Source of the DNA: Asterionella formosa
Lineage: Eukaryota
DNA: 52,810 nucleotides
Reading direction: 5' to 3'
Assembly: GCA_002256025.1 (NCBI GenBank)
Contig: NKIB01013710.1
Location: forward strand, 1-52,810
Positions 1-52,810 of this stretch are shown here, in pieces; position 1 is the stretch's first letter, and each line of letters starts with the position of its first letter. The position numbers were made by a program, and so were the translations under genes. The notes beneath the pieces are model-generated. The model saw only the letters and a program-made list of their open reading frames with translations, did not search any database and was not told the origin of the DNA.

Positions 1-837
1 AGCAACAATTAAATACCGGTCGTAAATTCTATGCAATTCCGGTCATTGAGCAATTTTAATTATACCACCGTTATTTGCTTGAATGAGGGGCCACGAGGTA
101 TACCCCGTAGGCCTAGTACTCGCAAAAGCCTGACCCTATATATATGTATTTATTGGTAATATTTTGCGCCTAAAAACTCTTGTTAAAATCACATTGACCA
201 TGTCGGTATCATACTGTTGGTTAACTCATCAATTTTACCACCTCCCGCGCCGCTTGATTTATCAACATAAGCGCCATGATCAGCGGTTTCAGTAAACGCA
301 TCAAGCGCCGTGGGAGCACACAATTTCGTTTATATACGACCTATTTAGTGTTGAGCATGGCAAATCCGCGCCTACATGACCAACCAAATCACGTGCAAAA
401 CCTCTTGAGCTTGACAGTAAGGTACCTGGAGTTGAAATTGTACAGGAATTCCTCCAATAGGGTGCTATAGCTGTAACAATATAGCTACTTCAGCGATTTC
501 ACAACCATCGCTGTGCAATGGACTCGATTTCAAGGTCATCATGAATGAACTCAACCATGACAACAACGAGATCCTCGGATGGTAAAATTATTTAAATGTA
601 TACATTAAATTTATTCATGTGTATGTTATTTATGCACAAAATTTTACTGATGCTAAAATTATGTTGTACTGGTAGCTACGGTGGCTACCTAATGTTTTTT
701 AAGGATGCAGCCAGCCATATGATATATTTATTTTAGTGAAAACGTGAAAACAATATTTCGGACATAACTCTACACTGATTAAGTCTGGGCCAGCTCCTGC
801 CTTTACCGGTAACTATTTGAAAATGAAATAGTTCGTG

Positions 838-1022
838 GCAATGAGCAATTTTTTTAGCTATGAGCAAAAATTTGAGGTACTGAGCAAATTTATTTAGCGA
901 CGAGCAATTCCTCAGAGCAATGAGCAATTGCTCTGAGAAGTGAGAAGAGAGCAATGAGCAATTGCTCTGAGAAGTGAGCAAATGCTCTGAGCAATGAGCA
1001 AAACTTTCGTGTAGTGAGCAAA
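838..1022. repeat. Cluster of (T)GAGCAA / GAGCAATTGCTCTGAGAAGTGA short repeats, ending next to TTTCGTGTAGTG (possible CACTA/EnSpm right end)
   Basis: About a dozen GAGCAA units. Two identical AGAGCAATGAGCAATTGCTCTGAGAAGTGAG copies at ~914 and ~947. GTAGTG at 1011-1016 is the reverse complement of CACTAC. Confidence 0.6.
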
Positions 1023-1737
1023 TTGGAGGGTTTATTAAAGAGGGAACGCCAAATCACTACGTACGGTTATAATTTAAATTTACTTAAGAGGACGAACATG
1101 GATAGGAAGCCAGCCGACTCCAGCGGTCGGTCGTACTTACAAAGCCCTTCAGGCGGGCTGAAACCAAAAAAGCACGCAGATGGCGCAATTACCGCACCTT
1201 CCAGGTAGTAAAGGTACCAGTACCTGGTACCTGGTAGGTGGTACTCCAGTTTAACTGATAGGAGTGGATAGGCGATGATGACACGAGTCACGTTTGCATT
1301 TGGTGCCACAGTCGTTGCATGGAGCAGGCAGAAGAACGTCTTGGCCTCATACTTCATGCGTAGGCTACCTACCTGATACCCTTGCTAATATGTTACAGGT
1401 CCTGGTACGCGGTATACAGCAGAGCGATGCGTTCATTCAGTCGTAAATACTGAAACTCCGGGTGTTGTACCAGGTCCTTCGCACGTACCATGCATGATTC
1501 GACCCGAGCAGGATATCGCCTACATAAGACATAGTATGGGACAAGCAATTGCCTTGTACTTCGTTGTTTTTGATCCTGCACGTTCGATCACCACCTCGAT
1601 TGCAAATTACAAGAATTCGCACTGTTTGCATACGGTACGCAAGTCGAGGCTTCTCATAAAATATCGATTGTCACCAACCTGTACTCTACATTATTGTAAA
1701 CGAGGAACGCATCGTCCGTTAAATACATCATACAATC

Positions 1738-2404
1738 ATGGGATGCACAGAATCTATCGAAACAATCCCAGGAGCTCTGCAAGCCTCGCTCACAGCACCA
1801 CACGAAACGAAAACGTTGCCTGTGATTGGAAATGCTTCCATCATGGACAAAAAGGGGCATGGGACTAGCCAAACACCAGTACAAGACAATCTACGATGGG
1901 GCTGTGACTTTAAGACGGCAGACAAGATATGCAACTACAACCGACACTATGGTAAGTGAAAATTTTGGAAACATATTTTTCGTTAAAAATGTCGTAAACC
2001 TAAGACAACCCATTTTTCTTCCCCCAATAGCCGAATTCTCTGGATATTTTAAAGCGAGAAAAATTTTCCTCAAAGAATTGGACAACGCTAAAGCTACTTC
2101 CACCACAATGAAATTTTATGACTCAAATACTGGGAATTTGTTGTTTGAGGCCCCCGTTGGACGATCGCACGATGAATTCTTAGCTGAAAGTGTAGCGCAT
2201 GGGTGGCCATCCTTTCGGGACGAAGAGGTCAATTGGGATCAAGTTCGCTGTTTGAGAGGAGGAGAAGCAATTAGTTTGGCTGGCACCCATTTAGGACACA
2301 ATTTACCAGACAAAAAGGGCAACCGATACTGCATCAATCTTGTTTCTTGCGCAGGAAACCCAGTCCAGGAAGAATGCTCTGCGGCTCCCACTCCTGCTGA
2401 ATAG
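1738..2404 (+). CDS. msrB: Methionine-R-sulfoxide reductase (MsrB/SelR-like), 2 exons: 1738-1951, 2031-2404
   Basis: Intron 1952-2030 (GTAAGT...CAATAG) joins ..NYNRHY to AEFSGYF.. in frame. MsrB motifs HGWPSF, GTHLGH and RYCIN are present. N-terminus is MGC. Confidence 0.88.
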
Positions 2405-3274
2405 AGCTACCAATTTTTTGATGGGACGGAAGCTATCATTTCATTGATTGTAGAGGGCTGGTATTTATTGTGACCATGGGTGTATAGGTGAAAGTAAAAT
2501 GTAATTTGTATTCAATATTATGATTAGAAGGACAAAATGAATCGATGAATAAGAGAAAAGACAATTCAATTTTTGCTTGTACGGTGTTAAATAGGGCAGG
2601 TCTTTACAGAGATACAAAAATTTAAAATATTTTGCTTGGCCCAATTTTGTATCTCACCCATCTGGGTGGTATGTTGCTTCCAGCAACACATTTTTTGTTG
2701 CTCTGAAATGTGTAGCTGTTTGTATTGCTGCAGATACAACATTAAGCCACAGGTAATGATATAAATTTAATTTACGTAATGTAATTAAATTAATCAAGAA
2801 ACACATCATTTTTATCTCTAACAGCAACAACAGAAAAGAATGTTGCTCCAGCTGCTGCTACTTCTCATCATGGCATCAATTGATTCTTCATACAATGAAT
2901 GTTAATCTGCATCAAAGAAACTGAATGATCAATGGGTTGCAAGCACTACTCCTGTTGATTTTTTCATGGACAGCGAGGGACAATTGACAATGATAAAAGA
3001 TATTCTCATCCAACAGATATCCCTACAACGACTTCGAATATTTTGTGTTTACTTTAAAAACTCTGGATACAGAAACAAAACCAAGGCAATTACTGTTACA
3101 CTCATTAAGAATTGGTTAAAGAATCTTGACCTTCAAGATATGATTGGGTATAACAAAAATTCATCCAAACAACCGAAGCTGTATCTGAAAAGAAATTGAA
3201 TTCCTTTTACTCCTGAATCATAAACAAGGAAGTCTCCTTGCCTACCATCAAAGCAACTTTCTGCCACCAGAAGA

Positions 3275-3840
3275 NNNNNNNNNNNNNNNNNNNNNNNNNN
3301 NNNNNNNNNNNNNNNNNNNNNNNNNNNNNNNNNNNNNNNNNNNNNNNNNNNNNNNNNNNNNNNNNNNNNNNNNNNNNNNNNNNNNNNNNNNNNNNNNNNN
3401 NNNNNNNNNNNNNNNNNNNNNNNNNNNNNNNNNNNNNNNNNNNNNNNNNNNNNNNNNNNNNNNNNNNNNNNNNNNNNNNNNNNNNNNNNNNNNNNNNNNN
3501 NNNNNNNNNNNNNNNNNNNNNNNNNNNNNNNNNNNNNNNNNNNNNNNNNNNNNNNNNNNNNNNNNNNNNNNNNNNNNNNNNNNNNNNNNNNNNNNNNNNN
3601 NNNNNNNNNNNNNNNNNNNNNNNNNNNNNNNNNNNNNNNNNNNNNNNNNNNNNNNNNNNNNNNNNNNNNNNNNNNNNNNNNNNNNNNNNNNNNNNNNNNN
3701 NNNNNNNNNNNNNNNNNNNNNNNNNNNNNNNNNNNNNNNNNNNNNNNNNNNNNNNNNNNNNNNNNNNNNNNNNNNNNNNNNNNNNNNNNNNNNNNNNNNN
3801 NNNNNNNNNNNNNNNNNNNNNNNNNNNNNNNNNNNNNNNN
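3275..3840. other. Assembly gap (566 N)
   Basis: Run of N. The three ORFs crossing it are artefacts. Confidence 1.
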
Positions 3841-4229
3841 AACTCACTTTTGATAAGTTGGATAGCAAACAATTGTCAGAGGTTATGGAATTTCTAAATG
3901 CCCATTACAAGATCTGTTTCAATAATAACAAAGTTTCTGGTCAACACAACAATTAACAATTTTGACAATTTCACTCATAACCGGCCTTATTGTATGTACT
4001 ATCATCTATGGCTTCACCAGGTGCCACATTTCCGCGCCTATTCAGTGCCAAGTTTAAGTGATGGTGTTGTTGCGGACAGTACAATTCATTTCCCTGCAGA
4101 GGATGAAGTTGCCACGCTCCCTGTTCAACGAGAAAAGGGAGAAAAAATGACAGGAATGAGTTTGAAATCACGTCAAAACAAGTGGTTGATGCTCTTATAG
4201 AATTTTCAAAATCAAATGAACGCCATACA

Positions 4230-4815
4230 AAAATGACATTTGCATTGTTGGTGACAGCATCAAGAATAATTTGTCGAATATGTGAAGTAACTTGTACTAC
4301 ATCCAATTCCCTGACAGTTGGAAAATATGCCCACCTTAGAAGAGCATTGGGAATTGTATCAAACTTAGTCAGAAATTCAAAACCATTAGCAAGTTCCTTC
4401 TTTTTATCATCATCCATGATTAAAAAAATTGTGTCAGCAGGAAGAAGCAGAAAGAATTCCAACTGATTTCTTCAGTCTGAAGGACAAGGGTGTCCTCAGG
4501 ATCCTCCTTTTATTGGTGAGCAACACAAACGTCATCTCAATTCTAATATGTAGTACTAGTTGGGAAAGGAAATATTTTTATTCATCTTTGTTTGTTGATT
4601 CTCTTTGACCTCTAACAAAGGGACAGAGTAATTGATCAGTCAATGTGTAAGCAGCATCATCTACTAGTATGTATTGTCCTGGACAGCAAAGCAAGGTTGG
4701 ATATATCTTTGTCATTTCAAGCCTTGTTCTGATCTGGACATTTTCCTGGTGCCACAAGAACACCAAAGTATAGGAAATAACAATTACTGTCACAAACAAC
4801 TTACTGACGTCCCAT
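4230..4815 (-). pseudogene. Harbinger/PIF-type DDE transposase, C-terminal fragment with frameshifts and stops
   Basis: Fragments VVCDSNCYFLYFGVLVAPGKCPDQ, GQYILVDDAAYTLTDQLLCPF and YFLSQL..IRIEMTFVLLTNKRRIL match the QxxCD..F..PG..D, GDxAY..L.PF and R..IE..FG..K.RIL motifs of DDE_Tnp_4/HARBI1. Confidence 0.8.
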
Positions 4816-5213
4816 CATTGTGAGGACACCATCATCAGCATTGTTGTTACCATGGTGCTCAGCCACCATCATATGTTACATGCACCACGTAATAATACAA
4901 ACCGGTATGCACACAGTGCACATGATACCGGTTTATAGGTCCTGGTATATAGACTACAGTACCTGGTACCTGGTACCGATCTCGTCCTCATTCTCATTCC
5001 AAATCAAGTCTTGATTTCATGCTAGTACAGACTCCATGCTAGTACAGACTCTACATACATACACAAACTTAAAGCCTGGAGGACTGGTTGGTACCTAAGA
5101 TGTATACAAAATACCTCCGTATGCAGTAATGACTCACTCAACTTTTGATCTCACACGTTGTCGTCTCGACCACGAGGACATTTTGTAGTTCTCTATAAAT
5201 CAGATAACTCATC

Positions 5214-8200
5214 ATGAAACATTGGTTCTCCTTGGCAGCTTCGCTGCTGTTGGTGCCCGATAATGGTGTAGTGGCCTTCACCAGCATCCGGCCCAATCAT
5301 GATTCGTCAGTGTCGCAGAGTCGTAATAGTTTCAGAATTCCAGAATTGAACATGGGGTTGTTGGACAGCGTGGTAAATCCAGGAGCAGGTGATGCGAAAA
5401 AGAGGGTGGAAGCGAATAAAAAGTATTTGGATGGCCTTCAGAAGCGCGTCGATAGGATCAACTCATTGGAACCCGCGATTGAAGAACTGGACGACGATGC
5501 ACTCAAGGCAAAAACCACAGAATTTCGTGAACGATTGGCCCAGGGAGAAGATATCAACGGTCCATTGTTGGAAGAAGCATTTGCTGTAGTTAGAGAAGCG
5601 GCATGGTAAGCAATAGGCCTTGTGTGTGTGTGAGAGTTTAAGAGGGATTGACTCGTGCTGTCACACTGATCACACTCAATTTGTTTGCAACGTCTTGCTC
5701 ATCGTCTGCCAGGCGTGTGTTGGAGTTGCGACATTATGATGTGCAAATGTTAGGTGGATTGATTCTTCACGAAGGAAGATTGGCGGAAATGGCGACAGGA
5801 GAGGGAAAGACTTTGGTATCCACACTGCCTGCCTACGTTAACTCATTATTGGAGAATAAGTCCTCATTCATTATCACTGTCAACGACTACTTGGCGCGAC
5901 GAGACATGGAAAAAATGGGTCAAGTCCATCGCTTCCTTGGACTCACGGTCGGGCTGATTCAGAGCAGCATGAATGAAGAAGAACGTAGGAAGGCGTATGC
6001 TTGCAATATCGTTTATGTGACAAACAGTGAGTTAGGATTCGATTATTTAAGGGACCATTTGGCCTTGACTCCAGCACAAACGGTATTGCCCGGAGGTGCT
6101 GGTGAGTTTGATGGATTCTGTATCGTGGATGAGGCCGATAGTGTTTTAATTGATGAAGCCAGGACACCATTGATTATTTCGAAGCAAGTTCCTGCTCCTG
6201 CAGACAAGTATGCGACTGCCAACGTACTGGCCAACGCACTAAAGCGTGGCTTACATTACACCGTTGACGCAAAGAATAAGAACTGTGTTCTCAACGAGCT
6301 TGGTTACAAAGACGCTGAAAACGCCCTGGGTATTGACACACTGTTTGCCCTACAGAGTGATGGACAAGCATGGGCTCCGTTTGTTCTCAATGCTATAAAA
6401 GCAAAGGAACTCTTTACAAAGGATATTGAATACACCGTCATGACTGACAAAGAAGGGAATAAGAACGGGGTTGGAATCATCGATGCCTTTACTGGGCGGG
6501 TCTTGGACGGACGCAGGTGGTCTGATGGGCTTCATCAAAGCATTGAAGCAAAGGAGGGCATTTCTGTCAGTGAACAGAGTCAAGTCATTGCAAAGGTTAC
6601 GTATCAGGTAAATACAACCCCACCAGTTCTGCGAAATGGTTTATTTATATATTGTATCTAATTTATTCTTGTTGCAGGCTCTCTTTCGTCAATTCACCCG
6701 TCTCTCCGGAATGACGGGTACAGCTCTGGCAGACGCTCCCGAAATAGAGATGACATATGGACTGAAGGTTGTCACTGTACCCACTGCACTTCCGATCGCC
6801 CGTCGTGACTATCCCGATGTTGCGTTCAAAACAAGGGCAGCTGCGAATGCTGCTTTAGTGAAAGAAATTTGCAACGTTGGTGGAGGACAGCCTGAAGGCC
6901 GTCCATGTTTGGTCGGTACCACCTCCGTGGCTGCCAGCGAAATGCTTGTTGCCGCCCTGGCGAAGCAAGGAATCAAAACTGAATTATTGAATGCTTCTCC
7001 AAAAAATGCTCCTCGAGAGTCCGAAATTATCGCGCAGGCGGGCCGAGCTGGAGTTGTAACAGTCGCCACCAACATGGCCGGTCGTGGTACCGATATTCTT
7101 TTGGGAGGTTGCTCGAAGACTATGTCCCGTATTAAGGCACGCTCTGTCTTGATCGCAAATGGGGTTTTGTCACAAGCAGAGGCCGCTTACCTTCCACCCT
7201 CACCACCGGAGTCCTACTTCCCGTGTGAAATCGACGACGATGAAATTTCAGCGTTGAAGGATACTGCTGTTGCAATCAAAAAGGAGTTTGGAAGCGAATT
7301 GACTGCTGTTACACTGGACGAAATTTTGACAGTTGCGAATGACTCGACGGAGAGTGAAGACGATCCTGATTACATTGTGAAACTACGTGATGCTACAGAA
7401 GCCGTGAAATCAATCTATGCAGAGATTCTTGACGAAGAAAAGGAAATCGTCAAAGCTCGTGGGGGATTATACGTCATGGGTACAAATCGTCATGAGTCGT
7501 CTCGTATTGATTCTCAGTTGAGGGGCCGCTCTGGTCGTCAAGGTGACCCGGGATCATCCCGATTTTTCCTTTCATTTGAGGACGACATGTTTGTAATTTT
7601 TGGTGGCGACAAGCTCAACAATATCTTAAAAATGTTCCGTGTCTCGGATGATATGCCAGTTGAAGCACCTCAAGTATCGGAAGCTCTCGACAAGGTTCAG
7701 TTGGCAGTGGAACAAAAATATCGCGAAATTCGAGCTGAGATATTCAGATTTGACGATACCTTGAATAGTCAACGCCAGGCAATTTATGAACGCAGACGCA
7801 GCATTCTATTCTCCACACCAGAAGACACTGCCGAAGAAATGAAAAGGTATAACAAAGGAACCGTGGAGAGTATCGTGAACACTCTAAGTAGTGGGGAGAA
7901 AGGTGGAATCAACACTGCCAGACTTGTTGAAAAGATTTCAATCTTTTTTCCTCTTGTTCTACTGAAGGAGTCCGAATTGTCTGGGAAAGATGCAATTTCA
8001 CTGACAGATTATATTTCGAGTAAGGTAAACCAAGTATTTGTTGAGAAAATGAACAAAATGGAAGTTGCTGCCAAGGCGGCAGGCCGACCTTCAATGCCTT
8101 TGGCTCGATCGGCTAATTACCTCATGTTGGTAACAATGGACAACGCATGGAGTGATCATTTACAAAACATGGAGAACCTCAAGGAATCCGTAGTCCTTCG

Positions 8201-8342
8201 AAAGTACGAAGGGCTTGATTCTGTGACGGCATACAAAAATGAAGCCTTTGTTCTCTTCCAGGGCTTAACCGACACTATGCGAAACAACGCTGTTTATTCA
8301 TTATGGCAGTCCCTGAACGTTCCGCAACCTATTGCAGCATAA
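5214..8342 (+). CDS. secA: Nucleus-encoded, plastid-targeted preprotein translocase SecA, 3 exons: 5214-5605, 5713-6607, 6678-8342
   Basis: Introns 5606-5712 and 6608-6677 (GT..AG, frame-preserving). SecA motifs [38 protein letters not shown] and [13 protein letters not shown]. Signal peptide ends VVA-F (ASAFAP-like) and is followed by a transit peptide. Confidence 0.95.
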
Positions 8343-9383
8343 TATATTGACCCCCTCATGAATATTGGTACATACAATCCACCTCAAATCAATTTTCTAG
8401 TATTATATCGCATTTTGATAACCTAGTATCATACTGCATGCCTCGGAAAATTCCTCTTGGTGCACACATAGGCTAGGAACACCAAAACAGGCTTAAAAAT
8501 CAGCATTACATCATCACATCATCACTAAAATTACCGCAAAAACTATAAGTGTGAAACCTTGTCAACCTTGTCATGGCTTCAACTCTCTCAAGAGTTAACC
8601 AAAGAAACATGGTTGAGAAAAATGATTGATTATTTAGATTAAAATGATAGAACCAAAGTATTCAACCACTGGTAGCTACTCTATCAGCTACTCCTACGAT
8701 GGGCTGGTTGCCTATTGAATCCTTGGGTTCATAAAGAAACAGCATTAAAATACTGCTTTGGTAGAAGTAGAAGGATACTGGTATACTGTCATTTCCATTT
8801 TTGGAATATTTTGCTTTTTGGGAAATGAATACGATATACCAATCATATTCGGATTCCCCTGTTGCTTGGCTGATGACATCATAGTTTCCCATTTATGATC
8901 ATAGCATAGACATTGTCTCCGCCATCATATTATTTACCGTGCGTTATAAAATTCACTGGATCTGTGGATGAAACATACTATCCGTGCGTGTCAAAGGGGG
9001 CAGTTGAAATTGGTGATTTCCAGGATTCTTTCGACTGACATCATTTTTCCGGGTTATAATTGTTGGACTCGTACGCACAACAGCCCCAGCGGTTCAAGTG
9101 TACGTCATGCGACACAAGTAATCGAGGATTCTCATGCGCTTGTTTTGCAATATGTAGCAGCCGCACTTTTTCGATGGCGTAATACGTCTGCACCTGACCT
9201 TCGTCTGCTCTGCCAAAAAGTACGTATTGATTACCGGTTTATTTACACCGTATACACATATTTGCATTATTTAGACGAGTGGTATACATCTACTCTATAC
9301 GGAGTATCAACGAATGACACTTGTCAGGCGGCAGTGGTTTGTTCTTCGTAGTCCCGTTCCATATCTGCAGGCTTTGATTGACC

Positions 9384-11384
9384 ATGGACGACGATCCGCC
9401 CACTGTTTCTCGGTCTCCTTCACCAGAGCTACCACCTGTAGCAAAGAGGCCAAGGCCTTCATCAGTGACGCTTGAAGAGTTATGCCAGCAGAGCCAATGG
9501 ACAGAAGCAGCTGAACGAGCTCGAACTCACCCCAACGAAGCTATGAGTTGCAATGTCACAGGAACTTCACCGCTTGCCTTGGCATGTCGAAACGGAGCTC
9601 CCGTGGAATCCATCAAGGCAATATTAGATGCTTCGCCCTTTGAAATCAGGAACCTGCTACCTTCGCGAGGTACCCCACTGCATGAAGCGATATTATGTGA
9701 GTCGATTGGAACTGACGGCATTCGTGTGCTCATTGAAAAGGACGAATCACTTCCGGGTCAAAGAGCTACATTGCTCCAAGACGTGGATGGACATACGCCA
9801 TTGCACCTTTTGATAAGAAGAAGGTCGCAGTCGCACATTCTGACGGGAGACGATGAGAACTGGGCTGCTTTGTTGCACCTAGTGGTCAAGAGCTGTCCAC
9901 AGGCTGTAGGAATACCTGATAGGGGAGAATACGAAGAGCCTCCTTTAGTGATGGCCCTGAAGGCGCACATTTATGCAGGAGCGGATTATGAATCTGACGA
10001 TTTTCTGCGTATTGAGAAGCGAATTCATGACATGGTCCAGACCATGCTGAAGTACTATCCGGAAGGAGCATCGCAAGTGTTGACTGGATCCAGGGGCCAA
10101 TACACTGCGATTCATTCAGCTGTGTTTCACGGCCGCTGTAGTGACGCCATTCAACTCCTTCTAGATACGAAAAGAGACTCTTCTGCGGCATGTCTGTTAG
10201 CGAATACTCAAGGCGAGCTGCCACTCCATTTCGCGGCCATGCGAGGAGAGTCCCCGCGAACAATACATTTGTTAGCAAACGCAGCTCCAACAGCCGTGAT
10301 GAAGCGAGACGCTGCTGGTTTAACACCGCTACATTGGATGTGGATTCGATTTGTCTCAACTCTTCTGATGCTCGAAGACAAGGGAGATAATACTATTCTT
10401 GAATTTGAACAACAATCCGGCCTCTGCGACTACACCGCTTTTTGGTTCATGGAAAAGGGAGATTTTTTCTCTGACCTCAATTTGATTCGACGATTAGACC
10501 CACCAGTTGACTTTTTGCGCATGCGACACATTCCTCCTGACTTGTATGAAGATCACTCAGCAGAAAAATGGGCCTTGCGTTCCGTAGAGTTACTTGCTCA
10601 CGTCAGAACTCGGAGATTGGCGCAGAGACAACTGCAACAGCATGATGATGCCGAAGGGGACGACGTCAATGCCAATATGTTGGAGTGGACTCGTGCCGAA
10701 GCTGTAACAAGTCTCTTTTGGACAAAGGTTGTCTCACTCCTCAAGTCAGCATGCAGAACTGCACCTCACTACCAAGAAGGCCAGAAATTCTTCTTGGCCC
10801 ACACGGCGTTCGCCACGTCGTCATGCCCCCCTCATGTTGCTGAAATTTCCTGCCAACTCTTTCCTGAAGAGCTTTCACAAAGAGACCATCAAGGAAAGCT
10901 GCCTCTGCATCATGCAGCTACTCGAAAGTGGCATGCGTGGGACTTGCGGAACGAGGGAGGCGCTGAATCAGCGGCTTGCAAGCTCCTGAGAGGAGAATCC
11001 CTCCATTTATTGGAAACAGCGTTATTTTGCTCACCACCGCAAGCCGCCAAAGTGACAGATGACAGCGGTCGCCTCGTATTGCACCACATTATCGACACTT
11101 TTGTCCAAGCCTGCAGTAGCCGTATGATGGATAACTCCGTTGCCAAGAACATGTTGAACATACTTTGGCAATTGCTTCAACTGAATCCAGAGTCGTTGGA
11201 ACAACGCGATGGCCAAACTAAACTGTATCCTTTTCTTCAAGCCACAGCTGCAGCGACAGAACACGGAATTCCGTCGTCACCTAATGTCTATCCAATTCCA
11301 TCCCCTGATGAGCTGTCCATTTCTATTACATATTTACTACTGCGAGAAAATCCATCCTTGGTCCGTCTAGGCCTAGGGGCATGA
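9384..11384 (+). CDS. Ankyrin-repeat protein
   Basis: Long single ORF (first ATG at 9384) with repeated G-x-(T/L)-PLH motifs: GTSPLALAC, GTPLHEAI, GHTPLHLL, GELPLHFAA, GLTPLHW, GKLPLHHAA. Confidence 0.85.
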   Translation: MDDDPPTVSRSPSPELPPVAKRPRPSSVTLEELCQQSQWTEAAERARTHPNEAMSCNVTGTSPLALACRNGAPVESIKAILDASPFEIRNLLPSRGTPLHEAILCESIGTDGIRVLIEKDESLPGQRATLLQDVDGHTPLHLLIRRRSQSHILTGDDENWAALLHLVVKSCPQAVGIPDRGEYEEPPLVMALKAHIYAGADYESDDFLRIEKRIHDMVQTMLKYYPEGASQVLTGSRGQYTAIHSAVFHGRCSDAIQLLLDTKRDSSAACLLANTQGELPLHFAAMRGESPRTIHLLANAAPTAVMKRDAAGLTPLHWMWIRFVSTLLMLEDKGDNTILEFEQQSGLCDYTAFWFMEKGDFFSDLNLIRRLDPPVDFLRMRHIPPDLYEDHSAEKWALRSVELLAHVRTRRLAQRQLQQHDDAEGDDVNANMLEWTRAEAVTSLFWTKVVSLLKSACRTAPHYQEGQKFFLAHTAFATSSCPPHVAEISCQLFPEELSQRDHQGKLPLHHAATRKWHAWDLRNEGGAESAACKLLRGESLHLLETALFCSPPQAAKVTDDSGRLVLHHIIDTFVQACSSRMMDNSVAKNMLNILWQLLQLNPESLEQRDGQTKLYPFLQATAAATEHGIPSSPNVYPIPSPDELSISITYLLLRENPSLVRLGLGA

Positions 11385-11749
11385 TACGCTCACTAGGCTC
11401 TTGAGCACCATTAATTTTGCACATACATAAATTCAGTGTGGTTCAGAGTCACAACGTATATATACTTACAGTTGTAAGTCTGCATGAGATAAATATTCTA
11501 TTTAAAATCAACTTTAGCAACTCCCTCTAGTGTGGTTACTACTTTTATACATAGAGAAATATATTTGTTGAGTGTACGGTGAAGTATTGCTTTGGCAACA
11601 AGAACCATCTGGTTCCCATATCAAACCACGCAACTTCAAATCAAAAAGGCAATGTGCCCAAACAACTGAGGAGCCATCCCCGTGCTCTACTAGTAGCAAT
11701 TAATTATTCAGTACATTGAATAGCACGCTATTGTTAAAGAACTCGACAA

Positions 11750-11917
11750 TTGTGGAGGTTGTGAAGTCGCACTTGGCCCCCCTAGAGGGCCTTAGACCTG
11801 CTTGTTGTCTGCCTCACCACCCAGAACCCAAGGGACTACATAAACAAAGCAGGTGAAGAATGCCGGAATCAAATCTGCCACCTCGGAAGGTGAGCTAACC
11901 AACTAAACTATTACCCT
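11750..11917 (-). mobile_element. tRNA-derived SINE-like or Pol III RNA-like element (degenerate)
   Basis: Minus strand reads GGGTAA-TAGTTTAGTTGGT (A box-like) ... GCAGATTTGATTCCGGC (B box/T-arm-like). It is followed by hairpins ACCTGCTTTGTT..AACAAGCAGGT and GGCCCTCTAGGGGGCC. Confidence 0.4.
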
Positions 11918-13869
11918 AGCAAACCAAACTATATTCTGCTTCTTTCCTTGTTACCTATATCCAACTCCCAATAGCCCAGATAGATTCCAGAGTTCCTTAA
12001 CTTTGTTCAGGTAGCTCTATTATGATACTCTTTTTCTAATCAATACTTTGGACATAGCTTGAAGAGTCTCAGTTTAAGGTCAGGTGAACCTGTTTGTAGG
12101 CGCACATTGGACAAACTTGACAATATCTGCAATTTTATCTGTAAAATATAAATTCCCTTTCATGGAGTTCAACCTTTAACATTGTTGTTTACTAAATGCA
12201 CATAACACTAGGAACATTGAAGAATTCATTTCAGAAACAAATAAGAGTGAACATCTGCACTTGAAACAACATGTTAAATTATATTTAGATTAAACTCATT
12301 ATTTAAAAAACCCAATTGAAAGCAAGTTGTTGAACTATTTCCGGAATTTTTCACGATATAAGGAGTACTTACTGTGCTGTACTTCAACAATTGACAACCA
12401 ATATTTTCCTATTCTACACGTACATATATCCTTTGGTACCGTAGTTCATGACATGAGTAGTTTCATTGCAGAAATCAAGTATTCAAACAAATGGTATTTT
12501 CGAGTATAATTATTCTTGATATGGGTGGACGATGAATTGGAATGTTTGTTCTGGACCCCACCTGACCAAACCAGCACCCTGACATTCATTGATATATATT
12601 TTTTATGATTATAAATGATTTCGGATGCTGCTAGCGCGCACTACCCAATTCCGTCATAAAAAGGTACGCAATATCTGTAGAAAACCAATTTTTATGTACA
12701 TCGGCCGCCAACTCAGTTGTTTTGTGCACTGGTGGATGAATGTTAATCATCTTCATGAATTTGCTTCACTTCTCTTATTACTTACTGCACATTCAATTTC
12801 AACAATCGAAGCATGTCTGGAAGGCCAAAGACAAGACAATAACAAGCAAGGTTGAAAGGGTCTGGTGACATAGTGGTACAAGAGCAAGTAAAAATGCCAG
12901 TAGTAACTGATGTCCAGAGTTATTGAAATGTGCTCAGTTTCTTGTTTACTTGTTCTGTTAGATGGATTCCTTTTTGGCACGGACAATCTCCAAAGGATCA
13001 GCCTGATTTGTCTTGCAAGAACGCAGTGACAATAACAGCAAAAACAAGAATGACAATGACAAAAGCAACCAACCTTGTTGAATGGCTTAAGATTTTTGAT
13101 GGTGGTTCTTTATAAATGAACATGGAAGAATCTCAGCTGCAAAGATCAACAAGTCCTGGTAAATGAAATTGACCAATTTCAAGCCAATGTTGACCCTGGA
13201 TTCTCACCAAAATGGAACAAGGCAACTAAGCATTACCTTCTTAAATTTGGATCACTGGAACACAATTTTTTGCCCATGAGTGTGTTGAACTGGTCAAGGT
13301 CCCAGGTGCCTCTAGCTACTGTTAACAAATATTCCGATGTCATAAATAATTTTAACTGGTATGTAGTGTCTTCCAAGCTGCACTTTGGTTTGATCATGAA
13401 TTTCTCGATTTTCCCCAGGAAGGTCCAGTACTGCACATTTTATGTGCACATTTTCAGTTTCGACTCACTCTTCCCAATGATTTGTCTCATGCCTTCCTGA
13501 CGAAGAAGGCCAGTTTTCGATGGAAATATTATTCTTTATGTAAGTTATTCGAGGTACCTGGTAGTATACATGGGATGCATCCCTGAAAATGCTTGCCATA
13601 AAATTCTATACTTTTCATGAGGTTATATTTTCATCAAAACAAGCTCCCGGTAACATGGTGCAGACATATAAATAGGAAAAGATGAAGACGCTAAAATAAT
13701 ATTTTTACTACACGTTTCAAGTAGGTGACAGACAAGAGCAATGCGGAAAGTGCTCCTTGGTGTGACTCATCAGAACATACAAATCGTGTACACGAGCTAT
13801 GTATGATTGTATAATTTGTGGAGTTTCTTGTCATGATATACGGAAGGCCGGTACCAGAGTACCTGCAAA

Positions 13870-13952
13870 CAAGTTGCCATCATTTTGATAAAAAAATTAA
13901 TATGGGATAAAGAGAGCTAAAGTATTAGTTTTAGCCCGATTACCGCAACTTG
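13870..13952. mobile_element. Internally deleted copy of the MITE at 28501-28762
   Basis: Ends CAAGTTGC...GCAACTTG. The internal GGATAAAGAGAGCTAAAGTATTAGTTTTAGCCCGATTACCGCAACTTG resembles the right TIR at ~28714-28762. Confidence 0.65.
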
Positions 13953-14543
13953 AAGTTACCAGGGTACCTTTCGCTCTGTGGAAAGTTGATACTGGCATTT
14001 CTAATATTAAATTATTTAAGCAAACAATAGACTTTCTTGTTATTCTGTCGCAATGAAGTCATTGGCATTTTTGATTTCATCTATACCGGTAGCTACACAG
14101 CCTTTTCGTCGTGTAATGACTCGATTGTGCATGTAAACCGGCAGGTCATCGTCTCTACGATCACGTATTATTCTATGTATGGATCTGCTTATATATGAAA
14201 TAGCGCAGATTTTTTTCTGTGTACAGTTCTTACTGGTACATTGTGTAAAATACCGGCACTGGCATTCCTCCTTAGAAGCAACAAAAGGCAACAGCAAAAA
14301 TAATTAAACCGGTGTAAAAATTTGTGCAAATACTTTTATTATTAACACGTAGCAGACCGCCTTAAAATTACGTTCGATTTCACATCGATCATCAGGGTTC
14401 AACCAAAATAAAATGATAGTCCAGTTTAAAAAACGAAGAAATTTAAAATCGGTACTCTATGATGTTGACATGATATATTAGTCCCTACAGAATAAAAACT
14501 CCAGGAAACGAAACAATCGCGAACCCTGAAAGCAGTTTCAGAA

Positions 14544-17500
14544 ATGCCTCTTGAGGAAATCATTGAGGACCAGCTGGTAGAAGTGGACTCCAACTGGTCG
14601 TCGTTGTCATCTCTGTCAAGTCACGTCAATCAGGGGTTTCTGGACACACATGATTCAGTTTCTATGGACCTATGGGATTCTGACATGCTTATGAAAATCG
14701 AAGAAGGCTCCTGCAGCAAGCAAGTGGTTTCGGAAGTCTCCTTGACCGATCACGAAAAACTAATCGCGTCCATTGATTGGTTGAAAGATCACGTACCAGT
14801 CTGTGTTCTAAACCAGTTAGGACAGGAGAACAAGAAACTCGGGCTCAGCAGCAACGAGCTTCCACATAAATCAAATCATGAAAGTGCTTTACTATTCGTA
14901 GACGTTGCTGGATTTACGCAACTTTCACTGATTGTGGACCCAGAACAGCTATCCAAGGTAAGTCTTACACTTCACTATGCACATCCAACCCTTCTTGGTA
15001 GGCTGGGGCAGCCAGACAAAACAGGCCATCAACTCACTATTGAGTATTACGACCTAGATCATCAATTCATATTTCCAGCTCATCGTCAATGAGATTGTTT
15101 GCACGGGGGGTGACGTGATCAAGTTTGCCGGTGACGCTCTATTTGCAGAGTGGGAAGTAGTGGCACCAATACAGAATGAAACTGGATTTTCAAGATCGCT
15201 ACCTGAATGTGTGGCCATAGCTGCGACATGTGGAGCGCGCATTGTCGCTAGCCTTTCTGATTTCTCGGTATATGGGAGCATTAGTAGTGGCAATGGCTAT
15301 TCGTCTGGAAGCGCACTTGCCGTTCTCAACATTCATTGTGGGTTAGGAGCGGGTACAATCATTGGGATTCACGTGGGAGACAACGAATGCAGGAGAGAGT
15401 ATCTCATACTGGGAGATGCTATCGATCAAATTGCAGAAGCTTCTGAGCATGCATCCCTTGGGCAACTTGTTGCATCAAGAGAAGCGCTTGACTTGTTGAA
15501 TCAAACTTGTCGGTTAGACCCCAGTGTCACAGAGTCACCTGATGCACGATGCGCACTCATAGCCCACGACAATACATCCTTGTTCGATCCATTGCCGACG
15601 TCGACTTGGATGGAAAAGGGCGAGAACGTCATAGAATATAGTAAATGGAAGGAGATGAACATCAAGAAATTGAAGGAGTACCAAAAGTTGTTGTCGCTAT
15701 ACGTCCATCCTGTTGTGGTTGATAATGATAGGCTGATCACTGACTCTCATCGCGCGAGAAAGGTTCAGCAACGACACAGCGAAGAAGCTCAAATAAGAAG
15801 CGTCTACACTATGTTCATTGGCATTCCCGAAATAAGTGTCGTTGGCGACGACAGCATCGATGACCAAAAGAAGATCGAGACGCTAAATAATATAATGAAC
15901 TTGACAACGAGGACGCTGGACCGTTTCAATGGCCATCTTCGTCAATTCATTTTTGATGACAAAGGCCTTGTCCTAATTGCTACCTTTGGTCTTCGCGGAT
16001 CAACGTGCCCGAACATGATCGCAGACAGAGCCCTGCCAGCAACATGCGTAATATATGATGCATTAAGATTGGAACTTGGTATTCAGAGTCGAATTGGAGC
16101 TACACTTGGCAATGCGTATTGTGGTGTTATTGGTGGCATTACCCGTCACGAATATGCTGTTCTTGGTGCCTCCGTAAATCTTGCTGCCAGGCTGATGTCC
16201 TCAAAAGGAAATCCAGGAATTCTTGTTGACGATGCTGTACGGCAGAACGCCGACAAAGCTGCTGCATTTACTGCCTTACCTCCTGTCCAAGCCAAAAGCT
16301 ATGCTGACCCTGTGCCTATCTATGAACCCTTGAGAAATAGAGAACAAGATTGGGGCATTCCACAGACTGTTTTTGTTGGCAGGGAAAGAGAAATCTCAGA
16401 AATTATCAGTATCGTCCAAGATATGGTATCCAATAGGCTTCCACCAAAGGTTACACTGGTGGAAGCATCAACTGGACTTGGAAAGACAGCCTTGATTGTT
16501 CACGCCGTTGAAAGCATTATCAGCACGCTTAGAAAGGAAAACAAGAGAGTGACAGTCCTACGTCATGTTTGCAAAGAAAGTCAAAAAAATGTTCCATTGA
16601 ATATATTTCGTTCCATTCTTGTGGATCTATTAGACGTCCCAGATGACGCATACAGCGGTGTAGAGGAAGTGTCCGAGAACTCATTCTCCAACAATTTAGA
16701 GGGAAACTTTGGGGCTTCCATTGGTAACTCTTCCTCAAAACGGACTATATCTGTGTCGATGAATCAACTACTTGCGATCTGTGAACAAGTTCGAGCACCC
16801 CCAGAATTCACACAATGGATAGCTCGACATTTGCTTGACGTAGATTTGGAGCCGGTCAGTCGAGAGGTTCCCAAAAACGCCAAACTGCCAGCACTCGACT
16901 TGACATTACGGTTGCTGGCGCAACTGTTTGAATTGTGCACGTCGAAGTCGGCTTTTGTACTTCTCGCCCTGGACGATGTGCATTACTTGGATGAATTTTC
17001 CGCGAGAGTTGTGGAATCATTTCTCCGAACAAAGGGGACAATGCTAATTATTTGCACTTCTCGACCCCTACCTAGAATAAGGACGCAGGTAGGTTTTGAC
17101 CTATGGGAAAATCTTGAGCGCGCGTATGAAAAGGAAAATAGATTTATTTCAATAAAGCTGAAGCGTCTGAATGAATATGATATTCGAAGTATGATTGCAA
17201 AGAAGCTTGACCTCAAAGAAGAACAAATATCAGACGCTTTCGTAGAAGGTGTTTTTGAAAATTCTGCTGGAGAGCCACCATTCGCAAATGAGATTTTAGA
17301 GAATGCAAAACGAAAAAACTTCGTAAAATTTCTTCCCGCCAGTCGAACCTACGGCTTTGACGACGACCAATCTCCGTTTGCAACAGTCAAGGAATTGATG
17401 GTGACCCGAATCGACGCTTTTGACTCGGAAGTTCGGAACTTGCTCGACATTGCGGCAGTCATGGGTGACTCATTCGAGATGTCAGATGTAGGGGCAGTGG

Positions 17501-19131
17501 TACATAGAAAATCTGGAGATGCTTATACAAGTGAAAATTGGCTATTGCACATACTGCGTGTGCAGCGGTTGCTTGATCAACTTGTTGAAGAAGGAATTCT
17601 AATTGAAAACATAGGTGACAATAGACTCCTGAAAACTGTTTATAAGAAGGCAGAAAGTGGTGAGGTGAACGGTAAAGTCGAAAATCGCGAGTTTTTCTTT
17701 ACACACAGCGTTTGGAGATCAGTGGTGTTAAAGATGATGTTACGCATTCGTCAAGCTGTGATTCACAGATACATTGCACTGGTACTAGAAGGAAAGCAAC
17801 AAGTTTCTGCCAGTGACTACATTCAGAAGATGAAATTGTTTCAACACTGGAAAGCAAGTAGCGATACATCAAAGGCCGCAACGTTGGCCCTCTCGATCGG
17901 AGAAAGCCTGGAGGATCTGGGGATGAGTGAAGATGGATCCAGAGTATTTGAGGAAGCACTCTCTATGTGGGAGGAAGATGATGTCGAAGGGGCGGTCGAG
18001 GCAGTGAAAGGTTTTACATTGGAAGCACTTGAGTCGATCGATGCGTTAGATCTTGACTTTATCATCAGATTAAAATGCGGGATTGGCAGATGCGCTGCGA
18101 AAATGGATGACGCAACTCTATGTGTCACAGCATACTGTTCAGCTTTGCGAATTCTCCAGATCTGTCCAAGTGCTGATGACCTTGCAGACCGTTCTGTAGT
18201 ATTTCCAGTCTTTAGTGGCCTTTTCCTCTGTATTCGTATGGGGACAATCGAGCAAGATTCCGATTTGAGCTACGAACAGCTTCTAGTGAGGAGCTTTATG
18301 CACGAGACTCGTGTCCGTGGTGATGAGATACATTATATTCGCGCCTTGGCCATGCAAGGTGAATTGTGCGCAAAAATGGGCAGGTATGATCAAGCATTCG
18401 AAGCCCACCGTGAACTCGAACAGGTTTATGACCCCGGTAGGCATTCGCGGAAATTGTGCAAGATTTACGTAACAGATTGCGCTGCTGCAAGCTTTAGCAG
18501 AAGTGCGATCTGGCACCTCCAAGAGTGCTATGGTATGAGAGCCATTGAAACCTGCCAAATCGTATTAAGTGACATTATACCAAAGATGGAACCCAGCAAT
18601 GTATACAACACCACGAGGCTGATTTATCCAATTCTTTGGGTAATGCAAGACTTAGGGAAGGCAGCCGAAGCCCGAGTGGCATTCGAGGAGCACGTGGTAG
18701 AGAAGTTCAAACTGTACCATGGAGAGGGTATTACAACAGTCAGTAATTGGCCACTCTATGCATCCATCTTGATGGTGCTAGATCTAGCAAGTCATCGAAG
18801 TGAGGAGAAAATCGAACGAGAGGACGAATACAAAGCATGGGCGATGAACATAAAAAACCTCCAGTTTGGTAGCATTTCAAACATCTCGATGGCTCATTTC
18901 GGCCGTGCACCTGATTCGATATCTGCCGAAATTTGCCTATTTTTAGCAGAACGCTCCATGGACAAGGTAGAAAGAGCCGCATTGCTACAGAATGGCATTG
19001 ACGTTATCACGGAGCTAGCTATGTGCATCATGAATACGGCAGACTTGAAATCTTCCTATGCTTACTCCAAGGTTGAGTCAGTTCTTGAGGACCTGGCTGC
19101 AGCATGCTCAAAGGAATTAAAAAAGGAGTGA
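14544..19131 (+). CDS. Soluble adenylyl cyclase-like protein (ADCY10-type: two class III cyclase domains, STAND P-loop NTPase, helical/TPR-like C-terminus), 2 exons: 14544-14957, 15058-19131
   Basis: Intron 14958-15057 (GTAAGT..CCTAG) gives ..QLSK-IINSYFQLIVNEI..GGDVIKFAGDAL. Motifs LLFVDVAGFT, FDDKG and HEYAVLGASVNLAARLM. FVGREREI, Walker A ASTGLGKT and Walker B LLALDD follow. Confidence 0.92.
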
Positions 19132-19225
19132 ATGGTAACCAAAGAATATAGCTCCCATTTTTTCGCGCATAAAACTGAAGGCTACTACCGTTATTTAGAA
19201 TCCACTGAAACGTTGCAAAATGCTT

Positions 19226-19298
19226 CTATATTCAAATACTTCAGACTTGCCAAAACCATTGTGGTTCCGAAAAGTTCGTCATCCTCTTGCTTATATAG
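19226..19298 (-). promoter_or_regulatory. Candidate eukaryotic SECIS element (type II-like) in the 3' UTR of the DsbA-like gene
   Basis: Minus strand: CTATATAAGCAAGAGG-ATGAC-GAACTTTTCGG-AA-CCACAATGGTTTTGGCAAGTC-TGAA-GTATTTGAATATAG. It has the AUGA/GA core, 11 nt to the AA, helix II GA(A)CTT/AAGTC, apical mini-stem CCA/TGG and lower helix CTATAT/ATATAG. It starts ~62 nt after the stop codon. Confidence 0.75.
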
Positions 19299-19360
19299 CC
19301 GTCAACGTTTGCTGGTGTAAGTACACTAAACTGATCCACGACAGACTGACCATCAATAAA

Positions 19361-20257
19361 TTAGTAGGCAGCTGTCTTCGTTGCTTCATCTGATCGGTGA
19401 CTACCGCGTTCTAAAATCTCCGTGCTGACACCCAGAATGTCGCCAAACATAGTACCTGGATGCACTACACCACGTTTCTCAATCTCTCTAAAAATAGAAA
19501 CAAAAGTTGCAGCGTTGGCAGCACCATCTACGACAGTCCTCCCCTCCACAACAAATTTAGGAATCGAATGAATTCCAATTTGACGAAGGGCAGTGAGTGC
19601 CTTTTCAATTTCGCGTCGCCCTTGATTCCCATTCAAAAATTCCAGAAGCACTTGTTCGGTTGGTGCATGTTGTTCCGGAATCAGGGCCTGCAATTCTTCC
19701 GCCACAACATGGGCCAATCGAGGTTTATCATTCAATGCATGACCTTCCACAAAGTAATAGACATTGAGACGGTCATAGATAGCTTCACTCACATGTAGTC
19801 CGTAGGTCTTTCCAAGGTACTGGATGAGTCGATGGGATGCCATGGTATTGCTTGCCAAGCGGTCCAGATTGAAATGTGGTATTCCCGCTTCCATCCCTCT
19901 TCCCTTTAAATTGTGTATTTTCTTTTGACGTTCCCACCCAGCTGGTCCACCCCATTTTTGAATCAATCGATCTCGATTGGACTCGACGAAGGGTTTGGTT
20001 TCATCGTAGGATGGTTCTAATAAGAATGGCACCCGCAAGACAGAAAAGGCCAAAGGTCGATTATTCACATTGGGAAGTGGATGTGCCAAGACCTCAGTTA
20101 TGGCCTTGTTCAACTGCTTTTTCCCAATGTACCCATTGGGTCATAAGGTGTCCGATACGAGCTCGATGGGAATTACCAAAGGCGATAATGAAGCGCGGAT
20201 GGTCGAAAAACAACGTCGTCTGGTAATTGACTTGGATAATGGGAATGGAAGCATCAT
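19361..20257 (-). CDS. DsbA/FrnE-like thioredoxin-fold oxidoreductase, probable selenoprotein (Sec at codon 39), 298 aa
   Basis: ATG at 20257 gives MMLPFPLSKSITRRRCFSTIRASLSPLVIPIELVSDTL, then TGA (20143-20141), then PNGYIGKKQLNKAI, in frame with ORF 19361-20113. It aligns by eye to FrnE SDxxCPWCYIGK. Also PFLLEP, NTMASHRLI and the cis-Pro loop GIHSIPKF. Confidence 0.88.
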
Positions 20258-20830
20258 TGCTATACTTTAAGCCATGGGCGGTGGAATCGAATACAATAGC
20301 TATAGACGACTTTGTACCGTTACTAGTACAACTATTTGAACGGTAGTTTTATCAGGTATGCATTCATAAGAAGTGTGCGTCGTGAAATCAATGATTAATA
20401 TATTGAAAACGTTTTCGTTCTTCTCCTGTCAACCATACAACATTTTAATTGTTAGTGACGTGGCTCACATTTTCATAACGGTTTATTGCTTGCGAGAAAA
20501 AAAACCCGGAAAATGGTGCAGGAGTGATTGTACATATGATACGGTCAGATCGTAACATATGTAGCTGTGATGTAAGTACTGGTACCGGTATGATGATAGA
20601 AAATGCATACGGCTCTACCGGTACAACTGTTAATGATTTTTGACATCGCGATTCCCCTTTCCTTTCCAACTGGTAAGATACAACAATACCGATGTATACA
20701 AGTACATGTGACATGGACTAGCAAACATGTACCGGTATCCTGTTTAGCAATAATTAAAATAAACAACAAAAATGATTTAATTATGAACTAATTATTAATA
20801 CACTCAAATCAACGACACAACAGATCGACC

Positions 20831-22216
20831 ATGAGCATGTTAACGTTTCTCGCGTCCCGACGGTTGTTCCATCCTCCTCCTCGTCGTTGCTTTTCTGACG
20901 CTCCTTCCATTCTGCGTTCCAGCAAGACTGTGAGTCTTGAAGAACGATCTGCCTTACGAGCGGCACGGAAGGAACGTGCGGCTAGGACGATTCAGAATCA
21001 CACGACGCAACAGCAGCAGCATCAGCAAAACGCCTCAACTACATTGAACCCCACGACGACACGCTATTTATGGTATGCCAGTGTTTTGGTGCCTGCGGGA
21101 TTATTGACGTGGACTCTCAATGATCCTGATAGTCCACCAGCAAAGTTCTCACGAATGATTGGTCTGACTGGAATGATTTCAGGCTATACCAATGAGATTG
21201 CCAAACCAGCGCACAACAAGTTATTGCCGGATTGGTCGCAGGTCAGTGAGAGAAAGCAAGCTAGTTAAACTACCGGCTTTTACACGACTAGCTAAAGAAC
21301 TAACTTCCCATCACACTCACTCAACACCTGCACACAGATGCCCAATGTCCCCAAGGATGTTCCTGTCCCACACACCTTGGTATTGGATTTAGAAAACACC
21401 TTGGTATGCTCCACATGGGATCGCAAACATGGTTGGCGTCATGCCAAACGACCAGGTGTCGATCAATTCCTACGAAACATGGCAGAATATTATGAAATTG
21501 TCTTGTACAGTCCGTCCATTGATGGGATTGCCGATCCGGCCGTCACGTCCTTGGACAAGGCTGGATGCATCATGCATCGATTGTACAGAGATGCGACCTA
21601 TTATCACAACGGCACACATGTGAAGGATCTAAATAGCTTAAATCGAGATGTTCGTAGAATTGTTGTTCTGGACGATGATGAATTGGCCGTCCAGTTCAAT
21701 CCTGACAATTTGATACGTGTCAAGCCATATGAAAATTCCATGGACCGGTCGGACAAAACGTTGGAACGGATTACCCCCTTTTTAGTGGAATTGGCACGAA
21801 GTGGGACGAAGGATGTGCCAGCAATTTTGAAACAATACAGAGGCATGGATGCAGATGCCATTGCAGATGAATATGATCGACGCTTGGAACAATTCAAGTA
21901 CGAACGAGACCAACGAACACAGCGAGGGTTGGGAGGGTTGGCTGGAGGACGCGGCCGCTTGCCTCCCCCGGAAGCAACACCCGAAATTGACTATGGGTTC
22001 TCAACAAACACCACCACTCCTCAGTTAACGTCAAAGGATTTGGTAGGAGCTGCTCCCTCGAATTCCACGGATGCAGGGGGGATGGTGGCGTGGATGAACA
22101 AGCGAGCGGCTGAGAAGGAAGAGCAGAAAATGCTCAAAATGGAAAAGTGGAATGAAGTCATGATGAAGAAGCAACGAGAGAAACAAGCTGCTACTGAGGC
22201 TGCCGCAGCCAAGTAA
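20831..22216 (+). CDS. TIM50: Mitochondrial import inner membrane translocase subunit TIM50, 2 exons: 20831-21241, 21338-22216
   Basis: Intron 21242-21337 (GTCAGT..CACAG). Arg-rich presequence (RRLF, RRCFS), one TM segment, KLLPD, and an FCP1/NIF-like domain TLVLDLENTLV..WDRKHGWRHAKRPG..KDLNSLNRD. Confidence 0.92.
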
Positions 22217-22399
22217 TATATAATTTGCGAAATCATTCTTGAAGGGAGTCCTTTCCTTAAGTCTCGAACTGATGTGACACACACATTTATCTTGCATTAG
22301 CTGTTACAGGAGCATAGCATATTTTCTTAGCCAATCCATGTGCTGGTTTATGAATACATGAAATTATCGTCAGCAACAACCTTTATTGTCCTATATTAT

Positions 22400-23359
22400 T
22401 TATGAATCTCCCGCCGTCGACGATTCGGCTTCCACAGCATCCACCACGGCTTGTGTTTCCTCCCGAGTCAAGATATGGTGCACACACTTTCCCTTGTCAT
22501 CCAAGGTCATTTGGAAGAGTTCCATCTTTTCTGCTGCTGCCGCCGTCCCGTCCATAGTCTTGTTCAAAACCTTGACAGCCAGCTGAAGTGCGCCCTTCAC
22601 ATCTGGCATGGTGGTGACAGAATATTCATTCTTCAACAAGGACTTGCCTGCCTGATTGTTGGCCCCAATGACTGTGGCCTTCCAACCTGAATAGTTGCCC
22701 GATGGGTCGGATTGGTACAATTGAAATCCATGTTGCGTGTCGTAGCCAGCAAACAAAAAGGAAACCCCAAAGGGACGAAGGCCTCCATATTGGGTGTAGG
22801 ACTGTTTGTAATTGCATACGTGTTCGACCAATTGTTCCACTGGAATAGGTTCTTGATATTGGTAGTAATAGCGCCCGGCACGAAGGCGAGTCTGATCAAT
22901 CAAAATGTTGGCATCGGCGGTCAATCCTGCCACATTGCATGCCGCGTGATCGCAGAGTCTGTACGTCTTTTCTGAAGCCTGTGTTTGTGTGCGGGTATGA
23001 GTGGGTGTGCATGACAAAAACGCAGTGGAGTGAGTTTTGATGGAAAAAGAAAGGAATAAATAGACGCGAGTGCGATGGAAAGAAACCAGCCAAAGAGAAC
23101 TATCACGGTACTACCGACGGCTTTGGAATAGCCCCGATGGTGGTGTGTACCTTTATGTAGGAATTGGAGTGATGCTCACCTTGCCAGGAGCCAACAAGCC
23201 ACTAGTCAGCCTTCGCTCCGACGCCATGATGATTCCATCCGAAGCAAGGATTCCAATGCAAGTTCCTGCATTATTGATTGCCTCAATGGCGTATTCGACC
23301 TGATGAAGGCGTCCTTCAGGAGAAAAGGTGGTGGTGGAGCTATCGTATCGACGGGCCAT
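22400..23359 (-). CDS. PSMA4: 20S proteasome subunit alpha-3 (PSMA4/Pre9), 2 exons: 23359-23180, 22978-22400
   Basis: [29 protein letters not shown]-terminus. Intron 23179-22979 (GTGAGC..CACAG). [15 protein letters not shown] and [12 protein letters not shown]; 252 aa. Confidence 0.95.
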
Positions 23360-24581
23360 GGTAGATTATTGCTTTTCCGTCAAAAATGATTATGCTCGCG
23401 TATACCGGTAATGGTGTTGGTAGATATGAATATGTATATAATTATGTGTCGCATATATCAAATTCAGTACCCAGTACATTTAGATTATTTTAGCCTATTG
23501 CCGGCAGATAAATATATACAACTATATTTGATTACAATTCAGTATTTCTTCGTTAATTACCGGTAGTTAATATATGTAAAAAATGGTCGTTCTGGCTGGA
23601 AGGGTTGCTTGTCGAAGCCAAAGGAACCTTCGATGAAAATGAATACTTCGACCACAACGGTAACGCTCAGAAACCCTTGCTTGTTCCCAATGTAGTACCC
23701 CATCGATGGCCAGACCACACATAACCCCATCTGGGATGGTTCTCAGTACAGGTGGTAGATGCTACGTATCTGTACCTCTCACACAGTAAAAGTTGCAAGA
23801 AAAATGTTTTTACACAATTTGTTTGTTTTACTTTGTTTAATAATAGTTGTTTTTATAAAAGAGTGAGCTCAATGTAAATGTAAATTTGAATGTATAATTT
23901 TGAAACTTCCAAGCTCATGCATGTTTCAAAATAGAGGTGATCTTTGGAGGCAAGGTTCATTTGTGTTCCCAACTTGAACTGAGAATAAACTACAGCCTCT
24001 TCCTAAATACACATTTGTCTAATCTTGGCCTGTCTCAACTTAGGCCAGTTGCTTTTTGATCGAAGACTGCTAACATAATGATCCTGTTAATCATAACTAG
24101 ATCATATCTAGTTTGCTTCTTTAATGTTCCTTGATTTTGCGGACATATCTGTAATTGTCTAGTCAATCATTTATTGATTTCTTGGCCTCTAGGTGTGATC
24201 GTCTTCTAGAGTCCATTTAAAAGGTTAGAGAGAACTTCTCCTGAAAGTTCCGCTCTCAACTGTGGCATTTTACACGCGATATTAATCCATGTGTCCTTGA
24301 ATCAATCATCTAGTGGATTGTGGTACATGTTCACAATCAGGTCACTACAGACGAAAATATATTGACACTATCATAACCTGATCTGGAATCAGGAATCTCT
24401 ATAGGTTTCAACTACTAACAGGTACTTTCTCATTCTGACCACATTGTTTTCCAGAATTATAAATATTTATTCCAGAATTTTATAGTTATCATTTCTAATT
24501 ATCACCATTTTTAGTTGATAACGACGGGCGGATGCAAGCATCACTTCTCCTGAACGTTCAACCAACAGCAATAACGTACCA

Positions 24582-26795
24582 ATGAAGGGACATCCTCCTC
24601 CGAAGCATCCGTCCACATGTCAGGGATGTTCCGTCGTGTTTGAATCCAAAAACGCACTATTCCGTCACTTGCGAGAAACCAATGGCGGTTGTTTGACAGG
24701 AGACGACTATGACAATTTTGTTCATTATGGAGCAAAGGAAGCTCGTACCGTCAAGTCGATTGTTTTGTTTGGATACTTGCCGTCATGGTTAGAACGGAAA
24801 CAACGACCAAAAACTACTACTGCAAAGATTTCTTGTGGAAAAGATGCCGCCGACCTATTGGTACAGGTCATATCGACTGCCAATTCAGAGCGATGGACTC
24901 GGTCCTATGGATGTGCCTCGCGGGGGACTGTCATTACTCAGCAAGATGAAGGAACTGGAGCTATAACAGAATTACTATGCCTCAAATTAGTGCCCCTCCT
25001 AGACCCATTGACACAAGATGAATGGATATTACAAATCAATGACAAATTGAACCACCTCCTTCGAGACGATGACGCAGAAATTCGGGTCCTAGGACGAATG
25101 GATATGCCATTTGCAAAGTTCAATGCAGAAATGGATGTATCTCATCGTCGTATTGATTATTTGTTGCCGCTTGATTTCTTCCATGACGCAAACCAACAAG
25201 CATTGTCCAAACAAGCGTTTTTTGATAGTTTGCCTTCGTTTTCGGCTGGCTACCTTTCCAAAGAACAAAAAGAATTGCAACGACCTAAACCAGAAACATT
25301 GGCATATTTGCATCAGCTCAAGAGACAGAGGCAACTTTTGACGACACCAATTGTTGAATTGGATCCAAATGACACCGCTGCCATTTTGGAAAAGGAATTT
25401 CATCTCAAGAAACGTAGGCGCCAGAAAAAGAACAACAGTAATAAGGAGGGCGTTGCAAAAAGGATTGACCAAGAAAAAGACGAAAAGACATTTGGCCCTG
25501 TTACTGGAAACGTCCTAAGACGTCGTAGGTTTCACAACTTTACACCACGTGGTATGGCGCATGAGTTCTTGGCATTTCGACGATTGGATCGCTTCTATCA
25601 TCGAGCCACATTGAGGTTACATCATGGTCATCCTTTTCTTGTACTGTCGTTGACAGGAGATCTTTTTCTCAATGGACAAGCTCCTAGAGTTGTGGGTCTG
25701 TTCCTTGCCATTACCAAGGGAATGATTGATGAGGAGATTGTGGAGTGTATCTATGATGAAGAGTATCCTCACTTGGTTCCTACACCGCCAGCTCCATCTT
25801 TTGCAATGTTTTCTGGTGAGGCGTCGTACATAAGTTGGGAGGGAAAGGCCAAGGCAATTTTGACGGCTAGAAACGCGGATCGATACCCCAATGGGTTCAG
25901 TCGTCAGGAGGTATTGGATAGAACTACGGCATGGGAGAAGGTTATTCACGATAAAATTGCAAATGGCTGGATGAAGGAAGGTTTCGATCCAGATGGTCGA
26001 CTGGTAGCCGAACGAATGTGGTTCGAAGAAGTTCTGCAACCTTGGACAAAGAGAGCAAAGGAACAGCTCCAGGATTACCGACAATGGAAGGCACAAAACA
26101 AATCTACAACGGAACAAACTGAAACCTTGCCCCCACTTGAAACGGTTGATCAAACCATCCCTAAGTTGTATGAGAAGGTTTTGGAGTGCCTACGTAATGC
26201 AGACGCTAGTGGAAATTGGCCATCGACGACACCCAAACGCCAACTTGTTATGATTTCTACACCCAATGACGAAAACGTCGCCGACGCTCCGGCGTCCTTG
26301 TCAATGGCTCACTTGAAAGCCAAGGCAAATAACAAGGCGGAACGGTCGTCGGCTTATGCGTATGCAGAAGGTGAGGGTGGAGCCTCGGGGTCCTTCTCTG
26401 TTGGAGCCATGCCTGGCGAACTATGCATCCAACCAAAGGGAAATGAAATGTTCCCTGACTTGATGAAGGCTGCGTTTGAACTTGAGATTGCATTGTGCCC
26501 AAATCGAGAACCATCGTCGACGATTGCCATTAATCGAAATGCTCAATTCCGTCCCCACACTGATTCAGGTGCTGGTGCTGGTCAATCAACTTCATTGATT
26601 GTTGCCCTTGGAACTTTTGTTGGGGGTGAACTTGTCGTGGAAGGGGAAAAGAAAGATATTCGTTACAAGGCGATCGAATTCAATGGCTGGACGCAACGCC
26701 ACTGGACGATGCCATTCAAGGGAGAGCGTTACTCGCTCGTGTGGTTCACACCCAAGGGATGTGAAGGAATTCACGGCATTGACTTGTGCAAATAA
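24582..26795 (+). CDS. C2H2 zinc finger, TruA/Pus1-like pseudouridine synthase fold and C-terminal 2OG-Fe(II) oxygenase fusion protein
   Basis: CQGC..FESKNALFRHL. Pus1-like blocks FNAEMDVSHRRIDYLLP, RFHNFT, GDLFLNGQAPRVVG and PPAP. C-terminal HTD...GGEL...FNG...H.T.PF.GERYSLVWF (HxD..H triad plus RxS). Confidence 0.8.
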   Translation: MKGHPPPKHPSTCQGCSVVFESKNALFRHLRETNGGCLTGDDYDNFVHYGAKEARTVKSIVLFGYLPSWLERKQRPKTTTAKISCGKDAADLLVQVISTANSERWTRSYGCASRGTVITQQDEGTGAITELLCLKLVPLLDPLTQDEWILQINDKLNHLLRDDDAEIRVLGRMDMPFAKFNAEMDVSHRRIDYLLPLDFFHDANQQALSKQAFFDSLPSFSAGYLSKEQKELQRPKPETLAYLHQLKRQRQLLTTPIVELDPNDTAAILEKEFHLKKRRRQKKNNSNKEGVAKRIDQEKDEKTFGPVTGNVLRRRRFHNFTPRGMAHEFLAFRRLDRFYHRATLRLHHGHPFLVLSLTGDLFLNGQAPRVVGLFLAITKGMIDEEIVECIYDEEYPHLVPTPPAPSFAMFSGEASYISWEGKAKAILTARNADRYPNGFSRQEVLDRTTAWEKVIHDKIANGWMKEGFDPDGRLVAERMWFEEVLQPWTKRAKEQLQDYRQWKAQNKSTTEQTETLPPLETVDQTIPKLYEKVLECLRNADASGNWPSTTPKRQLVMISTPNDENVADAPASLSMAHLKAKANNKAERSSAYAYAEGEGGASGSFSVGAMPGELCIQPKGNEMFPDLMKAAFELEIALCPNREPSSTIAINRNAQFRPHTDSGAGAGQSTSLIVALGTFVGGELVVEGEKKDIRYKAIEFNGWTQRHWTMPFKGERYSLVWFTPKGCEGIHGIDLCK

Positions 26796-27023
26796 GACGA
26801 TGCAGGAATCATCAGTTGCGAGGGACTAGGCACTCACGAACTACAGGTGATTTATACGTAAGGCACGACGAAGCTAACATACTACTGTGCTTGTTGTTGA
26901 AATGATGTGATTCATTTTGTGCAACTGAAGGCTGACAATAGGCACTTCATTGCGTACAAAAAAGGGCATGTGTCCGCCTATTCTTGCCTGACTTCCGCAT
27001 TTGTAGTGTCACATCTGCTTAGT

Positions 27024-28007
27024 TTACTTTCGTGTTACCAATTTTCGCCACTGATTGATGTCTAGTGGCTGCCCGACGGCATTATCAACAATTATTCGTC
27101 CTGTCCTGCCGTCCAAAACGCAAAGTCTAGGAATACCACTCACTTTAATGTAACCAAGCAACGCTTCTCTTGCATCGTCGTCATAGTCAACTGCCAACCA
27201 AGGCATCTTGCTATAGTAGGACAGCATGCTCTTCTCATCATGGTCAGCCGATAAAAACACGACTTCGATTCCAGCGTTGGTATTCAAGGACTGATACCAC
27301 TGTACCAACTTTGGTGTAAATTGTCGGCACGGTCCACACCAAGAGGCGGATGCATACAAAAGAATAAATTCTTTCCCACCCAACGCGTCAGCAAGGGGCA
27401 TTTTATTTTCTTGTTTCAACAATGTTCCAACGAATTTAAAAAGTGATTTGATCCCATCTGAAAGACCCAGCGGTACAATGGGATCGCAAGGCACCGAAAA
27501 GACCTCGCTACCAACCGCTCGAACTCTGAATTGATAGCCACGAGGGGATGTGAGGTGCTTCTTAATGACTTGTGTTCCCGAGAGTGACGGTGCCACCGTG
27601 GTCCATTCGACGCCACCGGCTTGTTCCCTCATTTGCAATTCATAGGAGGCAGTATCATCTATTTTGTCCCATTGTATCAGCACCGCTTGATTCGAGCCTG
27701 CTCCTGATACAGTCGGCGCATTACTTCGAATGGCATTTTCAGGCAGTACCGAAAAGGCGTTTGGATGGGACACCCACGTCTTGGGGGATTCATCGCCGTT
27801 TCGCAGCGGACCTACCCGAAAGAAATACTGATGATTCGGGTCCAGATTCTTTTTTCGAGCTTGCGTCGTGGTCAGTTTGTCAGATAGTGTGGTGAATTCC
27901 TCGTCGACGGAGGCGCGATATTGTAGTACGTATTTGAGCGCTCCGGGAAACTCATTCCACGAGATGCTAAGAGAGTCGGATGTGGCGTCAATGAGGGCAA
28001 CCTTCAT
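27024..28007 (-). CDS. Two fibronectin type III domains fused to a nucleoredoxin/tryparedoxin-type thioredoxin domain
   Basis: Two FN3-like blocks (LSISW..YVLQYR..NLDP..YFFRV; VLIQW..YELQMR..YQFRVRA). LYASASWCGPCRQFTP, IEVVFLSAD, MPWLAV and VSGIPRL. Confidence 0.88.
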   Translation of the reverse strand: MKVALIDATSDSLSISWNEFPGALKYVLQYRASVDEEFTTLSDKLTTTQARKKNLDPNHQYFFRVGPLRNGDESPKTWVSHPNAFSVLPENAIRSNAPTVSGAGSNQAVLIQWDKIDDTASYELQMREQAGGVEWTTVAPSLSGTQVIKKHLTSPRGYQFRVRAVGSEVFSVPCDPIVPLGLSDGIKSLFKFVGTLLKQENKMPLADALGGKEFILLYASASWCGPCRQFTPKLVQWYQSLNTNAGIEVVFLSADHDEKSMLSYYSKMPWLAVDYDDDAREALLGYIKVSGIPRLCVLDGRTGRIIVDNAVGQPLDINQWRKLVTRK

Positions 28008-28269
28008 TATGCTATTGTGGAGTAGATTTGATCCGCTTTCGAGCGAATGGTCGTGTGATTAAAATGTGATTCTAACTGTCATGCAACGAGGATCGCCATA
28101 TTATTATTATAGAATCATCGTTATACGACACGTCATTCTGTTTAACGTTCTATATACCGGTGAATACTGAATTACTGGTTTATCAGCCCCTTCATGTACC
28201 CACAATCGAGTACCGGTATCCGAGTCGAAAATAACTTCGAATATAAAAATCGACTACAGGATAAGGGAT

Positions 28270-28450
28270 CATCAGGTACAGGGTACCAGGTACTGTTTAT
28301 TTCAGCGTCCTCAGGCGGAGGATGACTGCGTGTGTCTTGCGCTTGCTACCTGAGGGTACCTGGTACCAGGTACCATGGTACCCTGATACTTTGCTGCTGT
28401 ACCAGGCACAGGTACCGGTACTCCAGTACCTGGTACCATGTACCGGACCC
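28270..28450. repeat. Low-complexity GGTACC / TACCTGG / TACCAGG repeat cluster
   Basis: For example GGGTACCTGGTACCAGGTACCATGGTACC. Similar clusters lie at ~1200-1250, 4960-4980, 33035-33220, 36930-36990, 41080-41140 and 47425-47565. Confidence 0.75.
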
Positions 28451-28500
28451 GGTGTGCAGTCGTACGTTCACAAACTATCGAACGACAAGAACCAGAGCAG

Positions 28501-28762
28501 CAAGTTGCGGTAATTTTTCTCAACTAAAGATTTAGCTATGTTAATCCAAGATTAAATTGTTAATTTAAGCAAAATGACCGCAGAGGTTGACAACGAGTGT
28601 AGTCGGAGAAGTCAAACCGAAATTTGAGCACCTGCTTTTTTTTAAGCTGAAGAGATAAAACCCAATGGTACGAGCACGTCGTCGTAATTTTGCTTAAACT
28701 GACAATTTAATTTCGGATAAAGATAGCTAAACTTTTAGTTTCAGCAAGATTACCGGAACTTG
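28501..28762. mobile_element. MITE with ~78-bp imperfect terminal inverted repeats and a 3-bp CAG target-site duplication
   Basis: Left CAAGTTGCGGTAATTTTTCTCAACTAAAGATTTAGCTATG..TTAAGCAAAATGAC pairs with right GTCGTAATTTTGCTTAAA..GATAGCTAAACTTTTAGTT..ATTACCGGAACTTG. CAG lies at 28498-28500 and 28763-28765. Confidence 0.8.
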
Positions 28763-29456
28763 CAGGTACCACCATGGCAGCTAGACAACCTATGAAACGA
28801 TATTGTCGCAGAAGTGCAACAAATGAGAACAACTCCTTTCTTCAACTTCAAGTCGGATGACTCGACATGTTGATTCACACTTGAAACCTTAAAAGCTATA
28901 AATAATTAAGGTTCCTGCATTTGAACCCCTAGCTCGAGGTAGGGTCGAAAATAATAAAGAGTCAGAGTAGTCAAACTCACACTTCTTACGCCAAAAACTT
29001 AAATGTATATCGCTAATTAGAGCTTTCACCAATATACACCCTTTCCATATGCATAGATACAGTCTTCTGACAAATTATCAGGGGTGTAGGTCAACGCTGT
29101 ATATCGTCAGGATATAGGATCTGGCGAGAAACTGCAGAAAAGAACTTGGGTGATTTAACTATGCTGAAAATAGTGGATTTTACCAGGTGAACTCCTTTAT
29201 TTGGCCTAGTAAAAAACCGAAGTTTCTTTCTGCAGTTTCTCGCCGAAAGTTAACTTCTGGGGCTATATGAAGATTATCTTTGTGCTTAACACTTCTTCAA
29301 ACCCTGCCAATGCACAATATCGGCCTTTTCAATGGTCACCAAAATGTCAGAATCAGAATCACTAATCGCCGAAACGTCATCATTGGAATAGGAGTCTTGT
29401 GATTCGATTTTTCGTCCTAGTGCATGCTTCACTATAAAATTTTTGATTGGTCAAGT

Positions 29457-31787
29457 TCAATTACTTACCGACAATTGATTGGCCTGGTTTGCGTGGTCTT
29501 GCAAACCCAAGCTGGCCACACTGGATGGTGCACATGTAACATTTTCTTGGGTGTTGGCCGGTACAATATCCACAATAGTAGGTAGCTGATCATCATTGAT
29601 GATACGCATACCAGTGTGATCAGGCACTTTGCCTGCCGGTACATTGAAAGAACAGAGTGCACTGCTTTTCCATTGATGATCATTGCGGCCACAATGATTG
29701 CAGACATTTGCTCCTTTCCTTGTTCTTGTTTCCTGATGTTCCCTTCTGAGCACAACACCAGAACCATAAGTCTCACCTGATTTGTTATCTTGCCTTTCCT
29801 GTTTGACTGTTTCGAATCATGCTGCATTTATTTTTTTGCTTCGTTTCCTCTTTCATTTGAATTGTGCTTTATAGGCTCCATTGTCACTTCGTCGCTTTTC
29901 TTTTTGTCTCCAGAAGGATTCTTGCAGTGTTGACATCTGCATTCCACATTGCTTGAATACATTCCTTGTGTATTGTGTTGTTCCTTGTATGTGTTGCCCA
30001 GCAACCGAAGCCACTCGATATTGAAGGCCTCCAGATCCCGCAAACACCTTGTCTTTTCGACATTGTCGTGACACTGCATTGTTCATTGCCTCATTTATCT
30101 GCGTGTCAAAGGGATGATGCAATGATAGTAGCTTTTCGCCTTCGACTTTCGTTGCAACATGTCATGATATTTTCTATTAGTAACCATTTTTCCTGCTTTC
30201 ACAGGGAACCATGTCTCAGAGCAGTAATCGTGGCAGCCAAATAAATGGTTGATTGGTGCCTTGGAGGAAATACTAAATTCGGTCAGCAAGAGGTTTCGGT
30301 TTTTTTAATCCAAGCGCCATAGTAAAGTTTCAACCGGAGACAATCTTGAGACTGGGCCATTGGATTTCATAAAAGCTGGGTGGCTGGAGAAAGACCCGTA
30401 CTCTGTGGGATGGGTCAGACAGAAATTTAGGTTCGGGTACAGTCAGTGGAAGGCATCCTTTCTCCGATTTTTTAATCCTTTCAATGTTCTTGGCCATTGG
30501 AAGGATGGCTGTAGTTTCAATAACTCCTTATAGGACCACTTAGAAACAGCTCGAATAGTAGAATCATCATCACAGATGATTGTAGAGTAGATAACATTGT
30601 TTTTCATTACTGCATCAATCATCATTTCCACACCAGCATCTGGTTCAATTGCTTTCGAACTACCAGTTACATGATTTTTGGGACAAACATGTTTCTTGAT
30701 TGGTTTCTTGTACCGTATAGCCCTGTCGCACACATTACAGACCTTCGATTTCACTCTGTATTCTAGTATCTTTTTCGTGTAGCCGCCAATACAAAAAGCA
30801 TGTCCACTTACAGAGTTGTACTTATTCCCGCTCAACCGCTGCTGCCAGCCCATATCATAACTAACAGTGAGTCAAAGCATATTCCTTACAGACAAGCAAT
30901 CCGTACCAGTCAGACTCTTCCACCACTGAAAATCATGTCCTTAGTCAGCCCAGTCTCCTCGTTCATGCACATTGAGTGTCAGATATATTTCCTCCTGACA
31001 CGCCTCTTTCATTGCAAGAGCGGTTGCAGTAACTTTCAGCGTTTCCTACCATTTCCTCCACAACACCGACAAAGTTGCCTTGTGTAGACCAAAATCCAAA
31101 GTTAAGTGGTAAGTTCATTGTGGAGCAAATGGTATCTGCATCGGCCGTTCCCATTCCGGCTTCATGCATGACAACCCAAAATAAACTGTTTGTTGATAGG
31201 AAAGTATTTTGCTTCTATTGCGTTATTTCTTATCTCATCATTTCTGTCTCCATTGCTGTTGCTTCTTGCAGGTTCGAGTTTAGAAATCAGTTTCTGACAG
31301 GTCAAACAAGAGGCTTTGAATTCGCTTGCCAACCCGTAATTTTTGGAAGTAGAGACTACAATCAACGGTTGTTTCATTGTTGAAATCGGAAAGTCAAACA
31401 CATCCTGCTCCAGAAATGATTCACATTGCTGTTCAATGGACAGCTTTTGTTGTCTATTTGATGTAAAGTAAGTTACAAAGTCACGAATTGATTGTTTGCA
31501 ATATTCTTTTACAAATTAATTAACACAACTTTTGCAATACATATCTTCTTGCAGAAATTTCGACATTTTTTTATAGTCGATTATATGATTCATGTTCAGT
31601 TGAGAGCAGTCTGTTTTAATTGGTGACGATGTGATTGCTAGTTCAATTGGTGAAGTGGTTGTTTTAAGGGGACAAAAGGCATCTTAGAGATCCACCAATT
31701 TTGATTTTCATCGGTCGATATATTTCGTCCTTCTTGACCACCAACACCAATTTCGGAAATGAGACGGCTACCACTGGAACGTGGCAT
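29457..31787 (-). pseudogene. Disrupted DDE transposase of the Kolobok element
   Basis: Fragments in several frames: LTVSYDMGWQQR..NSVSGH..IGGYTKKILEYRVKSKVCNVC..HVCPKNH..GSSKAIE, IICDDDS, HLFGCHDYC, DTQINEAMN and C-terminal CNHCGRNDH..C. Start and end are approximate. Confidence 0.8.
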
Positions 31788-31996
31788 GATTTTGTCTTAT
31801 AATAGTTGGTTGGTGTTGCTTTCTTTTATGGCTGTTTGATTCGTTAGATTGTGTAAAAAATTAAAAAATTGTCATTCATGCCACCTCATTTCTAGAAGGT
31901 TTTGAAACATCATACGTAGGTGGATTGAAGTTCTTGATTTACTAATGAAATAAATGAAAATCGTAAAAACACTTATCACTAATAGATTTAGAACAT

Positions 31997-32442
31997 TTAG
32001 AACATTTGGAAGTTGGTTTTAAAACCAGTGTACATTTCTTCGTTTGGGTCCTTGTTCTTCAAAAGAGATCGAACCCACCCCCTTCAAACAATAGTCAAGA
32101 AGTTGCATTCGAACAACTTTTCCCAATGGACTACTGAAAACTCTGATTAGAAACTTGTACAGAAGATTGCGGGCTCTTTATGTCGTAATGTCTTCATCCT
32201 TCAACTTGGTAAGAATGGATTCACCTTCCAGAAACTTCTCCACCAACTCTTCGACTTCATCCCATCGGCACTGACATTCAGGGCAGCAAAAATCGCAGCA
32301 TTCGCAGAAGATGCGATCCTCACATCCCTCCACATACGACTCTACGCACAATCAACCGGTTTTGGCAGGTAGGACAGCTATCATGACTGTAGTTAAATTC
32401 GTCATTACCGTTGTCATCGTTTTGATGTGTAATTTCGCTCAT
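31997..32442 (-). pseudogene. KolX-like accessory gene (Cys-rich, P2X7 C-terminal-domain-like), disrupted
   Basis: Not in the ORF track. Manual translation gives CECCDFCCPECQCRW...*RARNLLYKFLIRVFSSPLGKVVRMQLLDYC and, after a frameshift, NEEMYTGFK. This matches the R..Y......LG...R..LP.C.....YTGF pattern. Confidence 0.7.
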
Positions 32443-33289
32443 GGTCGATTGTTGCTTTTTTTTGTTTCTTACCGGTAGTCCTCAACAATATTTGCCATGC
32501 TGCCAGCTCGTCTAACACATATAGTATGTTGATTGTATGATAGGGTATATACTAAACATTGAGCGATGGAGAATGTTTATGTATTTATTTATTGAATTCG
32601 AAAAGGAATCTATGTATGTACGCGCAAATGTCCAGTGATTCAAATATTTCAAATGGAATCACGTCATTCAAAACTAGCTAATAAAAATAGTTCCAGGGAA
32701 TTTCCTAGGCAACCCTAATCAATATTTTAATTTTTGCCTAGGGGTTCAAATGCAGAAACCTTAAATGAGCAATTACATTAAGGGCCCATTCGATATCTAC
32801 CTAAAAGGACTTTACTAGCGGTTCAAGCTACCAGGTACCCTGTTATCTATGCTTCACCTGCCTGCCTTGCTCATTGACGAATGAATGTACACACAAGGTA
32901 AGCAAATTGTTTCATCTATTACCCTGCACGAGTGCAAATGTACTTTACAGTTTACTTCTGAAACAAATAAATTGTTTCATTTTTTATTACCGGTGAGCAC
33001 TTGGAGGGTAACTCTGGATTAGCTAACGAAGGTGTCGTACCAGGGTAGTAGGGGAACCCGCATCCCGGTATCCCTGGTAGAGTCCCGGTATCCTTGCATG
33101 AAGCGCGCACATCTCATTGCTGTTGTACAAACGGACAGGCAGAAAAAATCCATTACCGGTACATTTAATGCTATTTATGTACAAAACCATGGTAGATACC
33201 GGAGTACGTGGTACCAGGTGCTGTTAGCATAGATCGTGATCTCCTGCCGTTCTTTGTATTTGTTTCCTCGTAGGAGGCACTTTTTTATT

Positions 33290-34175
33290 ATGATTGCGAC
33301 CCTCGTGATATGCTCGCTGTTTATAAGCGTCGCCTTTGTCGAAAGCAGAGCTCCACTTACCTTCGTCATTCCATCGAAACCATATCGAAATATCAACTTC
33401 AACAGTCGCCTGAACTCAATCGGGAACTTTTTCGCAGGAGTTTCTGGCGTCACTCCTTCCCAGCTCTTGGATCCTTCCTGGAAGCCAGAACTATTGCGAG
33501 GAACTTCACTCCAAGATACTGACCTGGAATGTGCGTATAAGGCCTCTCGTGACGGGTGGTCGGCGGTGGACTTTCACAGCAAGGTGGACAATCGTGGCTC
33601 TTGTCTTGTTGTTGGTTTGACTCGGACTGGCGTTATCTTTGGTGCCTTTAACCCGCTTGGTTGGATGTCTACGGATGACTACGGAACTTCAAACGCTGCT
33701 TTTCTTTGGTTCGTCAAGGGCAAGAAAGTGGTCAAATGTCCCGTACTGCAAGGAGGTACGTTTCAATGCTGTTGCCCTCAGGTTCAAGCGATTTTGCCAA
33801 GTGCATTAGCGTCATGTAGAAGAATATTTACATGTTTCCTTCGTTCGTTTCTCACATTTCTCATTTATATTGTTTCTCACAGGAAATGCTGCCATCTTTG
33901 ACTACGCCACAGGTGGACCAACGTTTGGTGCTGCCGATCTTTTTCTTGGATCTCCAAAAGCAGCCATTATGGGTGGATTTGCTGGCCCTGATATGATGGA
34001 TTCCAGTATCAATGCCGGAGATTTAAGGAAAGGAAGTTCTTCTTTAGGCGGAGCGTACAATATTGTTGTAGGATGGCCCGTTCGGGGTCAATTTCAATTA
34101 TCAGAGCTTGAAATCTACTGCAATTCCAACATTAAGGCCCGCTCGTCACCTACAGGGGGCTGGTGGCCCTTTTGA
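33290..34175 (+). CDS. TLDc-domain protein with N-terminal signal (likely plastid-targeted), 2 exons: 33290-33755, 33883-34175
   Basis: YKASRDGWSAVDFHSKVDNRG, IFGAFNP, AFLW and GPTFG..DL..ELEIY. Intron 33756-33882 (GTACGT..CACAG) is in frame. Hydrophobic N-terminus. Confidence 0.88.
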
Positions 34176-34763
34176 TTTTCCCTCTGACATGCCCTTGCAA
34201 ACCTCGGTTTCCCGATACACGTACCAATTACTCCTCCAACATTTTCACAATGCTTGTTTCTGTCTCTGTTTGTGCTCCAGCTTTATAGTCTGCTACGATT
34301 CACTTCTTTATTATTTCATATTTTTCCTAAATTAGATCCTGCGTAGGAAGTGGTCGACTATCTCTTGTTTATATGAGTCCAGATTGATATTTAATAGAAA
34401 ATTGGGTATGCACACTTGCTTCACCTGCATTCCTTTGTGATTCGCAAGAATGCTGTTTGTTCCATGGCTGACTCAAACAAGCGTTCTTGTTCATCGTCTC
34501 TAGTTCTTGAGAAACGCCACCAAAAGGAAATAGCTTCTCGGGAATTGGAATTGATAGGAATAGGTTCTCTTGGTAAGAAGTTGAGCATTGAGGGCTCCTC
34601 GTTGCGAGGCGATGAAAACTTCGAAAAGGGATTGCGAGATATTTTCATGGTCTTCTTTACATTAGAGAAATCCAAACACTTTGTGAGCTCCAGAAAATAT
34701 TGAAATTCCGATAGGATGAGTCTTTTCTTCATGAATGCCTCAATAGCCACAAGTTAGAGAAGA

Positions 34764-35117
34764 CTAAGCTTTCATGGCTCTTTTCCGTCCATGCTGACTT
34801 ATCTCGTCAAGCCGAAATGTATCAATACCGGGATCTCCTTGCAGTTTTGCCATCTCTCGGCGAAAATTGATATTTTCCACTCGCAATGCCTCATTCTGCT
34901 TGGAAAGTTCGTCAACGCTCTTTTGAAGTTCTTCCATGACTACCATTTCCCGAAATCGGCTCTTTTGTGCAGAACGGCGATTCGCTACGCGTCTACGTTC
35001 TTTATTTTCCTGTTTTTCTTTGACTCTGGGTGCTGTTGACTTGTTTCGGGTCATGATGCTGGGAAGTTGGGAGGGGGATGAAATTTGTGCTGGCAGTTTT
35101 CCTGAGAAATGAGCCAT
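34764..35117 (-). CDS. bZIP transcription factor; a downstream exon at ~34738-34421 is possible
   Basis: Basic region KERRRVANRRSAQKSR followed by zipper M..L..V..L..N..L..N..F. ATG at 35117. The 3' exon structure is uncertain. Confidence 0.75.
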   Translation of the reverse strand: MAHFSGKLPAQISSPSQLPSIMTRNKSTAPRVKEKQENKERRRVANRRSAQKSRFREMVVMEELQKSVDELSKQNEALRVENINFRREMAKLQGDPGIDTFRLDEISQHGRKRAMKA

Positions 35118-37593
35118 TATTTTTCTAATAATAAAAGTGCAAATGGGTTTTGAAATAAATGCATTCACTGTCGCTCTGATGGTAATTTCAAAATAAGCCA
35201 AGTCAGCCCTAAAATTATCATCGGTATGCTGTATTTCGTTCGGAACCAGAAGTTTAACACAGGTGTCCGATTGACTTCATAGACTTGCACAGTATGCTCG
35301 GAAAAGATTGTGACAAAGATGAGTTATTCTGGTATGTCGTCAACAAAATTCTTTTTAATACATACACATTAGTGCGTATCTATTTTTTGTCGGGTTGTTA
35401 GGCATTATATTACCCTAGGACGACCAAGTACTTGGCACTCATATTCATTGCAACAATTGGCAGATGCATGTAACGACGGGAATAACTATTGGCACTGACT
35501 GTGAGAACCCTAAACGACACCTTATTGGATCCTCAACGTTCGGGTTCAAGTTGAATCTCGGTATGGCACCAGCTATCTTGGTTGATACTCCACCTTGTTA
35601 CCGGTACCAGGAACCGGTACTTCATTGTGTGCGGAAATTTTCCCTGCATCTACGACCCGATTGTGACATACCTAAACGACACCTTTTTAAATCTTCAATG
35701 TTCTGGTTCAATTTGAAAGTAATTGCAACAACCAACCAAAAGCAAGCAAGCACCGAAGTGAGAATGATAACGGAAGATAACGCTTCCAAGAAACAACACA
35801 AGGCATAATGATGATCACATTTACGATTTCATTAAGAAAACATTGTTAGCATAATACTACTTCTTTACATTATGGTTTCAATGGCGATTTGATTGTTTGA
35901 TTGATTTTCGACTAGAAATAGTACAGCTTTACATGCCATCACACCATGATGATAGATGAAAAATACACAATGAAGCTAGTACATTCTGTTTCCAATATGA
36001 TATTGTCCCTATTTTTGTACAGAAAAATTCACCTGTTTACTGTAACAGTTGTACATAGTTTCCACTGAATCCAAATAGACAGGCCTGCTGTTGCCTTTAG
36101 AGGTTGTTTTTAGATCCATACCGGTAGTGGTCTTAACATTTACCGCCATGGTCATTTGAAAGTCACTTGCTTTGTCATGTTAATTGATCTGACAGGGTAA
36201 CAAATCAATTTTAACCGATGATTACTGTGAACTAGTCTTTAAAAAGTACTGTAGGTTATTTTGACAATCATGATCAAAGAAACTCAGGGAAAATAGCAAA
36301 ATAAGTTTTAGATTTAATAACAAACCTGGAATACTGGAAAAGTTTGACTAGTATGGTCATTGTTGCATGTGCTAGTGAGAAAACATAGTTTTACACTCTG
36401 AACTTGTGCTGACTTGCCCTATGCATACCACAAAGGATTTGGACTGTGCCATTAGTGTAGACCTGTATGTCAGCGTGTGGTCCATCAGTGGGACTTGTCA
36501 AGTTGGGGAGGAGCAAATCAGAGCGGAAAGTTGTATTTATCACAAACATCATGGACGACGAATACCATTCATATGCAAACCAATATGAGCACTCTGCTTT
36601 ACTGGTCATTCAAGGCAGTACTGGAGCGCGCTAGGAATATGCGTGCCCAACGAATTTGAGCACGCACAGCTAAAACGAATGCACTTCTGTTCTTGTCTTC
36701 TTGCATGTGGTAACAGTTGTACTATATTATTTATGATTATAGTTTATATTGTTCATTCCCGCCATCATATTTCGCTGAATCCTGGCTGGTTGGCTCGGCA
36801 ACTCCGTGCTGAACCACTACCGGTATTGGCATATGTATGTGATGTATTTTTTAAATTTTTATGTAAATAATTATTTTATGCCTTTGCTTGCTTTTCTTTA
36901 TAGGAGGTGGCTGCAGAACGTGCCTACAGACGGTACCAGTACCTGGTACCAGGTACCAGGTACCGGCATGTGTTTGGATGGACATACCGGTAATGATGAG
37001 GGGAGCACATTTTAGTAGAGAATTTTTGAATTACCGTTCCGGAATTCAATTTTATCAAATACCTAACGCTGTAGGTAGGGGTCCCGGCGACAATCGTCAA
37101 CATTACCGGTGAACTTGGGGGGAGGAGGTGTTAAATACCGGCAGCTACTCCGACGGAGACATAATAACGATAAAATCGACTCACGATTGCCTCAATGATA
37201 GGGGCTGCGACCACAGCCGGCACTCCCAGTGTTTGGACAAAAGGATTATGTGTGTATGTTGTCAGAATGCGAAATTTCTTCTGTGATTCTAGTATGTACC
37301 CAATGGCATGCCGTGTGGGCGCGCATCATGCCTTTTCTGATACTCCATTTAACAACCTTTCATGTGCCATTCTCTACATTTAGTCTTACTTCCTATTACT
37401 TGCCTTTCATTTTGTCCAGATCAATTCGTCGTTGACACAACATGAACTTGTTCACTCGACACAGGTTTCCAACGCAAGCAGAGAAGAACGAGAAGTGACC
37501 TGATGATACCAAACGATCAAGGATCATAAAAAATTTCTAGCAACGTTCCTAACTAGATATCAACAATTGAGAAAGAAACATAACTTACTCAGA

Positions 37594-39399
37594 ATGTCGT
37601 CGTCCTCAAGAACATGCGGGTTGCTGATATCGATTTGTTTTTCTTATGTTGCTACGCTCGCCAACTCTAGTTTTATCCGAACCAACAAAGATTGCTACAG
37701 TGTCGGCGAAGATATACGAATCACTTTTGTGAACGCTAATCCTCTATCAGATGATTTTATAGGCATGTACAGTCCAACTGCAAGTCTCAATTTACTCCCG
37801 AATGTTGACGATCACTCTCATTGGCTCTGGCCTTGTGGAACTTGCAACTGCACGAGCTTTGAAACTGGAAATACAAATGCAACTGTTTCGTACATAAACA
37901 AACTGTCAGTCGGAACATGGAAGGCAGTCCTTGCTCGCAACAATGCCAAAGGGCCACCGTTCGACGGAATGGTGGAATCATCATCATTCTTTGTTACCTC
38001 GAATTGTGGCGGCGGTGATCCTTCCAGCATTACTGCTCGGAATAACATTCGTCGGGCTGCTACCACTTGGGCTCCAGCTCGGGCGCCTTCACCTGCTCCT
38101 ACACGGGCTCCTACCCGGGCTCCTACCCGGGCTCCTACCCGGGCTCCTACACGGGCTCCTACCCGGGCTCCTACACGGTCACCTACAAAGGTTACCACTT
38201 GGGCTCCCGCCACTACTCGTGCTCCTACTCAGATGTCGGCACAATCGGTTATTGATGCCGCCAGATTGGATATTGAATCAATCATTGTTGGTCCAACTGG
38301 CAATCCAAAGCTAGCTGCAAAGTTTCTTCGACTTGCATTCCATGACTGTGTCGGTGGCTGCGACGGATGTGTCGATCTTACCAATCCTGATAATGCTGGG
38401 TTGTTGGTCCCCATTGCAGCTCTACGGCCAATAGTACTAAAGCATGTCAAATTGGGTGGGGTGCTGAATTCACGTGCTGATCTTTGGGCATTGGCGGCCA
38501 CTGTAGCCGCTAATGTCACACAAACTAAAATTGCTTTTAAAATGGACGGCAACAAGCGAGTTGACTGCGAAAACGCTAACCTCGTTTGCCTGAATTCAAC
38601 GGGGGGAAAGCAACCATGCAGTGACGTTCGTGGACCTCACAGAATACTCCCTGGTATGAACACCAATTCACATGATCTAATCAAATTCTTCGCGAATGAG
38701 TTTGGGTTTAGCATCAAGGACACAGTCGCAATTATGGGCGCACATACCGTTGGCGAACTAAGTAAAGGAAATAGTGGAGTTGATGGTCCAAATGGATGGT
38801 TGCTTGACAATCAAGTCCTCAACAATGGTAAATAGTATTTTGTGTCAAGACTGTGTACATGCTGCCGAAACCATTGCCTAATTCTGTTTCGTTTTTTGCA
38901 GCGTACTATAAAGAGCTAATAGGAGGCACCTCCGCAAGCGATTCTCTCGACATACACATAGACAATGCGCCGGGCTGGACGAAAGGAGTCGAGACGGGAA
39001 ACCCAAACGGTATTCCCGATCGTAACATCTGGGTCGGATTCCCAAATGGGAAGAAAATAATAATGCTGAACGTGGATGTTGGACTGGTACGTGAATTAAA
39101 CTCTACAAATATGGATAAAAATGGACTAGTCAGCTGCACCTTCAGAAGAACTGGGCGATGTCCAGCCAATCAACTTGCTATCGATTTTGCCATTGATTGT
39201 AAGTATGAACGTGTGAAACGAACGTTTTGACGAGATGTGTACAAAATGCTCATTGGCTTTAAATTCAAATTGATCAGACACCTTCGATAACCTTTTGTGG
39301 TTAAATGACTTCCGCGATGTTCTACGACGCATGTTGCAAAATGGATATGTCAAAACCAGTGTTTGCGACGGCACCATTTGTTCATTGAAACGTGAATGA
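37594..39399 (+). CDS. Secreted heme peroxidase (peroxidase-catalase superfamily) with N-terminal beta-rich domain and (APTR)n linker, 3 exons: 37594-38827, 38902-39198, 39278-39399
   Basis: Signal peptide. Distal FLRLAFHDC..GCDG, SRADLWALA and proximal MGAHTVG. Introns 38828-38901 and 39199-39277 are in frame. The last exon YTFDNLLWLNDFRDVLRRMLQNGY.. is missed by the ORF track. Confidence 0.9.
38095..38178 (+). repeat. 12-bp coding tandem repeat GCTCCTAC(A/C)CGG, 7 copies, encoding APTR
   Basis: Seen directly in the sequence and the translation. Confidence 0.95.
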
Positions 39400-41610
39400 T
39401 GATATTGCTCAATATATCACACGCTCAAACGCCTGCAAGAAGGGGACCATCTTTCAAGCAAACTCAAGCTTAATCAGTTATGTTGCATCCTGCACGAAAC
39501 CATGGATGGAGGGATTTTAATTCATTTCGTCCCCTCTGTTCCACTGCAGGACAGAAGAGCGAGCAACGGACATCAATTCAAATTCCTTCATGGTAAATTC
39601 TATTAAATTGTCTAGTTGAATTATCACTGATCTTACTTTTACAATCACTAAAGCTGAAATAGTATTTCCCTTTACATTTTGTAATATTGTGAGCATCTGT
39701 TAGTAGTCTATCTAGTCTTTTTCTTGCCTGATTACTCATGTAATCCTGAACAAGACATCTCGCACTTTTATTGATCTGGTCAATATGATCTTGCTTGATT
39801 TGACAATAAGTAAGCATTGCATATTCATATGACAAGAAGTGAGCACCTTATTCATTTGTCAATAAGTAAATATCTCAATTCATTTGTTAATAAATGTCAC
39901 ATATATCTTGGTTTCTAATCACTAGAAATTTGATCCTCAACTTGTTGGATTCCATATATTTTATCAACATACATCATATTCTATCTATTTGATTAATTAA
40001 TCATTTTATATGTCTGAATGGCTGTGTCTGTTAGGCTGTTGATGTTGACAAGTGTCCAAAGACTAGATGTAGGCTGAGGAATGTCGAAATGGAAATGACA
40101 GTATTTATATAGCAAAAAAATATGCAAACAAGAGGCATGAGAGAGATCTTGACCAATCATTCCAAGGCAGTACTGGAGCGTGCTAGTAAGAAGTGCTGTA
40201 AACTTCAACATTCATACCATAGACTACCAGGTACTGGTAAGCAAAAGGGAATCATATCATACGTGCTCATAATAAATAGAGCAACAAAGTATTACAGTAT
40301 TCTGCTGGAAATGTGTTGTTATTGTTCAAAAAGGTGACCCAATAATAAGTCCCGACAAAGAAAATCCTTGATTTTTTATAGTATGTGATAGATAATGTGG
40401 AAACTCCTCTATTGTCCAGGATATGGACAATGAAACTGAATGGATAAAAGTGATCAAAAAGAAAAAGAACAAAGCCACATCATAACCAATTGAGGTGGCG
40501 TCAGATGGAAAGAAATCAAAATAGACGTATTTATAATATCAAAATAGACGTATTAATAATATATGAGCTTTGCTCATTCTTTTATAAATATCTGGTTTAC
40601 ATCGATAAAGCTTCCCTGGTTTTTGTCTCATTGACACAATTGAAGATAAGAAGCCACCTGTGGATTCAACAGTATGTACGTATGTACACACATTTAACGG
40701 AATACTGGCATACCGACTACAGTTTTAGGACATCATTGTATTGAATTTATATCTATAAAGTAGTTGTGACAGTTGAAGGACTAGCCATTGGCAGGAGAGG
40801 GTTTTATGTACTTGTATATGGATTTGGCCCGGATACTAAATAGGTATCTCATTGTTTTGTGGATTCAAAGGAATTGGATCAGTACCAATTTTTTATGATC
40901 CTCCCCACCACCACCTGTCAGAACTATCTTTGACTTGCTTACTTGGAACACGATATAGTTAGTCACACTTCGTAACAGTATTACCACATTCAACGAGTAC
41001 CGGTAGGTATATTATTCGACGTAGTAGTTTAAGTTCTAAAATTTACCATGCTATGCATGTCTCACCACATTTTGTACTGTGCCAGTACCGGTACCGGTAG
41101 TCTAATGGAATACTGGTATATAGTACATAGTACCTGGTGCTTTTCTTCTGGTGGTGGATGCACATCGCCGGCAGGCTAAAGTAGAGATGAATACGTTCTC
41201 TGGTGGCTCTGCGATCGGGACGCCCCTAATTCGGAACCGTTTGAGTATCCGTTGGATCTGCTTTATTCTAGTCATACATACACAAAACATACACAGCAGA
41301 GCAATACTCTTACATGATAGTAAGAATACATGGCATGCTAACTAAATATTAACGGACTATGACAGGAATCCTCCTAATCAAGTATCTAAATAATATGAGA
41401 TTCGAACATCGCATGTATATAAACGGCTGGTATAAATATTCATAGTAAACAGAAAATGAAGTTGTTGTCGACACAAAATTTTATTTTTATGGAGGGAAAA
41501 GTGGAGTTGGTACAACAAAACCGGAGGTATCGGTATATATTTAGGGCGGCGTGTAAATCTGTTCTTTGTCGGCGATAGATGGGTATCACAAATCCAGTAA
41601 AGTCACCATC

Positions 41611-44600
41611 ATGCCGCCTCAACAATCTCTGGTAGATGCCACTCAGTTCATTATAGATGAAGATGCTAGCACATCAACGATCGAAGAGACTGACTCTGTT
41701 GATTTTCTTGTTGAGATTGTCGGTGCCAATCGATTGGTAGTTGACGACCAAGATGAAGTCAACGAGGCAGCGATCCGGCCATATTGCATCGTGTCCTTTG
41801 GAGGCTGCCAAATTCACAAGACAAGAGCAGCAGAAGGGGGATGCAATCCTATTTGGACCATCGATACAAGGTCGCTTTTTATTTTTTCGGCAAATTCGGA
41901 GGAGATGATTGCTCACAACTTGAATATTCAGGTGTGGACCCAGCGAAAGAGCAATCTTCCCAATATTTTGTCGAAAGAGAAAGTGTTTCTGGGTCAAGTG
42001 CATTTGAAGTCCTCCATAATTCTCAATCATTGCGATGAAGAACGATTTGAAATAGAGATGGAAGATGAGATCGGTCAAGATACTGGTTTGTTAGGGACGC
42101 TATCTCTGCGCATTCGTGTTGCTACGAAATCTGATGTTAAGTTTGTCAAGACTTGGAACCGGGCCAAGGCAACTCATGGAAAGAAGGACGAAGCTGTCAT
42201 GGCTCTGATTCAAGAAGAAGAAACGAGCACTAGACCATTGGCAACATTGGTCACCGAAACGAGCGAAACACAAGTCGCCGGAGCCTCTTTTCTCAACGCT
42301 TTGTCAAGTGCTTTTCAAGTGTCGTCCTATCGCGAACGAAGTACGGGACAACATAAACGTAAGGTGAAGCCACATGCCGATCCCAAGCGACGCAACGAGA
42401 CAGCCTATCTGACGTCTCGTGAAATTTCTCTTGAGACGAGGCGTCCTTCTCATGATTGGGTGGAAGCTGGTAGTGGTACACTCGGCAAGCTCTACGTTGA
42501 GATTTTATCATGCCACGGGCTGCCAAACGTCGACAGTGGAGAAGCGATTGGGAACCTTACTGATCCGTTTGTATGCGCTGTCTACGAAGACTCAATGGTA
42601 CAAACGCCAGTGATTGACGATGAGCTTAGTCCCCACTGGCTGCCTTGGACACAACGCGCGTTTTGCTTTGGAATTATGCACCCAGCCAGTATGTTGTATC
42701 TCGGTGTTTTCGACTACGATTTGGGAGTTCTGGTGGAACATGAACCAATTGGACGAGTCGCAGTCAACATTAGTAACTTACAGCGTGACACTCAATATTT
42801 ACTCAACTACAATCTCTACAAGAGCTCAAGTGTCACAGATCGAACACCCAATGGGAGTATCACAATTCGACTTCGATACGAAATTTTCGATGAAAAATTA
42901 GCCCTAATGACTGCCTTGCGACCCAGACCTCGAATTTACGTCAATGTCAAGAGCAAAAAGACCTTCAAGGTCGTTCGGTACACGTGCTTTGGCGAGTTTG
43001 ACAATGAAGAAAAGTTTGATCTGATTGTGTTCAAATCCTACATTAATGAAATTTTTGAATACAAACAGCGAATTGGATACGCTGTTTCGGACGCAGTGAG
43101 CTCACTCATCTTTTGGAGGGGACAAATCGAGATTTTCGGTGTGTTTCTTCCTATTTACTCCATCGTCCTTTTCTCTCTGACCATTTACGTCATTGAGCGC
43201 CCCTACATGTTTCCGTCATTTTTTCTTTTTAGCGTTGCTGGTGTTATGTTAGCCAACATGAGGAACCGTCTTGGACACCCTTCCCCGTGGGTGACCTGCC
43301 CTAGCTTCTGGCACTTTTTAAACATCTTGCGGACTGGTCATTCCAATATTTCTGTCCTTCGCATTGATCCCAAGGAAAACTACGAGGAGGAACAAGCGTA
43401 CGAAAATGCGTGGCAGAAACGAATGGAAACTGACATGAAGGCTGCCGAAAAAAAGGCTGAGATGCAGAAAGAGTTGAACGATATCGGAGACGAAACGATT
43501 CACACAGCAGTCAAGGGAGGGATCACAATGGAGTTGCTGGAACGATTAGGTCGCTACCAAGGTTATGGTGGTGCCGTTTGCCGATCTTTTCGATTCGTCA
43601 AGATTATTTTGACATGGGAGGAAAGCATCGTATCCTTTTGGATCACTGCTATTTTCGCTGCGTCTGGTTTGATTTCATTGTTGCTTCCCTGGGCCTTTAT
43701 TCTGACGTGGACCAGTCGGATCGTAGTGTGGGGATTCTTTGGACCTCATATGAAGATTGTAGATTTGTATTTACGAGTTAATGCCAAGGACAAACTGAAA
43801 AATATTGTTGAGCAATTCAAGCAGAAGCACCAAGCAGCTCGGTCACGACGAGAAGAAGCAGTAAAGCTCAAGGCCTTCAAATGCCTTCGATTTGGTGACT
43901 ATATCACCCAAGTGCCAGCATTCAACCTGGCACGTCACTACGATCGACCATTAGAGGACTCCACCGCTCGTTACATTCGCAAAGGTCCTGTTGTCAACAA
44001 GAATGCTGCTTGGATTCCTGGACAGCAGTTGTATGGAGCCATGATTCCCCGGCCCCATCATCCCCACGAGCGCAACAAGACTTTGGTGGAACAGGAGCGG
44101 AAGCGTCTTGGCCAATTCGAAGCCCGAATGATTGCTCTCAAGGCAGTGGTGAAGTTCCGTGGTGGATTGTCAAGAAGGACCCGACGACTGCAACTTCGTA
44201 CTGATGCTCATGACGATGAGCCGTTGTCCGCTGGATACGAACTCGTCCAATGGGGTGGAAAGACCTTACCCGAGCTGGTTCCAACGCATATGGAATGGTC
44301 CACCCCCAGCCTACCTGTAGCATCCTTTTGCTATGCAGGAATGGACCTTTGTGTACTCCCCTACGCAGATCATCTTCCAGCCAAAAGCAAAGACAACTTG
44401 ATTGTCCCTACGCAAGCATCTTCCGTATTCATGCTTGTGACTGAAGAGACCTTGCCAGCTGAGATGGAAGAGAAACCGGAAGAGGCCACCAATAATGATA
44501 TGTTGGAATTCAACGGTAGTAACGAACACGAAGAAGGAATTGAAGTAGTTGCATGGGGGCGATTCAGTGCCATGCCACAAGATCACCACTGGACTACGGC

Positions 44601-44724
44601 AAACGATGAAGAACTCGAAATCGTTCATCCGTTGGGAGAAGCTAGGCAAAATGTCCAAGTTGGCAATCTGTCGCTCTTATATAGAGCAAGCGACTCGACG
44701 TTTGTTGCATTCTACAGACCATAA
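41611..44724 (+). CDS. Multiple C2-domain transmembrane protein (MCTP-like)
   Basis: C2-like blocks FLVEIVGANRL..RPYCIVSF..CNPIW and LYVEILSCHGLPNVD..TDPFV..DELSPHW..VFDYD..PIGRV. Hydrophobic segments lie in the C-terminal half. First ATG at 41611. Confidence 0.85.
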   Translation: MPPQQSLVDATQFIIDEDASTSTIEETDSVDFLVEIVGANRLVVDDQDEVNEAAIRPYCIVSFGGCQIHKTRAAEGGCNPIWTIDTRSLFIFSANSEEMIAHNLNIQVWTQRKSNLPNILSKEKVFLGQVHLKSSIILNHCDEERFEIEMEDEIGQDTGLLGTLSLRIRVATKSDVKFVKTWNRAKATHGKKDEAVMALIQEEETSTRPLATLVTETSETQVAGASFLNALSSAFQVSSYRERSTGQHKRKVKPHADPKRRNETAYLTSREISLETRRPSHDWVEAGSGTLGKLYVEILSCHGLPNVDSGEAIGNLTDPFVCAVYEDSMVQTPVIDDELSPHWLPWTQRAFCFGIMHPASMLYLGVFDYDLGVLVEHEPIGRVAVNISNLQRDTQYLLNYNLYKSSSVTDRTPNGSITIRLRYEIFDEKLALMTALRPRPRIYVNVKSKKTFKVVRYTCFGEFDNEEKFDLIVFKSYINEIFEYKQRIGYAVSDAVSSLIFWRGQIEIFGVFLPIYSIVLFSLTIYVIERPYMFPSFFLFSVAGVMLANMRNRLGHPSPWVTCPSFWHFLNILRTGHSNISVLRIDPKENYEEEQAYENAWQKRMETDMKAAEKKAEMQKELNDIGDETIHTAVKGGITMELLERLGRYQGYGGAVCRSFRFVKIILTWEESIVSFWITAIFAASGLISLLLPWAFILTWTSRIVVWGFFGPHMKIVDLYLRVNAKDKLKNIVEQFKQKHQAARSRREEAVKLKAFKCLRFGDYITQVPAFNLARHYDRPLEDSTARYIRKGPVVNKNAAWIPGQQLYGAMIPRPHHPHERNKTLVEQERKRLGQFEARMIALKAVVKFRGGLSRRTRRLQLRTDAHDDEPLSAGYELVQWGGKTLPELVPTHMEWSTPSLPVASFCYAGMDLCVLPYADHLPAKSKDNLIVPTQASSVFMLVTEETLPAEMEEKPEEATNNDMLEFNGSNEHEEGIEVVAWGRFSAMPQDHHWTTANDEELEIVHPLGEARQNVQVGNLSLLYRASDSTFVAFYRP

Positions 44725-45259
44725 TGTCTCCCCAATTTGAAGTGTGACTGATTAAATATAATAATGTTTCAATTATGTAGTTGTTTTGCTATCCTTTGCT
44801 ACTTCTTTGGATTGAAAGACAGCATCAAATGGCGAACGTACCTTTAATGAGGACATGATAGGTCCTTCCCGTTCAAGACCAGTTTCTTGTTTGGCTAATT
44901 CTTTCATCTGGTCGTCAGCCACATCATTGACGTGTACATAAGTTCTGGCGCACCCATGCATTGAATTGGTACCCCAACTCCCAGTGTTTGAGGATGTAAA
45001 ATGTAGCTACCAGAATACTGAAGATGCCGGTGCTGATTCGACTTGACCGACGACGACGTTAATGGAGGGAGGGAAACCTTTGCTACAACAATGATCCAAT
45101 CTGCAACTCCGATCAGCCCCATTAGCATGCACATACCTTGGTCTAGATGAAATCATGATGCTGTGATGTTTCAATGATGAAACAATCTACAAATCATGAA
45201 AAATGACTGGTCGAAGTGAAATGAAAATCCCCTACTTATTCCCAAGTAAGTAAAATAAT

Positions 45260-46915
45260 CTAAGGTGCGACGCAGAAATCGGTTCTTGATTTGTCATAGC
45301 CCAAGCAACCAACAACGCTGCCTGGTCCATCCTTCAAACTACAAATCAAGTTTCCCGCACAGTCATCATCGGTGTCACAGTCGCCTTCGCACAGCCCACA
45401 TGGGCTTGCCTTGGAACATCCTGGAACTCTAAGCTCAGGCCCACCGCTCTGACTGGTGCTTGCAGAACTGGTAGCAATGCCACCACTAGGACCACTTTGA
45501 GAACTAGTTGTATTGCTGGCGGAGAGGGACGGGTCGTAGCAATAGTCTTTTGTTCCTTGTACGCTACCACTGCACCCAGGAACACTTAGTTCGTCACTTT
45601 CGCCATCTCGCATGAAGCACTTCAAGTCTCCCTTGCACTGTTCATCACTGTCACAGTCTCCTTCACAAATCTCGCAAGGGTGAGTGCGGTTACAATCAGG
45701 TCTACGCAATTCTAGGGTACTCGAAGCAATTTCGGTCGTCGTGGGACTGCTGCTGCTGCTGCTTTTGCCACTGTTGTTATTTGGAAGGGAGGGATCGTAG
45801 CAGTAGTCTTTTGTGCCATATGCACTGCCAGAACAACCCGGGACCTTGTCATCACTCTTGCCATCACGAAAGAAGCACTTCAAGTTTCCCGAGCACTGAT
45901 CATCACTGTCGCAGTCTCCCTCACAAATGTCGCAAGGATGTTTCTTGCTGCATTCAGGGCTGAGCAATTTCAATGAATACGGGTCCATCGTGTTGGCGGC
46001 ACTGCTACTTATCGAATGGGAGGGTTTGAAGCAGTAGTCACTTCCATTACGAACAACACCAAAGCAACCAGGGACTCCCTCGGTTCCACTGCGCTTAAAG
46101 CATTTTAAGTTGTCCTTGCAATCACTATCACTATCACAGGTGCCTTGACACATATCGCAAGGTCGACTACTGCATGCAGTACTGTTGCGCAACTTCAAAT
46201 TTGTCAAATCACCGGCTGTATCAGGATTGGAATTGGATGTTCCGGAATAACTTGTCCATTCACCCGTGTGGGTATTCTCAGCCAGACTGCATGCGACGGC
46301 CCAGATCAACTCCCCATCTTTTGGATAGTGTGCTTTGTTTGTGAGGCATTTCGATTCCTCTCCTTTTGGCTTGAGATGAAAGCGACTTCCGTCGGTTTTG
46401 ATCCCAGTAAAGATCTGATTGTTCGAATCAGAGCCTTTGCATTCAGCTAGTAAGTGTATCTTATCGGTGACGCGCTCCAGGCAGAGATTGGCAGTTTCTG
46501 TCTTGAGCTGACCACCCCCAGAACCTGAGACTGGCAAGTAGGTGAATTTCTGAGTTGCATCTCCTTCATCACAGAATTGAATCCACAAATGTTCACCCTT
46601 CGTGCATTTTTTCCCCTGGCACGACATGCACCATCGGCGTTCTATCCATTCCTGCTGCCAGCAGAATCCCTCTTCCCAGTACATTTTCAATTGGAAGGTC
46701 GATAGAAGTGCGCGGTTCGTTTCTGCTGGTGTTCCTCTAAGACTGCGAGTCATATATGCATCTTTTGTTTCAGCGAGTTGATGTATGTAGGGTGATTCAG
46801 AATCTTCTTCCAGACGACGAGAGTCTCCAGGGCAGCGACTATCCAATTCCCAAGCAAAGGCAGTGCTGATAATCAAAGCCGTTGTCAACAACGACCGCAA
46901 AGTTCTTGCATACAT
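45260..46915 (-). CDS. Frustulin-family cell-wall glycoprotein: signal peptide, RXL propeptide, Trp-rich/ricin-like domain, four acidic Cys-rich (ACR) domains
   Basis: Four repeats of C..C(E/Q)G(D/T)CD.D..C...L.C.....V(P/V)GC.G....D(Y/F)C separated by Ser-rich linkers. Trp-rich YWEEGFCWQQEWIERRWCM. RRL, RSL and RAL sites follow the signal peptide. Confidence 0.88.
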   Translation of the reverse strand: MYARTLRSLLTTALIISTAFAWELDSRCPGDSRRLEEDSESPYIHQLAETKDAYMTRSLRGTPAETNRALLSTFQLKMYWEEGFCWQQEWIERRWCMSCQGKKCTKGEHLWIQFCDEGDATQKFTYLPVSGSGGGQLKTETANLCLERVTDKIHLLAECKGSDSNNQIFTGIKTDGSRFHLKPKGEESKCLTNKAHYPKDGELIWAVACSLAENTHTGEWTSYSGTSNSNPDTAGDLTNLKLRNSTACSSRPCDMCQGTCDSDSDCKDNLKCFKRSGTEGVPGCFGVVRNGSDYCFKPSHSISSSAANTMDPYSLKLLSPECSKKHPCDICEGDCDSDDQCSGNLKCFFRDGKSDDKVPGCSGSAYGTKDYCYDPSLPNNNSGKSSSSSSPTTTEIASSTLELRRPDCNRTHPCEICEGDCDSDEQCKGDLKCFMRDGESDELSVPGCSGSVQGTKDYCYDPSLSASNTTSSQSGPSGGIATSSASTSQSGGPELRVPGCSKASPCGLCEGDCDTDDDCAGNLICSLKDGPGSVVGCLGYDKSRTDFCVAP

Positions 46916-49089
46916 AATGCAGGATTTCTATTGTTTAGTTATGATAAGTAGGAGGTCTTTCTTTCGTGCGTAGTTCAAGGCAGAAGTCTTCGATGTAAGG
47001 AATGGACGGAGAACGGAGATTGTGAGCTTCGATTTAACTCTTAGTAACTGTTAAGTATGAACTCTGATCAGTTTTGACACGATACAATGAAATGCTAACC
47101 GGTATATCTGCCCTCTATTGTGAGGTAGCCTAACGGAGGGAGCATCAGATTTTCCACCTTTTCTTTCGGTTTACAAAGGTTGACAGAAGGTGCACCCATG
47201 AGGTGCACACAGTTCCATTTAGAGCGAATGTGGTATCAATATATATATATTCACACGATGTATCAAAAGAATATATGACTGCTCGTGAGAGTGTTGCACA
47301 TCAGATCGTGGTCCTCGGTTGGTGATTGGGTCGTGGATTTTCATATATTTACCGGTAGCTAAATTATGACATGGATTGTTGGACGAAGCATGAAAAAATT
47401 CCCCGGGTCGGTTTCGACTTAGGTGCCCTGGTACCACCAGGTACCGGATGGTACATGTATACAGTATGTACTGTAAAACCCGGCAGTAGAAATGTCAGGA
47501 CATACCACCGGCACCAGTTACCCTGGTGTACCAGGTTTCCAGTTACGCGATGGTGCCAGGTAGTAGCTAGTACAGAGACAGCCAGCAACGACGTGATGTT
47601 CTCCCATATCGTACATTCTGTTTGCTGTACATCATTATTTTGCACATTAGTATACCGGTAGTAAGATAGATACATGTGTAAAATACCGTTAAATAATACT
47701 CGGAGTACATGAGGTGGTAAAATATTTCGTGTATCCATACATACCGCCATACCGTATACACTGCCAGTTGATATTGTTAATAACTGAGTATGGCGCACCG
47801 CCCAAGCGCAGTACAGACCCGACCAGTGTAGCCACCAGATTTGGTAAAGATACCGGTATGTACACTGGCAATCATTCTGCAACAACAGCAAACGAAAAGT
47901 CATAATATTGCAGCTCAGCTTTGTCATTGACAAGGTTCCCCTCAACAAAAATTAGTTCATATGATAAGTAAAATGGAAGAACAATAAATTCAATAACATT
48001 TTATTAATAAAAATCAAATTGTGAAGCATAAATATTTGGAGTATAACCAGCTAGATAGCTAGCTGACTAGCTAATGAGCTGAACTTGTACTAGACTCCCT
48101 TCATATCCAATTATAACTGGCATATACCCTTTACCCTGATTTTTTTCAGAAACATATTCTTGTACCATGTCACTAACTTTACTTTGAGATGGGAGGGTGA
48201 AGGTCTATCAGTAGTCCTATTACCCTTATATTGCTATTAGCTACCCACATGCTTACTACTAGCTACTGGTAGTCTAGACTATTTCAACCCACATGCTTAC
48301 AAGTCTAGACTATTTCATTGTCACTGGTATACCATGTTGAAGTATTTACCTTTTTAGATAGAAGGCTATAGGTAGAGACATTTGTTTCCCTTTTGTTTCT
48401 GTATTCTTATTGTGAGTTACTAGCTAAACTAGTTTATGTTGTTCAGTTTGAATAAACAAAACAAACTATTCTCCAAATGCTCTTGGCATTTCTAGGAACA
48501 TGCATTCATAGATAGACCCATGTCTGTCTCACACTTACTGATCATAGATTTAAAGCCATTGATCATTGAAATTCAAACTATCGGTCTTCCAAATAGCTTA
48601 CCTACATTGTCTGGCTCATTCTTATTGTCGGAGCAATAACTTGTGGTTGATGAGAGCTCGGTACATAAAGAGTCGACTCATTCGACTGTGAGTCGTAACT
48701 GCCGGTATGTGGTTGATGAGCACACTTTGAAATACGGGTACCGGTATGTCATACCTAAATATGTATACCGACATTTGCATGTCATATCGGACGACTAAAG
48801 TATGTGTCTCATTGAAAAATGAAATGCCCGAATGTACTTGTTACTCTACGTAAATTTAATTAATTATCAACACCCACGACTGGTATATCAGCATATTGCT
48901 ATACCGGTACTGCAGGTGCTGCTATTCGCTTTGAAACTCTGCATGCAATATTTCAAATTTGTTTACTCAGCAGGTGCATGCAATATTTCTTTAAAGTTCA
49001 CAGACGAGGGACGACCGACAGCACGAGATATACATAGCGGTATTGGTAGACTACCGGATTTCAGGAACGAACGAGAACAACAGCCATTC

Positions 49090-50349
49090 CACATGAAATG
49101 GCATGGAAGTGTTGAAGAACTTATTGTGTAGAATTGTTTCTTTACTGGATCAAGGTCGATAGCGAATGCACATGTCCTCACAATCATGGTTATGGGACGA
49201 AGCAACTCACCCGCCCATAGATATTGTCTCAACATATTGTGCTCATTTACGAAGCCATCAACATCAAGACATTTCGACTTAGCATTCCGATATTGGGCTG
49301 TGATGCCTTTCGAACCGCACTATATTCGTTACAAGGAGAAAATAAACATTTGGAAGAATTGTGGATTGATGGAGACTCAATTGATATTGGCATTGCTGCT
49401 GCATTAGTCTCTGTTCTGCGGGTGAATACAAAACTCCGAGTTTTGCGATTGAGCAACACCTGCATTACGGGGAATGGGTCCATTGTCATATTTGACTCCC
49501 TGAAAGAGAATCATTCACGTAAAGAGCTTCACTTGGAAAACAAACGAGATTGGACCCTACGCAATCAATTCCCTTGCCTCCATGCTGAGATGCAATACGA
49601 AGCTTGGCGTCCTTCACATCAAAAACAACCCAATAGGATCAGAAGGCGCAATCATGATTGCGGAGGCTCTTCGGAGAAACACTCACCTTGAAGAGCTTTG
49701 CCTTCAACAAGGAAGTATCGGACCAACATGTTCAGATTCTATTGGACGAATGTTGCTTCGCAACCGCAGCCTGAAAAACTTGCTTCTTGTGCATACTGAA
49801 TTGGGTTCTGAGGAAATTGTGGGTATCTGCTCGTATGCAGAACACAACACTACCTTACAGAGGCTAGTTATTACGGGATCTCATGTTGCCAGCAATGCTG
49901 CTCATTCAATTTTCTCACTTTTAGCAAAAACAAAGTCTCTTCGCATGCTGTACTTGTGGGGAAACAACCTGATTGACAACGGAGCTGTCATTATCACGAA
50001 AGGATTCACGAGTAACATGTCCCTGAGGGATATTCGCCTCATGATGAACTGTATTAGTGACACTGGCGCTATTGCGTTAGTTGGTGCTTTCAAGCAAAAT
50101 TATTTGTTTAGAGATCTCCACTTGTCTGAAAACACAATCACAGATACAGGAGGTGAAGCAATTGTTGAAGCGCTGGAAGAAAATGTTCATGTTGACAACT
50201 TGGGACTATTCGGCAGCAATCTAGGAACTACCAAAAATAGTATCACACACTACTTGATGCTGAATAAGGCAAGTAGACGATTATGCCAGAATCCAAACAT
50301 TCATCTTAGAAACAACCATGATCTTTTGGTAAAGTTCAACACAACCTGA
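49090..50349 (+). pseudogene. RNI-like (NLRC3-type) leucine-rich-repeat gene, frameshifted
   Basis: 28-aa LRRs (NTKLRVLRLSNTCI, NTHLEELCL, NMSLRDIRL..NCISDTGA). An extra A near 49541-49544 shifts ELHLEN away from EIGPYAINSLASM. There is a further stop and frameshift at ~49130-49225. Confidence 0.7.
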
Positions 50350-50770
50350 TTTTGGGCCTAACACTTCTAAAATCGAAATTGATATGTATGCATATTGACT
50401 CACCATAGGCTACCAGTTAGTCAGAAGGTTGTTTGTTGCATTTAATCCCTTAGTTCGAAAAAGCGTTTACACAAAGATATTGATTCAGAGTAATCATTCA
50501 CTCATCACAGCCAATTGAAATCACATTAAAAAGAGACATTTAGGATTATGGTGGTGCCATTAATGAAGCTTGTGGTGAATTTATAGGCTTTTACCCAGGT
50601 GCAATAAGTGTGAAAGCAAGATTTGATTTAATGCCATTTGTAAGTATTAGACTATATGTCTGAAGAGTCTATTTGCAGAAACTGGTGCACTGTTATCCTC
50701 ATCAAAAAAATCCTTCTGTTCTTGCTGAGGAATCGAACTGTCATCTCTGTTTTTTTAACATTGACATTCA

Positions 50771-52610
50771 ATGTCGATCAGTTTAGATGCAATGAAAACG
50801 CTTATAACCACAAAGCTAAAGGAAGGAGAAAGTCTACAAGATTATACAAAGAGGTTTTGTATGGCACGAGATGCGCTCAAGTCACACATTGGAGGACCCA
50901 TAATCCTTACCAAGTTTGTCAAAGCCATGGATGGGTACAACGAGATGGATATCAAGCTTAGCTAGAGATAAAGTTCGAGAACAGGTTTTCAGTCAAGTCC
51001 TGGCCTACTTATATCTCGACAATGCGGATAAGGCCAAATTTGGATCAATTCTTACCGGGCTTAATACTCAACAGTCACTCGGCAATGATCAATACCCAAA
51101 GAGTATCACTGAGTCAAACAATATTCTCTGTAACTATAGTTTCGGTGTAACAACTAAACCCAACAGTTGTAAGAATCAAGGAGATCATAATAAAGACAGG
51201 GAACAAAAGGTTGCAGGGAAGGAAGAAGATGTGAAATTATTGCTTGCACAACTAGAAGGAAAATGATACTGCTAAGGAAGATCAGGACACAAATCACCAT
51301 GATCATGTCTTGAGAAGAATAAACCCAAAGAGGAATGGGCAATCAACAAAGCTCAACAAAGCCACGCACAGGCTACAACATCAGACGCAAGTATTACCTT
51401 TCAAGCATTTTTCTTGTCTAATGATTAAGATTTTAGTAATCTGCAAAGAAACTGAATTTCTTTCCGGCAAAGAACGGTATTTTCCCGTGTTACGGTCTGC
51501 GTATGATCCTACATCAACGAAACCTGGATTATGCTCAACATTGCCAATTTGCATTTGATGCTTATGTCTACTAAGCACATGAAGAACCTGTGTTTTCAAA
51601 CACCAATGCACCACGCAGCCTAGATTGCATTTATCTATGTATGCTACAATGACAATGTGCAAGGAGGTCATGAGCTACTACACCTCCCAACCAATTCACT
51701 GATCACTAGGCATACAGTTACTCCACTACCTGTTACCACTTACTCCGGCAATCATAAAGCAATTGCACACCCTTGTTGAGCAGAAAAAGATGCCAGATGG
51801 TCTCAAGATATCTAATCGAACGGGACAACTATTTATGATAGTGCTTGGATTGCAGGAGTGGACTACAACAACGAAGCATTTGAAGATTCACAAGATGAAG
51901 ATTACAACGATCAACAACAAGCTAGTGTTGACGATAGAAAAGACAAACTGCTCGAAGAAGACTATGATGAAATGGCCCCGGATGAAGTACATGAAGCAGA
52001 AGGGTTCGAGCAAATTACCCAAGAGGAAGACCCTGAACCTGAAGGTGACAACAATGATAATGTTGTCATAAATGCTGATGAAATACAAGATGAAGAGGAA
52101 GAATCTATAAATGAAACTGAAGACGAAGTAGCAATGATAGAAGAAGAAGTCAATCCAAGCAGTGAGGTCGACAGAGATCCAAAAGTTAAAACTACAAGGT
52201 CTGGAAGCATCTCAAGGCGGCCAACAAAACTGACTATGGCCCAACATCATTTACATACTCAAGCACACAGTCTAGAAGAATATACAACTGAAAATTCAAA
52301 AGTGATTGCAATGACAATGTGTTACATCAATGAGATGTCTTTAAACAAAAAAAATTTCCTTCGTTCAATCATACAGCTTAACAAAAGGTGTCAAGAAATT
52401 TGGCCAGAAAAGAAGGGAAGCCGCATATATTGAAATGAAACAACTACAAAATAGAGTTTTATTTGAAGCAATTAGGGTTGAAGACCTAACAGAGCTTGAA
52501 AAGCGACACGCAATGGAAAGCCTAATGTTCTTGGTTGAAAGAGGGCTTGTGCAAATGGAATTTCTCAATGAGAATTTATGGAAAGAGACAAGGCAGCTAC
52601 ATCTAAGACG
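50771..52610 (+). mobile_element. Degenerate, internally deleted Ty1/copia (CoDi-type) LTR retrotransposon
   Basis: gag fragments KEGESLQDYTKRF and QQSLGNDQYPKSI. Broken Zn knuckle *YC*GRSGHKSP. Integrase tail ..QGGHELLHL..YDSAWIAGVDY, acidic linker, and RT-proximal KGVKKFG..EMKQL..ESLMFLVE. No LTRs identified. Confidence 0.8.
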
Positions 52611-52810
52611 CGAAATATGCCACTTTTCGAAATTTCGTCTACGTATGAGTGTTAATTATGTGGTACTTCACATGCATTAATGCCACTCTTCACGTAAAAA
52701 AGATTACTTTTAACTGTTTCATGTGAAGTTTTAACTGTTTCATGTGAAGTTTTCACAATGAATTTTGAACGCGAGACTGAATTAGTTGATGTTTCAAATA
52801 ATTCATTTGA

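Follow-up and report, generated by a model that had tools for sequence, protein, structure and literature searches.

A conserved diatom protein joining a zinc finger, a Pus1/TruA fold and a TET/JBP-like dioxygenase domain

Enzymes of the TET/JBP group oxidise 5-methylpyrimidines in DNA and occasionally in RNA, and pseudouridine synthases (Pus enzymes) are isomerases, in whose TruA/PUS members the Arg and Asp of an RTD loop and the Tyr of an RxYxY motif are catalytic-site residues. A third described system is animal ALKBH8, which acts on the wobble uridine of tRNA and combines an RNA-binding domain, a 2-oxoglutarate (2OG) oxygenase and a methyltransferase; its oxygenase is of the AlkB type, and the protein has no Pus fold. 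In 2009, Iyer et al. reportedly described in Cell Cycle an algal family of 2OG dioxygenases with diverse architectures that was predicted to modify RNA, and the family analysed here may be the same one. Our literature search found no published description of a Pus–2OG or Pus–TET fusion, and no characterised example of a conserved, expressed fusion of a Pus fold to a TET/JBP-like domain. As far as the relevant text of PMC2938197 goes, the link that it draws between a JmjC protein and a pseudouridine synthase is a bacterial gene neighbourhood only, and it cites an earlier paper's prediction of RNA-modifying 2OG families.

Here, we describe a computational analysis of a gene from the diatom Asterionella formosa that lies within a stretch of 52,810 nucleotides (contig NKIB01013710.1 of assembly GCA_002256025.1), referred to below as the window. 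The encoded protein, P0001, combines three folds, a zinc finger, a Pus1/TruA-type domain and a TET/JBP-like dioxygenase, in a single chain. Our preferred reading, to which we give a probability of about 0.5, is that the protein oxygenates nucleic-acid bases, its target probably being RNA, and relies on the Pus fold to bind the substrate.

A single gene present in RNA libraries and conserved in diatoms

The 737-residue ORF that the initial annotation called uninterrupted indeed runs from an ATG without an internal stop (Table 1). Contigs from the poly(A) RNA libraries of several studies start 20-110 nt 5' of this ATG (at 24562, 24473 and 24498), end past 27300 and cover the whole ORF colinearly without a joint, which rules out an intron or a division into two separate genes. 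Additionally, five MMETSP transcripts labelled 'type:complete' carry full-length orthologs. A near-identical protein, P0002, matches P0001 at 718 of 719 positions. When 8000 candidates were scored, 270 proteins were obtained at E<=1e-3, the best 120 of them at E=0 to 1.6e-194 with coverage mostly of 88-100%; a chance ORF is ruled out by these relatives. Among those with a named source, full-length proteins occur in both pennate and centric diatoms. No second copy of the gene was found within the window by tblastn.

Table 1. Position of the gene and of its predicted features in the window
Feature	Residues	Position	Strand	Basis
Whole gene (P0001), intron-less single-exon ORF of 737 aa, stop codon included	1-737	24582..26795	+	ATG start, no internal stop
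N-terminal zinc finger, C13-x2-C16-x12-H29-x7-C37	about 11-38	24612..24695	+	ortholog conservation
Pus1/TruA-fold domain	about 55-505	24744..26096	+	Foldseek, phmmer, profile
Parts of the Pus domain: N-half; low-confidence insertion; C-half; helical extension	55-200; about 201-310; about 310-425; about 440-507			
Catalytic loop TQQDEGTGA, degenerate relative to canonical xRTDxGVHA	119-127	24936..24962	+	
RRIDY	189-193	25146..25160	+	HMMER alignment to RTYCY of human PUS1
Lys/Arg-rich, poorly ordered insertion between Pus half-domains	about 274-316	25401..25529	+	
C-terminal TET/JBP-like Fe(II)/2OG dioxygenase domain	525-737	26154..26792	+	
Parts of the oxygenase: N-terminal helix; diatom-specific loop; beta-helix core	525-542; about 560-597; about 598-730			
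HxD, putative iron ligands H659-T660-D661	659-661	26556..26564	+	conservation, alignment to Naegleria Tet HKD
Distal His707, putative iron ligand	707	26700..26702	+	aligned with distal His of Naegleria Tet
R716-Y-S718, predicted 2OG C5-carboxylate anchor	716-718	26727..26735	+	conservation, Naegleria Tet alignment

The N-terminal module had been taken for a C2H2-like finger, which is correct for its first three ligands, C13, C16 and H29, but not for the fourth, since the second His is absent and C37 stands in its place. The sequence thereby departs from the classical PF00096 pattern (C-x2-4-C-x12-H-x3-5-H), C37 lying seven residues further on, and the module is best described as a C2H2-like finger with a C2HC ligand set in which C37 is likely the fourth zinc ligand. 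In 25 orthologs C13, C16 and H29 are invariant and C37 is conserved in at least 90%; across the relatives, with about 160 sequences aligned, the four residues are found in 156, 156, 161 and 154, respectively. The Pfam zf-C2H2 profile scores below threshold (13.1 bits against a cut-off of 25.2), and zf-C2H2_4 is matched at E<=1 in 19 of the 25 orthologs. A finger of this kind suits DNA and RNA equally, a point that weighs against an RNA reading.

The Pus1/TruA-fold domain and the decay of its active site

Structural and profile comparisons bear out the earlier assignment of the central region to a Pus fold. The predicted model, with a pLDDT of mostly 80-95 across this domain, was matched as a whole by Foldseek to human PUS1 (4nz6_B, E 3.3e-15, TM(target) 0.74), followed by yeast PUS1, TruA and PUS3, the last two also at probability 1.00. 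PUS1 was also found in the PDB by phmmer (E 0.0015) and by a profile search (E 1.7e-5); the N-half of the domain, searched against the PDB with phmmer, gave one spurious match and nothing else. PF01416 has no match in P0001 even at E<=10, is matched in 18 of 25 orthologs at E<=1 (best 2.3e-6), and is matched above threshold by some distant relatives, for example P0136 with 31.5 bits against a cut-off of 23.3. The domain shares with human PUS1, PUS3 and bacterial TruA the overall fold, the C-half blocks FHNFT and GxxFxxxQxR and the Asp of the catalytic loop, but differs from them in the replacement of the active-site Arg and Tyr, in a long basic insertion and in a helical C-terminal extension. 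The pLDDT falls below 50 at residues 290-304 of the basic insertion, which is possibly a nuclear-localisation or RNA-binding stretch.

The sequence TQQDEGTGA was equated with the RTD loop on the basis of the family alignment and the fold. As first annotated, its Asp122 is kept and the Arg is replaced, by Gln120, and the Tyr of RxYxY is replaced by Ile191 within RRIDY; the Thr position of the loop is Gln121. In 180 relatives, position 122 is Asp in 150, Glu in 26 and another residue in 4, position 121 is Gln in 170, and the Arg position, 120, is Ala in 81, Arg in 28 and Gln in 19. The Tyr position, 191, is Val in 76 relatives, Ile in 47, Tyr in 30 and Met in 11, and position 193 is Tyr in 171. 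A few distant members (P0262, P0294, P0181 and P0237) still hold the canonical RTDxGxH loop together with the Tyr, and because they do, the site appears to have decayed inside the family, whose ancestor was probably an active synthase. To judge from sequence comparison, this decay is stepwise, from the canonical RTD with Tyr, through QD with Tyr, to QD without Tyr.

Two alternatives had been proposed for such a protein, a bifunctional enzyme and a dead Pus fold that delivers its substrate to a hydroxylase. Under the first, which we consider unlikely, the Pus-like domain would isomerise uridine via Asp122 in a remodelled QD pocket, and the oxygenase would next act on that nucleotide or on a neighbour. 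Because position 122 is acidic in 176 of the 180 relatives and Gln121 is likewise well conserved, the pocket seems to be maintained by selection and might still be catalytic; an active ancestor, and an order of Pus domain before oxygenase that is fixed throughout the family, are likewise consistent with two working sites. However, the Arg two residues ahead of the Asp is freely variable in the clade, the Tyr has given way to Val, Ile or Met in most members, and even the Asp is exchanged for Glu in more than a few (26 of 180). Moreover, the Foldseek list includes PUS3 structures with the mutations R116A and D118A, which alter this same Arg and Asp, and both mutants are reportedly inactive. With Arg and Tyr lost, the Pus domain therefore probably no longer makes pseudouridine. 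Because the Arg and Tyr positions vary while the oxygenase triad is nearly invariant, the evidence leans to the second alternative, in which a degenerate Pus fold, inferred to be catalytically silent itself, would hand nucleic acid over to the hydroxylase.

The TET/JBP-like oxygenase and its viral relatives

The C-terminal domain is modelled as a double-stranded beta-helix (pLDDT 86, pTM 0.82), and the HxD...H and RxS motifs first noted in P0001 are conserved in its relatives. H659 is present in 319 of 320 aligned sequences, D661 in 320 of 321, H707 in all 312 and R716 in 309 of 310; S718 is found in 304 of 310, with Thr in the remaining 6. Conservation at this level indicates strong constraint and suggests that the oxygenase is catalytically active.

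The initial annotation had cited the ALKBH family and TYW5 as 2OG oxygenases that modify tRNA. By its leading structural matches, its profile matches and the linkage of its viral relatives to TET-associated glycosyltransferases, the domain is TET/JBP-like rather than AlkB- or TYW5-like, as far as sequence and structure comparison can assign it. For the oxygenase part of the whole model, the Foldseek list is led by CcTet (7vpn_D, E 4.6e-4) and NgTET1 (5cg8, E 2e-3), with PHD2, ABH2, P4H and AlkB following by a small gap at E 2.5e-3 to 4e-3. A merged profile matched NgTet1 (E 1.2e-3) and CcTet (E 0.034) in the PDB and gave no other significant match; the family alignment profile alone found no solved oxygenase there, returning aldo-keto reductase matches that came from the extended rows only. 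With the TET/JBP enzymes Naegleria NgTet1 and Coprinopsis CcTet (PF12851), the diatom domain shares the double-stranded beta-helix, and its HxD, distal His and Arg align with those of NgTet1, R716 falling on the Arg of GWRIGL in the profile alignment. It differs from them in lying below the Pfam threshold, Tet_JBP having no match in P0001 and only sub-threshold matches, at E<=1, in 10 of 33 relatives (best E 0.0041; top score 17.6 bits against a cut-off of 34.9). It is, further, joined to a zinc finger and a Pus fold, a combination that no TET entry among the Foldseek and profile matches shows.

The same structural list bears on a reading that we regard as very improbable, in which an RNA-binding fold would be joined either to an AlkB-like oxidative demethylase, for RNA repair or for removal of m1A, m3C or m1G, or to a PHD/P4H-type prolyl/lysyl hydroxylase of proteins. 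PHD2, ABH2, P4H and AlkB all occur in that list, the viral relatives described below score just under threshold for PF13640 (best 26.0 bits against a cut-off of 27), and R716 lies nine residues past the distal His, as does the corresponding Arg of PHD-type enzymes. The TET enzymes nevertheless rank ahead by fold and provide the sole significant profile matches; neither AlkB nor ABH2 is among the profile matches of the oxygenase to the PDB, and the gene context of the viral relatives is that of a TET-associated glycosyltransferase. The AlkB family is, furthermore, marked by an RxxxxxR motif, whose second Arg, six residues past R716, is missing here, position 722 being Phe in 300 of 306 relatives.

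The nearest relatives of the oxygenase outside the family are small viral proteins (hhalign, 99.7%, E 2.6e-26), encoded on phage and giant-virus contigs (IMG/VR loci L001-L019). These are clear homologs of the oxygenase core, with 31-46% identity over about 100 residues and the invariant N, HxD, GG, H and RYS positions in common with the diatom family. They are, in contrast, stand-alone proteins of 92-504 residues without a Pus domain, and where they have DxxN the diatom domain carries a three-residue Gly-rich insertion after HxD (DSGAGAGQS). Their partners include TET-associated glycosyltransferases (TAGT), P-loop kinases and HNH-like zinc modules. The glycosyltransferase (PF20691) is fused to the oxygenase in L005 and directly adjoins it in L008 and L018, that is, in three of the nine loci examined. 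A tblastn search of isolated-phage GenBank records with a viral homolog gave no match, and a PHROGs search with the oxygenase domain of P0001 found nothing. Kinship with these small viral oxygenases, located beside TET-associated glycosyltransferases, suggests an origin for the oxygenase module. As an observation against an RNA substrate, the closest relatives of known context, TET and the viral TAGT-linked genes, are DNA modifiers.

Wider architectures and the probable substrate

On sequence evidence the fusion is wider than the diatoms and is the core of an algal family with further enzyme domains. A Pus-like part is present in 217 of 262 oxygenase-bearing proteins, the other 45 being mostly short fragments. 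An aldo-keto reductase (AKR) is added to the finger–Pus–oxygenase core in the dinoflagellate Symbiodinium natans (P0167), and an FkbM methyltransferase in a second diatom paralog; reductase- or methyltransferase-extended forms occur in one dinoflagellate and in eukaryotic transcriptomes. P0333 adds a Trm10 tRNA m1G9 methyltransferase (E 2.1e-46 to 4jwh), P0237 an R3H domain, and P0157 and P0299 a RanBP-type zinc ribbon. The near-constant tie of the oxygenase core to a Pus-like part speaks for an RNA reading, as do the Trm10, R3H and RanBP additions. The Trm10 fusion is a single case, a cluster of 2 sequences from one assembled contig of 3.3 kb, and that the link to tRNA hangs on it counts against the same reading.

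A DNA-directed enzyme of the TET/JBP type would oxidise 5-methylcytosine or thymine in diatom DNA, with the finger and the Pus fold serving for DNA or chromatin targeting or binding a guide RNA. DNA is the substrate of both top solved matches, CcTet and NgTET1, and the glycosyltransferases, P-loop nucleotide kinases and HNH/EndoVII-like zinc modules that accompany the viral relatives are a typical context of DNA hypermodification. The Trm10, R3H and RanBP finger additions, however, point to RNA, and we know of no Pus-fold protein that has DNA as its substrate. Also in favour of DNA, dinoflagellates, which bear the AKR-extended form, use TET/JBP homologs to make 5hmU in their DNA, and the text of PMC11572971 names CryTJ1 and AmpTJ1 as the dinoflagellate 5hmU enzymes and gives an HRD motif for them. 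Against it, that text mentions neither a Pus nor a reductase domain in these two proteins, whose architectures are presented in a figure only. Of about 320 members of the present family, 46 have HRD, but only 1 of the 33 in the AKR class does. Taken together, we find a DNA-directed enzyme improbable, slightly more so than a bifunctional one.

The preferred reading, an RNA base oxygenase, envisages a cytosolic or nuclear enzyme of three modules in which the C-terminal Fe(II)/2OG dioxygenase would be the sole working catalyst. Structured RNA, with tRNA as the likeliest candidate, would be bound by the finger together with the Pus1/TruA-fold domain, which between them would hold a pyrimidine or flip it out; the Pus domain would retain its fold and the pocket acid Asp122 and, lacking the canonical Arg and Tyr, probably make no pseudouridine. 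The oxygenase would then hydroxylate a base substituent with Fe(II) bound by H659, D661 and H707, 2OG anchored by R716 and S718, and O2. By analogy with the nearest relatives, the target may be a pyrimidine 5-methyl group, that of m5C or m5U, converted to a hydroxymethyl or further oxidised product. Both the choice of RNA over DNA and the chemical position attacked are thus proposed by analogy. Such a protein would recall the logic of ALKBH8, with a tRNA-binding module, a 2OG hydroxylase and a methyltransferase, the last represented here by FkbM or Trm10 in sister clades. The diatom oxygenase differs from that of ALKBH8 in being TET-like and fused to a Pus fold, and no search that we made revealed a sequence relationship to ALKBH8.

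A more far-reaching proposal, which we advance tentatively and think rather doubtful, is that diatoms and dinoflagellates possess RNA writers in which a former Pus fold flips out and reads the base for a TET-type oxygenase related to viral enzymes. The product would be an oxidised tRNA pyrimidine (hydroxymethyl, formyl or hydroxy) so far undescribed in these algae, which the sister clades would process further. If this is true, the onward step would take place in the same chain, by FkbM-type O-methylation, by aldo-keto reductase reduction or by Trm10 coupling to m1G9, and some of the main primary producers of the ocean would hold a set of unknown RNA adducts.

The family illustrates how a catalytic RNA-modifying fold may decay stepwise into a binding module. 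The fusion hints that major marine algae make a nucleic-acid modification yet to be characterised, most likely a hydroxylated RNA base, and provides a concrete gene with which to seek new modifications of RNA (or DNA) in algae of ecological dominance.

Gene structure and distribution

We judge it about an even chance (probability about 0.5) that the fusion protein uses its oxygenase domain as the catalyst and its Pus module to present RNA, probably tRNA. The gene is a single ORF of 737 codons with an ATG start in ordinary eukaryotic surroundings, and the uninterrupted frame, the finger, the two Pus-like motifs and the oxygenase motifs named in the initial annotation are all present (see the table). 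Contigs of RNA libraries from several studies are colinear with the ORF over its whole length and show neither joints nor indels; they begin 20 nt (contig X1), 84 nt (X4) and 109 nt (X2) upstream of the ATG, extend into the convergent neighbour and are no proof of transcription. Five orthologs are encoded by MMETSP transcripts marked 'type:complete'. The colinear contigs and complete transcripts thus contain nothing to suggest introns or a split into two genes, and the single-gene assignment stands. The contigs also pass through both the fusion gene and the fibronectin-III/thioredoxin-like gene across a 228-nt spacer, so the 3' ends of the two genes probably overlap or abut within it.

A word-indexed search (8000 scored candidates) yielded 270 proteins at E<=1e-3, the best 120 having E values from 0 to 1.6e-194 and coverage of mostly 88-100%. 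Among the matches listed, those labelled by organism are all from diatoms (Seminavis, Cylindrotheca, Nitzschia, Pseudo-nitzschia, Mayamaea, Epithemia, Thalassiosira and Skeletonema); many diatom relatives bear a 'TruA' label from one source, and another assembly encodes a near-identical protein (718/719). In a set of 272 relatives the oxygenase occurred in 262 and a Pus part was detectable in 217 of these 262, the remaining 45 being mostly short fragments. The Pus-oxygenase fusion is therefore the rule rather than an artefact of a single gene model.

Features of the window, the fusion protein and selected relatives (counts are of aligned relatives; about 180 cover the Pus loop)
Feature	Position	Strand	Remarks
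Assembly gap	window 3237 to about 3900		run of N, which explains an apparent 14.6% G+C in the 3001-4000 bin
1173-aa ORF	window 15610..19131	+	signalling-type architecture: partial adenylate/guanylate cyclase domain, AAA_16 ATPase domain, weak TPR match
NIF-type phosphatase and proteasome subunit genes			upstream of fusion ORF
Fusion ORF	window 24582..26795	+	737 aa
Fibronectin-III and thioredoxin-like (nucleoredoxin-type) protein	window 27024..28007	-	convergent, downstream of fusion ORF
Finger C13-x2-C16-x12-H29	residues 13-29		
Loop TQQDEGTGA	residues 119-127		
Arg position	residue 120		A 81, R 28, Q 19, E 12, K 9
Position before Asp	residue 121		Q 170
Asp position	residue 122		D 150, E 26, other 4
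RRIDY	residues 189-193		
First Tyr of PUS1 RTYCY in alignment	residue 191		V 76, I 47, Y 30, M 11
Oxygenase H659-T-D661	residues 659-661		H659 319/320, D661 320/321
Oxygenase H707	residue 707		312/312
Oxygenase R716-Y-S718	residues 716-718		R716 309/310; S718 304/310, remainder Thr
Oxygenase N651, Q668	residues 651, 668		324/324, 319/319
P0333 (Trm10-bearing relative)	finger 41-66; Pus 112-400; oxygenase 511-698; Trm10 about 786-969		
Viral oxygenase with glycosyltransferase	L005:1915-3426, L008:1293-2593, L018:692-1921		two on giant-virus bins
Viral oxygenase with P-loop kinase	L006:1993-3246, L009:2290-3246		and similar loci
Viral oxygenase relative	L016:294-971		giant-virus bin; bacteriorhodopsin-like protein gene about 2 kb away

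The Pus-like domain and its active site

That the central region has a Pus1/TruA-like fold, as first proposed from the sequence, is not in doubt. Pfam gave no match above threshold in the 737-aa protein. Residues 315-407 matched human PUS1 in a phmmer search of the PDB (E 0.0015); a 25-sequence profile improved this match to 1.7e-5 and added bacterial TruA, and 18 of 25 orthologs matched PF01416 (TruA/Pus1 family) at E<=1. Foldseek with the AlphaFold whole-protein model (mean pLDDT 77.7, pTM 0.75) as query matched human PUS1 (E 3.3e-15, TM(target) 0.74), with yeast PUS1, TruA and PUS3 next.

The roles of Arg and Asp in RTD and of Tyr in RxYxY are described in the TruA/PUS literature, and the Foldseek list, which includes structures of the PUS3 mutants 'R116A' and 'D118A', is consistent with them. 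Judged from 326 oxygenase-bearing relatives aligned on the diatom profile, the Pus active site is non-canonical. The canonical RTDxGxH loop and the Tyr are retained by some reductase-bearing relatives (P0237, P0262 and P0294) and by a few others such as P0181, which has no reductase; the loop of P0293 reads RAD, diatom paralogs bearing an FkbM domain mostly have QD or QE with the Tyr, and the clade of the gene under study has QD without it. Decay of the site is visible as a series of steps in members outside that clade. The initial annotation had left the choice between a bifunctional enzyme and a dead Pus fold that delivers RNA to a hydroxylase. The Asp/Gln pair conserved in the pocket counts against the RNA-presenter reading and suits an enzyme whose Pus part is still active; with the other catalytic residues decaying, we regard such a bifunctional enzyme as unlikely.

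The oxygenase domain and its viral relatives

A phmmer search with residues 530-737 against 1.84 billion representatives retrieved 1081 proteins at E<=1e-3, of which 255 reached E<=1e-30; proteins of widely differing length share 50-80% identity in the core (residues about 598-730). Across 326 relatives the predicted catalytic set is almost invariant, bearing out the expected conservation of HxD...H, and since this is the most strongly constrained part of the protein, the oxygenase is likely its catalyst.

Pfam left the domain unrecognised at threshold; its commonest weak match was Tet_JBP (PF12851), which 10 of 33 relatives hit at E<=1, in every case well under threshold. The first non-Pus Foldseek matches of the whole-protein model were CcTet (E 4.6e-4) and Naegleria Tet (2e-3), then PHD2, ABH2, bacterial P4H and AlkB (2.5-4e-3). 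Modelled separately on a broader alignment, the domain gave a good predicted structure (pLDDT 86, pTM 0.82). Small viral proteins emerged as relatives from a language-model look-up, and when viral contigs were scanned, 19 loci (three of them in giant-virus bins) proved to encode relatives that are 31-46% identical over about 100 residues. Algal and viral sets matched in profile-profile comparison (99.7% probability, E 2.6e-26). Against the PDB, the viral profile alone matched only Naegleria Tet (E 0.001), and the merged profile matched Naegleria Tet (1.2e-3) and then CcTet (0.034), with HxD, distal His and Arg in register. A TET-associated glycosyltransferase (PF20691, E 1.4e-15) is fused to the oxygenase in one viral locus and encoded directly beside it in two more (3 of the 9 loci examined). 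By the Foldseek ranking, the aligned HxD/His/Arg and this glycosyltransferase context, the domain is TET/JBP-like in motifs and company and probably in fold, while below Pfam's formal threshold; an AlkB-like or protein hydroxylase, for which the lower-ranked Foldseek matches speak, is thus highly improbable. PMC11572971 describes CryTJ1 and AmpTJ1, thymidine hydroxylases of dinoflagellates, as TET/JBP homologs with an HRD motif.

The glycosyltransferase associations, two of them on giant-virus bins, suggest that uncultured viruses hypermodify their DNA in a base-J-like manner. In other viral relatives a P-loop nucleotide kinase forms the N-terminus, accompanied by a Cys-rich module, single or repeated, for which PHROGs gives matches to zinc-binding families of the HNH/endonuclease VII type. 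This DNA-side company counts against the RNA-presenter reading and would fit a DNA-directed TET-type enzyme, which we consider quite improbable.

Fused domains and proposed function

In 19 of the 262 oxygenase-bearing relatives the chain continues past the oxygenase into an aldo-keto reductase; these include P0167 from the dinoflagellate Symbiodinium natans and P0237, which also has an R3H domain. A second diatom paralog, whose oxygenase is about 40% identical and whose Pus active-site Tyr is kept, ends in an FkbM-type methyltransferase (P0321 of Stephanocyclus, P0329 of Cyclotella cryptica, P0314, P0309 and others); C. cryptica has gene models in both paralog classes (P0276 and P0329). Ankyrin repeats and RanBP-type zinc ribbons occur in P0157, P0299 and P0305, and the Nitzschia model P0298 contains a PRMT piece and may be a merged gene model. 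P0333 carries a full Trm10 tRNA m1G9 methyltransferase domain (E 2.1e-46 to 4jwh). This is the sole direct pointer to tRNA in the family, from one small cluster on an assembled contig, and so thin a link counts against the RNA-presenter reading.

Searches of the full-text papers covered here found no description of a Pus-oxygenase fusion. The abstract of a 2009 prediction paper from the Aravind group reportedly mentions an algal family, varied in architecture and with a predicted role in RNA modification; this may be the finger-Pus-oxygenase family. The fusion is experimentally uncharacterised and possibly already predicted computationally. According to PMC2938197 (2010, the same group), several 2OG dioxygenase families had been predicted in the authors' earlier work to act on RNA.

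The Pus fold is permanently attached, its catalytic residues have decayed, and relatives carry Trm10, R3H and RanBP fusions; together these suggest a present role of the Pus module in recognising RNA, probably tRNA, and presenting it to the oxygenase. TruA/Pus1-type enzymes act on tRNA, many on the anticodon arm, and enzymes related to the oxygenase oxidise pyrimidine 5-methyl groups in nucleic acid. We speculate that the methyltransferase and reductase of the sister clades could take a newly made hydroxyl or aldehyde through further steps.
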